In this document: positions 1 through 64,000 of the stretch, piece by piece
How positions within the stretch are numbered: the first letter of the stretch is position 1
How the letters are laid out: every line of letters begins with the position of its first letter
NCBI GenBank assembly: GCA_031409335.1
Contig: JANNWY010000071.1
Coordinates: 1 to 64,000, forward strand
Origin: Chthoniobacteraceae bacterium
Lineage (GTDB): Bacteria; Verrucomicrobiota; Verrucomicrobiia; Chthoniobacterales; Chthoniobacteraceae
Direction: 5' to 3'
Length of the DNA stretch: 64,000 bases
Translations under genes and position numbers: made by a program
The notes under the pieces: model-generated
The model's database searches: none
Seen by the model: only the letters and a program-made list of their open reading frames with translations
What the model was told of the DNA's origin: nothing

Positions 1-118
1 CCTCGGTCAGCGCGAGAATGGCCTCGAAGCGTACCCACAAATCCGGACGGCGTCGCAGCCTTTCCAGCATCTGTCTTTCACGTTCGGTTCGCGGGTTGGT
101 TCCATTTTTTTGCTTCAT
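1..118 (-). CDS. Partial ORF (runs off the left edge); probable N-terminus of an ISKra4-family-like transposase or IS accessory ORF
   Basis: Hand translation from ATG at 118: MKQKNGTNPRTERERQMLERLRRRPDLWVRFEAILALTE. Resembles my recollection of the 'L.rLr.hP.L..RfeaIL.l.E' start of ISKra4-type elements. Not in the ORF track. Confidence 0.5.
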   Translation of the reverse strand, partial: MKQKNGTNPRTERERQMLERLRRRPDLWVRFEAILALTE

Positions 119-212
119 GGATTTGAGAAGCTAAACACATCTCCCAAAAAGTACATTTCTAGTAATTATAAACCGGCACCGCTGTTTTCATGCACCTCTT
201 TTAATCACACCC
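1..212 (-). mobile_element. Probable end of an insertion sequence
   Basis: AT-rich 120-200 segment. The minus strand from 212 reads GGGTGTGATTAAAAGAGGTGCA, an IR-like end. The neighbouring protein frame degenerates there (..KFRVRFDQ|GVIKRGA*). The partner IR is outside the window. Confidence 0.45.
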
Positions 213-2292
213 TGATCGAATCGCACGCGGAATTTCAGATCGGTCGCACCGATCGGAACGGTCAAAGTTAGAAAGATGCCCGTATCGTCCAGTTCCGTGA
301 GCGTGAATTCGCCCGCATTCTCCGTCACCTGCCCAAACGTCTCGAATCCGCTGAGCAATTGATCTGGAGGTGGAGGTGGCAATACACCAGCGACGGCCAG
401 CGCACGCGGAGCCTGTGCGGCAGCGACCGCGCCGCCTCCGCTCCAAGTATTTCCGAGGAACGGCGAAAAATAGAACCCGTCGCGCCATTCCCCGGCGTTC
501 CCGACGATTCGATGTACCACTCATGCGCTTCGCTGTGCATCGCGAAGAAGTCATCGAAGAAGTCATCGGTTGGACATGTGCCTGTAGATGTCGCATGGGC
601 CGCGCGGTAGCCCGCATCCGGAATGACGATCGGTTCGGAATTCAAAAACCGCGGGACATTCGATGTGGAGGAGGAAAAAATCAGCGAGGGATAAAAGGTC
701 CGCCGATCCGGGATCGTCTCCAGGGCCAGATTGGCCCGGCCGAGCTGAGTATCATATCGCTCGATCCGGCCACCGTGATCTTTCACCCCGGTAATGTGCT
801 CCTTCCGAAACAGCGGCGTGTCGAGCGTCGTCACCAGCAGCTTGGGCATCGCGTTCGCGTGATTCGCAAGCAATCTAGCGGCGCAAGTCGCCACGACAAA
901 TCCGCCCGCACTGTGGCCAACCAAGTGGATCTCTTCAGTAACGGAAATCTTGCCGATGGAGATTTGCGTCTCGATCCAATCCGCCAGAGCCGCACCCTGT
1001 CTGTCAGCGATTTCCCGGATGTATCGGAAGTCGGTGAGTTTCTGTTGAAGGGGAGTCAGCGCATCGTACACCACGGGAGCGAAGATCGGGCCGACCAGTA
1101 AATCCCGCCGCTCGCCGAGTTCAGCCAGCAAGTCTTTGGCCGCCTGATTTCGCGCATTGGTTCCCCGGTATTTTGAGGGGTCGGCGCTCTCACTCCAGTC
1201 GAAGAGCAGCACATTAGGCGGGCCATCTGCGGTGACCGTGAGTTTCGTCTCGATGGCCTCTGCCATCCGCACCATCCAGCCGCCGCAAGGATCGGCGGCG
1301 TCCGGCAATTCGACTCGGTCGATCAGGCCGTGCGCGACCACCAGCAGTCCCGCATTCTTCCGCTCGTCGCGCAGGTTCACTGCCGTCGATCCGTCGCTGT
1401 GGTAAAGTGTACCGGGCTCATTTTTCAAAGTCGTGGTCCTCTGGAGCGGCTGGCCCATTACCGGTGCCTTGTTGAGCGAAAGGAGGGTGAAGGCACTGCC
1501 GATTTTGCCGTTCGCATCGGTCATGGTTACGTCGAGTTGGCCTTGACCGAGAGGGCCACCCACCGGCTCTGCGAGGGTGAGGCTTGTCTGGTTCAAATTA
1601 TTACCACGCCAGCGCCATTGCACGTTGTTGAAAGGTGGCACGCCTCCGATCGCCGCTGCCGTAGCGTTGAGCGTCCACGAAGTTGTGGCACCACTCCCGA
1701 CGCCGATCGGCGGTTGCGCGCTCAGCGTTACATTCAGCGCCGGGCCGATCACTATCGAGCGCGGCGGCGAGGCGATTTGCTGGGTATTGCGCCAATAACC
1801 CGCGCGCAAAGTCGCCGTCACTGGCGTCGCGCTGTAGCCAGTGTGGAGAGTTCGCCCGATCATCCGCGTGTTAGCCGGGCCGCCCGTGACGCTCCAAGTC
1901 GCACGATCGCTCACGTCCTCCGGCGGCCCGTTGGAAAATGTCGCAGTCGCACTCAACGCAATCGCTACTCCGCCACTGACGCCCGGAGGAGCATTCACCG
2001 TCAGCAAGGTCGTAGTCGTATTCCGCGTATCCACCACAAATCCGCCCGACGCCCGGCTCCCGCTCAGCCCCGTCGGCCCTCTTGTGTTTACCGTGAAGCG
2101 ACCCGAAACCGCCACGCCCGTCGCACCCGGCGTCAGCGTATTGAGCACAAATTGGAGCGACACCGCCGTGCCCGTGCCGCCAGGCGTCAGCGTGTTCAGT
2201 TCGAAAGGGGGCGATTCATCGAAATTCGCGGCGGTGCCGACGCGTGTCAGCACCCACAGGATCGATAGGAGAATAGCGAGCCGTCGCATCAT
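188..2292 (-). pseudogene. Secreted multidomain protein (N-terminal repeats, Ig-like region, alpha/beta-hydrolase domain); frameshifted near 490 and probably IS-truncated at 212
   Basis: Signal peptide MMRRLAILLSILWVL, lipase-like LVVAHG and IHLVGHSAGG (GxSxG). ORFs 325..2292 and 188..520 join into ..HEWYIESSGTPGEWRDGFYFSPFLGN.. if one C is added to the C4 run at 490-493. Confidence 0.65.
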
Positions 2293-3224
2293 GCAGGGAA
2301 AGGGTTGGCGCGGGAATGTGACACGGGCTTTCCAGCCCGTGGTCCACCCGGCTCACAGCCTGTCAGGGCTGTGCTGATTTCCTCTTCTGCGACGGGGTTG
2401 AGAAGTGCGCCTTTGGCGGGGTGGGACTCACAGGCTGGAAAGCCTGTGTCACTCTTTTGCCAGAGATAGTATTCGTCTTCCTTCAGCCGCGCTTTTACCG
2501 GGTTTTCGGCAAGGTATCGCTGGAAGTGCGCGAGCTGCTCGCTGCTCCGCACGGTGTGATCGAAATTCTCATCCATCCACAGCGGCCCCGTCCGCCCGAG
2601 CACCCGATTGATCTCCCGCGCGCTAAATCCCTTCCACGATTGCAGGATGCTGGAGAGTGAATGCGAAAGTGACACAGGCTTTCCAGCCTGTGGTCCAAAA
2701 CCCTCCCCGCCCGACAGGGCGACACTCTTTCCTTCCTCACCTGCCGGTGGGGGAAGTGCGCCTTCGGCGGCGTGGGGATCACGGGCTGGAAAGCCCGTGG
2801 CACTATCACAGCCTGGAAAGGCTGTGTCACCTTCACAGATCGGCGTCACCAGCACATGCACGTGATTCGGCATGATGACCGCCCCATCGAGTTCATACCG
2901 CTCTCCGTTGAAAAAATGCAGCGTCCCGGAAAGGATGCTGCGCACGTCCGGGCGGCGCAGGACGCATGAGCCGTGGCCCGCATCCAGCCAGTGCTCGATA
3001 CGGTCGATAGATTCGCGCTGATAATCCGCCTGCACGCGCGGCGTCCACGGCTGCGGATTCAGCGCCAGCCAGCGTTCGCGGTCATCCTGCCATTCGCGGA
3101 GTTGCGACACCGGCAGCGAATCCGCGAGCCGCCAGGTGACGAAGTAAGTGCAACCCGCCTGCTCCCAATGAGGCAGATTCCGCCGCCGCTTCGCGATGTG
3201 CGCCGACTTATCGAGCGGCTTCAT
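2289..3224 (-). CDS. REP-associated tyrosine transposase (RAYT; Y1/HUH, IS200-like)
   Basis: RRNLPHW, YFVTWRLADSLP, HUH motif MPNHVH, SWKGFSA, LWMDENFDHTVR and catalytic Tyr in RYLAENP. Surrounded by REP hairpins. Confidence 0.9.
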   Translation of the reverse strand: MKPLDKSAHIAKRRRNLPHWEQAGCTYFVTWRLADSLPVSQLREWQDDRERWLALNPQPWTPRVQADYQRESIDRIEHWLDAGHGSCVLRRPDVRSILSGTLHFFNGERYELDGAVIMPNHVHVLVTPICEGDTAFPGCDSATGFPARDPHAAEGALPPPAGEEGKSVALSGGEGFGPQAGKPVSLSHSLSSILQSWKGFSAREINRVLGRTGPLWMDENFDHTVRSSEQLAHFQRYLAENPVKARLKEDEYYLWQKSDTGFPACESHPAKGALLNPVAEEEISTALTGCEPGGPRAGKPVSHSRANPFPA

Positions 3225-3453
3225 CGGCTAAAATGTGACACAGGCTTTCTAGCCTGTGAATGTGACACGGGCTTTCCAGCCCGTGATCCCCACTCCGCCC
3301 AAAGCGCACTTCTCCCCGAAATCGCGCACCCGAGGAAAATGAGTGCGCCTTCGGCGGTTGGTTTTGGATCACGGCCTGGAAAGGCCGTGTCACATTTCGG
3401 ACCACGGGCTGGAAAGCCCGTATCACAATGTGGCTCAGGCTTTCCAGACTGAG
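2318..3453. repeat. Ten copies of a 24-bp REP hairpin, consensus GTGACACRGGCTTTCCAGCCYGTG, in both orientations, forming REPIN-like doublets
   Basis: Copies start at 2318, 2429(rc), 2669, 2780(rc), 2807(rc), 3235, 3262, 3370(rc), 3403(rc), 3430. Doublets at 2318-2452, 2669-2803 and 3262-3393. Confidence 0.92.
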
Positions 3454-3531
3454 ATCGAAAGGCCGGGTCACAGGGTTTGCGGGCGCGTCGCACGGCTTCT
3501 GGCAAAGGGGAAGAGGGTCGGAAGCAAAAAA

Positions 3532-4707
3532 CTAAAGGCCACGAACACACCGGAAACCGAATGAATTGCCTGAGTTGAGCGGGTTAGCGAGGCCCCGAAA
3601 CGCGCAGCGCATAGAGGAAGAGGAAGAGGAGCCTGCGCCGTCGCCCCATCCACCGCCACGAATAACTCGGTAGGTACTAGGTGACGAGCCTCGGGGATTC
3701 GATCCAGCGTTGGGATCACTATAATATGAGCTTCCATACCAATCCCAGCACCACTCGTGCACGTTGCCGGACATGTCGTAGATCACGTAGCTATTCGCCA
3801 TATCTGGACCGACGGGAATCTGCGAACCGTTGTAGTAGCCGACCGGAGCGGTCGCAGGATTGCCACCTTCATACGGATCGCCGCTGCTGGAATAGTTTGC
3901 ATTGAAGTTTGAGAGCGAGTTTCCCCACGGATAATTGAGTTGCGTGTTCCCACCGCGGGCGGCTTTTTCCCACTCGGCCTCCGTTGGGAGGCGGTAGCCG
4001 TTAGCGGTCCATTTCACTTGGGCATTGGTGATTGACGTGTTTCCGGCCTTGTAGATGAGTGTCTGCGCGTCATCGGTGTAGTAACACGGCGTGAGACCTT
4101 CCTTTTGCGAGCGGGCATTGCACCATTTCACCATGTCATACCAAGAAATGCTTACGATTGGGTGGCTCTGCCCCGCCGCAGTTCCACCGGACATAGTATA
4201 ACCATTCGACGCGGCCCACGTCCTCACATTGGAAAACAGTGCCGAAGTCACCTCAAAACGATCCATAAAAAAGGCGTCGGTGAAAACGTTGTGGATGGGA
4301 CTTTCGTTCACTGCGGTGGAGCCCATCGAAAACGTCCCCAGCGGCACATAGACCATGCCGGCGGGCGGGGCGAGGCCGTCGTGGGCGGTGACTTTCACGC
4401 GCGTCTGCGCGGAATACTGGCCGTCCCAATCGAAGCCCGCATTCCACACCGCCGCCCGATTCGCGCCCGGCGTGACGCCGCTGCCGACCGCCCCGGTGAA
4501 GGTGAACGCGGGCACGGAGTAGGTGGTGCCGTTGTCATTCGAGACCTGAATCTCGACCGTGAGCGCGTCGCCATCGGCATCCGCGACATCGTAGTAGATA
4601 TCCACCAGCTTCGTCCCCGCCCGCTGCAAGGCGCGGATATTCGAGACGACGGGAGCGGCGGCGTGGGCGAGCGTGGCGGCGAGCAGGAGCGCGAGGAGCG
4701 TCTTCAT
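3532..4707 (-). CDS. Secreted formylglycine-generating-enzyme (SUMF1/FGE-sulfatase) domain protein
   Basis: Signal peptide; FSMGS, EVT, YRLPTEAEWEKAARGG, YDMSGNVHEWCWD, RVIRGGGW, GFRCVR. Confidence 0.9.
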   Translation of the reverse strand: MKTLLALLLAATLAHAAAPVVSNIRALQRAGTKLVDIYYDVADADGDALTVEIQVSNDNGTTYSVPAFTFTGAVGSGVTPGANRAAVWNAGFDWDGQYSAQTRVKVTAHDGLAPPAGMVYVPLGTFSMGSTAVNESPIHNVFTDAFFMDRFEVTSALFSNVRTWAASNGYTMSGGTAAGQSHPIVSISWYDMVKWCNARSQKEGLTPCYYTDDAQTLIYKAGNTSITNAQVKWTANGYRLPTEAEWEKAARGGNTQLNYPWGNSLSNFNANYSSSGDPYEGGNPATAPVGYYNGSQIPVGPDMANSYVIYDMSGNVHEWCWDWYGSSYYSDPNAGSNPRGSSPSTYRVIRGGGWGDGAGSSSSSSMRCAFRGLANPLNSGNSFGFRCVRGL

Positions 4708-4779
4708 TCCGCCGAGAGTGCCACAGGCGCTCTTGCCTGGGAAACTTTTTGCATCGCCGCCGGGCAGCCAGCGGCTGGA

Positions 4780-6126
4780 TCAGTCCCACAGCCGCGCGAC
4801 CGCCTTTTCCACTCCCGTGAAAAGCTGATCGAGTTCTTCGCGCGTGATGATGAGCGGTGGGGAGATGGCGAGCAGGTCGCGGATTCCGCGCACGATGACG
4901 CCTTCTTCGCGGGCGAGTTTTGCGCCGCGGATGCCGAGCATCGTCGTGGGTGTGAGCGCGGCTTTGCCTGCGCGCGGGAGGAGTTCGAGTGCGCCGATGA
5001 GGCCGTGGCCGCGCACTTCGCCGATGGCGGGATGGCCCGCGAAGGACTGGAGCTTTTTCTGAAAATACGGGCCGGTGTCGTCGCGCACGCGCTCGACGAG
5101 TTTGTCGCGCTCGATGACTTCGATATTGGCGAGCCCGGCGATGCAGCTCGTGGGGTGGCCGCTGTAGGTGAAGCCGTGCGCGAGGTAGCCGCCGTGGACG
5201 AACACTTCCGCGATTTCGTCGCACACCATCGTGGCACCGAGCGGCAGGTAGCCGCTGGTGAGGCCTTTCGCGAGGACGAGGAAGTCTGGGTCGAGGTCCC
5301 ACAGCTCGCTGGCAAACCACGCGCCGAGGCGACCGAAGCCAGTGATGACTTCATCGGCAACGAAGAGGATGTCGTGTTTGCGCGCGAGTTCGCGGAGCGC
5401 TTTGAGGTAACCGGCGGGTGGTACGATGACGCCGCCCGCGCCCTGGATCGGCTCGGCGAAAATCGCGGCGATTGTGGCGGGATCTTCGCGCAGGATGATG
5501 CGTTCCGTTTCCTCAATGCACCACTGACCGTAAGCCACGGCGTCGCTTTCGCGATTGGCCGCGTATGCGTTCGGGCCGGGGACGTGGATGAAGCCGGGGA
5601 GCGGCAGATCGAACGGCAGGTAACAGCTCGGCAGCCCGGTCATGCTCGTCGTCGCGAGCGTCACGCCGTGGTAGGCAAATTCGCGCGTGATGATCTTCGT
5701 CTTGCCGGCTTTGCCGCGCAGTTTTTGGTAGCTGCGGATGAGCTTCAGCGCGGTCTCGTTGGCCTCGGAGCCGGAGTTGCTGAAGATGGTGTGATTGAGC
5801 TTTGGCGGCGCGAGCGACGCGAGTTTTCCAGCGAGCTGGATCGCGGGCGCGGTGGTGCTGTTGAAAAACGACGGATAGAACGGAAGCCGCCGCATCTGCG
5901 CGGTCACGGCATCGACGATTTCCTTGCAGTTGTAGCCCACATTTACGCACCAAAGTCCGGCGAGCCCATCGAGCAGCCTGCGTCCTTTTGAGTCGTGAAG
6001 GAACACGCCTTCGCCGCTTTCGATGATGTGCGTGCCAGCGGCGTGCAGGTCGTCGTGATTGGTGAACGGATGCAAATAGTGCCGCGCATCCATTTGCTGG
6101 AGAGCTTCCTGGGTGATCGCTTTCAT
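4780..6126 (-). CDS. Class III PLP aminotransferase (omega-amine/putrescine:pyruvate type)
   Basis: Start MKAITQE at 6126; LDGLAGLWCVNVG, SGSEANE, YHG, AEPIQGAGG, DEVITGFGR, AKGLTSGYLP, HGFTYSGHP. Confidence 0.9.
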   Translation of the reverse strand: MKAITQEALQQMDARHYLHPFTNHDDLHAAGTHIIESGEGVFLHDSKGRRLLDGLAGLWCVNVGYNCKEIVDAVTAQMRRLPFYPSFFNSTTAPAIQLAGKLASLAPPKLNHTIFSNSGSEANETALKLIRSYQKLRGKAGKTKIITREFAYHGVTLATTSMTGLPSCYLPFDLPLPGFIHVPGPNAYAANRESDAVAYGQWCIEETERIILREDPATIAAIFAEPIQGAGGVIVPPAGYLKALRELARKHDILFVADEVITGFGRLGAWFASELWDLDPDFLVLAKGLTSGYLPLGATMVCDEIAEVFVHGGYLAHGFTYSGHPTSCIAGLANIEVIERDKLVERVRDDTGPYFQKKLQSFAGHPAIGEVRGHGLIGALELLPRAGKAALTPTTMLGIRGAKLAREEGVIVRGIRDLLAISPPLIITREELDQLFTGVEKAVARLWD

Positions 6127-6216
6127 GTTCTTACTCAACCACCGGAGCGGTGAAGAAACAAGGTGCGCGGCATTTTCGGGATTGGATGTGGCTGCGATTC
6201 GTTGAATCCTGGACGC

Positions 6217-7026
6217 GTGCCAGACGACCTCGCCTTTGTGCAATCGGACCTCGCGCCCGGCGATGCTCGCGCCGCCGGGCTCGATGTGTCTGCGTTTCAG
6301 TTCGACCGCATTCGCGGAATCGACGATCCACTTTTCGACCTCGCGTACGCGGCGCTCTGGGCGGAGTTCGGTGGGGGCAATGAGATGGAACGCCGCGAAA
6401 CTCTCGCGCTGCGATTCGCGCTCGCGCCGCGCATTCTCTACGAAATGATCCTCGTGCGCCGCGGCGAAGAATTCATCGGCGCGCGCGATCACACCGCGAT
6501 TGTCGCGCGCGATGGGTCGCAGGCGGTCGTCCATCTCTCTCACAATCTCCTCGCGCCAGCGGCGCGTCGCACGGGCTTGGGCGGATGGATGCGCGCCTTT
6601 CCGATCCAGACTGCGCGTGAGTGTCTGGGGGGGGAAAGCGCGCCGATCGATCTGATCTCGGAGATGGAATACGACGACGGCATTGATCCGCAGCGGGCGA
6701 TCCGGCTGCGCGCCTATGAGAAGGCGGGCTTTGTGAAAATGGATCCGCAGTCGGTGGATTATCATCAGCCCGATTTCCGCGCGCCGGCCGAGATCGACGC
6801 CTGCGGCGGCGCGCAGCCCCTGCGATTTCAACTGGTGATCCGTCGCGTCGGTCGCGAACACGAGACGACGATTCGCGGCGGGGAAATCCGCATGCTGGTG
6901 CAATCGCTCTACGACATCTACGGCCCGCAATTTCGCCCGCAGGACATGGCGCATCCGTTGCTCGACATCGCGCGCCTTCCCGCCGCGGATGCGATCGTGC
7001 CGCTGCTCCCGCCGACGCAATGCTGA
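6217..7026 (+). CDS. Hypothetical protein with GNAT-like acetyl-CoA-binding motifs
   Basis: ARRTGLGG (motif A-like) and AYEKAGF (motif B-like). Start uncertain (GTG 6217 or 6163); overlaps the next gene. Confidence 0.6.
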   Translation: MPDDLAFVQSDLAPGDARAAGLDVSAFQFDRIRGIDDPLFDLAYAALWAEFGGGNEMERRETLALRFALAPRILYEMILVRRGEEFIGARDHTAIVARDGSQAVVHLSHNLLAPAARRTGLGGWMRAFPIQTARECLGGESAPIDLISEMEYDDGIDPQRAIRLRAYEKAGFVKMDPQSVDYHQPDFRAPAEIDACGGAQPLRFQLVIRRVGREHETTIRGGEIRMLVQSLYDIYGPQFRPQDMAHPLLDIARLPAADAIVPLLPPTQC

Positions 7027-7964
7027 CGGTCTTTTTCCATCCCGGCTATGCCGCGCCGATCGGGCAGCACATCATGCCGATCGGAAAATTCGGCCTCGTC
7101 GCGGATCGGCTCCGCGACGCGAAAGACATCCGCCTCGCCGAACCGCAACCGCTCGCGGAGGCTGATCTGCACAGGGTTCACACGCGGGAATACACTGCAG
7201 CGATCAAGACCGGCGAGCCGCGCGCCCTTGCGGAATCGCAGAAATTCCCGTGGTCGCCGGAGCTGTTTCCGAGCGTGCTGCTCACCGGCGGCGGCTGTCT
7301 CGCCGCCGCGCGGCAGGCTTTGCGCGATGGTGTTTCCGCGGCGCTGGTGAGCGGGTTTCATCACGCGTGCGCGGATCACGGCGAAGGCTTCTGCACGTTC
7401 AACGGCCTCGTCGTTTCCCTCGAAACGATGCGCGCCGCTGGCGAGATCCAGACGGCGGCGGTGCTCGACATGGATTTGCACTACGGAAACGGAACCGCGC
7501 AACTGGCGGCGTCGCGCCCGTGGCTGTTCGCGGTGTCGATTTACGGGAACGATTATTGGGAAAACATTCCGTATCGCGATGTCACGACGCGCCATCACGA
7601 CGACGGCAAAAATCATCGCTCATTCGCGCTGCGCGAGGGTTGCGATCGCGCGGAAATGTTTCGCGTGTTGGACGATGCGCTGCCGCTGATCGCCGCGCGA
7701 AAGCCGGACGTGCTGATTTACCAGGCCGGGGCCGATCCGTATTTCGAAGATCCGTATTCGCCGCTCGCGCTCGATCACGCCGATCTGCGGGCGCGGGACG
7801 CGCGCGTGTTTGCCTTTGCGAAAGAGCAGGGGATACCCATCGCCTGGGTGCTCGCAGGTGGATACACCGAAGACGTGAGCAAAGTCGTGCGCGTCCACCT
7901 CGGCACGTTCGAAGCGTGGCGCGAAATTTTCGTGTGCGACGGACAGGCGTTGGCCAGCTTTTGA
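7020..7964 (+). CDS. Histone deacetylase family (Zn-dependent amidohydrolase)
   Basis: GFHHA, GEGFCTFN, DMDLHYGNGT, YQAGADP, GGY. Confidence 0.92.
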   Translation: MLTVFFHPGYAAPIGQHIMPIGKFGLVADRLRDAKDIRLAEPQPLAEADLHRVHTREYTAAIKTGEPRALAESQKFPWSPELFPSVLLTGGGCLAAARQALRDGVSAALVSGFHHACADHGEGFCTFNGLVVSLETMRAAGEIQTAAVLDMDLHYGNGTAQLAASRPWLFAVSIYGNDYWENIPYRDVTTRHHDDGKNHRSFALREGCDRAEMFRVLDDALPLIAARKPDVLIYQAGADPYFEDPYSPLALDHADLRARDARVFAFAKEQGIPIAWVLAGGYTEDVSKVVRVHLGTFEAWREIFVCDGQALASF

Positions 7965-7965
7965 A

Positions 7966-8742
7966 ATGCCACCGACCGAAATCATCGGCCTCGCCGCCGC
8001 AGCCGCGCTGGCTGGCGCGATCAATGCCATCGCGGGCGGCGGCACCTTGGTCACGTTTCCCGCGCTGCTTTTTTTCGGCACCGGGCCGATCGTCGCGAAT
8101 GCCACGAGCACCGTCGCGCTCGTCATTGGCACCGCCGGGAGCATCTTCGGTTTTCGCCAGCAAATGCGCGCGATGTGGCCGTGGTTCGTGCGGTTCGCGT
8201 TGGTCAGCGGCGTCGGCGGATTCCTCGGCAGCTTGCTGCTGACGCGCACCGATCCTGGCGCGTTCGAGCGACTCGTCCCGTTTCTCATTTTGTTCGCGAC
8301 GATCCTTTTTCTTGCGCAGGGCGCGTTCCGACGGTTCGCGGGATTTGGTGGAAACGCGGACGGATCGCTCGTGCATGAGCGCCATGTTTCGATCGCGGTG
8401 GTGTTTCAATTCGCCGTGTCCGTTTACGGCGGCTACTTCGGCGCGGGCATCGGCATCCTGATGCTCGCCTCGCTCGGCTTCCTCGGCCTGCGCGACATTC
8501 ACCAGATCAATGCGCTGAAAAACGCGCTCGGCTCGCTCATCAATGTCGTCGCCGCCGTGTGGTTCATCGCCAGCGGACTCATCGACTGGCCGAAAGCCGG
8601 CGTGATGACGGTCGGCGCACTTGCCGGATATTTCGTCGGCGCGCACTTTTCACAACGCATCCCGCAAGTCGCCACGCGCCGACTCATCACCGGCATCGGC
8701 TTCACGATTTCCGCGGTGATGTTTTACCGCCAGTTCCGCTGA
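7966..8742 (+). CDS. TauE/SafE family membrane exporter
   Basis: AGAINAIAGGGTLVTFPAL, YGGYFGAGIG, INALKN; multiple TM helices. Confidence 0.88.
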   Translation: MPPTEIIGLAAAAALAGAINAIAGGGTLVTFPALLFFGTGPIVANATSTVALVIGTAGSIFGFRQQMRAMWPWFVRFALVSGVGGFLGSLLLTRTDPGAFERLVPFLILFATILFLAQGAFRRFAGFGGNADGSLVHERHVSIAVVFQFAVSVYGGYFGAGIGILMLASLGFLGLRDIHQINALKNALGSLINVVAAVWFIASGLIDWPKAGVMTVGALAGYFVGAHFSQRIPQVATRRLITGIGFTISAVMFYRQFR

Positions 8743-8748
8743 ACGCGG

Positions 8749-9114
8749 TTACTTTTTCAACGGAGCAGGGACGCCAGCGGACCCCGCCGGACGAATCTGC
8801 ACCTGCCCGATCAGCGTCGCCCCGTCCGCCATCACGAGGCGCGATGTATTCAAATTTCCGTTGAGCTGCGCCGAAGCGTGCAGCTCGCACTTGCCGGTTA
8901 CCGTCACGTTGCCATTCACGATCCCGGCGACGGAAAGTGCGTCGCACTCGATGTTGCCGTCGATCTTCGCGGAGGAGCCGAGTAAAAGCGTGCGGCCCTT
9001 GATGTTTCCGCCGCTGAGCTTGCCGTCGAAAGCCAGTTCGCCCTTGAAGGAAATGGAGCCGATGATTTGCACATCGCTCGCGGCGACGCTTTTGCTTTCG
9101 TGAGATTCAGACAT
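8749..9114 (-). CDS. Bactofilin (polymer-forming cytoskeletal protein)
   Basis: 121 aa beta-helical pattern IIGSISFKGELAFDG..IDGNIEC..GIVNGNV..LNGNL..LVMADGATLIG. Confidence 0.85.
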   Translation of the reverse strand: MSESHESKSVAASDVQIIGSISFKGELAFDGKLSGGNIKGRTLLLGSSAKIDGNIECDALSVAGIVNGNVTVTGKCELHASAQLNGNLNTSRLVMADGATLIGQVQIRPAGSAGVPAPLKK

Positions 9115-9197
9115 TGGGCGGTTTGGTATTCGTCTCCCTTGCGGTTGTCAATCGTCGTTCGGCCAACCCATTCACCGCACCGGTTGCTGCGCGCAAT

Positions 9198-12100
9198 CTA
9201 TTCCAGACGCCTCACCCGATAAAAGCGCTTCGAGACTCCGCCTGCGCTGTCGTTGATGGAGGAAGATTCGCCGGTTGCTGTGACGTCTGGCAAGATGGGC
9301 ACCCAGGGCACCATGAGGTTGTCGTTGAACTCCACGCGGTAGATACGACCCGGGATGGTGGTCCAAGTCAGGCCAAATGTGCCGTTGGTGAGAGAGTAGT
9401 TGGTGATCTTCATTGGCCCAGCGAGGGTGTTGGGAAAGCGCGGGGTCCAATTGGGCATCGGATAGACGGCATTGACGTTGCCGTCAGGGAAGAGGCCCTG
9501 ACTGATCTTTTCAGTCTGCATTCCGAACGCAAGGGTGTGCTGGGCCACGCCGCTCGCGTTGTAAAGGCCGATGAATTCTCCGTCACCCCTCAGTTGAAAC
9601 GCGGCGTGCAGGCCATTGCCTGGCGTGTTTTGCGCCACTTCATTGTCGGCCCAGATGACGAGGAAACCCATGGGTGCGATGGTCGTTCCCGCCGGGAAGA
9701 TCCATTTCGCAGGCAAAGCCAGATCATCCGTGAGGGTGTAACCTGACAGGTTCACGGCGGTGGCGTTTGGGTTGTAGAGTTCGATCCAGTCTTGGAAGAG
9801 TCCATCCGCGGGATCGGCGTAGCCGTCGGGTCCGGCGTTGTCGGCCATCCACTCGTTGATCTTCACAGGTTGCGGCGCGCCTGCGCCGGTGTTCGTGACA
9901 GTGATAGTGTCCGTCGCGACGTTGATCGGAACTCCGTAGCGGTCCACTCCCTGGACACTGAGGAAATTGACTCCGCTGGCGAGGGGAATCGAGACGGACC
10001 ACGCCGTGCGCGAGGTCCAGGTAATTGGATACGCGATGCCACTCACCATGATTGTCTGCACCGTTAGATTGGCCGTGCCGGTCAACGTGAAGGGACTGCC
10101 TGCGGTGCTGGTGTTGTTACCGCTATTCGTAGTGATGGCAAAGGCGGTGGCCGGAGGCACCGCGGCATTGACGGCATTGGTGATAACCGTGTTCCGCTGG
10201 CCGACGAATGCGAGGTGGCTGGCAAATGGCTGCGCGGGCAATAGGGTGCCAAACTGATTGGCCCAGCGGCTCAGATAGCTCGTGTTGTGGGTCGTGGCCA
10301 TGATGTCCAGCAGATGGCTGAAGTAGGTCCGGGCATGAGCCGGAATGGCGATGATTTTGTTAAGTTCGCCATTAGGGTAAATGCCGCGGTTGGCATCGTG
10401 GAAGGCATCCATGTCGTGGGGAAAGAACAGCATCTTTCCGTCCGACGGGCGCGCGTAGAACTGCACATTGTGCTGCGAACCGTCGCCGCCGTAGCTGTCG
10501 CCGGCACCGGAGAGCACGTTCACTGCCGTGCCGCGCAGCCACTGGTCCACGTCCAGATAGGTCGTGATGTTGTTTGTGAACGCGGAGCCAGTGGTGGCCA
10601 TCCACTTGGCCCAGGGGATCACGCGGCTGTAGTCGTCGCGGTCTTCGTTGTTCTTGATGAGAAAGGCCCAGCGATAGCCTTCCTTGTCATTGCCAAGATC
10701 GCGGATGGCGGTGCCCACCACGGAGTCGGGCGCGGGGACTTTGTTGCCTTCCGGTGTGCCGTTGTCAGTTGAGTTTAACTGATAGACCAGTTCGTATTCG
10801 AAAACCATGCCATCGCTGCCATTGGCATACTGATCGTCGAGGAAGACATCGGTGTAGCGGGCGAGTTGCAGTTCCGCCGATCCGGTCTGCGCGGCCTGCG
10901 GCGCGATGACCTGAATGAGGTCATGGTATTTCGTCGGCACGCCGCCGCAGTGGTTGAGCACTTGATGCATCAGCATTTCCCGCTGCCCGAAGCCCGTGCT
11001 TTCCGATCGGTCAATGGCCACACTGCGATGCACCCCGCGGAAAAGCTGCTCGGAGTTGAAGCCAATGTTGAAACCCAGACGCAGCGGTTCCGTGCGGCTG
11101 TGCTCGCTGCCTTTCAGGCGCAGGCCGACGTTGTAGAAGATTTCGCGCTCGTCGTAGATGACCGTCGCTCCAAGGCGCTGATTGCTCATCAGATTGATGG
11201 TCGCGTGCATGGTGCTGGCATCCGCCGTGAGCATCACGAGGCGCACGTTGTGGAGGCCATTGGTCTTGGCCTGACCGTCATTCACTTTGTAGAGCGCGCG
11301 CGAATTCGGACCCGCTGCGGGGAAGGTGGACATCAGGTTCAGCGAATCGGTGCCTTCCACGTAGAACTGCACGATCTTACCGGTAATCTGGCCGGGAAGG
11401 ATGGCGCTGTAGCGTGTTCCATTCGCGGTCATGGACTGGCTGGTCCACGCGCCGCCATCGGGGCGGGACCAGAGCGTCATGGCGGTGATGTTGTCAGGAT
11501 CGGTGGCCGTCACGGACACAGTCACGGGGACTTGGGCTGCGGGCACAGCGGGTTCATGGCGGAGACCGGAGTAAGTCGGGCCGACGTTGGCCGTGAAGGC
11601 CGTGTTCACCGTGCCGGGAGTGCCATACTGAGCATGACCGTCGAGCACCGTGGTTTTTGCGAGGCGGTTGAAATACAAACGCGTGCTAAGCTGGCGGCAG
11701 CCATTGATCCACTTGGCGCGGTAGGATATGCGATAGGTCCTTCCGTTCACCACATCGCGGCTGGAGGCGAAGGTAGTTTCCGCGTGATTGCTCATGTGCT
11801 CGGTGCTGCCGGTGCTCACCAATCGCAGCACTTTGTTTCCGGGCTGATTCGGGTCATCAATGACGGTGCCGCCATGGTTTCCGATGATCCGCCATTTCGT
11901 GGGTGTCGTGGTGAACGTGCCATTCTGCAGCATCTGGAAAGGGGTGGTCGCGGGAGACTCGACTACGCTGATGTCATCCAGCAGCACCTCGCCCTTGTCC
12001 ATCAGACCCAGCACGAACTCCTTCCACTGCCCATCGGGTCCGAAGGAGCTGGCCGCGGCCACGCCTTCGTAACTGTAGGTCTGCCATGCGGAGCGGCTGG

Positions 12101-14702
12101 TCTCGTTGCTGGCGGCCCAGTTCTCTCCGGCGGAGTTATCCGCGCGGGGATCGCGGAGTTCGAGGCTGGAGCCACCGCTGTCCGCGGCTTCGGGCCAGCG
12201 CCCGTCGTCGTAGTAATGGACGGTGTCCGCTGGATTGTCATTCGCATCTCGCAAGATGAGCTGCGCGCCGCTGCCCGAGAGGCTGCCGGTGAAAGGTCCC
12301 AATTGCACCAAGCCCGGGAACTTTGCCGATAGCGCCGCCGGATTGTTTGCCACGACCAGGTAGCCGCCGGCTGCGATAGTCGTGCCGCCGGGAAATGGGA
12401 AAGCGATGGCACCCTCGATCCGCCAGCCTGTTAGATTCACCGGCTGGGCTGTGCGGTTGTATAACTCGATCCATTGCTCCGGGTTCTTGCTGTAAGCAAT
12501 GGCCGGGTTGCCGCCGGAGGCGGGGACTTCCAGTGTAGGCGGCGCGCCATACATGATTTCGTTGAAGACAATTCCGTCCTGTAGGGCGAACGCGTTCGCT
12601 GCGCCGAATGTTGCGGTGCTAGGCACGAGGAATTCGCCCGTGCCATCCGGGGATCGGGCCTGTCGGCGGGAACTGACTTCCACGGCATCGGCCACTGCGG
12701 TGCCGGAGGGGCGCAGCAGGAAGAGCTTGTCTCCCGCGACGGCTCCGAAGCCGAGCATGGCCTCATCAAGCACGAGGAATCCTCCGGGCATCACGATTTG
12801 TGTGGCTAAGGTGAACTGTGCATCAGGCGAGGTGCCAGTGCGGCGGATGGCATAGCCGGCCACCGCCACCGCGGAGGTGCCGCGGTTGATGAGTTCCACC
12901 TGGAGCGGGCCGCCTCCAGCCGCGCTGACCTCGTTGAAGACCAAATGGTCAGGCGTGATGGCTTCCAAGCCTGGCGGACTGATTGTGGCGGTCAACGCCG
13001 CGCCGAAGACCATGCCAGGGTCCGGGGTTTCCGCTTGATGCACCTCCACCGCGAGGACGTTATTGCCAGCGATCAGATTCCCCGCGGGAAGTGGAATGTT
13101 GGTGAGCAGGGGAGCGTTTCCCACAGTGCTCGCCGCGGGCGTGGCATAGGTAACGCCACCGACAGGCATGTTATGGCGATACACTTCCGTGCCATTCAGC
13201 CACACCACCGCGCCATCATCCACGGCGAGATCCAGTTTCAGCAGTGTTTGCAAGGGATTGTCGGAAAAGGGGAAGGCCTTTCGGAAGTAGTAAGTCGAGG
13301 GACCGTTCGGAAGCTGAGTGTTCCGCAGCGTGTCGTTCGTGGCCAGCATCCCGTCGCCGCTGTAGTAAACGGCACTGAGTCCTCCGCCAAAATCCAGCGG
13401 TGTCTTGGTGGATGCCGCGAGTTCCGCGATCTGCGCAGGTGTGAGCGGCTGATTCCAGATGGCGACATCATCCAGCGTTCCATTCATGAAGCCCGCGCCG
13501 TCTTCGCTCCACGCACCGATCGACAAGGGCGTCGCGGCACCGTCGTTTAGAGCACCGCCCGTGGCTGTGCCCTGGGCCACACCGTTCAGATAGAGCGTCG
13601 TGCCTGTGGGTGAAAAGGTCACCGCTATGTGACGCCACGTTGTGCCGACCGTCGTGGTGCCGGTGATGAGCGCCGTGGTCCCATTCTGCTTCCAGACCAG
13701 CTTTGCGGCGGCGGGGTTGGAGGTGCTTAGCGCCAGAATATTGTTCGAGAAAACCCCGCTGTTTTGCCGGGCCAGGATCGCGCCGTAGCTGCCGCAGCAG
13801 TCTGCATCCTGGAAAGCGGCAGTCCATTTCGCCCACATGCTGATCGTCCCCGAGGCTGCGCCATTGAGTCCACCACCTTCTGGGACACTCACAAACTGTG
13901 AAGCTCCGCTAAATGCCAGGGCACTGTTCGCCGTGCCATTGCGGTCGGCGGCGGCAGTTACCGCACCGGAGAACGTGCCGTCCGTGCCGCGGGTGGCCGT
14001 CGCATTGCCGTTGAAGGGCCAGTAGGAAACCAGCGTCGCCCCGTTGTCGCCGGGCCAGGCAGTGTCATTGAAGGCTGGATCTTTCCAGGCCGTGCCGAGA
14101 TCCGTGCCGGTGGCCTCATGCTTCCAGACGCTATTCAGTGAAATGAGAGCGCGATCGATCGAGCTGGATTCCGGAATATTCCGCGCTCCCGGCGTGCCTC
14201 CGATGGCTACGCCCGACATCCAGTTCTCCGGAGCATCGCTGATCGTATTCGGATCGCGCTTCGCCAGCGTCGCGCCGGAGCCATCCGGAGCGGGCGGCCA
14301 TTTTCCGCCGTCACCGTAAGTTATCTTGTCCATGAGCCGGTCGTTGCGGTCCCGCAGTTCGAGCCTTTCACCGGCATTGCTCAGGCTGCCGGTAAAGGGC
14401 CCGCGCACATTGCTCAGGCCCGTCGCGGCAAAAAGAGCGCCAGGGTTGCTGGCGATCACCAGATAGCCATGACCGGGAATGATCGTCCCTTCGGGAAAGG
14501 TGAAGCTGACGCCATCCGCGATGTGCCAGGCCGACAGATCGATATCGATCGCCATCTGGTTGTGCAGTTCGATCCACTCATTCGCGCTCTCGTTGCTGGC
14601 CGGATGGTAGTGGATCTCGTTAAAGACAACCACGCTATCCACTGCCGCCGCACGGTAGAGCCCGAAGGCGAGCGCGAGCGAGGCGATGAGGGAGGTTTTC
14701 AT
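9198..14702 (-). CDS. Large secreted protein with lamin-tail domains, LamG and a CotH-kinase-like domain
   Basis: Likely start MKTSLIAS at 14702. Repeated VVFNEIHY/EWIELHN LTD motifs, LamG (WRHIAVTF..GTLDDVAIWN), CotH-like region (RLKGSEHSR..YLDVDQWLR..FPHDMD), C-terminal RFYRVRR. Confidence 0.85.
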   Translation of the reverse strand: MKTSLIASLALAFGLYRAAAVDSVVVFNEIHYHPASNESANEWIELHNQMAIDIDLSAWHIADGVSFTFPEGTIIPGHGYLVIASNPGALFAATGLSNVRGPFTGSLSNAGERLELRDRNDRLMDKITYGDGGKWPPAPDGSGATLAKRDPNTISDAPENWMSGVAIGGTPGARNIPESSSIDRALISLNSVWKHEATGTDLGTAWKDPAFNDTAWPGDNGATLVSYWPFNGNATATRGTDGTFSGAVTAAADRNGTANSALAFSGASQFVSVPEGGGLNGAASGTISMWAKWTAAFQDADCCGSYGAILARQNSGVFSNNILALSTSNPAAAKLVWKQNGTTALITGTTTVGTTWRHIAVTFSPTGTTLYLNGVAQGTATGGALNDGAATPLSIGAWSEDGAGFMNGTLDDVAIWNQPLTPAQIAELAASTKTPLDFGGGLSAVYYSGDGMLATNDTLRNTQLPNGPSTYYFRKAFPFSDNPLQTLLKLDLAVDDGAVVWLNGTEVYRHNMPVGGVTYATPAASTVGNAPLLTNIPLPAGNLIAGNNVLAVEVHQAETPDPGMVFGAALTATISPPGLEAITPDHLVFNEVSAAGGGPLQVELINRGTSAVAVAGYAIRRTGTSPDAQFTLATQIVMPGGFLVLDEAMLGFGAVAGDKLFLLRPSGTAVADAVEVSSRRQARSPDGTGEFLVPSTATFGAANAFALQDGIVFNEIMYGAPPTLEVPASGGNPAIAYSKNPEQWIELYNRTAQPVNLTGWRIEGAIAFPFPGGTTIAAGGYLVVANNPAALSAKFPGLVQLGPFTGSLSGSGAQLILRDANDNPADTVHYYDDGRWPEAADSGGSSLELRDPRADNSAGENWAASNETSRSAWQTYSYEGVAAASSFGPDGQWKEFVLGLMDKGEVLLDDISVVESPATTPFQMLQNGTFTTTPTKWRIIGNHGGTVIDDPNQPGNKVLRLVSTGSTEHMSNHAETTFASSRDVVNGRTYRISYRAKWINGCRQLSTRLYFNRLAKTTVLDGHAQYGTPGTVNTAFTANVGPTYSGLRHEPAVPAAQVPVTVSVTATDPDNITAMTLWSRPDGGAWTSQSMTANGTRYSAILPGQITGKIVQFYVEGTDSLNLMSTFPAAGPNSRALYKVNDGQAKTNGLHNVRLVMLTADASTMHATINLMSNQRLGATVIYDEREIFYNVGLRLKGSEHSRTEPLRLGFNIGFNSEQLFRGVHRSVAIDRSESTGFGQREMLMHQVLNHCGGVPTKYHDLIQVIAPQAAQTGSAELQLARYTDVFLDDQYANGSDGMVFEYELVYQLNSTDNGTPEGNKVPAPDSVVGTAIRDLGNDKEGYRWAFLIKNNEDRDDYSRVIPWAKWMATTGSAFTNNITTYLDVDQWLRGTAVNVLSGAGDSYGGDGSQHNVQFYARPSDGKMLFFPHDMDAFHDANRGIYPNGELNKIIAIPAHARTYFSHLLDIMATTHNTSYLSRWANQFGTLLPAQPFASHLAFVGQRNTVITNAVNAAVPPATAFAITTNSGNNTSTAGSPFTLTGTANLTVQTIMVSGIAYPITWTSRTAWSVSIPLASGVNFLSVQGVDRYGVPINVATDTITVTNTGAGAPQPVKINEWMADNAGPDGYADPADGLFQDWIELYNPNATAVNLSGYTLTDDLALPAKWIFPAGTTIAPMGFLVIWADNEVAQNTPGNGLHAAFQLRGDGEFIGLYNASGVAQHTLAFGMQTEKISQGLFPDGNVNAVYPMPNWTPRFPNTLAGPMKITNYSLTNGTFGLTWTTIPGRIYRVEFNDNLMVPWVPILPDVTATGESSSINDSAGGVSKRFYRVRRLE

Positions 14703-14717
14703 GGGTTGAAGACTATA

Positions 14718-14888
14718 GCAGACTGTTGAAGAAGTCGCGGAATCCGATTCCGGATTCCTGCTCGTGCTCCTGCTCTTGATCTTGCTCCTCCGTTTCACAG
14801 AGTAACGGTCCCTCAAATCAAGATCACGACCAGGAGCAAGAGCAGGATCAGGAGCAGGAGCCCGCGCCGAAATTTTTCAACAGGCTGC
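14718..14888. mobile_element. MITE-like element A: 16-bp terminal inverted repeats around inverted hexamer tracts
   Basis: GCAGACTGTTGAAGAA (14718) versus rc of TTTTTCAACAGGCTGC (14873-14888), 14/16 identical. Inner CTCCTG/CTCTTG tract at about 14757-14790 mirrored by a CAGGAG/CAAGAG tract at about 14817-14860. Confidence 0.7.
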
Positions 14889-14890
14889 CA

Positions 14891-15133
14891 GGGCGTGTTT
14901 GCAAACTCGATCGTCCGCCAGCCTGAAAGGCTGAAACAACACAGCCCAGGGCAACGCCCAGGTAACAACCACCCAACGGTGTCAGCCCTGAAAGGGCGGG
15001 ACATCCAGCAGTCATCTTGTTGTCCCGCCCCTTCAGGGTTATCGCCTTTTCCAACGATGACCCAGGGCGTTGCCCTGGGCTGTGTTGTTTCAGCCTTTCA
15101 GGCTTGCCGGTGACGGAGTTTACAAACATGCCC
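14891..15133. mobile_element. MITE/REPIN-like element B: long imperfect palindrome
   Basis: Ends GGGCGTGTTTGCAAACTC and GAGTTTACAAACATGCCC. Inner arm GCCTGAAAGGCTGAAACAACACAGCCCAGGGCAACGCCC (14921) with its reverse complement ending at 15103; central GCCCTGAAAGGGCGGGACA / TGTCCCGCCCCTTCAGGG. Confidence 0.8.
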
Positions 15134-15308
15134 CAAGTCGGAAACGGAACCGCTGCCTGAGCGGAAGGCTGAAAGCCGTGTGGCTTTCGTTCCCCCGTCA
15201 GGAGTGGCAGCACCTTCATGGAAACTGCCTCGTCCCTGCCCGTTCTCGGACAGTCTGCTGGATCGCGAACGAGTGGGTGGCCCAGTTTCGTTCATGTTGA
15301 CCAGTTTG

Positions 15309-18300
15309 CTACTGAAGCGGAGCGGTTTGCAGATCGGAAAGTGAAATGATTCCGGAAACCTCACCGGCGCTGGTCTTGCGTGGTGCTATCAAATAAGGCC
15401 ATAAGCCTCGCTTGGAGATCTGGCCTCCGGAGCTGATCGGTGTCCCATCGCTTAGTTTTCCGACGAGCCGCACAGTGCCGGCAGGCTGCACCCGGACGAT
15501 TCCCTGACCGGCGCGGTCGCCACTAGGCGCGGCTATTACCACATCCCGGCGCAGGGCGACGCCGGTATTCGCAGGGACTCCGGCACGATCCGCCAGAAAA
15601 TCTGTCTTCTTTTCCCCGTCGGTAATCGTCCCCGTCAATTTCTCCGTCTCGCCCGCGAGATCGAGCTGCAACGACACCGCCAATTTCGCATTGCCTCTGC
15701 CCCGGGCCACCCCGGCAAATTGCCTCTGTGCATCGAGCTTGCCGATGAGACGGTAGCTGCGGCCTTCATACCGGATCGTTCCGGTGAAGCGGCCTTTGCG
15801 AGTGACGGTGACGTTGACGATGCCAGGCTTTGGCGCACCGGCGACCCCGGAGTCGAACAGACCGATATAGTGTCCCCGCCCATCCGTGATGGGTGGCGTT
15901 TCTTTCTTAGCGAGCGGATCAGGTGAGGCCGCGTTGCCAGTCGCGGAGGAGTTACCGCCTGCCGATGCCGGCTGCGCCGCTCCGGCTGCCAGCGCTCCAC
16001 CCGGTGCGGGTGTGCCTAAAGTGAGCGTGCCGCCGTCTTCGATCACGATGCCGTCATAAGTCCCCGAGCTCGTCAATGTCTGTGTGTTCCCGGTCGGAAC
16101 ATAGATGATGATGCCATAACGTGAGGCAAGGTAGGCGAAGAGGGTTCCCCGATCGGTGTCGGAAAGCGCGGAGTCGTAGATGATCAATTCCGCGATGTCG
16201 CCTTTCATGCGGGTAAATTGATCCCCGCGAGTCCCGACCCACAGCGGCGCACCGGTATCTCCAAGCGGTGCGTTGATCTGCCCGTCTCCATTCGCGACGC
16301 CGTTCAGATAGTGCCGCAGCGTGGTGCCAGCCATGTCGAAGCCGACGATTGCATAGCGCCCGGCGGTGGAAGCGGATGCTGCGGCGACTACGCCGTTTGG
16401 TCCAAGTCCGTTGCCTCGGAAGACCCGCGGGATTCCGCTGCCCGGCGCGGTGTAAAAGTCCGTGGAAGCCGGCTGGTTGCCTTGCGTCTTGCCCCACACT
16501 GCGTTGAAACTGGCAAAGTCATCGTACTTCACCACGAAGAACGATGAGATGTCGCCCGTGATCGCCAGCGAGGCCGCATGGGCTACCGCGAGCGAATCGT
16601 TGGCCCCGTCAAAACGAAGGGCTGGCTTGCCGTTGATGGCATTGGGCACAAGGGTCGGACGCTGGTTGGCGATGGTCTGCGTCGCGTTGTTAAAGCTGCC
16701 CGATTGATCATTCCACGCACTCACCGCCCCGCCGGTCTCGGTCACACCCCTGTCCCCGCGCAGCCAGAGGCGCAGGTGGGCGAGATCGGGCAGCGGGTTG
16801 GGTTCAGGCGAAGTCACCGTGAACGTGATGGGTGCCGATAGGGTAACTGCACCCAGATTATCCGTCGCCCGAGCCTCGATGGTGGCTACAGAGGCGACCG
16901 GGAAATTCACCGACGCACTAAATGGCGCAGTCTGGTCCGTGGCTGCGACGCCACCATTGACGATGAACTCCACCTTCACGACTGAGCCACCTAGATCCGC
17001 AGCGTTGGCGCTGATCGTTACATCCACCGGCGCGACGCCAGAGCCGCCGGGTGTCGGAGCCGTGAGGGTCACAGTCGGAGCGGCATTGACCGGGGAAGCG
17101 AGCGGAACGCCGTATCTCGCGCCGAGATAGATCTGGACGCTGCGGAGATCCACCGCGGACAGCGCGGTGTCGTAGATCAGCAGCTCGGCGATGTCACCCT
17201 TCATTCGGGTGACTCCATCGTCGCGGGTACCGATCCAGAGCGGCCTGTCGGTGTCGGCAGTGCCCGTGGTGCTGACTCCCGTCCCGTTGGGCTGCCCATT
17301 CAGAAAATGAGTCAGCGAGGCTCCTGCTGCCGAAAAACCCACCAGGTCGAACGATCCGGCGTGGAGTGCGGCTGCGCCGTCCACGTTTGCGAGACTGCCG
17401 AAGGTGCCGTCTCCGCGGAAGACCCGGGGAATTCCGCTGCCCGGTAACGTGTAGAAATCGGTGGGTGCCGGCAGATTCCCGGCAGTCTTGGCCCAGACGG
17501 ACCGGAACGTGCCGAAATCATCCATTTTTACGACGAAGAACGAAGTGATATTGCCTGTGATCGAGACGCTTACTGAATCCGCCACTTGCAGGCTGTCATC
17601 GGCTCCGTCGAAACGGATGGCTGGCAGTCCGTTCACGGCGCCTGCGGCCACGATTGGCGCAGTGAGCTCGTCTGTGGCCACAGCGTCGTTGGCATGTCCG
17701 GATTGGTCTGCCCAGGTGAGCACCGTGTCGCCTGCGCCCGTCGTCACACCTGCGTCCGCCTTCAGCCAGAGTTGCAGCGTGGCGGTGACTCCCAGCGTCG
17801 GGGGCGCTCCAGCCGTGGCCGTGCGGACCACGGGTGCTGAATCCGTGATGCCGCTTCTGTCATCGGTGGCTCTGGCGGTGAAAGTATAGCTTCCAGCCGT
17901 CTCCAGCGTCACCCCGATGCTGTAGGGAGGCGCGGTGGCCGTCCCGATCAGGGTGCCATTGGCGAAGAACTTTACATTCGTGATGGTGCCATCCGTGTCA
18001 TTCGCAGTCGCGGTCAGTGTCAGGGTCGTGCCAGATGGGTGGCTTGGACCTGCCGGTGTCGCACTCAGGCTGATCGTCGGCGGCTCATTGGCGATGCCAT
18101 ACTTTAGCCCGAGATAGGACGCCACCGACGCCCGCTCCGCCGGGGTCAGGGCGCGGTCGTAAATCAGGATTTCCGCGATGTCCCCTTTCATCTTCGTAAA
18201 GAGATCGCCCCGCGTGCCGATCAGGAGTGCGGCATCGGTATCGGCCTCGATCACGTCGATGGTGCCGCTGCTCGTGACCGAGCCGCCAATGAAGTGCGAG

Positions 18301-18893
18301 CAAGTCGTGCCCTCCATGGCAAATCCCACCGTCTGGTACGTGGCGGCAGTCAGCGCCACGTTGCTCTGGAAAGGGGCCAACTGCCCGCCGGTGCCGTCAC
18401 CCCGATAAACCTGGGGGAATCCAGATCCCGGCTGGGTGTAGAAATCCGTGGGAGCGGGCTGGTTGCCTTGAGTCTTCGCCCAGACCGCGCGAAAGGTCGC
18501 AAAGTCATCGAACTTCACGACAAAAAATGTCGTGATATCTCCAGTGATCGAGAGGCTCGCTGTGTCGGGGATGCCCAGGTAGTCGTCCACTCCGTCAAAG
18601 CGCAGCACGGGTTTCCCATTCAGCGCATTGAGGATGCGCTTCGGAGTGTTTGGCACATCGGGAGCCGCCGCGATCTGGCTGGCCGCATCCGGGCTGGGAC
18701 TCTGGTCTGCCCACGAGAGAACGTTGTCGGAGCCATCGTCGGTGACGCCTGCATCGGCCTTCAGCCAGAGTTGCAGATCGGTGGTGACCGTGAGGGTTTG
18801 CGCGTGTGCTGCGTTTGACGCGAGTGAAAAGGCGAGTGAAAAGGCGAGGCAGCCGGCAAGGATGCGGCAATATGAAAAGAGGGAATGTTTCAT
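15309..18893 (-). CDS. Large secreted protein with three LamG-like repeats and two Ig-like domains
   Basis: Likely start MKHSLFS at 18893. Three repeats of LxLWLxxDxGV..RFDGxxD..ITGxIxxFFVVK..MKGDIAExxIYDxAL separated by Ig-like units (NxxPTxxL..V.F..NG..T.PxS). Confidence 0.85.
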   Translation of the reverse strand: MKHSLFSYCRILAGCLAFSLAFSLASNAAHAQTLTVTTDLQLWLKADAGVTDDGSDNVLSWADQSPSPDAASQIAAAPDVPNTPKRILNALNGKPVLRFDGVDDYLGIPDTASLSITGDITTFFVVKFDDFATFRAVWAKTQGNQPAPTDFYTQPGSGFPQVYRGDGTGGQLAPFQSNVALTAATYQTVGFAMEGTTCSHFIGGSVTSSGTIDVIEADTDAALLIGTRGDLFTKMKGDIAEILIYDRALTPAERASVASYLGLKYGIANEPPTISLSATPAGPSHPSGTTLTLTATANDTDGTITNVKFFANGTLIGTATAPPYSIGVTLETAGSYTFTARATDDRSGITDSAPVVRTATAGAPPTLGVTATLQLWLKADAGVTTGAGDTVLTWADQSGHANDAVATDELTAPIVAAGAVNGLPAIRFDGADDSLQVADSVSVSITGNITSFFVVKMDDFGTFRSVWAKTAGNLPAPTDFYTLPGSGIPRVFRGDGTFGSLANVDGAAALHAGSFDLVGFSAAGASLTHFLNGQPNGTGVSTTGTADTDRPLWIGTRDDGVTRMKGDIAELLIYDTALSAVDLRSVQIYLGARYGVPLASPVNAAPTVTLTAPTPGGSGVAPVDVTISANAADLGGSVVKVEFIVNGGVAATDQTAPFSASVNFPVASVATIEARATDNLGAVTLSAPITFTVTSPEPNPLPDLAHLRLWLRGDRGVTETGGAVSAWNDQSGSFNNATQTIANQRPTLVPNAINGKPALRFDGANDSLAVAHAASLAITGDISSFFVVKYDDFASFNAVWGKTQGNQPASTDFYTAPGSGIPRVFRGNGLGPNGVVAAASASTAGRYAIVGFDMAGTTLRHYLNGVANGDGQINAPLGDTGAPLWVGTRGDQFTRMKGDIAELIIYDSALSDTDRGTLFAYLASRYGIIIYVPTGNTQTLTSSGTYDGIVIEDGGTLTLGTPAPGGALAAGAAQPASAGGNSSATGNAASPDPLAKKETPPITDGRGHYIGLFDSGVAGAPKPGIVNVTVTRKGRFTGTIRYEGRSYRLIGKLDAQRQFAGVARGRGNAKLAVSLQLDLAGETEKLTGTITDGEKKTDFLADRAGVPANTGVALRRDVVIAAPSGDRAGQGIVRVQPAGTVRLVGKLSDGTPISSGGQISKRGLWPYLIAPRKTSAGEVSGIISLSDLQTAPLQ

Positions 18894-19264
18894 TTTTGGT
18901 GTGTTGGTTTTTGGACGAGTTGAACTGGCACTCCGGTTGGGTTCGATGTTTGCGAGTAGTTCCGGTCGGCTCACCTGCCGGGATGGTTTTGAAATTGGAG
19001 AGCTGGTCGCTTGATCGTTAGCCCGGTCCTCACGGCAACGACGGGTGTCCAAAAGTTGGCGGGATCGCATGCAACTGGACATATCTTTTTCTACTCTCCC
19101 CGCCCCTTTAAGCACAAGACTTTTTTCCTATCTCTTAAGTCCCCACTGAATGGCTCAGCGGAAGAGGGCGAAAAAAAAGAAAAAGAAGAGGAAGACGGGG
19201 GGCAATCATTACCACCGTAAGATTTCGATTCCGCATTTCACGAAATCTCCCTTCACTGTCGCGC

Positions 19265-19996
19265 ATGGCCTTCCACTCCCGCCGCCTCGTCATCCTCGCC
19301 CTGCTCGTCATCTCGATCGGCCTGCTCATCCCCGGACTCTTCCAGCCCGTCATCACCATCCGCGGGGTGCTGAAGCCTGAAGGCGTTTCTTTCATCGCCC
19401 CGCAGATGCTGGAGAAGGGCCTCGGCGAGGACACGGTCGCGGCGCTGAAGGGGCTGATGAATCCCGCGATGGTCACGCTCCTCGAAGCCACTGGCGGCGA
19501 TTTGAAAAAGATGATGATCGAGAGGCTCTCGCCGCAGATCGTCGCCTCACTGCAAAAGAACGTCGAGGACATCCAAGTCTATGAGCAGACCCGCAGCATC
19601 GTCAGCACCGTGCAGCATCTCTACGAAGTGAAAAGCCCGATGCCCGCCACGCTCATCCTGCTCTTCAGCGTCGTCGTTCCGTTTGCAAAAGGCGCGATGA
19701 TCCTCTGGGCGCTGTTCCAGCGCGAAGCGGAGCGCCGCCGCAGCACGCTCGATTTTGTGGAACTCATCGGCAAATGGTCGATGGCCGATGTCTTCGTTGT
19801 CGCGCTCTTCATCGCCTACCTCGCCGCGCAAGCCAGCCAGACCCCGCCCGGCGATCCGAACTACCCGCCACCGATGGTCGCCTTCACCGCGGACTTCGGC
19901 TCCGGCTTCTACTGGTTCACCGCCTACTGCATTTTTTCCGTCGCCGCGCAGCAATTCACGACCCGGTGGTTTGCGCGCGGGGCGGTGGAAAAATAG
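19265..19996 (+). CDS. pqiA: Paraquat-inducible protein A family membrane protein
   Basis: LILLFSVVVPFAK and IGKWSMADVFVVA motifs. Confidence 0.8.
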   Translation: MAFHSRRLVILALLVISIGLLIPGLFQPVITIRGVLKPEGVSFIAPQMLEKGLGEDTVAALKGLMNPAMVTLLEATGGDLKKMMIERLSPQIVASLQKNVEDIQVYEQTRSIVSTVQHLYEVKSPMPATLILLFSVVVPFAKGAMILWALFQREAERRRSTLDFVELIGKWSMADVFVVALFIAYLAAQASQTPPGDPNYPPPMVAFTADFGSGFYWFTAYCIFSVAAQQFTTRWFARGAVEK

Positions 19997-20111
19997 CGGC
20001 GAAGTTTCGCGAACTTCACCTTCCACTTTTTCTCCCGCACCTGCTACAGACTTTCCTTCAGCCTCGCTAAAACGGCGGGGCCGCAGAAAACATCCAAACT
20101 CGTAACTCACT

Positions 20112-20201
20112 ATGGCCAAAGGCAACAACGCTCACAAAAAAGAAGTCAAAAAACCGAAGAAGGAAAAACCTAAAATTGTAGCCACGCGCCGCAGTTCCTA
20201 G
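20112..20201 (+). CDS. Small basic protein, 29 aa (MAKGNNAHKKEVKKPKKEKPKIVATRRSS)
   Basis: Hand-translated ATG..TAG in the intergenic gap; below the ORF-track size cutoff. Confidence 0.6.
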   Translation: MAKGNNAHKKEVKKPKKEKPKIVATRRSS

Positions 20202-20292
20202 GCGGTCTTCTTTTCATCCAAACATCGCCCGTGCGATGAATCATCCGCCGCGGCAAATGTAGCCGCGGCGGATTCCCTTCTCGTTTCCTCCC

Positions 20293-21888
20293 ATGAATCG
20301 ACCCCGCCTCAGTCTCCTTCAGATTTTCAACATGAGCTTCGGCTTCCTGGGCATTCAGTTCGGGTTTGGCCTCCAACTCGCGAATATGAGCGCGATCTAC
20401 GCAAAGCTAGGCGCGGAGCCTTCAAAAATCCCGCTGCTCTGGCTCGCCGGCCCGATGACGGGGCTGCTCGTGCAGCCGATCATCGGCAGCATGAGCGATC
20501 GCACCTGGAACTGGCTCGGGCGGCGGCGTCCGTATTTCACCGTGGGCGCGATCCTTTCCAGCATCGCGCTTTTTTTCATGCCGGATGCGCCCGCGCTCTG
20601 GGTGGCGGCGTCGATGCTCTGGGTGCTGGATGCGAGCATCAATGTCTCGATGGAACCCTTCCGCGCTTTCGTCGCCGACAAGCTGCCGCCCGAGCAGCGC
20701 ACGACGGGATTCGTGATGCAGAGCTTTTTCATCGGCATCGGCGCGGCGGTGGCGAATGCCCTGCCGTCCATCTTCGCGCACTACGGCGTCACGGGGAATG
20801 CGGCGAACGGCGTGCCACTCACGGTCGTGTATTCCTTCAAGCTTGGTGCCGCGGCGTTCCTGCTCGCGGTGCTCTACACCGTTTTCACGAGCAAGGAGTA
20901 TCCGCCGGAAAACCTGGCGGAATTCCAGCGGCAAAAGAGCACGCACAAAACGTTTCATTTTCACCCCATGTTCCTGCTCGTCGGCGCAATCGCGGGCGCG
21001 CTGCTCGGAGCGTCGCGGGGCGCGCTGGTGGAGCATCATCTCACCATCTGGCACGTGCTCATCGGCGGCGGCATCGGCGCGGCGATCGGGCTCGTGCTCA
21101 GCGGGCCGGAGGTCTCCGCCGCCGTCCGCGAAATGCCGCGCACGATGAAGCAGCTCGCGGTCGTCCAGTTCTTCACCTGGCTCGGACTTTTTTGCATGTG
21201 GATGTTCTTCGGCCTCGCCACGGCGCAGCAGATTTTCGGAGCGACCGATCCGAAGTCGGCCATCTTCGATGAAGGCACGGCCTTCGGCGGGCAGACGTTC
21301 GCGTGGTATTCCATCGTGTGCCTCTTCGCCGCCCTGGCGATGCAGCGTTTAGCCTGGCAGGTATTGTGGCCAGCTACCTTGGCCTGCTGGTTTGTCGTGG
21401 CTTCGGTTGCTTACTATTTCTTCAATGTGCCGCCGCAAATAGGCTTGGTGTTAAAGTCGCTTGCTTCTTGTTTTTGCCTGGTTGGGGTTATCCGTATTGC
21501 GATTGGCACGCTATCGCGGAAGTGGTTTCACACGCTTGCCTTGCTGTCAGCGGCTGTTGCTTTGGGTGCCACCGGCTTCATTAAAGGAATGGAGTCGAAA
21601 CTGGCTTGGCAATGCACGATGATCGGGGTCGGCATCGCGTGGGCGTCCATTCTTTCCATGCCCTACGCGATTCTCAGCGGCTCGCTCCCCGCAAAGCGCA
21701 TGGGCGTTTACATGGGCATCTTCAATTTCTTCATCGTGATCCCCGAAATCCTCGCGAGCCTCGCGCTGGAGCCGATCGTGAAGGACGCGTTCGGGAATGA
21801 TCCGGTGAAGGTCGTGATGATGGGCGGCGCGTCGCTGCTGATCGCGGCGGTGGCGACGCAGTTTGTGAAAGACGAGTCGCCGGTGTGA
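20293..21888 (+). CDS. MFS sugar transporter (maltose/sucrose, SLC45-like)
   Basis: [59 protein letters not shown]; adjacent to a GH13 gene. Confidence 0.9.
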
Positions 21889-21936
21889 AGGCGCGATTTT
21901 TTGGGGGCGTGTTCCGATTCGTTGCGTGCCTGCGGC

Positions 21937-22034
21937 GCTCAACGTTCAACGTCCAACTTTCAACGTCCAACGTTCAAAGGTCTGTGGCCCGCGTTGGAAG
22001 TTGGACGTTGAAAGTTGAACGTTGGAAGTTGAGC
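21937..22034. repeat. Inverted heptamer tandem arrays
   Basis: CAACGTT CAACGTC CAACTTT CAACGTC CAACGTT (21940-21974), a spacer, then TTGGAAG TTGGACG TTGAAAG TTGAACG TTGGAAG TTGAGC (21994-22034). Confidence 0.9.
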
Positions 22035-22061
22035 CGCCCGCAGGGCCGCCTCGCCATCGCG

Positions 22062-23858
22062 GTGCGCATCCTAATTCTCAGCACCTTCCTCATCCCCGCC
22101 ACCAACGCCGAGCGCCCGGTCATCTACCAGCTCTTCGTCCGCCATTTCGGCAACACGAACGAAACCCGCAAACCGAACGGCACCCTCGCGGAAAACGGCG
22201 TCGGAAAATTCGCCGACATCAACGATGCCGCGCTCAAATCCCTGCGCGAACTCGGCATCACGCACGTCTGGCTCACCGGCATTGTGCAGCAGGCCACGCG
22301 CACCGATTACACCGCGATCGGCCAGCCCGCCGACGATCCTGATATTTGCAAAGGCCGGGCCGGGAGTCCTTATGCCATCAAGGATTGCTTCGATGTGTGC
22401 CCCGATTACGCAAACGACCCAGCGCGGCGGATGGACGAATTCAAGGCGCTCGTGCAGCGGTGTCACGCGCATGGTTTGAAAGTGCTCATCGACTTCGTGC
22501 CGAACCACGTCTCGCGAGCCTACGCGAGCGACGTTCGCCCCGATCTCAGCTTCGGCGCGCAAGACGACCGGACAAAATTCTTCGCGCCCGACAACAGTTT
22601 TTTCTACCTGCAATCCGGCACTCCGCCGCTGCGCCTCCCAACGACCGGCCAGCCGGATTGCGACGGCCTCTTCGACGGCGAGCGCACGTTCGGTCGCGTG
22701 ACCGGAAACAACGCCGCGACGTGGACGCCGAAATCCAGCGATTGGTACGAGACGGTGAAACTCAACTACGGCTGGAACTATCTCGATGGCCACCCGCCAC
22801 GCTTCGGTCCTGGAGTTGAGGGGCCACCGCGCACTTGGATATTTATGGATGCGGTTCTTGCGCACTGGCAGGCGCTCGGCGTCGATGGCTTCCGCTGCGA
22901 CATGGCGCACATGATTCCGATGGGATTCTGGAACTACGCAATCGAACTCGCACGCATCCGGCGACCGGGCACCATTTTCATCGCCGAAGCCTACGACAAC
23001 GATCCCGCAAAGCTCACCGACGGAAACGTGCTCGATAGGCTGCTAGAACTTGGCTTCGACGCGGTGTACGACGATCCGAGTTACGACCTGCTAAAAGAAA
23101 TTTACGACGGCCCAAAGTGGGCGGGCGACCTCGACGCGCTCATCACAAACAGCCCGCGCTTTCACCGCTCCCTGCGCTACGCGGAAAATCACGACGAAGT
23201 CCGCCTCGCCAATCCCAAGCAATGGCGCGGCGCAGGCATGCACGTCGGACGCCCCGTGAGCGCGATCCTCTTCGCGCTCGGGCGCGGCCCGATCATGCTC
23301 TACAACGGCCAGGAAGTCGGCGAGCCCGCGCTCGGTGCGGAAGGCTACGGCGGCGACGACGCGCGCACGACGATCTTCGATTACTGGTCGCTGCCGGAGT
23401 TGGTGAAATGGAACAATGGCCATCGTTTTGACGGCGCGGGTTTGAGCCTGGAACAGAAAGCATTGCGGCAATTCTACGCGAACCTCCTGCGCGCCGTGCG
23501 CGATCCCGTTTTCCAAACCGGCGAAACCATCCCGCTCACCAAGCTCAACGAAAAGAACGCGCGCTTCGGTCGCCTCGCCGGCGAAACGGCGAGCGGTCAC
23601 TGGCTCTGCGCTTTCCTCCGCGCCAGCGAGGACAAAAAATCCGCCGCGCTGATTGTCGCGAATCTGCATCCCAGCGAGGCGATGAACGACGTTCGTGTGA
23701 ATCTGCCCGTCGGCTTCGCGACCGACGGTGCGCGCCTCGTCGAAATTCCGCTCGGGTTTCCTGCTGCGGATTCGCTTGCCGTTGAAGCCGGCGTTGTCGG
23801 CCCGCTCGCGCTCCCACCGTTGAGCGCGCGCCTCCTGCGAATTTCGGCGAAGCCGTAA
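22062..23858 (+). CDS. Alpha-amylase family glycoside hydrolase (GH13)
   Basis: IDFVPNH, GVDGFRCDMAH, IAEAY, YAENHDE, YNGQEVG. Start GTG 22062 is preferred over 21885, which reads through the repeat. Confidence 0.9.
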   Translation: MRILILSTFLIPATNAERPVIYQLFVRHFGNTNETRKPNGTLAENGVGKFADINDAALKSLRELGITHVWLTGIVQQATRTDYTAIGQPADDPDICKGRAGSPYAIKDCFDVCPDYANDPARRMDEFKALVQRCHAHGLKVLIDFVPNHVSRAYASDVRPDLSFGAQDDRTKFFAPDNSFFYLQSGTPPLRLPTTGQPDCDGLFDGERTFGRVTGNNAATWTPKSSDWYETVKLNYGWNYLDGHPPRFGPGVEGPPRTWIFMDAVLAHWQALGVDGFRCDMAHMIPMGFWNYAIELARIRRPGTIFIAEAYDNDPAKLTDGNVLDRLLELGFDAVYDDPSYDLLKEIYDGPKWAGDLDALITNSPRFHRSLRYAENHDEVRLANPKQWRGAGMHVGRPVSAILFALGRGPIMLYNGQEVGEPALGAEGYGGDDARTTIFDYWSLPELVKWNNGHRFDGAGLSLEQKALRQFYANLLRAVRDPVFQTGETIPLTKLNEKNARFGRLAGETASGHWLCAFLRASEDKKSAALIVANLHPSEAMNDVRVNLPVGFATDGARLVEIPLGFPAADSLAVEAGVVGPLALPPLSARLLRISAKP

Positions 23859-23879
23859 AGGTGGACGTCGCGCGCGGAG

Positions 23880-24047
23880 TTCCGGGGAGCGAGCGCGTCT
23901 CGCGTGCTGGCGAAGGCGTCCCGCCTTCGCGGACTTCCCTGCCGCGTCGGTAATGATTTCGTGAACGAACTCCGTGGCGACGCGGCAGGGAAGTTCGTTT
24001 CGGCGGGACGCCGAAACCAGCACCCGAGACGGGCGCGCTCCCCGGAA
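23880..24047. repeat. REPIN-like palindrome (second REP family, GGGAGCG..GTGCTGG)
   Basis: 70-bp inverted arms at 23880-23949 and 23978-24047, each with two internal hairpins. Confidence 0.85.
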
Positions 24048-24118
24048 ACCCGCCACCCGTTTCCAAAAAAATCCGCCATTGCCTCTCCCGCGCCTCCGGC
24101 GAAAATGGCGTCACCGCT

Positions 24119-25639
24119 ATGAACCTCCCCGCCTTTCTCCGCATCGCCGTGCTCGCCGCGATGCAATGTGCGGCCTTCGCCGCCGTCACGCCGCAAGTCG
24201 CGGAACTCAGCTTCGACAAGCGTTTTGAAAAAGCCGGCGCGATTCCCGATACGGAAGTTCCCGCGTGGATCGCGGGCATCGAGCAGCACGGTGGCGCGTT
24301 CCTCGATGAGCCGAAATGCTGGCACGTCGCCGCGACCGGAAAGGAAGGCGCGGGCCGGCTCGCGATCGGCCTCGACCGCAAGCTGATCAAGGAGAACCTC
24401 GTCGCGACCGTCCTCTTCGACGCGGACGACTCCGCCGACATCGCCATCCAGCTTTTCGACGCGCAGGGCCGCGCGGTCGTGCTCGATCTTTTCGGCAATC
24501 TCGTGGATGTCGGCAGGGACGCGACGACGAACACTTTCGTCATCCCGCTCGTAAAATATCCGAGCGCCGAAAAGATCGTGATCCGGCGGATTCGCGGGGA
24601 CGTGAAAGTGTATGGCATCGTGCTTTATCCCGTCGTCATCGAAGGCGCGCCGGTGAAGGAGGCGCTGACGGAACTCGCGCGCGTGCTCGGCGATCCGCTC
24701 AGTCCCGAAAACCCGCTGCTCAAGGGACTCCGACAAATCGCGAAAAGCGGCAGCGTGGCGATCGATCCCGCGCATCCACCGAAGCCGAAAGCCGGACTCG
24801 AAAAAGCCACGGGCGCAAAGCCGCGCGGGAAGTATGCGGCGGCGGTCGCGCCTGCGGCCGGCATGAAAATTTCGCCACCACCAACGGAAGGATTGATGGG
24901 TTGGTGGAATTTCGCGGGTGGCACCGCGGCGGATACCAGCGGGCGGAAACACGACGGAGTCATCCGCGGCGGCGCGCAATTTGTGGACGGGCTCCACGGC
25001 AAGGCGCTCAAGCTGCGCAAAAATCCGTCCGCCGCGCGCGCCGTGTCGTGGGATTCGGTGACGCTGCCGCCGAATCCCGATCTCGCCTTGACAGACTCGC
25101 TCACCGTTTCCGCGTGGATCAAGTATTCCAGCATCGCGCGCAACTGGGGCTCGCAGATTGTGTGGTTCGGCGATTCGCAATTCGGACGCGATCCGTATGT
25201 GCTGCATCTCTGGAAAGATGGGACACTCGAACTTCGCTCCGATCGCTCCGTCACTGGCCGTCCGGTCTTCACCGTCTTCGAGGATGAAATCCACCTTTCA
25301 CCAAAAGGTGTACCGATGATGAACCAGCACGTCGGCGTGTGGTCGCCGGATACGCTCGCGCCGGAGACGTGGTATTTCGTGGCCGGCACGATCGAGAAAA
25401 TCGCGCCGCGCAAAACCGTCCTGCGGCTTTTCGTGAACGGTGACAGCGTCGGCGAGGTGAGGACGCCGGAAGTCGTGAACTATCCGACCGACAAAATGTG
25501 GATGACGATCGGCGCGGTGGACCTCGGGACGTGGCAGAACTTCGATGGCCTCATCGCAGACGTGCGCGTTTACAATCGCCCGCTTTCCGCAGCGGAAATC
25601 AAGACGCTCTACCAGCAGCCGTGGCAGTCGGGGAAGTGA
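24119..25639 (+). CDS. Secreted protein with a C-terminal LamG-like jellyroll domain
   Basis: Signal peptide; GLMGWWNF, LTVSAWIK, WYFVAGT, FDGLIADVRVYNRPLSAAEI. Confidence 0.8.
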   Translation: MNLPAFLRIAVLAAMQCAAFAAVTPQVAELSFDKRFEKAGAIPDTEVPAWIAGIEQHGGAFLDEPKCWHVAATGKEGAGRLAIGLDRKLIKENLVATVLFDADDSADIAIQLFDAQGRAVVLDLFGNLVDVGRDATTNTFVIPLVKYPSAEKIVIRRIRGDVKVYGIVLYPVVIEGAPVKEALTELARVLGDPLSPENPLLKGLRQIAKSGSVAIDPAHPPKPKAGLEKATGAKPRGKYAAAVAPAAGMKISPPPTEGLMGWWNFAGGTAADTSGRKHDGVIRGGAQFVDGLHGKALKLRKNPSAARAVSWDSVTLPPNPDLALTDSLTVSAWIKYSSIARNWGSQIVWFGDSQFGRDPYVLHLWKDGTLELRSDRSVTGRPVFTVFEDEIHLSPKGVPMMNQHVGVWSPDTLAPETWYFVAGTIEKIAPRKTVLRLFVNGDSVGEVRTPEVVNYPTDKMWMTIGAVDLGTWQNFDGLIADVRVYNRPLSAAEIKTLYQQPWQSGK

Positions 25640-25690
25640 CGGCGGCAAGCTCGGCTCGACGGGGACGCGCTGCCGCGCTACGATCTCAGC

Positions 25691-26254
25691 ATGATCGGCA
25701 TCCTCGAATTCCCTGAAGTGCGCCAGCGCGTGTCTCGCTTGTCGGTCGGGGAGTATCACCAACTCGGGGAATTCAACGAGAATGGCAAACGCACCGAATT
25801 GATCCGCGGCATCGTCATCGAAAAAATGTCCAAGTCACCCCGCCACAGTTCGCTGAGCACACGGCTTTACAAACTCATCCTGCTGGCTCTGCCGGATGGC
25901 TACACGGCACGAAAGGAGGAGCCACTGACCTTCGTCGATTCCGAACCGGAGCCGGATATTTCCGTGTTGCGCGGGAGCGATGCCGACTTTGCAGCGGGGC
26001 ATCCGACGAGTGCGGAACTCGTGGTCGAAATTGCCGTGAGCAGTGCCGTGTTGGATCGCGAAATCGCTTCGCTCTATGCCGAGTCGGGCGTGAAGGAATA
26101 CTGGATCGTGCTCGGTGGCGAGCGCCGGGTGGAAGTTTACCGCCTACCAAACAATGGTGCTTACACCGAAAAGTTAATGATTGGCCCTGGCGAGAATCTT
26201 GTGTGCGCCTCCGTCCCGGGCGTTAGCATCGCGCTCGACGAGCTTTTCGCTTAA
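25691..26254 (+). CDS. Uma2 (DUF820) family endonuclease
   Basis: RLSVGEYH, ELIRG, SEPEPD, LVVEIAVSS, YAESGVKEYWIV. Confidence 0.9.
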   Translation: MIGILEFPEVRQRVSRLSVGEYHQLGEFNENGKRTELIRGIVIEKMSKSPRHSSLSTRLYKLILLALPDGYTARKEEPLTFVDSEPEPDISVLRGSDADFAAGHPTSAELVVEIAVSSAVLDREIASLYAESGVKEYWIVLGGERRVEVYRLPNNGAYTEKLMIGPGENLVCASVPGVSIALDELFA

Positions 26255-27801
26255 CGCGCTGCCGTTCCCGTCACCGCGCCCATCGGCACGGGCACAAATT
26301 CCTTCACCACTTTCGCGTCCGCCACGGTCACGAAGCGCACCTTCCCATCCTCGCCCGCGACTGCGACCGCGCTGCCATCGGGGCGGTAGCAGATCGTGTA
26401 GGCGCCGGCGTCGAGCGGGAGAGTGGCGATGAGTTTTGTCTCGCTCACGTAGTGCGCGGCGAGGCGTTTCTTTTCGTCGTCGTTGCGCGCGCCTTCGTCC
26501 TTGCCTTCGATCGCCAGCATGTCGGCGGGCATCTCGGTGTTGAAGTCGTAGTTGTAGAAGTTGAGCGTGCCTTTGCCGTCGAGCGAACCGGCAGCGGCGA
26601 ACTTCGTGCCATCCGGCGAAAAGGCGACGGAGTAGATGCGGCCTTCCATGGCGGGCCATTTGCGGATCATGAGGGCGTTGTCGCCGATGTGGCGCTGGAC
26701 TTTGCGCACGATGCGATACGCCTGCGGTGCGCCGTCCGCGCCGCCGACGAGGAATTCATCGCGCTGCGGATGCCGCGCCACGCACTGCAAACCGCCGCGC
26801 AACGCGCCCGGCGTGATGCTGGAAATGTTGTCGATGAAACGCTGCGTGGCGACTTCGGTGAGCTTCGCGCTCATGTCGCGCCCGACGCTCACGAGCTGAT
26901 CGCCTTTCACCGAGAAGGCGGTGCCGAGCACCCAGTCGCTGTGCGAATTTTGCTGGAGAATTTGCGTGCCGGTCGTGGCGTCGATGGCGCGCAGCATATT
27001 GTCCGGGCAGCCAAAGGAAACCGACTTGCCATCCGGCGACCAACTGATGCCGTACAGCGTGTCGAAGCCAACGGGAGCACTCAGCGCGAGTTTCCGCTTT
27101 TCCACATCCCAGATTTGCACTTCGCCCATTTGCGCGGGCCGTCCGCCGGATGCTGCGAGCCGTTTTCCATCCGGGGAAAACCGCACTGCCTGGATGCGTT
27201 CGCTGAGGCCGATGAGGCGTGCGAGCAATTCGGAGCCATCGCTTTTCCAAAGCAGAATCTCGTGAAACCCCGCGACCGCGACCAGCGATCCATCGGGTGA
27301 AAAATCCAGCGATGTGATGACGGGAGGGCGTTGATAGACCGGCGGATGCGCGGCGTCGTAGCGCTGCTTCGCATTGGGCGGTGTGTCGTCGATCGCACCC
27401 TCGGCAATCCAGCGGCGGATCAAGGCCAGATCGGCATCCGCGAGCGGCGCTTTCTTCGGCGGCATCTCGGCTTTGCCCTGGTCGGGCGTGATTTGTTTCA
27501 CGAGCAACGAGTGGTCCGGGTCTTTGGGAACGATCGCGTGCAAGCCATCTGCCACGCTCTCGCCGCCATCGAGCAGCTTCGCAAAATCCGTCATCACATA
27601 GCCGCCTTTCGCCTTCGCGGGTTGATGGCATCCCTGGCAGTTCGCCTGAAAAAGCGGCCGGATTTTTTTGAAGTAACTCACGGGCGCGTTCGGGTCTTCG
27701 TCGGACTTTGCCGGCGGCGCGGCAGCGATCGCGGCAGCGGAAAGCGCGAGAAGCGCGAGAAGCGCGAGAAGCGCGAGGGGAAAAATGGGGCCGATTTTCA
27801 T
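26251..27801 (-). CDS. Planctomycete-type cytochrome c domain plus WD40 repeat protein
   Basis: VSYFKKIRPLFQANCQGCH (CxxCH), MPPKK, IRRWIAEGA, then FSPDG WD40 repeats. Confidence 0.88.
   Translation of the reverse strand: MKIGPIFPLALLALLALLALSAAAIAAAPPAKSDEDPNAPVSYFKKIRPLFQANCQGCHQPAKAKGGYVMTDFAKLLDGGESVADGLHAIVPKDPDHSLLVKQITPDQGKAEMPPKKAPLADADLALIRRWIAEGAIDDTPPNAKQRYDAAHPPVYQRPPVITSLDFSPDGSLVAVAGFHEILLWKSDGSELLARLIGLSERIQAVRFSPDGKRLAASGGRPAQMGEVQIWDVEKRKLALSAPVGFDTLYGISWSPDGKSVSFGCPDNMLRAIDATTGTQILQQNSHSDWVLGTAFSVKGDQLVSVGRDMSAKLTEVATQRFIDNISSITPGALRGGLQCVARHPQRDEFLVGGADGAPQAYRIVRKVQRHIGDNALMIRKWPAMEGRIYSVAFSPDGTKFAAAGSLDGKGTLNFYNYDFNTEMPADMLAIEGKDEGARNDDEKKRLAAHYVSETKLIATLPLDAGAYTICYRPDGSAVAVAGEDGKVRFVTVADAKVVKEFVPVPMGAVTGTAAR
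27742..27777. repeat. 9-bp tandem repeat AAGCGCGAG x4 in the signal-peptide coding region
   Basis: Four exact copies; encodes (LAL)4 on the minus strand. Confidence 0.9.
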
Positions 27802-28109
27802 GTGGGTGAGTCTATCGGGAAAACGCATTCATTCTTAGTGACCGTGAAACAGGTCGAAAAGCGCGATCCAGGCGTCTCGGCCTGGTCGCTGGGTGAGTGG
27901 GTCGAAAAATGCGAAGGCCGGGCAGGCTAGGTTCAAACTGTTGCTGTTCTCGCTGCTGACCTCGGATTCTTTTCTTCTGCGGAAACAGGATGTCCCGCAG
28001 ATTCAGGGAGGTCGCATATGTTTTTTTGAAATGAAGCACTAACCAGTGACATGAACTCTCCTTCCTCAATCCGTGGACGCTCTGAATCTGCGGCAACCCA
28101 GCTTCTTCA

Positions 28110-28616
28110 ATGACCACCACGCTCAGTTCGTTCGGCGCTGCGTGCGGGCCGGACGGCGCTATCTGGGTCACTGATTACTATCGGGAAATCATCGAGGACT
28201 ATTCTGCCATCCCGCGCCACTTGCGGCAGCAATACGGCGTCTATGGCGGTCACGACCGTGGGCGCATCCACCGCCTCACCCACCGCGGCATCGCGCTCAC
28301 TGGCCCGCGTGATGCGAAACGCGGCCACGAAGTTTTCACGCAGTCCTGCGCCGTCTGCCACCAAGTCGGCAAGGAAGGCCACGTCTTCGGCCCCGACCTG
28401 CTCGGCGAACTCGGCGTCGCCAAGGAAACGCTCGTGCGCCATCTCCTGCTGCCCAACAAACGCATCCGCCCCGGCTACGAAACCACGCTCGTCGAACTCC
28501 ACGACGGCATCCTCGGCCGCTCCGACTTCAGCGACGAACACGGCGCATACTCGTATCCTGCCAAGGCGGGCCATGTGCTCGTCGGGAAACTTTGGGGCGC
28601 GGCAGAAAAGCAATGA
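28110..28616 (+). pseudogene. Collapsed remnant of a PVC-type heme-binding (CxxCH) dehydrogenase-like protein
   Basis: GPDGAIWVTDYYREIIE..HDRGRIHRL joined directly to RGHEVFTQSCAVCHQ..GPDL..PNKRIRPGY. Family members are normally much longer. Confidence 0.6.
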
Positions 28617-29503
28617 ACACCCGCACCTCGTTCGCTTGTTTGCACTTCGCCGTGCTGCTCTTCGGGCTCTCCGGGCTGATTGGAAAAGCGGTGAGCAGCA
28701 CCGCGCTGGTGGTGACGTGCCTGCGCTCGCTGGTCGGCGCGCTGGCGCTGGCGGCGTTTCTCGCGCTGCGCCGCGACGGTGCGCTGAGGGCCTGGCGCGG
28801 ACACTTCGGCGCATTGCTCGCGGGGGGCGCGTTGCTCGCCGTGCATTGGTGGACGTTCTTCGCGGCCATCCAGCGGAGCACCGTCGCGCTGGGGTTGCTG
28901 ACGTATGCGAGCTATCCGCTGTTCGTCACGCTGCTTGGCTGGGTTGTGTTGCGCGAACGTCCACGCCGCGCGGACCTGTTTGCGTGCGCGCTCGTGGTCG
29001 CGGGCCTCGTGCTCGTGGTGCCGGACTGGAATTTCGGTGGGCAAACGGGCCTCGCGCTGGCGTTGGGTGTGACGTCGGGCTTCACTTTCGCCGTGCTGAC
29101 GCTGCTCAACCGCCGATTGGCTCAGACGGTGCCGCCGCTGGGGCTGGTCACGGCACAGTTGGCCGCCGCCGGTCTTCTCCTACTCCCGCTCGCCGTCGCG
29201 CAACTGCCGCTGGTGCCACCGGGCGATTGGGTGTGGCTCGTGGTGCTCGGCATTGTTTTCACCGGGCTGGCGCACGCGTGTTTCACCGCGTCGCTCCGGC
29301 GCGTGCGCATGGCAGTCGTGGGCGTGGTGGCGGCGTTGGAGCCGGTCTATGGCATCGCCGCTGCGTGGTTGTTTCTCCGTGAACAGCCCTCGGCCTTGAT
29401 GCTCCTCGGCGGCGCGTTCATCATCGGAGCGAGTGTGCTGAGCCTCTTTGTGAAACCGGCAGTCGCCATCGTCCGGCCTAAGAACGTGAAGCCCGCGCCA
29501 TAG
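28613..29503 (+). CDS. DMT/EamA family transporter
   Basis: About 10 TM helices; HWWTFFAAIQ, YPLFVTLL, FTGLAH, LEPVYGI. Confidence 0.88.
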   Translation: MNTRTSFACLHFAVLLFGLSGLIGKAVSSTALVVTCLRSLVGALALAAFLALRRDGALRAWRGHFGALLAGGALLAVHWWTFFAAIQRSTVALGLLTYASYPLFVTLLGWVVLRERPRRADLFACALVVAGLVLVVPDWNFGGQTGLALALGVTSGFTFAVLTLLNRRLAQTVPPLGLVTAQLAAAGLLLLPLAVAQLPLVPPGDWVWLVVLGIVFTGLAHACFTASLRRVRMAVVGVVAALEPVYGIAAAWLFLREQPSALMLLGGAFIIGASVLSLFVKPAVAIVRPKNVKPAP

Positions 29504-29548
29504 CTGCCCGTGTTTTATCCGTGACGATCCTGGCGGCGCGGAGAGCCT

Positions 29549-29878
29549 TTACGCCACCGTCAGCGGGCCGTCGAACATGGTGAGGCTGACGACCTCGGTC
29601 TTTGCCACGTGCGGGCCGTGTCGCACGCCTTTCGGCGCAAAGAAGAGCGTGCCAGATGTGTAGGTGACGCTGCCTTCCTGCCACTCGCCCGAGAGTATCC
29701 ATGCCCATTCATTGGCCACGGGATGGGTGTGCGCCGGGATGGTCATGCCTGCTTGAAATTTCCGCAGGACGACGACTCCGCCAGTCGCTTCGTGGGTATG
29801 GAGGATTTTCAACTCGACGCCATCGTAAGGGCCGGGCTGCCAGGGTTTGTCTTCGGCGAGCGCGATGTAGGGAAACAT
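29549..29878 (-). CDS. Cupin domain protein (ChrR-like)
   Basis: PAHTHP..E.AWILSGEW..G.LFFAPKGVRHGP; start MFPYIA at 29878. Confidence 0.8.
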   Translation of the reverse strand: MFPYIALAEDKPWQPGPYDGVELKILHTHEATGGVVVLRKFQAGMTIPAHTHPVANEWAWILSGEWQEGSVTYTSGTLFFAPKGVRHGPHVAKTEVVSLTMFDGPLTVA

Positions 29879-29930
29879 GGTGCCATGCAACTGCGCGCCC
29901 GGGTGGACGGCAAGCGCGGCGTCGCCGTTG

Positions 29931-31424
29931 TCAAAGTTCCGTGTCGCGAATGGTTCGGAGCAGTTCTTCGAGGCGCGTCCAGAATTCCCGTCCCGATGGG
30001 AGGCCATTGCCCATGAGGGCGAAGGTGAGTTCGCGGCCTGCGGCGGTGCGGATGAAGCCGGCCTTGGTTTTTACGCCGGACATGCCGCCGATCTTTCCGC
30101 GCACGGTGCCGCCGGCGTAGGCGGTGAGGCTTTCGTAAAATCGCTGGCCGTGCGGGCCGCGGCGGGCGGCGAGATTGACGCGGGCGAGGTCGAGCGGGCG
30201 GATCATGTTGGCGCGGGCGAGGCCGCTGCCGTCGAGCAGGCGCAGGCCGGTGAATGCGACGCCCGCTTTTTCCCAATACTGCCGCACGGCGTCCGCGGGA
30301 GCAGTGCCCTGCCGCTGACCGATCGTGAGGAAAAGGCACTGCGCTTCGAGGTTGTCGGAGACCTGGTGAAGGTGGTCGATGATTTCGGCGAGCGGCGCGG
30401 ACTGGTGAGTGGCGAGCATCGTTTTCGCGGTCGTGGCAAATGGGCCGGGAGCGTCGCTGAATTTCACACCGGCGCCTGTGAGGCGCGCGCGGAGCAGCTC
30501 GGCGGCGAGGGCAGGGGGATCGGGGATCGCGCCATAGATGGGGAAATTCCCCGCGCCAGCCGGGACGGTCCCGCGCAGAGTGACCGTGCGGCCATAGGGT
30601 TCCGAGTAAATGACGACTTCATCGCCGCTGCTGGCAGGGCCGGTGATGACACGATTTTCCCAGCGGGTGTCGCGCGGCGCAGGGCCGCCGCCGAGAAATT
30701 TTGCGGGCTCACCGGGCTGCGCGCCAGGCTCGAAGCGGACTTCGAGCCGGTTGTGTTCGAGGTTCAACCCAAAGGCTCCCGCGCCGTAGGCATTGCCGAT
30801 GTCGCCCCAGTTCCAATACTCGCTCATCGGATCGTGCGGAAAGACCGAGGCATCGACCCGCAGGCTTCCGGCGACCTTTTTCAAACCGCTCGCGATCGCA
30901 GCGTCGGCGAGTTCGTCGAGGTCGGCTTGTGAAAAAGTGGGATCGCCACTGCCGACGAGCACGAGATCGCCGTCGAGCGTTCCCGCGGCAGCGATCGGCG
31001 CGGTGGCGGTCAGCATCGTCTCAAAGCGAAACTCCGGTCCGAGGATTCCGAACGCCGCGCCAGTCGTCACGGTCTTCAGCGCGGACGCAGGGCACAGCGC
31101 AGTCGCGGCGAGCGGCGATGCAAAAAGGGTGCCGCCGTTTTCATCGAGCAGGCAAAAGCCGAGCAGCGCGCCGGCGAGCTTCGGATCGGCCGACCATTCG
31201 CGGAAGATGCGCTCGATTTTGCCTTCCGGCATCGGCGCAATCTCTGTTTGCGCGACGGGTTTTTCCTCGCGCTGATGGTCAGTGCGCAGGCCCATTACCA
31301 CAGCCGCTGCCCAGCCGGAAAGCAGCAGGATCAGTTGAAGGAGAACTATGAAAGGAGATCGTTTGGAGACGGTCACGCGATTCAGGCTATGCAACTTCGT
31401 GCGGAAGTTGCCGCAAAAATCCAA
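29931..31424 (-). CDS. dacB: D-alanyl-D-alanine carboxypeptidase/endopeptidase (peptidase S13)
   Basis: PASALK (SxxK), GSGDPTF, SDN, DGSGLAR, KIG variant of KTG. True start is probably slightly downstream of 31424. Confidence 0.85.
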   Translation of the reverse strand: MDFCGNFRTKLHSLNRVTVSKRSPFIVLLQLILLLSGWAAAVVMGLRTDHQREEKPVAQTEIAPMPEGKIERIFREWSADPKLAGALLGFCLLDENGGTLFASPLAATALCPASALKTVTTGAAFGILGPEFRFETMLTATAPIAAAGTLDGDLVLVGSGDPTFSQADLDELADAAIASGLKKVAGSLRVDASVFPHDPMSEYWNWGDIGNAYGAGAFGLNLEHNRLEVRFEPGAQPGEPAKFLGGGPAPRDTRWENRVITGPASSGDEVVIYSEPYGRTVTLRGTVPAGAGNFPIYGAIPDPPALAAELLRARLTGAGVKFSDAPGPFATTAKTMLATHQSAPLAEIIDHLHQVSDNLEAQCLFLTIGQRQGTAPADAVRQYWEKAGVAFTGLRLLDGSGLARANMIRPLDLARVNLAARRGPHGQRFYESLTAYAGGTVRGKIGGMSGVKTKAGFIRTAAGRELTFALMGNGLPSGREFWTRLEELLRTIRDTEL

Positions 31425-31586
31425 CTACGTCGGCGCGCTCACGACGCCGGATGCGCTTTTCACTTGTTCCAAGGAAAAGAGCGTTACGTCCACGCTGCGG
31501 GACATGACGATGAGAGAGGGCGCGCGGCTTGCGGGTGCGAAGAATTTCCCTCGTCATCGAAATCGGCGGGCGTTCCACTCGCCGCG

Positions 31587-32741
31587 ATGTCCGACCGTGA
31601 TCACTTTCTCGAAAAACTCCGCGCCAGCGTGGAGAGCGGCACTTTCGTAAAGCTCACGCTCAGCCAGCCGACGGAAGCCGCAGGGGCGCTCCGCAATCTT
31701 TATGTGCGCATCGTCGAGCTTCGCGAAGGTCGCCAGGTCTCCTGTGTGTGGCGGTACGCGACGCGCGATGTGACGAAAAACTTCTCCACGGACGAAGCGC
31801 TGGAAACGATCGGAAAAGTGCTTGGCCATGAACTCGAACGCGCGCATCTTTTCACCACCACCGGCGACTGGCAGTGGCGGATCGGCGGCGCGTTGAAAGC
31901 ATCGCGCCCCGCATTCACACAGCTCCCGCCGCCCGCTCACGATCGCGAAAAGCCGCGCGCGATTTCGCTCCAGAGCGGCTTCCTACGCGCGCTCGGCGTC
32001 ACCAATGCTGACGGGAAGCCGCGGCCCGGCAAGGCGGACAAACTGCGGCAAATCGAGCGATTCACCGAATTGCTCGGGCATCTCGTCGATGACTCGCCAC
32101 TGCGCGATCGGCGCGCCGTGCGGGTGGTCGATATGGGTGCGGGAAAGGGCTACCTGACCTTTGCGACTTTCGATTGTTTTCGCGCGCGCGGGGTCTCGGC
32201 GGATGTCACGGGAATTGAATTGCGGGCGGACTTGGTGGAGCTGGGAAATCGCGTCGCGAAGGAAGTCGGTTTCGACGGATTGCGCTTCGTGCAAGGCGCG
32301 ATCGGCGAGGTTGCAGCGGATGCCTGCGACGTGCTCATCGCGCTGCACGCGTGCGACACCGCGACGGACGATGCGCTCCACGAAGGCATCCGCGCCGACG
32401 CATCGCTCATCGTCGCCGCACCCTGCTGTCACAAGGAAATCCGCCCGCAGATGCAGCCCCCGCCCGTGCTGCGCGATGTGTTGAAACACGGCATCCTGCT
32501 CGAACGCGAGGCCGAGATCGTGACGGATGCGATCCGCGCGCTGCTGCTGGAAATCCACGGCTACAAAGCGAGCGTTTTTGAGTTCATCTCGCCCGAGCAC
32601 ACCGGCAAGAATCTGATGATCGCCGCGCAACGTCGCGCGTACCCGCTCGATCCCGCACCCATGCGCGAGCGCCTGCGCGCACTGCTCGACTTTCACCAAA
32701 TCCGCGAGCAGCGCCTTGCGAAAAACCTCGGCGAACTATGA
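31587..32741 (+). CDS. SAM-dependent methyltransferase
   Basis: KLRQIERF, VDMGAGKGYLTF, IALHACDTATD, APCCH, EHTGKN. Confidence 0.88.
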   Translation: MSDRDHFLEKLRASVESGTFVKLTLSQPTEAAGALRNLYVRIVELREGRQVSCVWRYATRDVTKNFSTDEALETIGKVLGHELERAHLFTTTGDWQWRIGGALKASRPAFTQLPPPAHDREKPRAISLQSGFLRALGVTNADGKPRPGKADKLRQIERFTELLGHLVDDSPLRDRRAVRVVDMGAGKGYLTFATFDCFRARGVSADVTGIELRADLVELGNRVAKEVGFDGLRFVQGAIGEVAADACDVLIALHACDTATDDALHEGIRADASLIVAAPCCHKEIRPQMQPPPVLRDVLKHGILLEREAEIVTDAIRALLLEIHGYKASVFEFISPEHTGKNLMIAAQRRAYPLDPAPMRERLRALLDFHQIREQRLAKNLGEL

Positions 32742-33754
32742 GCCACTGGCCTTCCCAACAACTCGCCACCCTGCGCCGCCTCCGCGAGCGCTTCCTCGCG
32801 CGCACCGCTGGCGAGCGCGACTACTGGAAATCGCCCGATGAACTCGCGCTCTACGATTCCACATTCGGCGAACGCATCGGCTGGAAATGGGACGCCGTGC
32901 TCGCCGAACTCGCCGCCCGCCACTGGCAGCCGCGCAGCAAACACATCCTCGACTGGGGCTGCGGCAGTGGCATCGCCGGCCGCCGCGTGCTCGCGCAATG
33001 GCCGCACCTCGAATCGCTCGCGCTTCACGACCGCTCCCGCCTTGCCTGCCGTTTCGCCGCCGAGCGCGCCCGCGCCGCGCACCCGCGCGTGACTTTGCGC
33101 GAGATGCGCGACGTCGGCCCGGACACCATGCTCGTGCTCAGCCACGTCCTCAGTGAACTCCCGCCCGCAGAACTGGCCGCCCTGCTCGCCCTCGCCCGGA
33201 AAGCGCGTGAAGTGCTTTGGGTCGAAGCCGGCACACACGAAGATAGCCGCCGCCTCATCGCCGAAGTGCGCGAAGCGCTGCTCCCGGAGTTTGCCACCGT
33301 CGCGCCCTGCACCCATCAGGCGCGGTGCGGCATGATGGTCGCGGAAAATGCGCCGCACTGGTGCCACCACTTCGCGCCAGTGCCGTCGGAGATTTTCCGC
33401 GATGGAAAGTGGATGGAGTTTGGACGCGACCTGAAGATCGACCTCCGCTCGCTGCCCTACAGTTTCCTCGTCCTTCAGCGCGCGGCCGATCACCTGCCGA
33501 TGCCGCCGGATTTCTCCCGCGTCATCGGTCGTCCTCGCGAGGCCACCGGCTACTGCAAAATCCTGAGCTGCCATGCGGACGGCGTCAGCGAGTCGATGCT
33601 GCAAAAGCGCGATGCGCCGGATTTGCATCGCGCATTTCGCAAGGGAACGGCCGGGTCGATTTACCGATGGAAAATCGACCATGGGAGAATCACCGGTGCA
33701 TCCACTTTGGATGAAAAAGACGCAATAAACCGCGCGCCAAACGGATCGCCATAA
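32738..33754 (+). CDS. Rsm22-like SAM-dependent methyltransferase
   Basis: ILDWGCGSG, SHVLSEL, VEAGT, VAPCTHQARC, WCH, YSFLVL. Confidence 0.75.
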   Translation: MSHWPSQQLATLRRLRERFLARTAGERDYWKSPDELALYDSTFGERIGWKWDAVLAELAARHWQPRSKHILDWGCGSGIAGRRVLAQWPHLESLALHDRSRLACRFAAERARAAHPRVTLREMRDVGPDTMLVLSHVLSELPPAELAALLALARKAREVLWVEAGTHEDSRRLIAEVREALLPEFATVAPCTHQARCGMMVAENAPHWCHHFAPVPSEIFRDGKWMEFGRDLKIDLRSLPYSFLVLQRAADHLPMPPDFSRVIGRPREATGYCKILSCHADGVSESMLQKRDAPDLHRAFRKGTAGSIYRWKIDHGRITGASTLDEKDAINRAPNGSP

Positions 33755-33830
33755 CGTCCGCCGAGAAGTCGAGAAACATGGTTTGAATACCCGCGAACCC
33801 GCTATTTCTCTTGTTGCGGCGGCAGTTTGA

Positions 33831-34364
33831 ATGCCCCACAATCCCAACTTTATGACGCCAGAATTTTCCCCGCGCATCCCGACGATTCGCAAAGCCCATC
33901 TTCCCCCCGGTTTTGCTTATCCGCTCGGAGCCGGTCCAGTCAGTGAGGTTCTCACCGAGGTTCCTCAGTTCAACAAGTTGACTCTCAGCTTTTCGAATCT
34001 CACGCCACTTCTTCGCCCGCCGCTCCGGGTGCCCGGGTTCCCCGTCCTGCGGCTCACATACAGCAACTATCCGCAATACATCCCGCGGAACGTGGCGGCG
34101 GAAGACATCGCAAAAACCTTTGGCGGCGAACGCTGGCACATCGAAATCCTTCCCACCGAAGTCGAGCGCAGGATGACCGTGCAGCAACTCCTGATCGATA
34201 CCGGTATCGCGCTCCTGCGCGACTGGATGGTCGGACCCGACGCGCCGACCGGGGCGGACCAAGCGAAGCGCGTGGTCGAGGTGTGGTATTTCTACGACAC
34301 CGGAGTTATCAAACTCCACATCGTGAACATGAATCACAACGAAAAATCCGAATCGAAGGAGTGA
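33831..34364 (+). CDS. Hypothetical protein
   Basis: 177-aa ORF filling the gap on the same strand as its neighbours; no motif recognised. Confidence 0.55.
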   Translation: MPHNPNFMTPEFSPRIPTIRKAHLPPGFAYPLGAGPVSEVLTEVPQFNKLTLSFSNLTPLLRPPLRVPGFPVLRLTYSNYPQYIPRNVAAEDIAKTFGGERWHIEILPTEVERRMTVQQLLIDTGIALLRDWMVGPDAPTGADQAKRVVEVWYFYDTGVIKLHIVNMNHNEKSESKE

Positions 34365-34465
34365 TGGTGCGGTAGAGATGCGGCGGGCGGGCCGTATGGT
34401 GGGGAATCTCGAAATCAAGATAATCTTTGCGTGATCGTTCTTTCAGGAAATAATGAAAGAAAGGT

Positions 34466-35011
34466 ATGACCGCCTCGAAAGCCACCCTGGCAGCAGCCGA
34501 AAGCGCAAGATTGAGCGCGGCGCGGGATGAGTTCATCACGCAATGGGGCGCGATGGGAAGCGCGTGGGGGATCAACCGGACGATGGCGCAGATTCATGCG
34601 CTGCTGCTCATCACCGATCGCGCGCTGAGCACGGATGAGATCATGGACGACCTGAAGATCAGCCGGGGGAATGCGAATATGAATCTCCGCGACCTGGTCG
34701 GCTGGGGGTTGATTCGGAGCGTGATTCGGAAGGGAGAGCGAAAGGAGTACTTCGAGGCGGAGAAAGATGTTTGGAAGGTGTTTTGCACCATCGTCCGGGA
34801 GCGGAAGCGTCGCGAAATCCGACCGGCCATCAACGTGCTCAAGGATTGCATCGACCGGACCGACGATCTCACTTCCCCGGAAGCGGCGGCTTTTACCAGG
34901 CAGGCGGAGGCGCTGTGCGAGTTTATGGAAATGGCCGACGGCGTCCTCAGCAAAGTGGTGCGCTCGCAGGAAAGCTCGATCGTCCCGTGGGCGTTGAAAT
35001 TTCTCAAATGA
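34466..35011 (+). CDS. GbsR/MarR family transcriptional regulator
   Basis: FITQWGAMGSAWGINRTMAQIHALL, ISRGNANMNLRDL, GERKEYFEAEKD. Confidence 0.9.
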   Translation: MTASKATLAAAESARLSAARDEFITQWGAMGSAWGINRTMAQIHALLLITDRALSTDEIMDDLKISRGNANMNLRDLVGWGLIRSVIRKGERKEYFEAEKDVWKVFCTIVRERKRREIRPAINVLKDCIDRTDDLTSPEAAAFTRQAEALCEFMEMADGVLSKVVRSQESSIVPWALKFLK

Positions 35012-35089
35012 GAAACGCCATCTTTTTGCCAATCACTTTCAACGAATCCTGAAACAACAAGAACAACAAATAGAAAGGAAATCAATGCC

Positions 35090-35491
35090 ATGAACCCGAC
35101 CGTCTGGACCTACATCGCCTACCTCACCATCAGCGTCGCCCTGACCGTCTGGGTTGCCCGCACGCTCCACAAAAATGGGCGCATCTTCCTCGTGGACAGT
35201 TTCCACGGCAACGAACAACTCGCCGACTCGATCAATCACCTGCTGCTCGTCGGCTTCTATCTCATCAATATCGGCTATGTAAGCCTCGCGCTGAAATACG
35301 GCGACAAACCCGCGAATCTCCAGGAGGTGCTCGAAGCTCTCAGCACGAAGGTCGGCGCCGTGCTCCTGATTCTCGGCGCGATGCACTTCTTCAATCTCTA
35401 TGTCTTCTCGAAGATGCGCCGTCGCGCCCTGCTGCACGGCGCGCCACCGCCGATCCCGCCAAATGCGCACCTCCCGGTCGCCAGCCGGTGA
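35090..35491 (+). CDS. Small membrane protein (3 TM)
   Basis: LHKNGRIFL, LADSINHLLLVGFYLINIGY, LGAMHFFN; operonic with the GbsR gene. Confidence 0.8.
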   Translation: MNPTVWTYIAYLTISVALTVWVARTLHKNGRIFLVDSFHGNEQLADSINHLLLVGFYLINIGYVSLALKYGDKPANLQEVLEALSTKVGAVLLILGAMHFFNLYVFSKMRRRALLHGAPPPIPPNAHLPVASR

Positions 35492-35928
35492 AAACCCTTT
35501 ACGTCCTTTACGATGGCCGCTGTGAATTTTGCCGGCGTTGCCGTGGCTGGCTCGGTCAGCAGCCCGCGTTCGTCCCGCTCGCTTTCATCCCGCTGCAGTC
35601 GCCGGAGATCGCGGTTCGTTTCCCGGGCATTGAGAGCCTTCACCCCGAAGAACGCCTCGTGGTGATCAGTGACGAAGGAGATGCCTGGCGCGGTGACGGA
35701 GCGTGGATCATGTGCCTGTGGGCATTGCGCGAGTATCGCGAGTGGTCGCTGCGTTTCGCAAATCCGCTGCTTCGACCGTTCGCCCGGCAGGCGTGTGAGC
35801 TGATCTCGGAAAAGCGTCACGCGATCTCGCGCTGGCTGGCCGCTGAGCCGACTGAGCGACTGCGCGCGCGACTCGCCGCAGTCCGGCGTGAAGAGTGCGG
35901 GCAGGATGGCTACTGCAAAGCCCGGTAG
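35488..35928 (+). CDS. DCC1-like thiol-disulfide oxidoreductase (DUF393)
   Basis: VLYDGRCEFC (DxxCxxC). Confidence 0.85.
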   Translation: MKTLYVLYDGRCEFCRRCRGWLGQQPAFVPLAFIPLQSPEIAVRFPGIESLHPEERLVVISDEGDAWRGDGAWIMCLWALREYREWSLRFANPLLRPFARQACELISEKRHAISRWLAAEPTERLRARLAAVRREECGQDGYCKAR

Positions 35929-35941
35929 CGTGCGGCATTCC

Positions 35942-36895
35942 ATGAAGATCGTGATCCCAGGCGGTTCAGGCCAAGTCGGCACGCTGCTCGCCCGGGCGTT
36001 CCACGCGGGCGGCCACGAGGTCTGCGTGCTCAGCCGGACTCCCGGGGATTTGCCGTGGGCCGCGATCTTTTGGGATGGGGAAATGCTCGGCGACTGGTGC
36101 AAGGCGATCGATGGCGCCGATGTCGTGATCAACCTCGCGGGGCGCAGCGTGAACTGCCGCTACAACGCCGCGAACCGGCATGAAATCATGCGCTCGCGGG
36201 TGAACTCGACGCGCGCCATCGCAGCCGCAATCGCCAGCGCATGGCATCCGCCGCGCGTCTGGCTGCAAGCAAGCACGGCAACCATCTACGCACACCGCTT
36301 TGATGCGCCAAATGATGAAATCAGCGGGATCGTGGGTGGAGACGAGCCGGGTGCGCCGGACTCATGGCGCTTCAGCATCAAAGTCGCGCAAGCGTGGGAA
36401 AACGCGGCAATGGAAATCCCCACGCCCCGAACAAGGCTCGTCCTGATGCGATCCGCGATGACGATGAGCCCGGCCCGCGGCGGCATTTTCGATACGCTAC
36501 TCGGCCTCACGCGCTGCGGCCTGGGCGGGCGCGCTGGCAATGGACGCCAGTATATCTCGTGGATTCACGAAGCGGATTTTATCCGTGCGGTCCATTGGCT
36601 GGTCGAGCACGAGTCATTGCACGGCCCGGTGAATATCGCCGCACCCGAACCGCTGCCGAACGCGGAGTTCATGCGCATCCTGCGCGCCGCTCATCGAATG
36701 CCATTCGGTCTGCCCGCAGCGGAGTGGATGCTCGAAATCGGAGCGCGCCTCCTCCGCACCGAGACTGAGCTGATTCTCAAAAGCCGCCGCGTCATACCGC
36801 GACTCCTCCTCGATTCCGGCTTCACGTTCCAGTTTCCCCACTGGAATGCCGCCGCGCGCGACCTGTGCCAGCGCAGTCGCATATCGCGTGGGTGA
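35942..36895 (+). CDS. TIGR01777-type NAD-dependent epimerase/oxidoreductase (YfcH-like)
   Basis: MKIVIPGGSGQVG, VINLAGRSV, SRVNST, GNGRQYISWIH. Confidence 0.88.
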   Translation: MKIVIPGGSGQVGTLLARAFHAGGHEVCVLSRTPGDLPWAAIFWDGEMLGDWCKAIDGADVVINLAGRSVNCRYNAANRHEIMRSRVNSTRAIAAAIASAWHPPRVWLQASTATIYAHRFDAPNDEISGIVGGDEPGAPDSWRFSIKVAQAWENAAMEIPTPRTRLVLMRSAMTMSPARGGIFDTLLGLTRCGLGGRAGNGRQYISWIHEADFIRAVHWLVEHESLHGPVNIAAPEPLPNAEFMRILRAAHRMPFGLPAAEWMLEIGARLLRTETELILKSRRVIPRLLLDSGFTFQFPHWNAAARDLCQRSRISRG

Positions 36896-36952
36896 AGACT
36901 TTGTGCGTGGATGAGGTTGCCACGGCTCTCGTCACGGCTATCCCTTTACCTC

Positions 36953-37165
36953 ATGCAGGATATTGGAAAGTTCATCGTCATCCTCGGTCTCGTAGTCATC
37001 GCGATCGGGGCGTTTATCTGGAAGACAGGCGGGCTCGGAGGGCTCGGGAAACTGCCCGGCGACATCTTTGTGCAGAAAGGCGATTCCTCATTCTACTTTC
37101 CAATCGTCACATGCCTCGTCCTTAGCGTCGTATTGACTCTGCTCAGTTGGCTGTTTCGGAAATAA
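36953..37165 (+). CDS. DUF2905 family small membrane protein
   Basis: GLGKLPGDI..FYFPIVTCLVLS. Confidence 0.85.
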   Translation: MQDIGKFIVILGLVVIAIGAFIWKTGGLGGLGKLPGDIFVQKGDSSFYFPIVTCLVLSVVLTLLSWLFRK

Positions 37166-37246
37166 ATCGGCGATCACTCCTTTCCGCGATCAACGATGTG
37201 CTGAAGCCTAAGCCATCCACCGCTCGCTGACATTCTTCATCCATCC

Positions 37247-37504
37247 ATGCCATCGCCATCCCACCATCCCCGCGATCCTCTCCACGGCATCACCCTCGAA
37301 ACAATCCTGAAAGAACTCGTCGGGAAGCATGGCTGGGCGGAAATGGGTGCGCGGGTTCCGATTCGCTGCTTTCAGTATGACCCGAGCATCAAATCCAGCC
37401 TGACCTTTCTTCGCAAGACACCGTGGGCGCGGAAGCGGGTGGAGGACTGGTTTGCGTGGGAAGCTTCGGAGATTGGGCAGGCGGATTCTCGCGACTCGAA
37501 ATGA
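37247..37504 (+). CDS. VF530 (DUF2132) family DNA-binding protein
   Basis: [33 protein letters not shown]. Confidence 0.9.
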
Positions 37505-38040
37505 GTCCAAGCGATGCATCGTCCGCGGCATCGCGCCTTTGTTCGGAGTGCGGACTTTGCTGCAATGGCGTGATGTTTCACACCGTGCGAATGCAACCCG
37601 CCGATTCGCCAAAGGCCCTCGCCTCGCTCGGCCTCAAGTTGAAGCGAAAACGGGGCGCAAACTACATTCTCCAGCCGTGTCCCGCATTTTGTGGCTCGCA
37701 CTGTGCCATCTACGAATCGCGCCCGGAACGCTGCCGCGTTTTTGAATGCGAGCAATTGAAGCGTGTCGCCGCCGGCATGATCACCGAGCCCGTCGCGCGG
37801 GAAAATATCCGCCAGGCGAAAGTGAAGGTCGCGGAGCTGGATGAACTGTTGAAAAGTGCCGGTGCCGGTGCCACGAAACGCCCGCTCGCCAAGCGTTTTG
37901 AGAAAGCGACGGCTGAACCACTCGATGATTCATCGGAGATCGCCACGCTCCAACTCCGAGGCCGCCTGACCACCGCAATGCGCGAACTGAACGCCATTCT
38001 CGACTGCGAATTCCGCACCATCCCAGCCGCGAAGCCGTGA
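37501..38040 (+). CDS. YkgJ family cysteine-cluster protein
   Basis: [32 protein letters not shown]. Confidence 0.88.
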
Positions 38041-38557
38041 AGCCCGGTTGCCCAGTTGCCCGGTTGCCTTGTGGAAACCGGTCGGAGCATTCCGCACCTC
38101 CCGCAAACGAATGGCAACCAAAGCACAGCGATGCCTCCGCAAATCGGGAAGGGCAAAATGGCTTGGGCCGCGGGATTGGTCGAACGTCGAGTTGCGATCT
38201 CGGTCCACGGGATAGATTCCCAATGCGGCCAGGGACATCAAATCCGTGCAAAAGACCGATTCGTCGAGAGACACTGATACAAAAGGCGGACGATTGTGAG
38301 AAGTGGCCACCAATTCGCTGTAGGAGATTGGATGACAAAATATTCAGCTTTCCGGCGCTTTCCGCACGCCCAGCAGGTAGGGTAGAAATACACCCCGGGA
38401 ATTCGTGGCTAAGATAGTTCATCTCCAACAAATCAACTAAGAAGAATCCAGCGCCCCTTCACCATTCATAGCGCGGACTGCAATTCCGATTTACACGTTC
38501 AAATGAAACCGCAAACGTCGATTTTGGATCGTGCTATAAGTGAAACAAAAGACACTG

Positions 38558-38586
38558 TTGACATTATTTCCAGAATCATGTCTCAT
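38558..38586 (+). promoter_or_regulatory. Candidate sigma70-type promoter for the EPS operon
   Basis: TTGACA (38558), 17-bp spacer, TCTCAT (4/6 match to TATAAT), in an AT-rich intergenic region. Confidence 0.3.
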
Positions 38587-38894
38587 TCCGCCCCTTCTTA
38601 ACACAGGAGGGATTCGCCCAAACCTTCCCAAAAAAGGATGTTCGGAATGAAAAGCACATCATCAAGTTTCTTAAAATGCGGGTCCAGCGCGAAATTCGCT
38701 AAGGCATGCAGGTGCGGCAGCGTGCCGCAACGAGGTTTTCTGCTGCGCGATCGAGAATTCGCACTTCCGCTGTTTATTGAAGATTCCTATTTTTATAGTT
38801 CGCGGCGCGCTGGATTTGATTCTGGTGCATCCTATTTCGGCGGAAAGACAGTTTCGGCCGACTGTTAGGCAAATGGCTCGGCAACCCTCTCAAG

Positions 38895-39662
38895 ATGCAA
38901 ACAATTAACCCCCAATTGCACCTAAAAGTGTCCTGCACATCGAACGATTCCCCAACTTCAGGTCAGCCACCTGCGCCCGAAGAACAGTACTATGGCGTCA
39001 ATGCGCTCCCTCGCTGGAAGCGCATTTTCGATGTTCTCGTCATCTTCGCAGCCGCTCCCATCTGGTTTCCGATCATGATCTGCATCTCGTGCTGGATCAA
39101 ACTTGTCTCGCCAGGGCCAGTCTTCTTTCGCCAGCAGCGGGTTGGTTTGCACGGCAGGAAGTTTATGATGCTAAAGTTTAGGAGCATGAAACCCCATGCG
39201 GAAACGGACAACCACGAGAATCACTTCGATCACCTCGTTCAGAGCAATCGACCAATGACGAAACTGGATGTTGCCGGCGACCATCGCATGATCTTTAGCG
39301 GTTGGATTCTTCGAGCGACGGGCCTTGATGAATTGCCGCAACTTTTCAATGTCATCCGCGGCGATATGAGCCTCGTCGGCCCGCGACCCTGCACACCTCG
39401 CGAACTCGCAAATTTTCAACCCGCTCAATTAGAACGTTTCAATGCGACTCCCGGACTAACCGGTTACTGGCAGGTCAACGGCAAAAACAGGACGACATTT
39501 AACGAAATGATCGACTTGGATGTCTTTTACGCACGCCACCTATCGCTGCGGCTCGATTTGGCGATCATTCGCAAAACCCTTCCCGCCCTGCTCGCGCAAG
39601 TCTCCGATTCGCAAAAAGTCCGCGAGCCGTCTGGCGTCCAGAAGACTCGAACTGCAAACTGA
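38895..39662 (+). CDS. Priming glycosyl-1-phosphate transferase (bacterial sugar transferase)
   Basis: KRIFD, GPVFFRQQRVG, KFRSM, LDELPQLFNVIRGDMSLVGPRP, PGLTGYWQV. Confidence 0.93.
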   Translation: MQTINPQLHLKVSCTSNDSPTSGQPPAPEEQYYGVNALPRWKRIFDVLVIFAAAPIWFPIMICISCWIKLVSPGPVFFRQQRVGLHGRKFMMLKFRSMKPHAETDNHENHFDHLVQSNRPMTKLDVAGDHRMIFSGWILRATGLDELPQLFNVIRGDMSLVGPRPCTPRELANFQPAQLERFNATPGLTGYWQVNGKNRTTFNEMIDLDVFYARHLSLRLDLAIIRKTLPALLAQVSDSQKVREPSGVQKTRTAN

Positions 39663-39793
39663 AACGCGGGCGCGCGGAAAAAAACAGTGAGCGAGTCGGC
39701 CCCTTGGCCGGGCGGATGCCCTACCCATTTCCGCCACCGCCTGAGCACTCAGAGTCCTGTGCGCGTATCAGCCTAACCACAACACACAAACCC

Positions 39794-40888
39794 ATGAAAA
39801 AAAACCTCTCCATCGGAGTCATCGGATGCGGCTACTGGGGACCAAATCTGGTCCGAAACTTCAACGGGCTCTCCAATTGCACGCTCAAGATGATGTGCGA
39901 CCTCGACGAGGACCGATTGCGGCACTTGCGGAGCCTATACCCCGCAGTAGAAGGAACAACCGACCACACCCATATGTTAAACGGTGCAGATCTGGATGCC
40001 GTGGTGATTGCCACACCAGTGAAACATCACCACCCGCTGGCAAAGGCAAGTCTTCTAGCCGGGAAACATACCTTCATCGAAAAACCGATGGCATCATCTT
40101 CCGCCGAGTGTGAGGAGTTAATCGCCATCGCCGACAAGAAAGGCTTGGTCTTAATGATAGGCCACACCTTCCTCTATTCCGCCCCGGTTCGGAAGATTCA
40201 GGAAGTGATCAAAAATGGCGATATTGGCGAGATCCGTTCGATCAATTCCAGACGTTTGAACTTGGGACTGTTTCAAAAAGACATCAATGTCGCCTGGGAC
40301 CTCGCTCCCCATGACATATCGATCGTTCTGCACATCCTTGGCGAATCGCCACTCGTGGTAAACTGCCAGGGGAACGCCCACGTTACACCTGGTATTGAGG
40401 ACGTGACCAATCTTTCCCTCACATTTAGTGGAAACCGCTTTGTTTCCATTCAAAGTAGCTGGCTGGAGCCCAGGAAGGTGCGGGAAATGACAATCGTGGG
40501 AACCCGCAGGATGATCGTCTATGATGATTTGCAATCGAACGAAAAGATCCGCATCTACGATGTCCGAGTCGATCGCCCGCCGCACTACGATTCTTTCGCC
40601 GAGTTCCACTATTCCTACCACTACGGCGACAGCTATATTCCGCATCTCAAGCAAGAAGAGCCTCTCAAAGAACTGTGCCAGCATTTCGTCGATTGCATCA
40701 GGACCGGGGCAACTCCGCTGAGTTGCGGTCGCCACGGCTTGGAGTTGGTTAGAATTCTGGAAGCTGCCTCCGCGTCATTGAAAGCGCAAGGTGCGCCGAT
40801 TAAATTTTCCGAACACCAAGAACCAGCGCAGTCAACTCCGCCGGGACGCCGCGGCAAGTCCGCAAACAACATTCTCTCCGCAGCGTAG
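39794..40888 (+). CDS. Gfo/Idh/MocA oxidoreductase (WbpB-like)
   Basis: IGVIGCGYWG, IEKPM, WDLAPHD. Confidence 0.88.
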   Translation: MKKNLSIGVIGCGYWGPNLVRNFNGLSNCTLKMMCDLDEDRLRHLRSLYPAVEGTTDHTHMLNGADLDAVVIATPVKHHHPLAKASLLAGKHTFIEKPMASSSAECEELIAIADKKGLVLMIGHTFLYSAPVRKIQEVIKNGDIGEIRSINSRRLNLGLFQKDINVAWDLAPHDISIVLHILGESPLVVNCQGNAHVTPGIEDVTNLSLTFSGNRFVSIQSSWLEPRKVREMTIVGTRRMIVYDDLQSNEKIRIYDVRVDRPPHYDSFAEFHYSYHYGDSYIPHLKQEEPLKELCQHFVDCIRTGATPLSCGRHGLELVRILEAASASLKAQGAPIKFSEHQEPAQSTPPGRRGKSANNILSAA

Positions 40889-41379
40889 TGGAGCAACCCA
40901 CTTATCAACGCATCGCACCGGATGTTGTGCTTGGGCGCAACGTCAAAATCCAAGCCTTTGTGAACCTCTACGGATGCGAAATCGGAGATGAAACCCGGAT
41001 TGGCACATTTGTGGAGATTCAAAAAGGAGTCAAAATTGGTGAACGCTGCAAGATTCAAAGTCACACCTTTATATGCGAAGGCGTTACAATCGAATCAGAG
41101 GTTTTTGTTGGACACGGCGTCACGTTCATAAACGACCGCCAGCCGCGCGCCACAAGCGGGAGCGGTGCGCTCCAGACAGAAGATGACTGGACATGCCAGC
41201 GCACTCTGGTCAAGCAGCGCGCGTCGATCGGTTCGGGTGCCACTCTGCTCGGAGGCATCACGATCGGCGAAAATGCGTTGATTGGCGCAGGGAGTGTCGT
41301 AACCAAAGACGTCCCCGCTAACGCAGTCGTCGCAGGCAATCCCGCCAAAGTTCTGAAAATTTCCGCTCCCACACATTGA
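40888..41379 (+). CDS. Hexapeptide-repeat N-acetyltransferase (WbpD-like)
   Basis: IGTFVEIQ, KIQSHTFICEGV, IGAGSVVTKDVP, VAGNPA. Confidence 0.9.
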   Translation: MEQPTYQRIAPDVVLGRNVKIQAFVNLYGCEIGDETRIGTFVEIQKGVKIGERCKIQSHTFICEGVTIESEVFVGHGVTFINDRQPRATSGSGALQTEDDWTCQRTLVKQRASIGSGATLLGGITIGENALIGAGSVVTKDVPANAVVAGNPAKVLKISAPTH

Positions 41380-42500
41380 TCATGCAAGTTCCTTACCTGA
41401 ATTTAAAAGCCCAACACGCTCCCTACAAACAGGAATTCGCGGCTGCCATCCAAGAAGTCATTGATGCCGGTGCCTTTGCGGGAGGTCCGTTCGTTACTGC
41501 TTTTGAAGAAGATTTTTCGGCCTACTCCGAATGCCAGCATGCCATCGGCTTGGGAAGTGGAACCGACGCAATCTGGCTGACGCTGCTGGCGTTGGGTGTC
41601 GGCCAGGGCGACGAAGTGATTACCGTGTCGAATAGTTTCATGGCGACCGCCGAGGCAATATCGTACTGTGGCGCAACGCCGGTGTTCGTAGATGTCGATG
41701 AACACGCTCATACCATGGACGCGTCCGCGCTTGGGAAGGCGATCACGCTTCGGACGAAGGCCATCATTCCCGTCCAACTTTTTGGCCAGCCAGCGGACAT
41801 GGATGCGATCCTTCAAGTCGCGCGTGAACACGCTCTTCCCGTAGTCGAAGACGCCTGCCAGGCGCATGGCGCGCGTTACAAGGGACGGCGCTGCGGCACC
41901 CTCGGTATTGCAGGCAGCTTCAGCTTTTACCCTGGAAAAAACCTTGGTGCATTCGGCGAAGCAGGAGGTGTGACGACCAACGATGCCGATCTCGCGCAAA
42001 AGATCCGCGTGCTCCGCGATCACGGTCAAATCCGTAAGTATCATCACACCATGATCGGCTGGAACTGCAGGATGGATGGCATCCAGGGAGCAGTCCTGCG
42101 CATCAAACTCCGTCAGCTTGAACAAGGGAATGATCTCCGGCGCTCCCATGCAGCCCGCTACAATGAAGGATTCGCCGGAATGCCCGAAATCATCACTCCC
42201 GCCGAGATGGACTACGCCCGGCATGTCTATCATATCTATCCCATTCGCGCGCAGAATCGCGACCGTCTCATGCGGTCACTCGAAGCAAAGGGAATCGGCT
42301 GCGGAATTCACTACCCAATCCCCATCCACCTTCAAGAGGCATACCGCAGTCTCGGCCAGTTGCGTGGTTCCTTTCCGATCGCGGAGCGCGCCGCAGATGA
42401 GTTTGTCTCGCTGCCGATGTTCCCCGAACTGACCCATGCCGAGGTTGATAAAGTCATCGCCGCGGTGAAGGAAGCCATTGTCGAGAACCGTCGTAAATAA
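41376..42500 (+). CDS. DegT/DnrJ/EryC1/StrS sugar aminotransferase (WbpE-like)
   Basis: EDACQAHGA, SFYPGKNLGAFGEAG, SLPMFP. Confidence 0.92.
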   Translation: MIMQVPYLNLKAQHAPYKQEFAAAIQEVIDAGAFAGGPFVTAFEEDFSAYSECQHAIGLGSGTDAIWLTLLALGVGQGDEVITVSNSFMATAEAISYCGATPVFVDVDEHAHTMDASALGKAITLRTKAIIPVQLFGQPADMDAILQVAREHALPVVEDACQAHGARYKGRRCGTLGIAGSFSFYPGKNLGAFGEAGGVTTNDADLAQKIRVLRDHGQIRKYHHTMIGWNCRMDGIQGAVLRIKLRQLEQGNDLRRSHAARYNEGFAGMPEIITPAEMDYARHVYHIYPIRAQNRDRLMRSLEAKGIGCGIHYPIPIHLQEAYRSLGQLRGSFPIAERAADEFVSLPMFPELTHAEVDKVIAAVKEAIVENRRK

Positions 42501-43618
42501 TGCCGATCGCGGAGCTGAGTTGTGCTAACTTTCAGAAGCCTTCGGTTCGCGCCGAAAGCACGCTGGCAGCCGCTCCGATTGTGAGAATAGACCCTATCGA
42601 TCCGCTTTCCGACCCCGCATGGGACCGTCTCGCAGGATCGCATCCAGAGTTTACTTTCTTCCACAGTTCCGCCTGGGCAAAGGTTCTCTCGGCCACCTAC
42701 GGACACACGCCGCAATACTACTCGTTCAGCAAAGGAACAAAACTAACAGCGCTACTTCCCATGATGGAAGTGCGGAGTTCGATCACGGGACGCCGCGGTG
42801 TGTGTTTGCCATTTACGGATTCGTGCGGTCCGCTCTACTTTGGCGATGCCCCTCCGACTCACCTCGTGCTGGACCACCTGAGGGAAACGTCCCGGCAACG
42901 TAATTGGCGCTACTTCGAGATGAGACAAAACGAAGGCTGTCTGCCGAATGCGAGGCCTGCTGTGACATTCCACAATCATCTGCTCAATCTGGAAAGCGCG
43001 GAGGATAGTCAATTGCACCAATTTGCAAGCCCTGTCCGTCGTGCCATTAGAAAAGCCGTGCGAAATGGTCTCGAAGCGCGCACCAGCATCGACCGTGCAG
43101 GCATCCTTGAGTTTTACGGGCTTCACCTTCAAACTCGAAAGCGACACGGACTGCCAGGTCAACCAGTTTCGTTTTTTCTAAACATCCAGAAGCACGTGTT
43201 AAGTGCCGGATTGGGCTTCGTCGTGATGGTGCATTTGAAAGAACGACCGGTAGCGGGCGCGGTGTTCTTTCATGCCAACAACAAGGGCATCTACAAATTC
43301 GGCGCTTCCGACGCTTCTTTGAACGAACTTCGCGGGAACAATCTGGCAATGTGGAAAGGGATTGAGACACTCTCGGAACTCGGCGTCACGACTTTGGACT
43401 TTGGCAGGACTTCGCTGGCCAATGACGGATTGCGACGATTCAAATCGTCATGGGCTGCGGAAGAGCGGACCATCGAATACATCAAGTTTGACACGAAGAT
43501 GAACACTTGGGCGGAAGCTCAGGACAACAGCACCGGCATTCACACCAGACTTTTTCGACACCTGCCCATTCGCCTGAATCGCGTGGCAGGAGCTTTGCTA
43601 TATCCTCACTTGGACTAG
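42500..43618 (+). CDS. FemAB-like GNAT protein
   Basis: FHSSAW, LPFTD.CGP, RRAIRKA, YKFGAS, NNLAMW, DFGRT, GLRRFK. Confidence 0.8.
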   Translation: MPIAELSCANFQKPSVRAESTLAAAPIVRIDPIDPLSDPAWDRLAGSHPEFTFFHSSAWAKVLSATYGHTPQYYSFSKGTKLTALLPMMEVRSSITGRRGVCLPFTDSCGPLYFGDAPPTHLVLDHLRETSRQRNWRYFEMRQNEGCLPNARPAVTFHNHLLNLESAEDSQLHQFASPVRRAIRKAVRNGLEARTSIDRAGILEFYGLHLQTRKRHGLPGQPVSFFLNIQKHVLSAGLGFVVMVHLKERPVAGAVFFHANNKGIYKFGASDASLNELRGNNLAMWKGIETLSELGVTTLDFGRTSLANDGLRRFKSSWAAEERTIEYIKFDTKMNTWAEAQDNSTGIHTRLFRHLPIRLNRVAGALLYPHLD

Positions 43619-43648
43619 CTGACACTTATCCCATTCAGGTACCCAAGT

Positions 43649-45928
43649 ATGACTGCCAGCACACGACATTCTCCGCAACCCGCTCCATTCGGAATCGATG
43701 CCCAAGGCGTCATGTTGATTCTCTTCCGTCACAAATGGAAGATTCTCCTCCTGACGATTGCCGGACTCGCGGCCGCAGCAGCCGTTTATCTCCTGCTGCC
43801 GCCGGTTTTTGAATCCAGCGCCAAATTACTCGTGCGATACGTTCTGGAACGCAGTGCGATTGACTCCGTTGACTCAAAGGATGGAACTGGCGGGAATCGC
43901 AACAACGATAGCATCATCAATTCCGAAATCGAAATTCTTACCAGTTGGGATCTGGCGGCTGATGTTGCCGAGCAGATTGGCGTGGAGCGCCTGGCATCAA
44001 AATCCTCTGGCTCATCGAGTAAAGCTGAGGCAGCTCGAGTCATTAGCCTTGGATTGACCGCATCTGCGCTGAAAGGAAGCAATGTCATCACGGTTTCATT
44101 CAGGCATCGTGATCCGGAGATCGCGTCGTTAGTACTTTCCGAACTACTAAGCCGCTATTTTACAAAGCATCTCGAGGTGCATCGCTCCGTAGGCGCATTC
44201 GATTTCGTTACACAACAGACCGATCAAGTCAGGAGTCGACTGAGGCAGACGGAAGAGGAACTTAAAACTTTCAAATCCAAAGCCGGAATCATCTCCCTTC
44301 CTGAAACTACTTCTTCACTCAGCGTGCAGCTCGGAAGGAGCCAGGAAGAACTGCTTGCGGCTGAGGCGCAGCGTGCTGAACAGCTTGCCAGGGTAAAAGA
44401 GTTGGAGAAATGGCTTTCTGGCGGCACCGCCCCTCGGTCGGAACCTGTCGCGACCATTCAAGGAAAAAACTCCGGCCAAACGCCGCAGCCCGGCGACGTT
44501 GTTCCAACCCAACCTGAGACACCGCTTTCACAACCACCTGGCAACTCGGACGTGCAAAAGTATGACGCGTTGAACGACCGGATTGCCCGTGAACGCCAGC
44601 TTGAGCTTAGTCTTCTCGCAAAATACACACCCGAGAATGAATTGGTAAAGCAATGCCAGGGACAGATCGCGACTCTGGATCGCCAAAAACGAGACTTTGA
44701 GAAGCGTTTCCCAAGTCTAGTTGCAGTTGCGCCCGGCAAACCAAACACCGCGAAAGTTTCTCAGGTTGATCTCGTGTCAGAGCGAGCGCGCCTGGCAGCA
44801 GTGGAGGCGAAGACTGAAACGCTTCGCGCTCAAGTCCGGGCGGCGCAGGAAAAGATCAAGCAATTCTCTGAGGTCGGAACACAAATCTCAGAGCTGGAAC
44901 GACGGAAAGATGTGGAGGAGACAAACTACAAATACTTTGAGTCGAGCCTTGAAAAAGCGCGAATCGACGAAGCGCTCGATCCATCAAAGATTCCAAACAT
45001 CAACGTCGTCCAGAAGCCGTCCCCACCCGCCAAGGTCGTCGATCAGCTCCGGAAACTGGTGCTGGGTATTGCCGCTGGCGGCCTTGCCCTGGGAATCGCC
45101 ATTGCCATGTTAGTCGACCTCCTCTTCGACAAGAGTGTAAAATCTGCGCTGGATCTGGAAGGTCGCCTGCGGTTGCCGGTGTTGCGTTCCATTCCACACC
45201 TCTCTCGCAACGGTCATTCGCGGGCACAACTGGGTTATGACGGCAAACCCAGCGCAAAACGAACTTTGAAAGGACGCGAGAACGGCAGCGCCAGCCGCCA
45301 AATTAGTCATCGCATCAAGCCATTTTGCGATGGCATCCGCGATCGGATCATCCTTCACTTTGAAATCAATCGCCTGCTTCACAAACCGAAGCTAATCGCC
45401 GTGACGGGCTGCTCCGAGGGAGTTGGAACTTCCACTATCGCCGCAGGTCTTGCCGCCTCACTATCCGAGACTGGGGACGACAAGGTTTTGCTCGTTGATA
45501 TGAACATGGACCAGGCGAAGGACCATCCTCTGTTTGATCAGACTTCATCTTGCTTGTTGACCGAAGCAATAGAGCCCGGAAAACAAATTGTTTCAGCTGC
45601 GGATAACCTCTACTTGGCGACCGTTGGCGAGAAGAGTGCGGTCCCCGTCCAGATTGGTCCCAAGAAGTTTTATGATCTGCTTCCCCGACTCAAGGCAAGC
45701 GACTTTGACTACATCATCTTTGACATGCCACCCATGAACCAAAGCGGCGCAACGATCTCCGTGGCCGGATTTATGGATAAGGTTCTCCTTGTCGTCGAGG
45801 CGGAAAAAGACACGCGAGTTGCCGTCAAAAGTGCGCATGATGATCTGCTTGCAGCCAAGGCGGATGTCTCAAGTGTTGTGAACAAGACGCGCTCCTATGC
45901 TCCGGAATGGGTCGGACTTGGTGCATGA
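43649..45928 (+). CDS. GumC/Wzc-like polysaccharide co-polymerase with a degenerate kinase domain
   Basis: Wzz-type N-terminus (LFRHKWKI, INSEIEILTS), coiled coils, TM2, P-loop-like AVTGCSEGVGTST, LLVDMN, IIFDMPP. Confidence 0.85.
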   Translation: MTASTRHSPQPAPFGIDAQGVMLILFRHKWKILLLTIAGLAAAAAVYLLLPPVFESSAKLLVRYVLERSAIDSVDSKDGTGGNRNNDSIINSEIEILTSWDLAADVAEQIGVERLASKSSGSSSKAEAARVISLGLTASALKGSNVITVSFRHRDPEIASLVLSELLSRYFTKHLEVHRSVGAFDFVTQQTDQVRSRLRQTEEELKTFKSKAGIISLPETTSSLSVQLGRSQEELLAAEAQRAEQLARVKELEKWLSGGTAPRSEPVATIQGKNSGQTPQPGDVVPTQPETPLSQPPGNSDVQKYDALNDRIARERQLELSLLAKYTPENELVKQCQGQIATLDRQKRDFEKRFPSLVAVAPGKPNTAKVSQVDLVSERARLAAVEAKTETLRAQVRAAQEKIKQFSEVGTQISELERRKDVEETNYKYFESSLEKARIDEALDPSKIPNINVVQKPSPPAKVVDQLRKLVLGIAAGGLALGIAIAMLVDLLFDKSVKSALDLEGRLRLPVLRSIPHLSRNGHSRAQLGYDGKPSAKRTLKGRENGSASRQISHRIKPFCDGIRDRIILHFEINRLLHKPKLIAVTGCSEGVGTSTIAAGLAASLSETGDDKVLLVDMNMDQAKDHPLFDQTSSCLLTEAIEPGKQIVSAADNLYLATVGEKSAVPVQIGPKKFYDLLPRLKASDFDYIIFDMPPMNQSGATISVAGFMDKVLLVVEAEKDTRVAVKSAHDDLLAAKADVSSVVNKTRSYAPEWVGLGA

Positions 45929-45963
45929 TTCGCTGGCCAATTGAATGCCTCCATTAGTTTTTC

Positions 45964-48117
45964 ATGCTTCGTAACAAGCTCTATTTTTGGCTTAAGCCGT
46001 TCATTCCCCTTTCGCTCCGCCTTGCCGCGCGGCGGTGGTTCGTTGCGCACCTTCTGCCCAAAGTTCCGGACAGATGGCCCATCCTGCCTGGCTCAGATCG
46101 CTTGCCAAACAACTGGCCCGGATGGCCCGATGGAAAGCAGTTCGCATTCGTTCTTACTCACGATGTGGAAAGCGAAGCCGGTCTCAAACGCGTAAAAGCG
46201 CTTGCGGAATTTGAGATGACGCTCGGTTTCCGTTCGTCGTTCAACTTCATCCCGGACGGTCCCTACCAAGTAACTCCCGGGCTTCGCCAATGGCTCGTCG
46301 ATAGCGGTTTTGAGGTGGGAGTCCACGATCTTCACCACGATGGAAAGCTCTACCGCAGCCGCAAAGCGTTTCAGCGCAAAGCGGCCCGTATAAATGAATA
46401 CCTGAAGGATTGGCAGGCCGTCGGTTTCCGTTCCGGCTTCATGTTGAACCGCCTGGACTGGCTGCATGAATTGGACGTCACCTATGACGCTTCGACTTTC
46501 GACACTGACCCCTTCGAGCCTCAACCGGAGGGAACGAACACCATATTTCCGTTCTGGATCCCACGACCACCGAATCTCGGCGGGCGAAAAACAGATGACG
46601 GTTACGTCGAACTGCCCTACACATTGCCCCAAGATTCCACCTTGTTTATGCTATTGGGTGAAACCACCCCGGCAATTTGGTTAAAGAAGTTGGATTGGGT
46701 GGCCGAACGCGGCGGAATGGCAGCACTGATCGTTCATCCAGATTACGTGTGCTTTCCCGGCGATGCACCATCCACGCGCACCTTTCCTTTGGCATTTTAC
46801 GAATCCCTCCTCAAGCATGTCAGGAAACAACATAAAAACTTGTTCTGGCACGCCCTTCCCAGGGAGATAGCTTCATTCACAGCCACCCACAAGCCGCTGC
46901 GACACCCGAAGCCAAAACGCATCTGCATGCTTTGCTACTCGCACTATCAGACAGATGCTCGAGTTACCCGCTACGCTGATAGTCTTGCTGATCGTGGGGA
47001 CCATGTCGATGTTATTGCGCTCCGACGAGCCTCTGAAAGCCCGTCCAAAGAAAAACTCGGAGAAGTAAATCTAATTTGCCCGCAGTCTCGTGTTGGAAAG
47101 ACGGAGCAATCGCCTCTCGCTTTTTTGTTTCCGTTGTTGCGCTTTCTGTTTTCGTCCACTTTTCTGATCACAAAGCGACATTTCCACCAGCGCTATGACT
47201 TGCTGCACATTCACAATATGCCGGATTTTCTGGTATTCGCGGCACTCTTTCCGAAGCTCACAGGTGCCAAAGTTGTCTTGGACATTCATGATATTGTTCC
47301 CGAGTTGTATGAGAGCAAGTTCGGCTCCCAAAGCCGGTCTCTTACACTGACGGCGTTAAAGTGGGTAGAAACACTTTCGGCACGTTTTTCGGACCACATT
47401 ATTATTTCCAACCATTTGTGGCGGGACAAGTTTGCAGAACGCAACAATGCCGCTTCCAAATGCTCAGTGTTCATTAACAACGTGGACTCGCAGGTCTTTG
47501 CGGCTCGTCCACGCAATCGGAATGATGGCAAGATTGTTATCTTGTTTCCGGGAGGCTTGCAGTGGCACCAGGGACTTGATATTGCCTTAGAAGCCTTTCA
47601 GGAGGTGAGTAGGCAGCTACCCCATGCGCAGTTTCATATTTATGGGGATGGCATTATGAAACCATCTCTGCTGGCTTTGGCAGCTGAGTTGGGATTCAAC
47701 GGCAACGTCCGCTTTTTCGATCCGTTGCCAGTAAAAGAAATAGCCGCCGTGATGGCGGAGGCGGACTTGGGTGTCGTGCCAAAGCGAGCTGACTCTTTTG
47801 GCAATGAGGCATACAGCACAAAAATCATGGAGTTTATGTCCATGGGCATCCCTGTGGTCATCTCGAACACCAAGATCGACAAATTCTATTTCGACAATTC
47901 AGTAGCGCACTTCTTTGAGTCGGGTAATCCTGACTCCCTGGCGCAAGCGATTCTTGAAGTTCTTGGGAACGATGCCACGCGGCATGAGATGGTAGCTCGC
48001 GCCCGCTCGTATGCGGCGCGCAATAGTTGGGATTCACGCAAGGATGATTATTTTCGGCTCATCGACTCCCTGTCGGATCCCGAGTTTATCCCGTCGAAAC
48101 GCGCAAACGAGGCATGA
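45964..48117 (+). CDS. Fusion of a polysaccharide deacetylase-like domain and a GT4 glycosyltransferase
   Basis: FVLTHDVE, EVGVH, GFRS, ELPYT, IVHPDY; then DARVTR, HIHNMPD, DIHD, KIMEFMSMGIPVV. Confidence 0.85.
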   Translation: MLRNKLYFWLKPFIPLSLRLAARRWFVAHLLPKVPDRWPILPGSDRLPNNWPGWPDGKQFAFVLTHDVESEAGLKRVKALAEFEMTLGFRSSFNFIPDGPYQVTPGLRQWLVDSGFEVGVHDLHHDGKLYRSRKAFQRKAARINEYLKDWQAVGFRSGFMLNRLDWLHELDVTYDASTFDTDPFEPQPEGTNTIFPFWIPRPPNLGGRKTDDGYVELPYTLPQDSTLFMLLGETTPAIWLKKLDWVAERGGMAALIVHPDYVCFPGDAPSTRTFPLAFYESLLKHVRKQHKNLFWHALPREIASFTATHKPLRHPKPKRICMLCYSHYQTDARVTRYADSLADRGDHVDVIALRRASESPSKEKLGEVNLICPQSRVGKTEQSPLAFLFPLLRFLFSSTFLITKRHFHQRYDLLHIHNMPDFLVFAALFPKLTGAKVVLDIHDIVPELYESKFGSQSRSLTLTALKWVETLSARFSDHIIISNHLWRDKFAERNNAASKCSVFINNVDSQVFAARPRNRNDGKIVILFPGGLQWHQGLDIALEAFQEVSRQLPHAQFHIYGDGIMKPSLLALAAELGFNGNVRFFDPLPVKEIAAVMAEADLGVVPKRADSFGNEAYSTKIMEFMSMGIPVVISNTKIDKFYFDNSVAHFFESGNPDSLAQAILEVLGNDATRHEMVARARSYAARNSWDSRKDDYFRLIDSLSDPEFIPSKRANEA

Positions 48118-48974
48118 AAATGCGTTGGGACAGACTCATTTCCCTGCGCGTTGCCCAACCTCTCCTGGCGCTTCGGCCTTGCTCACAACCGCATTTGCCA
48201 GTTTTAATGTATCACAGCATTTCAGAAGACCCCGAACCAAACCGTTCGCCCTACTACAAGGTCTGTACTTCTCCGCAACAATTTGCGGACCAAATACGCT
48301 GGCTTGACGACAACGGCTATTTGGGCGTCAGGCTCGAAACAGGTCTTGCTTGGTTGACTTCAATGATGCCATCATCCAATTGCCGACCTGTCGCGATCAC
48401 GTTTGATGATGGATTCAGGGATTTCTACACGGAAGCTTTCCCGATCCTTCAGCGTCATCGTTTTCAGGCAACGATGTATCTCCCGACCGGATTCATCGCG
48501 GACGAGCGACAAGCATTTCAGTCGCGCGATTGCCTGACATGGACTGAAGTATCTGAACTTCATTCCACCGGAATCGAGTTCGGCTCCCACACGGTTACCC
48601 ACCCGAAGCTGATCGAGTTGGACTGGACGGGGGTCGAGGAGGAATTACGGAAATCAAAATGTATCATTGAGAACCGCCTTGGGACGAGCGTCAATTCGTT
48701 TGCCTATCCCTACGCATATCCTAAAGCCAAAAAGGACTTCGTGACTCGCTTTCGACAAACACTTCAGGCGACAGGCTATCAATCATGCGCCACCACGGAA
48801 GTCGGGCGGCAAAGCCCCGCCGACGACTTGCTTTCAATAAAGCGCCTTCCAGTCAACGATGAAGACGGCGCGACCTTTCTCCGAGCTAAAATCGAAGGCG
48901 CCTACGATTGGCTAGCCATTCCGCAGTCAGCCGCCAAAGCCGCTCGTCACTTTCTGCGATCACATGGCGGATGA
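48114..48974 (+). CDS. Polysaccharide deacetylase (CE4-like)
   Basis: VLMYHSI, ITFDDG, GSHTVTHP, FAYPY. Confidence 0.92.
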   Translation: MKMRWDRLISLRVAQPLLALRPCSQPHLPVLMYHSISEDPEPNRSPYYKVCTSPQQFADQIRWLDDNGYLGVRLETGLAWLTSMMPSSNCRPVAITFDDGFRDFYTEAFPILQRHRFQATMYLPTGFIADERQAFQSRDCLTWTEVSELHSTGIEFGSHTVTHPKLIELDWTGVEEELRKSKCIIENRLGTSVNSFAYPYAYPKAKKDFVTRFRQTLQATGYQSCATTEVGRQSPADDLLSIKRLPVNDEDGATFLRAKIEGAYDWLAIPQSAAKAARHFLRSHGG

Positions 48975-50016
48975 GTTAGATTCTTTCTCCGGCCACACAT
49001 TGCTGACAGCAAACAAACAGTCCGGCTTCAACGATAAATTCGATATGACTTTTCGTTCACATAGTGAAACGCTCAATCTTGATTCTGTTAACCGTCCGGT
49101 AACAGGCAGGCCGCATTACGTCTTAATCACTGCCGCCCACAACGAGGAGGATTTTATTGAGAAAACCATTCTGTCGGTGATCGCACAAACACACCGGCCG
49201 CTTAAATGGATTGTCGTGAACGATGGTTCGAATGATAAGACCAGGGAGCGGGTAGAATCAAAAGTCCAAGGCTACGACTTCATCACCCTAGTCAATCTGG
49301 AAAGAGCAGGCGGGCGGAATTTTGGGCGGAAAATACTGGCCTTTAATCGTGGACTCGAGGAAGTGCAGTATCTTGACTATGCATTTGTGGGCAATTTGGA
49401 TGCGGACATCTCCGTTGCGCCGGACTATTTTGGAAACATTCTGGATGAATTTGCTGCCGATCGCAGACTCGGACTTGCGGGCGGGATTGTGTACACAAAA
49501 TCCGGCGCAACCTTCGTCACATACGATCAGACATTGGACAGTATCGGCGGTGCCGTACAGGTGTTTCGCCGCCAGTGCATGGAAGATGTTGGAGGCTATC
49601 CTGTCTTTGAGCAAGGCGGCGAGGACGCCGCCGTGGAAATCACCGCGCGAATGAAGGGATGGAAGGTCCGCAAATTCCCCGAGAATCGCGCTTACGAACA
49701 GCGGAGAACCGGAACGGCCAACACCGGCATCCTTCGATCGAAGGTGCGGGAAGGCAGTCGCTTTTACTCCCTTGGTTACGGCTTTTTATTTTACGCGCTT
49801 AGGTGCTTGTATCGACTGCCGGAACGCCCGTTGGTGCTTGGCAGCACCGCAGCATTATTCGGTTATTTGAAAAGCATGTTTCAAGGATTGCCGGTCAACC
49901 TGTCGGGCGAGGTGGTAAGTTATTTGCGGGCGGAGCAGCGGAAAAAACTCAGACAAATGGCTGCCGCGCCGTTCTCAATCGTGCTGCGAAAGCCGATGCG
50001 ACCAGTTTCGGATTAA
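48964..50016 (+). CDS. GT2 glycosyltransferase
   Basis: LITAAHNEE, VNDGSND, NLDAD; start uncertain. Confidence 0.9.
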   Translation: MADELDSFSGHTLLTANKQSGFNDKFDMTFRSHSETLNLDSVNRPVTGRPHYVLITAAHNEEDFIEKTILSVIAQTHRPLKWIVVNDGSNDKTRERVESKVQGYDFITLVNLERAGGRNFGRKILAFNRGLEEVQYLDYAFVGNLDADISVAPDYFGNILDEFAADRRLGLAGGIVYTKSGATFVTYDQTLDSIGGAVQVFRRQCMEDVGGYPVFEQGGEDAAVEITARMKGWKVRKFPENRAYEQRRTGTANTGILRSKVREGSRFYSLGYGFLFYALRCLYRLPERPLVLGSTAALFGYLKSMFQGLPVNLSGEVVSYLRAEQRKKLRQMAAAPFSIVLRKPMRPVSD

Positions 50017-50027
50017 ATGCCAACATT

Positions 50028-51128
50028 ATGAATCAGCGACTGCTCAAACTTTTAATCTGTCCGTCGTGCCAGAAAACCCCGCAATTGATTAGCTTTGACG
50101 GAGGCAACCCCGACCAGGGCGTTAACTTGCAGAATTGCGACGGGGAGGTTGTTTCCGGCGCTCTGAAATGCGAGTGCGGCGTGACTTTTCCCATCATTGA
50201 CGGCGTACCTCGATTCCTCGAAAACGGCTTGATCGCTGACGAGAGTTTCGCCGCTACTTACAAAGCCCAGTTGGAGAAAATCACCGGCCGCTCCAGCAAT
50301 GCTACGATGGCGACGCAGAATGGGGCCGGTGAGGATTATGAGAACATTCGAAAGTCATTCAGTCAGGAATGGGGATTGTTTGATTATGACGCCGACAAAA
50401 CGTGGGGTTGGAGTTTGGATCAGCGAAAAGCCGTTTTCTTATCGGATGTCGGCTTGAAACCCGGCCAATTGGTTGGTCAAAAACTGTTGGACGGCGGATG
50501 TGGAAACGGAACCCTGAGTGCCGCATTAAGCACCTTCGGTTTGGAAGTTACCGGCTTGGATCTCAATGATGGACTCGGGCGTGCGTATAAAAATCGGAGC
50601 AAATACACTTCGGCGGACGCGGCGGAGCGGGTGCAATACGTTCAAGGCAATCTCGTCACGCCACCACTGCAGCCCGACTCTTTTGACTTGGTTTACAGTT
50701 CGGGAGTCATCCATCACACCCCCAGCTCGAAGCGGGCATTCGCCAGCTTGTCCCGGATGCCTAGGAGAGGCGGACGTTTGTATGTCTGGGTGTATTGCAA
50801 GAGAGGTTGGCCGGTGCGCGTTTTCTTTGGCGTGGGCCGAAGCCTCAAACAGTGGATTTCGTTGAAATCCGTCTTGGGCATCTGCCAGACGCTTGCCCCA
50901 TTGCACAAAATGGCTGCGGTTTGTTTGAACGCCCTTGGCTTAATGAAGTTCAGGCCAAGGACAACGCGCGAGATTACCCTCGACCTCTTCGATGCATTCG
51001 CCCCTCGATTTAACCATTGGCATACCGAGGCGGAGGTTCAGAGTTGGTTTGAGGAATATGGGTTTGAAAACATCCAGCCCTCGGGCATTCAAAAACACGG
51101 GTTCGGAATGTATGGTGACAAACGCTGA
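50028..51128 (+). CDS. Trm112-like domain plus class I SAM methyltransferase
   Basis: LICPSC..C.CG..FPIIDGVPRF; LLDGGCGNG, SFDLVYSSGVIHHTP. Confidence 0.85.
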   Translation: MNQRLLKLLICPSCQKTPQLISFDGGNPDQGVNLQNCDGEVVSGALKCECGVTFPIIDGVPRFLENGLIADESFAATYKAQLEKITGRSSNATMATQNGAGEDYENIRKSFSQEWGLFDYDADKTWGWSLDQRKAVFLSDVGLKPGQLVGQKLLDGGCGNGTLSAALSTFGLEVTGLDLNDGLGRAYKNRSKYTSADAAERVQYVQGNLVTPPLQPDSFDLVYSSGVIHHTPSSKRAFASLSRMPRRGGRLYVWVYCKRGWPVRVFFGVGRSLKQWISLKSVLGICQTLAPLHKMAAVCLNALGLMKFRPRTTREITLDLFDAFAPRFNHWHTEAEVQSWFEEYGFENIQPSGIQKHGFGMYGDKR

Positions 51129-51181
51129 CGGAACAGTCGTTTCGCCGTCTGTTTCCTAAACTGGATCGGACGCATCGATTT

Positions 51182-53059
51182 ATGTGCGGCATTGCCGGTA
51201 TCTTCAATTTTTCCCAGGGCAGAATAGACCGGGAACTCTTGCGAAGAATGACGTCCGCCATCCGTCACCGAGGCCCAGACGGTGAGGGTGAATACGTGAA
51301 CGGCGAAATCGGCCTTGGTCACCGGCGACTAAGTATCATCGACCTTGGCGGCGGTGCCCAACCGATTGGTAACGAAGACAATAGCATACAGATTGTCTTT
51401 AACGGCGAAATCTACAACTTTGTCGAACTGCGCGATCAACTTGCGAAATGCGGGCATGAATTTAGAACGAAGTCCGACACAGAAGTCATCGTTCATGCCT
51501 ACGAACAGTGGGGAACGGCCTGCGTAAAACGGTTCAATGGCATGTTTGCGTTCGCGCTGTGGGATGGAAAGAAGCGTGAACTGTTTCTGGCACGCGATCA
51601 TCTGGGCATTAAACCTCTCTATTACATTCGCGTCCAGGACACCCTTTTGTTCGCTTCGGAGATTAAGGCTTTGTTGGAGCACCCCGCCTGTCCGCGCGAG
51701 GTCGATCTCGAGTCGCTGGCAGAGTTGTTCACTTTTCGATACGTACCTTCACCGAAGACTTTGTTTGCACAGGTGATGAAATTGCCTCCCGCCCACCTGA
51801 TGACTGTTAATTCGTCGGGAATGCGGATCGAAAGATTCTGGCAATGGGTGCCCGGTCATCGGCGCACCGAGAGTGAAGCCGACCTCGTGGAGGAATATAG
51901 GCATCTTATGGAAGACGCGGTCCGTCTGCAGATGCGCAGCGACGTGCCTTTGGGCTTGTTCCTCAGTTCCGGCGTTGATTCAGGGGTATTGCTTGCCATC
52001 ATGCGCAAGTATTCCTCCGGTCCTGTGCGAGCCTTTACCATCGGCTTCGAGGGTGGGGAAGCGACTAATGAAATCGAAGATGCTGCCGCGATGGCGCGCG
52101 ACTTCGGAGCGGATCACCAACACCAGATGCTGACGCCCGACGACTACACGGGTTACTATGACCGCTATATGCAGGATTTGGAGGAGCCTGTCGGCAACGA
52201 AACAGCCGCAGCTTTCTATTTTGTCTCCCGCATCACCAGCCGGGAGGTAAAGGTGGCGCTGACAGGCCAGGGGGCGGACGAGCAGTGGGCCGGGTATGAT
52301 CGTTACAAAGGCATCAAGCTATCGAGCATTTACAGCCGTCTGCCCGGTGGACTTCTCAACACCGTGGCTCCGCTGGCGGCGAAAATGTCCGGGCGCATGG
52401 AGCGGCTGAAGCGCGGCGTGGCATCGCTGAGTGAGCCCGATACGCTAACGCGCTTTGCCAAAGTATATTCGTTTTTTAGCGCCGCTATGAAAGCACAACT
52501 CTACAAGGGAGTGCTGAAACAATCTTTTGACGCCGACGCCTTCGGAACCCGGCGGGCGCTGGCCCGCCTGCAGTCCGATGTGCAGCATCTCGATCCGCTC
52601 AGTCAGATGCTCTACATCGACACCCGCGCCAGTCTGCCTGATGACCTTTTGATGGTCGGCGACAAAACCTCGATGGCCAACTCACTCGAAGCCCGGGTTC
52701 CTTTCCTCGACTACCGGCTCGTCGAGTTTGTCGAAAGCCTCCCGGTTAACTTGAAGCTGCGGGGCTTTACCGGAAAGTACTTGCACAAAAAAGCCTGTGA
52801 GCAGTGGCTGCCGAAGCAGGTGATTCACAGAAAGAAGAAGGGTTTTGCCAATCCTATTGCGGACTGGTTCCGCTCGAGAATGCAGGGATTCGTCGAGGAA
52901 TGCCTGCTGGGTTCACAATCGTCGATGGGGCTGTATTTCGATCAGCAATACATTCGGCGGATCATCGAGGAAGACCGTTCGGGAAAGCAGAATTGGCGGA
53001 GGAACATATACTTGCTGGTGTCTTTGGAGTTATGGCACCGGGCATTTATCAAAAAGTGA
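51182..53059 (+). CDS. asnB: Asparagine synthase (glutamine-hydrolysing) family amidotransferase
   Basis: MCGIAG, HRGPD, RRLSIID, NGEIYN, LSSGVDS, GQGADE, EARVPFLD. Confidence 0.93.
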   Translation: MCGIAGIFNFSQGRIDRELLRRMTSAIRHRGPDGEGEYVNGEIGLGHRRLSIIDLGGGAQPIGNEDNSIQIVFNGEIYNFVELRDQLAKCGHEFRTKSDTEVIVHAYEQWGTACVKRFNGMFAFALWDGKKRELFLARDHLGIKPLYYIRVQDTLLFASEIKALLEHPACPREVDLESLAELFTFRYVPSPKTLFAQVMKLPPAHLMTVNSSGMRIERFWQWVPGHRRTESEADLVEEYRHLMEDAVRLQMRSDVPLGLFLSSGVDSGVLLAIMRKYSSGPVRAFTIGFEGGEATNEIEDAAAMARDFGADHQHQMLTPDDYTGYYDRYMQDLEEPVGNETAAAFYFVSRITSREVKVALTGQGADEQWAGYDRYKGIKLSSIYSRLPGGLLNTVAPLAAKMSGRMERLKRGVASLSEPDTLTRFAKVYSFFSAAMKAQLYKGVLKQSFDADAFGTRRALARLQSDVQHLDPLSQMLYIDTRASLPDDLLMVGDKTSMANSLEARVPFLDYRLVEFVESLPVNLKLRGFTGKYLHKKACEQWLPKQVIHRKKKGFANPIADWFRSRMQGFVEECLLGSQSSMGLYFDQQYIRRIIEEDRSGKQNWRRNIYLLVSLELWHRAFIKK

Positions 53060-54087
53060 AACGCACACTTTCCATCCTGATTGTCAACTGGCACTCCCGG
53101 GACTATCTCCAGCGCTGTCTTGAGAGCGTGGAGGCTACTTGCCGCGAGCTTTCACCCCAAGTGATTGTCGTCGATGGCGCGTCCTTCGATGGGTGCGACC
53201 AAATGATGGCGCGACAATTTCCTTCCGCAAAGTTTATTCAGAGTGAGCACAACATCGGATTCGGGCGCTGCAACAATTTGGGATTGGCGCAGATTAACAG
53301 CGACCTGGTTCTGCTGCTGAACCCGGACACGGAACTACACAACGGCGCGCTGGCTCGTTTGATGCAGGTGCTCGATGACAATCCCGAATATGGAATTGTG
53401 TCCGGTCGCCTTCTGAATTCGGACGGCACTTTGCAATCCAGTTGCGTGCAATCGCTGCCGACGCCTATAAATCAGGCGCTGGACTGCGATTTTCTCAGGA
53501 AAGTATTCCCTGCTTCCAGGCTCTGGGGCACCGGCGCGGCATTTGCGAGCGAGACGCCGATCGAGGTGGAGGCAGTTAGCGGGGCTTGCATGCTGCTGCG
53601 AACGGAGGTCTTTCGAGGTCTTGGGGGTTTTAGAGATGATTACTTCATGTATGGCGAGGATATTGACCTTTGCTACAGGGTGCGTGCGCAGGGCCTTAAA
53701 GTGATCTTCGTCCCCGATGCGAAAACCGTCCATCATGGCGGCGGCAGTTCCCGCACACAATTTAGCGGCTTCAGCGACAAGATGCTTCGGGTTGCCGGGG
53801 AAACTTATTTCAGGCAGAATTGCGGAAAGGCGGCGGCACTACTATACCGTCTTCTCCAGGCGGTTTCAGCAATCGTTCGACTTCCGTTGATCGTTCTGGC
53901 GTTTTTGATGTTCTCCGGGGAGCGCCGCCTTGCAGCGCGTGTTTCTGCGCAGAAATGGATGGTGGTGCTGCGCTGGGCATTGGGAGAAAGGCAGACACTT
54001 CCTCGGACATCACCCAAAGCCACTACTCCTGTTCGGCATTCGCCCATGAAGGAAACGCCCCAGGAAACTCCTATTTCCACAATATGA
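53056..54087 (+). CDS. GT2 glycosyltransferase
   Basis: SILIVNW, NIGFGRCNN, LLNPDT, SGACML, MYGEDIDLC. Confidence 0.92.
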   Translation: MKRTLSILIVNWHSRDYLQRCLESVEATCRELSPQVIVVDGASFDGCDQMMARQFPSAKFIQSEHNIGFGRCNNLGLAQINSDLVLLLNPDTELHNGALARLMQVLDDNPEYGIVSGRLLNSDGTLQSSCVQSLPTPINQALDCDFLRKVFPASRLWGTGAAFASETPIEVEAVSGACMLLRTEVFRGLGGFRDDYFMYGEDIDLCYRVRAQGLKVIFVPDAKTVHHGGGSSRTQFSGFSDKMLRVAGETYFRQNCGKAAALLYRLLQAVSAIVRLPLIVLAFLMFSGERRLAARVSAQKWMVVLRWALGERQTLPRTSPKATTPVRHSPMKETPQETPISTI

Positions 54088-55277
54088 AAATCAACTCGCT
54101 GGTTTTGCTCGCCACTTGCGCGCTGGCCCTTGTCAATTCGTGTCTGGCCGATGGCGTTTATTACATTCGACCGGACGCGGGAGGGACGAAAGACGGTTCC
54201 GACTGGAACAACGCCTACACCGCACTGCCGAAGGCGATGCAACGGGGATCTACCTACTACATCGCAGATGGCAGCTACTCCAAACATAGCTTCGATGCTC
54301 CAGAGGCATCAGCTCAAACGATCACCGTCAGAAAGGCGACCGATGCCGATCACGGCACCGATGAAGGATGGGCTCCCGCATATGGCGATGGCGTGGCTGA
54401 ATTTCCCGGACTGACGTTCAATACGGACTGGTGGATTCTCGACGGTGCCGGACGAAAACATCCCGATAGCGGATGCGGCCTTCGGATCACCAATATGGTT
54501 GATCTCAGCACCCTCGTGACACTGGAAGGAAAACGATCTCACATCACCATTCGTTGCGTGGAACTCGCAGGCGATGCGGCTCTGGAAAAGCGAATTACAG
54601 GAATCTACGGGGTGCAGGGCCCATCTCACATAGAAATTCAACATTGCCACATCCACGACTTATTCGGAGTTCCTTTTCACTTTATCGACGCAACGAACAT
54701 TTTGATCGAGTTCTGCCTGATCGCACGCACCAAGAGCACCGCGGAATGGCATACCGCAGGAATTCAAGCCCGGGGCTGCACGGCATTAACTGTCCGTTAC
54801 AACAAGTGGGAAGATATCAACGGAACCGCGGTGATTGTGAGCGGCAGCGGAAATTCCTCCCGCTGGAATGTCCATGGCAACATTTTTCTTCGCGGCAATG
54901 TGGGTCATGGGATGGTCGCCGACAATGACTGGGACACCATTGAGGATGTGCTGGTTTCGGGAAACATCATCGTTGGGCATCGTGGCAATGCGGGCATGAA
55001 TTTTTTCAAGTCGAAAGGCCGCATTACTATTGTTGATAATGTTTGGTACGACAATTCGTGGATATCCTTCAGCGGCGTAACCACCCAGGATTACAATCAT
55101 TTTTCCAACTGTAAGTTTCCGTTCGCTTTCCAACCGGCATCCCATGAAACCCCCGTGCGCCGAGGCGAGGACGCAAACTATTCCATTGTGAAAACCTCGC
55201 CGTTTTCCGACTTGGCGAAGGGAGACTTTTCCCTGTCCCGAGATGCGCTTCAGGCTATCACCCACGAAAAGAAGTAA
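54084..55277 (+). CDS. Secreted right-handed beta-helix protein (polysaccharide lyase/modifier-like)
   Basis: Signal peptide; YYIRPDAGG..DGSDWNNA, YYIADGSY, beta-helix-like repeats (IEIQHCHIHD, VRYN, VHGNIF, VSGNII). Confidence 0.7.
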   Translation: MKINSLVLLATCALALVNSCLADGVYYIRPDAGGTKDGSDWNNAYTALPKAMQRGSTYYIADGSYSKHSFDAPEASAQTITVRKATDADHGTDEGWAPAYGDGVAEFPGLTFNTDWWILDGAGRKHPDSGCGLRITNMVDLSTLVTLEGKRSHITIRCVELAGDAALEKRITGIYGVQGPSHIEIQHCHIHDLFGVPFHFIDATNILIEFCLIARTKSTAEWHTAGIQARGCTALTVRYNKWEDINGTAVIVSGSGNSSRWNVHGNIFLRGNVGHGMVADNDWDTIEDVLVSGNIIVGHRGNAGMNFFKSKGRITIVDNVWYDNSWISFSGVTTQDYNHFSNCKFPFAFQPASHETPVRRGEDANYSIVKTSPFSDLAKGDFSLSRDALQAITHEKK

Positions 55278-55322
55278 GCTTGCCCATCCCGCGTTGCATT
55301 TTAGAAACATCTCTTATCCCGC

Positions 55323-55982
55323 ATGAAAATCGTTAAGTTAATCCGACCCGCACAATTCGCATGGATTGCCATGAATGAGCATTATCTCAACATCGATACT
55401 TCCGATAAAGTGCAATACGCTGAGACGCCCGGATGGTGGCGCGGACCGAAGACTTCCGCCGCACGGCACCAGGATAACTGCGCTTACGGGACGCCGGATT
55501 ATTACTACATCTATCGCATCATCAAAGTGCTCGATCCGCAGAAGGACGATGTGGTCTATGATATTGGCTCCGGGAAAGGGCGGATTCTTTGTGTGATGAG
55601 TCGCCGCGACGTGAAAAAGTGCGTCGGCATCGAACTTTTCGAGGACCTCTGTGTTGCGGCGCGCGCGAACGCGGAGAAAATGCGCGGCAGGCGCGCGCCG
55701 ATCGAGATTCGGTGTGAAGATGCCTCCATCGCCGATGTGTCGGATGGGACGGTGTATTTCCTTTTCAACCCCTTTGGCAAGGAGACGCTGACCGAGATGC
55801 TCGCCAATATCAAAGACTCCCTCTCGAAGAATCCGCGGCGGGTGCGAATCGTGTACTACAATAGCGTTTGTCGTGACGTTTTTGACTCTTGCGCGTGGCT
55901 CAAACGCTACTCGGAGTTTCGGACTTTCAACGGATTGGAAATCGCGTTTTACGAGAGCAAGGGAAGTCAGGCATCGGTCTGA
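55323..55982 (+). CDS. Class I SAM-dependent methyltransferase
   Basis: VYDIGSGKGR, GIEL, YFLFNPF. Confidence 0.88.
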   Translation: MKIVKLIRPAQFAWIAMNEHYLNIDTSDKVQYAETPGWWRGPKTSAARHQDNCAYGTPDYYYIYRIIKVLDPQKDDVVYDIGSGKGRILCVMSRRDVKKCVGIELFEDLCVAARANAEKMRGRRAPIEIRCEDASIADVSDGTVYFLFNPFGKETLTEMLANIKDSLSKNPRRVRIVYYNSVCRDVFDSCAWLKRYSEFRTFNGLEIAFYESKGSQASV

Positions 55983-56008
55983 AACGACACCGGCGGTAGC
56001 AGCACAAC

Positions 56009-57355
56009 ATGAACGCGCCTGTTTTCATCTTCATGCTGCTGAATGTGCTTGGTATTCTAGCATTGCCCCGGACGTGGGCGCCGTTGCCGCTTCTGGTTGG
56101 CGCGTGTTATATGACGCTGGGGCAAGGGATCGAGGTGGGGCCGTTTAACTTCACGATCATTCGCATCCTGATCGGCGCCGGCCTGCTCCGGCTGCTCTTG
56201 CGCGGTGAGCGATTGGCGGGTGGACTGAATAGAATGGACCGCCTTATGATGCTCTGGGCAGTTTGGGCGGTGGTGAGCGTGCCATTGCTCAACGACCTCT
56301 CCGGTGAACTCGACTCCTCCGATGAGTATATCTTCCGACTAGGTCTCGTCTATAATACCTGTGGCCTCTACTTCCTTCTCCGCGCCCTCTGTCATACGCT
56401 GGAAGATGTCGTCGGACTTTGCCGGATGATTGCACTTTTGCTGGCTCCACTGGCGATAGAGATGGTTCTGGAAATGGCGAGCGGGTCCAATCTATTCGCC
56501 GCTTTTGGCGGAGTTCCGGAGATTTCTGACATGAGGCAGGGGAGGTTCCGCGCACAGGGTCCGTTCTCGCACGCGATCCTCGCCGGCACGGTGGGCGCGG
56601 TGTCGATTCCGCTGCTGATTGGGATATGGAGATTGCAGCGACCCTTCGCGATCGTCGGAAGCATCGCCTGCGTCACGATGGTCGTGACCTGTGCATCCAG
56701 CGGCCCGATTATGAGTCTGCTCGCCGCAGTCGTGTCGCTCTGGATGTGGAAGCATCGCGAGAAAATGGGGCTGGTGCGAAAGGCTGCGGTCTTTGGCTAT
56801 ATTGCGCTGGATATTTTCATGAAAGCTCCCGCCTATTTCGTGCTGGCGCGCATGGACATCGTCGGCGGAAGCACGGGATGGCATCGGGCGGCTTTGATTG
56901 AAACTGCGATCGAACATTTCAACGAGTGGTGGCTGGGCGGGACAAACTTTACGAGGCATTGGCTGCCGACCGGGGTGTCTTGGAGTCCGAATCACACGGA
57001 CATTACCAATCATTACCTCCATCTCGGGGTCATCGGTGGAATGCCTTTGGTCATTATCTTCTTCGCCATTCTGGTGAAAGGGTTTTCCTTTATCGGGCAG
57101 ATTCTCCGCAACCGTCCGGATCTGCCGGCGGAATCACAGTTTTTAGTCTGGGCGCTGGGCTCGTCCCTGTTCGTGCATGCGACGACGTTTGTTTCAGTGG
57201 CATACTTCGATCAATCGTTCGTCCTCATCTATGTCACGCTGGGTGCCATCAGTTCCCTCTACTCTGCGGCGGGCAATGTGGAAATCGCGTCGAACTTGCC
57301 TGAAGACGAGTTTGCGGAATGGGAGCCGGCCGAGTCCGCCCACGCCGTTCATTGA
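56009..57355 (+). CDS. Wzy polymerase / O-antigen ligase-like membrane protein
   Basis: About 11 TM helices; RAQGPFSHAILAG, SSGP, TGWHR, DITNHY. Confidence 0.8.
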   Translation: MNAPVFIFMLLNVLGILALPRTWAPLPLLVGACYMTLGQGIEVGPFNFTIIRILIGAGLLRLLLRGERLAGGLNRMDRLMMLWAVWAVVSVPLLNDLSGELDSSDEYIFRLGLVYNTCGLYFLLRALCHTLEDVVGLCRMIALLLAPLAIEMVLEMASGSNLFAAFGGVPEISDMRQGRFRAQGPFSHAILAGTVGAVSIPLLIGIWRLQRPFAIVGSIACVTMVVTCASSGPIMSLLAAVVSLWMWKHREKMGLVRKAAVFGYIALDIFMKAPAYFVLARMDIVGGSTGWHRAALIETAIEHFNEWWLGGTNFTRHWLPTGVSWSPNHTDITNHYLHLGVIGGMPLVIIFFAILVKGFSFIGQILRNRPDLPAESQFLVWALGSSLFVHATTFVSVAYFDQSFVLIYVTLGAISSLYSAAGNVEIASNLPEDEFAEWEPAESAHAVH

Positions 57356-57369
57356 AAACGCCGGGAGCT

Positions 57370-58587
57370 ATGAACCCAGCATCGCTAGATACCGTCGAGA
57401 CTCCGCCCGAGCGGCAGGTTTGTGTGCGTGTTCTCGATCGAGTCGATGAACTGGAGCGTGTGCGGAATTTGTGGAATGCCCACGAAGCGCACCCGAATAA
57501 TGATCTCGACTATTTTTCTCTGATCGCACGTTTTCGGAAAGAAGTGCTCGGTCCTTTGGTGGTCACGCTGGAGTCAGGCGGCGAACTTCGTGCGTCGCTG
57601 GCGGGGCGCATTGAGGACACCAGGCAGAAGTTTCAGTTTGGCTATGTTGGTTGCGGGAGTGTGGGGGTTAGGAAACTGGCGTTTGTCACGAGTGGCGCTC
57701 TCGGCAAAATCTCCCGCGAAGATGCCCAAATGCTAATCGACTCCATCCAGTCCGCACTCCGCGAGCGTGGTTTGGACTTCGCTGTCCTGCACAATCAGCC
57801 AGTGGATTCGTGGCTGGCGCGTGAAGCACAGACCAGCGTGACAACATGGCGGAGAGATGGTGGCGGACGGGAGCGCGAGCATTGGCGCATGACTTTGCCG
57901 GGCAGTTTCGAGGAGTTTCTCGCGCGGCGGAAAAAGAAACATCGTTACTGGTTGAACCGGCTGCCGCGTGTGTTGGAGAAAGCCTTTCCTGGAAAAGTGG
58001 AAACGAAAACTTTCGAGACATTGGCCGATGTGCCGCAATTCTGCCGGGATGCGGATGCGGTGGCCACGCTGACCTATCAACGGAAGCTCGGCGCAGGATT
58101 TGCGAACGTCGGAGAGACGCGGGAATATTGCGAACTGCTGGCCGCGCGACAGGCGCTGAAAGGTTACATCGTATATGTCGATGGCCAGCCATGCGCCTAC
58201 TGGCTCGCCTCCACCCATCGCGAAGTTCTTTTCCTTCATGCCACCGGATACGATCCCGAGTTTCGCAAATACGAGGTGGGAACGATTTTGTTCCTGAATC
58301 TAATTCGGGATGCCTGCGGGACGGTCTTGGAGAAAGTCGATTTCGGGCTGGGTGCGGCGGACTACAAAGAGCGGTTCGGTGACGAATGCTGGCTGGAGAA
58401 AGATTACTATATTTTCGCACCCAGCCTACGCGGAGTGATGCTGAACGCAGTAGTTTCCGGCGGTTTCGTTGCGGAAAAGGCGGCGCGCTGGCTGGTCGCG
58501 AAGGCCGGTCCGGTCAGCCGCCTCAAACAACTCTGGCGAAGGCGTCTGGTTGCCGGTGATACGAAGACGGAGGCCGACAGCGCATGA
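57370..58587 (+). CDS. GNAT family (CelD/BcsL-like) acetyltransferase
   Basis: SFEEFLA, TGYDP, VGTILF, DFGLGAADYKERF. Confidence 0.82.
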   Translation: MNPASLDTVETPPERQVCVRVLDRVDELERVRNLWNAHEAHPNNDLDYFSLIARFRKEVLGPLVVTLESGGELRASLAGRIEDTRQKFQFGYVGCGSVGVRKLAFVTSGALGKISREDAQMLIDSIQSALRERGLDFAVLHNQPVDSWLAREAQTSVTTWRRDGGGREREHWRMTLPGSFEEFLARRKKKHRYWLNRLPRVLEKAFPGKVETKTFETLADVPQFCRDADAVATLTYQRKLGAGFANVGETREYCELLAARQALKGYIVYVDGQPCAYWLASTHREVLFLHATGYDPEFRKYEVGTILFLNLIRDACGTVLEKVDFGLGAADYKERFGDECWLEKDYYIFAPSLRGVMLNAVVSGGFVAEKAARWLVAKAGPVSRLKQLWRRRLVAGDTKTEADSA

Positions 58588-60092
58588 GTGGTGAATTGGA
58601 GATCGAAGACCCAGTCGCCCGCGAGGAGCGCACCCGGCAGACCCATCGGCGCGTGATGAAGAGCAGCGCGATCCTGACTTCGGGAAGGATGCTCGTCTAT
58701 CTGCTGTCGTTCACGCGAAATATCATCCTTGTCCGAATGCTCACCAAGGCGGACTTTGGGCTGGCCGCCGTGTTCGGGCTGACCATCGGAATGCTGGAAG
58801 TCGCCGGGCGGATGGCATTCGGACAACAGGTCATCCAAAATCGCGCAGGAGATTCGGAGTCCTTTCTCGCGACCTCCCATGCCTTTCAAATGATCGCGGG
58901 AATTGGCGGAGCAGTCTTGTTTGCGTTAATGAGCGTTCCGCTGGCATACCTATTCGAGGTGCCACAATGCTGGCCTTCGTTCGCTTTGCTCGGGTGTGTG
59001 CCCTTGTGCAAAGCCTTCGAGCATCTCGATGTCTTCCGCCAGCAGCGCGAATTGAAGTTTCTGCCTGCCGCAGTCGTGGAAGTCACGCCGCAACTCATCA
59101 TCACGCTCGCCGCCTGGCCGCTGACCCTTTGGTTGAAAGACTACCGCGTCATCGTCTGGCTCATGGCTGGCAACGCCGCGCTGGCGGCGGTGATGAGCCA
59201 TCTCGCGGCGGAGCGTCCCTATCGCTGCGCATGGCATCGGGAACATGGCCGACCGATGTTTGCCTTTGCGTGGCCGCTGCTGCTGAATGGGTTGATTATG
59301 TTTCTCTGTCAGGAAGCAGATCAGATTCTCGTGGGGAAAAGTTTTTCGCTGAGCGCGCTCGCCGGCTATTCCCTCGCGCTCACGCTGGTGAGCATTCCCT
59401 TTTTCGTTTTCGCGCAAACTGCCTCATCGCTCATGCTCCCGATTCTTTCCCGCTCTCAGGACGACGGGGAAAAGTATCGCGCCTCCTACCGTGAATGCGT
59501 GACCTATGCAGCGATGGCCTCGGTCTTTCTGCTCCTGCCGCTGATCGTTGCGGGCGAGCAGATCGCGACACTCCTCTACGGAGAAAAATACGCGGGCGTC
59601 GGCACGGCCATCGCCGTCCTCGGGGCTGCGTCCGCTGTCCGCTTCGTGCGCTTCGCGCCGTCCATCGCGGCGATGGCCCGGGCGGATACTGTGAACCTGC
59701 TCTACGCGAACTTATGGCGGGCCGTCAGCCTTCCGCTCGCCATCGCAGTCGTGATGATAATAGGACAGGATGTCGTGCTCGTGGCAGCTTGTGCTTTGAT
59801 CGCGGAAACTGCTGCAGCGTTCTTTTCGATCTATCGCCTCCGGCAACGGCAGGGCATTCCGCTGGGCGACAATCTTGCCGCTGGTCTCTTCATTGGATCG
59901 TTTTTGGCGATCGGGCTGGGTGTTGTTTTTGCGGGAGCAAATCATTGGAGCGCCTGGCTGGCTTCCGGGGTCACCGTTCTCATTCTGGCGGCGGCGATCG
60001 TTACTTCGTTGATTCTCTTTCCGAATGCCTGGACTCTTCTCAGCCGCGCCACTGGCTGGACATGGCGCGGGCGACTGGCTTCCGCTGCCTAG
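58584..60092 (+). CDS. Oligosaccharide flippase (Wzx)
   Basis: IILVRMLTKADFG, DQILVGK, LAGYSLA, LLYGEKY; many TM helices. Confidence 0.88.
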   Translation: MSGELEIEDPVAREERTRQTHRRVMKSSAILTSGRMLVYLLSFTRNIILVRMLTKADFGLAAVFGLTIGMLEVAGRMAFGQQVIQNRAGDSESFLATSHAFQMIAGIGGAVLFALMSVPLAYLFEVPQCWPSFALLGCVPLCKAFEHLDVFRQQRELKFLPAAVVEVTPQLIITLAAWPLTLWLKDYRVIVWLMAGNAALAAVMSHLAAERPYRCAWHREHGRPMFAFAWPLLLNGLIMFLCQEADQILVGKSFSLSALAGYSLALTLVSIPFFVFAQTASSLMLPILSRSQDDGEKYRASYRECVTYAAMASVFLLLPLIVAGEQIATLLYGEKYAGVGTAIAVLGAASAVRFVRFAPSIAAMARADTVNLLYANLWRAVSLPLAIAVVMIIGQDVVLVAACALIAETAAAFFSIYRLRQRQGIPLGDNLAAGLFIGSFLAIGLGVVFAGANHWSAWLASGVTVLILAAAIVTSLILFPNAWTLLSRATGWTWRGRLASAA

Positions 60093-60096
60093 TTTC

Positions 60097-60831
60097 ATGG
60101 AAATGATGCGCGACCAACAACCCGATCACTCTTCGCTGTGGATCAGCGTCCTTCGTCTGCTCTGCAAGTCGCCACGGATGCGTGCCTTTGCCATGCGGTC
60201 GGTGGCGCGGGCCGAAGGCGGGGAACTCCTATCGCCTACGCTTCGGGAGTTGCTGAAGGAACACTGCGGCGTGCATGTCGGCATGTATAGCTATGGACTG
60301 TGCCTTACGCCGGGCGGATTGCCGCCCGGAACGTGGGTGGGTAACTATTGTTCGCTTGCCGATGGGATCGCGATCCTGCGCAGGAATCACCCCATCGACC
60401 GCATTTCCCAACACCCGATCTTTTTCAATCGCGAATGCGGACTCGTATCGGAAGACACCCTTCCACCGGTTTCCTCGAATCCACTTCACATCGGACACGA
60501 TGTGTGGATTGGTCAAAATGCCATCATTACTCCAGGCTGTAAAAGTATCGGTGATGGCGCGGTGATCGCGGCAGGCGCGGTTGTCACCGCGGATGTGTCG
60601 GCGTTTGGCATCGTCGGCGGAGTGCCGGCGAAGCTGATCCGCCACCGCCTGTCGGAAGAGCTTCAGCGAATCGTCCTGGAGACGGAGTGGTGGTTGAAGT
60701 CGTTGCCGGAGTTGAAACAGTTTCTACCACTTTTTTCCAAAACCCTGACAATCGAACAGGCAAAGCAGTTTCAAGATGAGTGTCTGCGGAAACCCAGCGG
60801 GCCACAGCCAGCCGAGGCAGCGACCCGATGA
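60097..60831 (+). CDS. CatB-related O-acetyltransferase
   Basis: VGMYSYG, GNYCS, NHP, IGHDVWIG, IGDGAVIAAGAVVT, GGVPAK. Confidence 0.88.
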   Translation: MEMMRDQQPDHSSLWISVLRLLCKSPRMRAFAMRSVARAEGGELLSPTLRELLKEHCGVHVGMYSYGLCLTPGGLPPGTWVGNYCSLADGIAILRRNHPIDRISQHPIFFNRECGLVSEDTLPPVSSNPLHIGHDVWIGQNAIITPGCKSIGDGAVIAAGAVVTADVSAFGIVGGVPAKLIRHRLSEELQRIVLETEWWLKSLPELKQFLPLFSKTLTIEQAKQFQDECLRKPSGPQPAEAATR

Positions 60832-62177
60832 GCGCGGAAACGGCGAACCCACGGCGACGCATCGGAATCATGGGGACATCGGTGACTTCGGGAAACCGGG
60901 GTGTGGTTGCGCTTGGTGTGTCGCTGGTGAATCTCTGCTGCGAGGCCGCGCGCGAGGCGGAGATCGTTTTGCTCCTCAGTCACGGCGATCATCGACCGGT
61001 TTCGTTTCAGGTGGATGGGAAAGCCCGGGAGATTCCCATCGTGCCATGTCGGCTATCTCCGCGTTCACGGCCGCAGGATCATTTGGTTTGGATCGTGGGC
61101 ATGTCGCTTTTGTATCAGTGCGTGCCGATCGCGAGTGTCCGCCGGTTGATTGCGAATTCGACGCCCTGGATTGGCGCGGTCGCGGGTGCGGAAGTGGTGG
61201 GTGATGTGCGCGGCGGGGATAGCTTCAGCGACATTTATGGGATGGGACGCTTTCTTCTCGGGTTCTTCATGGCTTGGAGCGTGATCCTGGTGCGCGGGGA
61301 GATGGTGCAGTTTCCCCAAACTTATGGGCCATTTAAGAGTTCACCGGCACGCTGGCTCGCGCGCTTTCTTTTGGTTCGCTCTTCGATGGTGATCGCGCGG
61401 GATGAGCGGAGTCGGCGGGTTGCCCAGGAGTTGCTCGGGGAGGAATACGAAGTCCACCTCAGCCCGGACGTCGCTTTTTCACTGGCTGTCACACGACCTG
61501 CCAGAATTGCCTTGGAACCGGCTCCAAGTATTCCCGCAACAGGAGGGGTGCTCGGGTTGAACGTGAACGGTCTGATGTATCACGGTGGTTACACTCGCGA
61601 TAACATGTTCGGGTTAAAACTAAATTACCCCACTTTCCTAACCGAGTTGGTCATTTCGTTACTCGCGGAACATGAGGGCGAGCTTTGGCTAATACCGCAT
61701 ACCTTTGCTCCGCCGGGGGATGTGGAGAGCGATCAAGACGCTTCGCGGAGGTTGCGCGAATCACTGCCTGCTGCGTTGCAATCGCGAGTGCGGATCGTTG
61801 CGGCGGAATACGATCAGCATGAAATCAAAGGGGTCATCGGTAGCTGCGATTTCTTCATCGGCTCGCGGATGCACGCGTGCATCGCCGCACTCTCGCAGGC
61901 TGTTCCGTGTGTGGGCGTGGCTTACAGCATGAAGTTTGAGGGTGTATTTGAATCGGTCGGGATGGGTGAATGGGTGGTGGATGGACGGAGCGTGCCGAAT
62001 GCGCCGGCGGTTGCGCGGATTGTGGATTTGTATCGCAAGAGGGATGAGGTCCGGGAAGGTCTCGCGCGAGGGGCCAATGAGGCGCGGGCGAGTTTGCGCG
62101 CGGTGTTTCGGCGCGTCTTCAAGCTGACGGCAATGGAATCAGAAAAGACCCAGCCAATCGAATTTGCCGGTGTCTAG
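60828..62177 (+). CDS. Polysaccharide pyruvyl transferase family protein
   Basis: GNRGVVAL, GGDSFSDIYG, PQTYGPF, PDVAF, GSRMHACIAA, AYSMKF. Confidence 0.88.
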   Translation: MSAETANPRRRIGIMGTSVTSGNRGVVALGVSLVNLCCEAAREAEIVLLLSHGDHRPVSFQVDGKAREIPIVPCRLSPRSRPQDHLVWIVGMSLLYQCVPIASVRRLIANSTPWIGAVAGAEVVGDVRGGDSFSDIYGMGRFLLGFFMAWSVILVRGEMVQFPQTYGPFKSSPARWLARFLLVRSSMVIARDERSRRVAQELLGEEYEVHLSPDVAFSLAVTRPARIALEPAPSIPATGGVLGLNVNGLMYHGGYTRDNMFGLKLNYPTFLTELVISLLAEHEGELWLIPHTFAPPGDVESDQDASRRLRESLPAALQSRVRIVAAEYDQHEIKGVIGSCDFFIGSRMHACIAALSQAVPCVGVAYSMKFEGVFESVGMGEWVVDGRSVPNAPAVARIVDLYRKRDEVREGLARGANEARASLRAVFRRVFKLTAMESEKTQPIEFAGV

Positions 62178-63486
62178 TCTGCAAACCGTAACGGAGGTCG
62201 TGGACTGGCGCATGTGCCTCGGGTGTGGCGCGTGTGCCTACATCTGCCCTGAGGAACGCGTGGGTCTGCGCGACTTTTTGGAGGAAGGGATTCGTCCGGT
62301 GGTGGAGGCTGGGGACTGTTCGGGGTGTTTGGCGTGTGTGGAGGTATGCCCGGCAGTGCGAAGCGACTTTCCCTCTGCCGAGGAATGGGGACCGATCCTG
62401 GAAATGTGGGAGGGTCACGCGAGCGATCCCGAGATTCGTTTCAAAGGGTCTTCCGGCGGTGTCCTGACGGCGCTTGGAGCTTACTGCGTGGAAGGGTTGG
62501 GCATGGCGGGTGTGCTGCATATCGGACAAGATGCGGAGGATCCCATGCGCAACCGCACGCGCCTCAGCCGGAGTCGCGAGGAGCTGCTGGCCGCGTCTGG
62601 GTCCCGCTATTCGCCGGCTTCGGTTTGCAATGGGTTGGGTTTGGTGGAGGAAGCGGATGCGCCTTGCGCGATTGTGGGAAAACCGTCCGAGATTTCAGCG
62701 GTGGCGAATGCGCGCAGGCTCCGTCCCAAGCTGGATGAGCGGATCGGTGTGACGCTTTCTTTTTTCTGCGCGGAGAGTCCTTCAACGGGTGGCACCGCGG
62801 CGCTGCTGGACCGGATGGGTGTCACACCTTCTTCATTGCGCGATCTGCGCTACCGCGGGCTCGGGTGGCCGGGGCATTTTGCGCCGACGCGGCGGGGCGA
62901 CGACGAGCCGTGTGACCAGATGACTTACCAGGAAAGCTGGGCGTTTCTCCAGGCGCATCGACCGTGGTCGGTGCAGCTTTGGCCGGATGGGAGCGGGGAG
63001 CTGGCGGACATTAGTTGTGGCGATCCCTGGTATCACGAGCCCGATGGCAGGAATCCCGGAAGTTCGCTGGTGGTGGCGCGCACGGCGCGCGGACGGGAGA
63101 TCGTCGAAGGTGCCATGAAGGCCGGGTATCTAACGTTGCAACCTGCGGAAATGTGGAAACTGGATCGTTCACAATCCGGCTTGTTAAAGAAGAAGGGTGC
63201 AGTTTGGGGGCGGATACTGGCAATGCGCCTGATGAGGCTGCCAACTCCCGACTTTCGCGGCCTGCGACTTTTCCGCTGCTGGCTGAAACTGTCGCTCAAT
63301 GAAAAGCTGCGCTCGACCTTGGGAACGATCCGCCGGATCATTTCCCTGAAGTTGTATAAGCCACTTCGACTCGATCGCAACACCGCCGTGCCCGTGAAGT
63401 CGGCCGTGCCTGCCCGCGACGCCGTTGAGAAAGCCGGCCCCTTGAACTCGACGCCAAACTTTACCCCACTCGATTTGACCCTGTAA
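62170..63486 (+). CDS. Coenzyme F420 hydrogenase/dehydrogenase beta-subunit-like (FrhB) Fe-S protein
   Basis: CLGCGACAYICP and CSGCLACVEVCP ferredoxin motifs, GSSGGVLT, GSRYSP, YRGLGWPG, ADISCGDPW. Confidence 0.88.
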   Translation: MSSLQTVTEVVDWRMCLGCGACAYICPEERVGLRDFLEEGIRPVVEAGDCSGCLACVEVCPAVRSDFPSAEEWGPILEMWEGHASDPEIRFKGSSGGVLTALGAYCVEGLGMAGVLHIGQDAEDPMRNRTRLSRSREELLAASGSRYSPASVCNGLGLVEEADAPCAIVGKPSEISAVANARRLRPKLDERIGVTLSFFCAESPSTGGTAALLDRMGVTPSSLRDLRYRGLGWPGHFAPTRRGDDEPCDQMTYQESWAFLQAHRPWSVQLWPDGSGELADISCGDPWYHEPDGRNPGSSLVVARTARGREIVEGAMKAGYLTLQPAEMWKLDRSQSGLLKKKGAVWGRILAMRLMRLPTPDFRGLRLFRCWLKLSLNEKLRSTLGTIRRIISLKLYKPLRLDRNTAVPVKSAVPARDAVEKAGPLNSTPNFTPLDLTL

Positions 63487-63489
63487 CGT

Positions 63490-64000
63490 ATGAACGCTTC
63501 ACCATTGGAAAGACCCTCTTCACCCAGCCCGCTGCCCGAGTTCACGCGGATCGCCGTGATCGGCCTAGGCTATGTCGGACTCCCCTTGTCCCTGCAATTT
63601 GCCCGGTGTGGGGTGAAAGTTATCGGACTCGATATCGACGCCGGAAAGGTGGAGTCGCTGATTGGCGGTCGCAGCTACATCAAGCACATCGCATCGGAAG
63701 CAGTGGCCCAGTTTAGCAAGAGTGGCTGCTTTTCGGCGTCCACGGACTTTTCGCTGGTGAGGGATGTTGAAGCAGTGGTGATCTGTGTGCCAACGCCCCT
63801 GAGCAAGAACCGCGAGCCGGACATCTCCTACGTGTTGAGCACGGGACGGGCAATCGCTCCCCATCTTGCAAAAGGCGCGCTCGTTGTGTTGGAATCGACC
63901 ACTTATCCCGGGACGACCGATCAGGATTTGCGCGAGTTACTCGAAGCAGGCTCCGGGATGACGGCGGGGGTCGATTTCCATCTCGCCTTTTCACCGGAGC
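63490..64000 (+). CDS. Nucleotide-sugar 6-dehydrogenase (UDP-GlcNAc/WbpA-like); partial, runs off the right edge
   Basis: Hand translation: IAVIGLGYVGLP, GLDID, ICVPTP, LESTTYPGTT, LAFSPE. Absent from the ORF track. Confidence 0.9.
   Translation, partial: MNASPLERPSSPSPLPEFTRIAVIGLGYVGLPLSLQFARCGVKVIGLDIDAGKVESLIGGRSYIKHIASEAVAQFSKSGCFSASTDFSLVRDVEAVVICVPTPLSKNREPDISYVLSTGRAIAPHLAKGALVVLESTTYPGTTDQDLRELLEAGSGMTAGVDFHLAFSPE

Follow-up and report, generated by a model that had tools for sequence, protein, structure and literature searches.

How does a RAYT (TnpA-REP) transposase gene come to carry REPs within its own reading frame, and what becomes of the enzyme? This question is raised by a 64,000-nucleotide stretch of DNA from a Chthoniobacteraceae bacterium (contig JANNWY010000071.1, positions 1 to 64,000), referred to here as the window. 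The gene, of a subclass 2.7-like type, lies on the minus strand (2289..3224) and encodes 311 amino acids. An earlier note, made from the sequence alone, had proposed that the enzyme targeted its own gene and tolerates the insertions. We consider it probable that an ancestor of this likely functional RAYT gained an in-frame REP doublet in a loop, that a flanking doublet at the C-terminal end came to be read as a tail, and that both are tolerated as what are predicted to be floppy passengers. The added peptide would probably need no function.

Judged by its sequence, the gene encodes a RAYT with HUH and Tyr motifs on an IS200-like fold. The frame is free of stops across all 311 residues, and H121, H123 and Y237 are invariant across aligned relatives, in agreement with the open frame and intact motifs described in the earlier note. 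The HUH motif, H121-V122-H123, is at 2856..2864 (minus strand; both histidines invariant in 29 aligned relatives). The catalytic Tyr237, in YLAENP, is at 2514..2516 (minus). W216-M217 (2574..2579, minus) matches W94-Q95 of the E. coli guide-binding pocket, with Met replacing Gln. The top structural match in Foldseek is E. coli TnpA-REP, 4ER8 (E 8e-5, probability 1.00), followed by IS200/IS605 transposases, which upholds the identity first given to the gene. Its named nearest relatives are mostly Verrucomicrobiota. NCBIfam NF047646 is matched (E 1.2e-15) with 57.7 bits in two stretches, the loop insert breaking the match; the cut-off is 80 bits, and insert-free members of the clade, at 61-78 bits, also stay below it. 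The protein matches no Pfam family at E 0.01, and promoter and terminator scans return one of each, no better than chance. No RNA data set is listed as a holder of the sequence, which has no bearing on whether the gene is expressed.

We find that the REPs occur both within and upstream of the gene. The REP is a 24-bp element with a GTGA foot, a perfect 7-bp stem without a bulge and a 6-nt loop. Ten copies lie within 2318-3453: five in the coding sequence, starting at 2318, 2429, 2669, 2780 and 2807, and five upstream, starting at 3235, 3262, 3370, 3403 and 3430. With up to three mismatches allowed, the window holds nine copies against none in 100 shuffles; the tenth (3430-3453) has four mismatches. 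Within the gene, a 162-bp in-frame block (2669..2830) carries REPs at 2807-2830 (minus), 2780-2803 (minus) and 2669-2692 (plus) and folds as DNA into a single long hairpin (z -7.6). A 135-bp in-frame doublet (2318..2452), with REPs at 2429-2452 (minus) and 2318-2341 (plus), codes for most of the C-terminal tail, and its spacer contains a degenerate eleventh hairpin (2354..2373). The extents of the block and the doublet agree with the earlier note, to which the degenerate hairpin is an addition. The upstream cluster of five copies (3235..3453) includes a 132-bp doublet (3262-3393), the spacer of which is homologous to both in-gene spacers. Rfam gives sub-threshold hairpin matches only.

The genome as a whole has 49 REP copies at up to five mismatches, with 10 at the window locus, 7 in a second RAYT cassette on contig C23 and 32 elsewhere. 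By-eye reading of the frames that cover them suggests that the dispersed copies are mostly intergenic. Long-spacer doublets that resemble the in-gene ones, and have related spacers, are also found at dispersed sites.

The 162-bp block falls in the beta3-alphaC loop (residues 129-189; 2658..2840, minus), which has 61 residues here and 5 in insert-free relatives. From the HUH motif to a conserved Trp-Lys there are 73 residues, compared with 17 in most homologues among the best 120 of 5460, and a profile alignment opens a single gap of 56 residues at the loop. The insertion at the HUH loop was therefore rightly located in the earlier note, but it measures 56 residues over the usual 17 rather than 54. 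Most homologues have the 17-residue form and not a non-REP loop of the same length, and a 51-nt loop is present in 163 of 180 locus records (duplicates counted). AlphaFold gives a confident core, mostly above 90 pLDDT, with most of residues 133-185 and 261-311 below 50; the loop insert and the C-terminal tail are predicted to be disordered. The frame is kept and other relatives also carry loop inserts, as would be expected of in-frame REPs in a tolerant loop.

Repeats of this kind could be joined wrongly in assembly, and no single Logan contig spans the loop block: the graph breaks at 2753-2803, in sequence common to other copies. A repeat misassembly is nonetheless barely conceivable. Contigs of two Logan runs that may be source samples of the assembly, X1 (2560-2782 and 2768-3201) and X2 (2560-2782 and 2768-2999), show 0 differences across both loop junctions, and the same layout is present in a paralogue and in proteins and loci from other samples. 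The earlier note had suggested looking for alleles that lack the block; none was found in runs X1, X2, X3 and X11, the contigs of which drop rare variants. The skips listed in those four runs stem from short doublets at other loci.

The paralogue, on C23, is 80% identical and has its own, different in-frame insert at the same loop; the two inserts are separated by five indels, all multiples of three. C23 duplicates the whole neighbourhood (window 212-4694) at 80-84% identity. This 4.5-kb duplication (G000:C23:10587-15035) takes in an FGE gene, the RAYT cassette and a large protein with TSP3 repeats. Its divergence is mosaic, the first 100 codons of the FGE gene being almost identical. The upstream neighbour (3532..4707, minus), an FGE-sulfatase-domain protein, is thus duplicated with the RAYT gene. 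The downstream neighbour (325..2292, minus), a large protein with a likely signal peptide, has a start that overlaps the RAYT stop. It is whole on C23; in the window it has a frameshift near 500 and is interrupted at 212 by a repeat (1-212), likely an insertion sequence, with 99-100% matches at the ends of six other contigs. Genome-wide, there are 14 RAYT-like matches from several subclasses, some of them broken.

The damaged downstream neighbour and the NF047646 score under the family cut-off would suit a dead or dying gene copy that REPs had invaded. We regard this as very improbable, because dN/dS is 0.23 against two relatives, the catalytic residues are invariant, and all five indels relative to the paralogue are multiples of three. 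For the core, dN/dS is 0.23 (0.13-0.37) against the C23 paralogue, with 0.24 and 0.14 for the neighbours, and 0.23 and 0.44 against the related loci L021 and L022, respectively. These comparisons indicate that the RAYT core is under purifying selection and not evolving neutrally, and that the enzyme is likely still functional. The insert and tail, with a dN/dS of 0.81 (0.44-1.54) against the paralogue, look near-neutral as protein. Divergence from the paralogue amounts to 3/120 in-gene REP bases, 19/147 spacer bases and 163/478 four-fold sites of the neighbours. It follows that the peptide varies freely while the hairpin DNA is held, through selection or through conversion among copies. The low divergence of the REPs does not specifically prove a function for them, since conversion reaches beyond the REPs and also covers the FGE gene start, where 0/26 four-fold sites differ between the paralogous blocks. 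REP-triggered gene conversion between the paralogues was rejected as unproven, the FGE gene start being equally homogenised.

Loop inserts are old in this lineage. Our survey drew on the best 120 of 5460 homologues, of which 114 could be parsed and 6 were dropped. Loops at least 6 residues over the usual length occur in 32 of the 114, a figure inflated by the query, as protein matches are biased to open frames and query-like inserts. Most of these loops show REP-like peptides, of several types, and a few cannot be recognised. A quick tree of the 114 proteins, made without the loop, requires the insert label to change 5 times, with well-supported branches forcing 3 of these changes, which suggests at least 3, and likely 5, gains or losses. 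The window gene falls in an 8-member clade (support 99 in this quick tree), all eight members of which carry an insert, of 21 to 56 residues; length variation among relatives had been anticipated. Because the insert is common to the whole clade, it is judged to be old and no fresh jump, and the idea of a recent self-targeting by this copy falls away. One clade member, L239 (G118:C716), has a different insert of ~30 residues between alphaC and the pocket Trp.

The REPs within the gene follow those outside it. Among 165 distinct DNA loci, 5 have an insert, and a sixth such locus was found in a later search. All six, which are not independent, are in frame and have six different lengths; the same scan shows frameshifts in 2 insert-free loops. 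At each of the six, the in-gene REP is of the same type as the gene-flanking REP, in line with the view that the REPs are likely cognate. It is the dispersed variant of the own genome in genomes G131 and G462, and L057 and L252 have another REP family both inside and outside the gene. With an insert throughout the clade and an in-gene REP that matches the flanking or dispersed type, the insert site is old, and its REP cargo follows the REP population of the genome. The loop peptide matches the termini of its own protein better than the median of other proteins in 11 of 19 cases only. Searches for further insert-bearing genes gave 2 besides our own in 400 genomes of the order, 1 in 400 genomes of the class (at E 1e-60) and none among 14 extra stretches. 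A 71%-complete genome of the same genus, G093, has 19 copies of the same REP and a weak RAYT match only; two of its REP-rich stretches hold no clade RAYT.

What placed a doublet in the loop? We infer that it was the enzyme itself. In E. coli, TnpA-REP acts as a monomer: it binds the hairpin with its four-base foot, cuts at CT at a variable distance on either side and transfers strands (PMC3479197, PMC8266576). The enzyme studied here would likewise bind the GTGA-footed hairpin on single-stranded DNA, nick nearby and join strands. If, by analogy, it acts near its own REPs, its gene is exposed: REP-guided nicking and joining would cause doublets to land, or be copied, close to existing REPs, the gene included. 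An event would survive only if it left the frame intact and hit the loop or the tail, and a REP with a stop codon in just 1 of 6 frames would help in-frame survival. The internal doublet would then be refreshed from other copies via gene conversion or re-insertion.

The main rival to an enzyme-driven origin is that the flanking doublets of the cassette recombined in the ordinary way, or that template switching took place between them, so that the internal doublet arose and stayed alike with the enzyme uninvolved. The upstream, loop and tail spacers are homologous, conversion tracts between the paralogues lie away from REPs, and the loop block is a very stable hairpin, all of which such recombination would explain. 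However, a first insertion into a 51-nt loop would find no homologous sequence there, the same loop is occupied in several lineages that differ in REP family, and similar long doublets are dispersed in the genome. We therefore consider this origin rather unlikely, although the insert-free relatives are all too distant for the junctions to be fixed and an insertion made by the enzyme to be distinguished from recombination.

Part of the frame-keeping may be inherited with the cassette, since the upstream doublets, which here lie outside the gene, likewise span multiples of three. All doublets at both RAYT loci share this feature, compared with 1/6 of the dispersed doublets, and a three-base periodicity intrinsic to the element was rejected on these grounds. 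The upstream doublet shares the RAYT reading frame in the C23 paralogue and in several relatives. The whole cassette thus looks built for read-through, in keeping with the large number of relatives located within host genes: at 90 of 165 clade loci, the frame stays open for at least 200 further residues on one side or both. A minus-strand frame of 109 codons (3221-3550) stays open through the five upstream REPs, reading them in the register used within the gene, and stops across the RAYT start codon; the C23 block is in frame with its RAYT. This frame may be a relic of a read-through cassette. Four further RAYT domains with REP-like flanking peptides are in frame inside, or fused to, host genes on other contigs of the genome: G000:C92:8516-12547 (L017), C107:15502-19812 (L016), C96:33967-36828 and C190:3996-5417 (L018). 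Their host genes are a carbamoyl-phosphate synthase large chain, a UDPGP-domain protein, a RecG-like helicase (named by eye) and a metallo-beta-lactamase-fold protein.

Internal REPs might instead be kept for gene regulation, the enzyme nicking or excising part of its own gene, or an mRNA hairpin lowering translation, with REP spread limited as a result. As mRNA, the loop block reaches a folding energy of -103.7 kcal/mol (z -8.3), REP DNA has changed less than the spacers or the synonymous sites, and doublets separately bracket the HUH half and the Tyr half, which differ in four-fold divergence (9/61 vs 9/26, p 0.046). Yet the insert is absent from 82 of the 114 homologues, no contig is joined across the block in the four runs (contigs drop rare variants), conversion explains the REP conservation, and published loops of this kind are taken as harmless (PMC6006769). 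Regulation is thus distinctly improbable as the reason for keeping the REPs, and our data speak neither for nor against the autoregulation suggested in the earlier note.

A more far-reaching scenario, which we hold to be quite unlikely, starts from the guide pocket. A change from Gln to Met would have freed the lineage from a GTAG/GTGG foot, leading to GTGA hairpins and TC sites, and the retargeted enzymes would repeatedly insert doublets into their own gene. The guide rule published in PMC8266576 pairs GTAG with CT, GTGG with CC and GTAC with GT, and would predict TC, possibly TA, for GTGA. The gene would then be two REP-bracketed half-cassettes, an HUH half and a Tyr half, open to swapping, renewal or excision by the enzyme, so that the transposase edits and throttles its own gene. 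The equivalent E. coli residue, Q95 after the pocket Trp, is described as well conserved in subclasses 2.2, 2.4, 2.5 and 2.7 (PMC6006769). Met is at this position in 32/32 insert carriers vs 45/82 others, clustered on the tree. Foot and residue were compared for 71 of 165 loci, those where two or more hairpins have a foot and the residue is Gln or Met, the rest being dropped: Gln accompanies a foot ending in G in 43/47 and Met another final base in 18/24 (raw 61/71). On the tree, the residue changes 9 times and the foot 13 times, with 3 independent pairs on supported branches (median p 0.5). With only these three pairs, the covariation is not significant on the tree and the link between Met and foot is not established.

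In-frame REPs within tnpA-REP genes have a precedent. Quentin et al. 2018 placed them between the HuH and Tyr motifs, in the beta3-alphaC loop, and described such insertion as unique to TnpA-Y1 subclass 2.4 (Bertels group 4); a joint paragraph on subclasses 2.7 and 2.8 mentions REP insertion in some (PMC6006769). The gene resembles subclass 2.4 in an in-frame REP insertion of variable length and sequence at beta3-alphaC, modelled there as a peripheral extension (PMC6006769). Set against the published description, it differs in having YLAENP and WM, not YIxNNP and WQ, and GTGA feet, not GT[AG]G. It also has D222 at the E. coli E100 position, where Asp is reported for 2.5 and 2.7 and 2.4 keeps Glu (PMC6006769). 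The marks of 2.4, including an 8-aa insertion ending alphaB, are compared here by published description only, and the 30 phylum loci contain no 2.4 reference.

The ties of the gene are instead to subclass 2.7. REPtrons of that subclass share [ND]HVH (NHVH at 120-123), Asp at the E100 position, a long variable N-terminus (~50 extra residues after beta1 here) and, per Table S1 of PMC6006769, the REP geometry of a 4-nt foot and 7-bp stem. Furthermore, plasmids gave a single full-length hit, a Bernardetia relative of the same layout. Its alignment to the clade profile extends over 175 columns (99.8%), and its flanking REP differs at 1 of 20 positions from the 2.7 REP that Table S1 gives for Flexibacter litoralis. 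WM, YLAENP and GTGA here differ from the WQ, YI[LR][NQ]NP and GT[AG]G feet of 2.7, while many clade relatives carry WQ with GTAG or GTGG feet. This suggests that the RAYT is 2.7-like but derived, tied to 2.7 indirectly, and that a trait called unique to 2.4 recurs in another lineage. Loop inserts for 2.7 do not appear in Table 1 of PMC6006769; Figures S6, S7, S10 and S11 may show 2.7 examples.

Comparison with better-known systems shows the same mixture of shared and distinct features. The HUH-Tyr fold, flanking REP doublets and the Trp and Arg of the guide pocket are conserved with E. coli TnpA-REP (4ER8), from which the gene differs in an extra helical region after beta1, a perfect REP stem without a bulge, in-gene REPs and a REP-coded tail in place of the inhibitory C-terminus. 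Intragenic REP dimers are reported as common in the verrucomicrobium Opitutus terrae (PMC3733652). Those elements and the Rickettsia palindromic elements are likewise palindromes translated in frame, often dimers (PMC3733652), although the host gene here is a transposase and the dispersed copies look mostly intergenic. The portions of PMC5581495 and bioRxiv 10.1101/2021.07.10.451892 available to us contain nothing on in-gene REPs, and a literature search that covered few subscription papers found none devoted to in-gene inserts of 2.7-type genes or to GTGA-footed REPs.

The observation is real, old, tolerated and of a published kind, so that it is not unprecedented; it is new only in lineage and foot sequence. 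By extending a published oddity to a second RAYT lineage, it indicates that REPs land in this loop generally and not in one subclass alone. How the guide is read and the cut site chosen is described as still open outside groups 2 and 3 (PMC8266576). Both could readily be tested on the pairs that nature provides, insert-bearing against insert-free and Gln/GTAG versus Met/GTGA.
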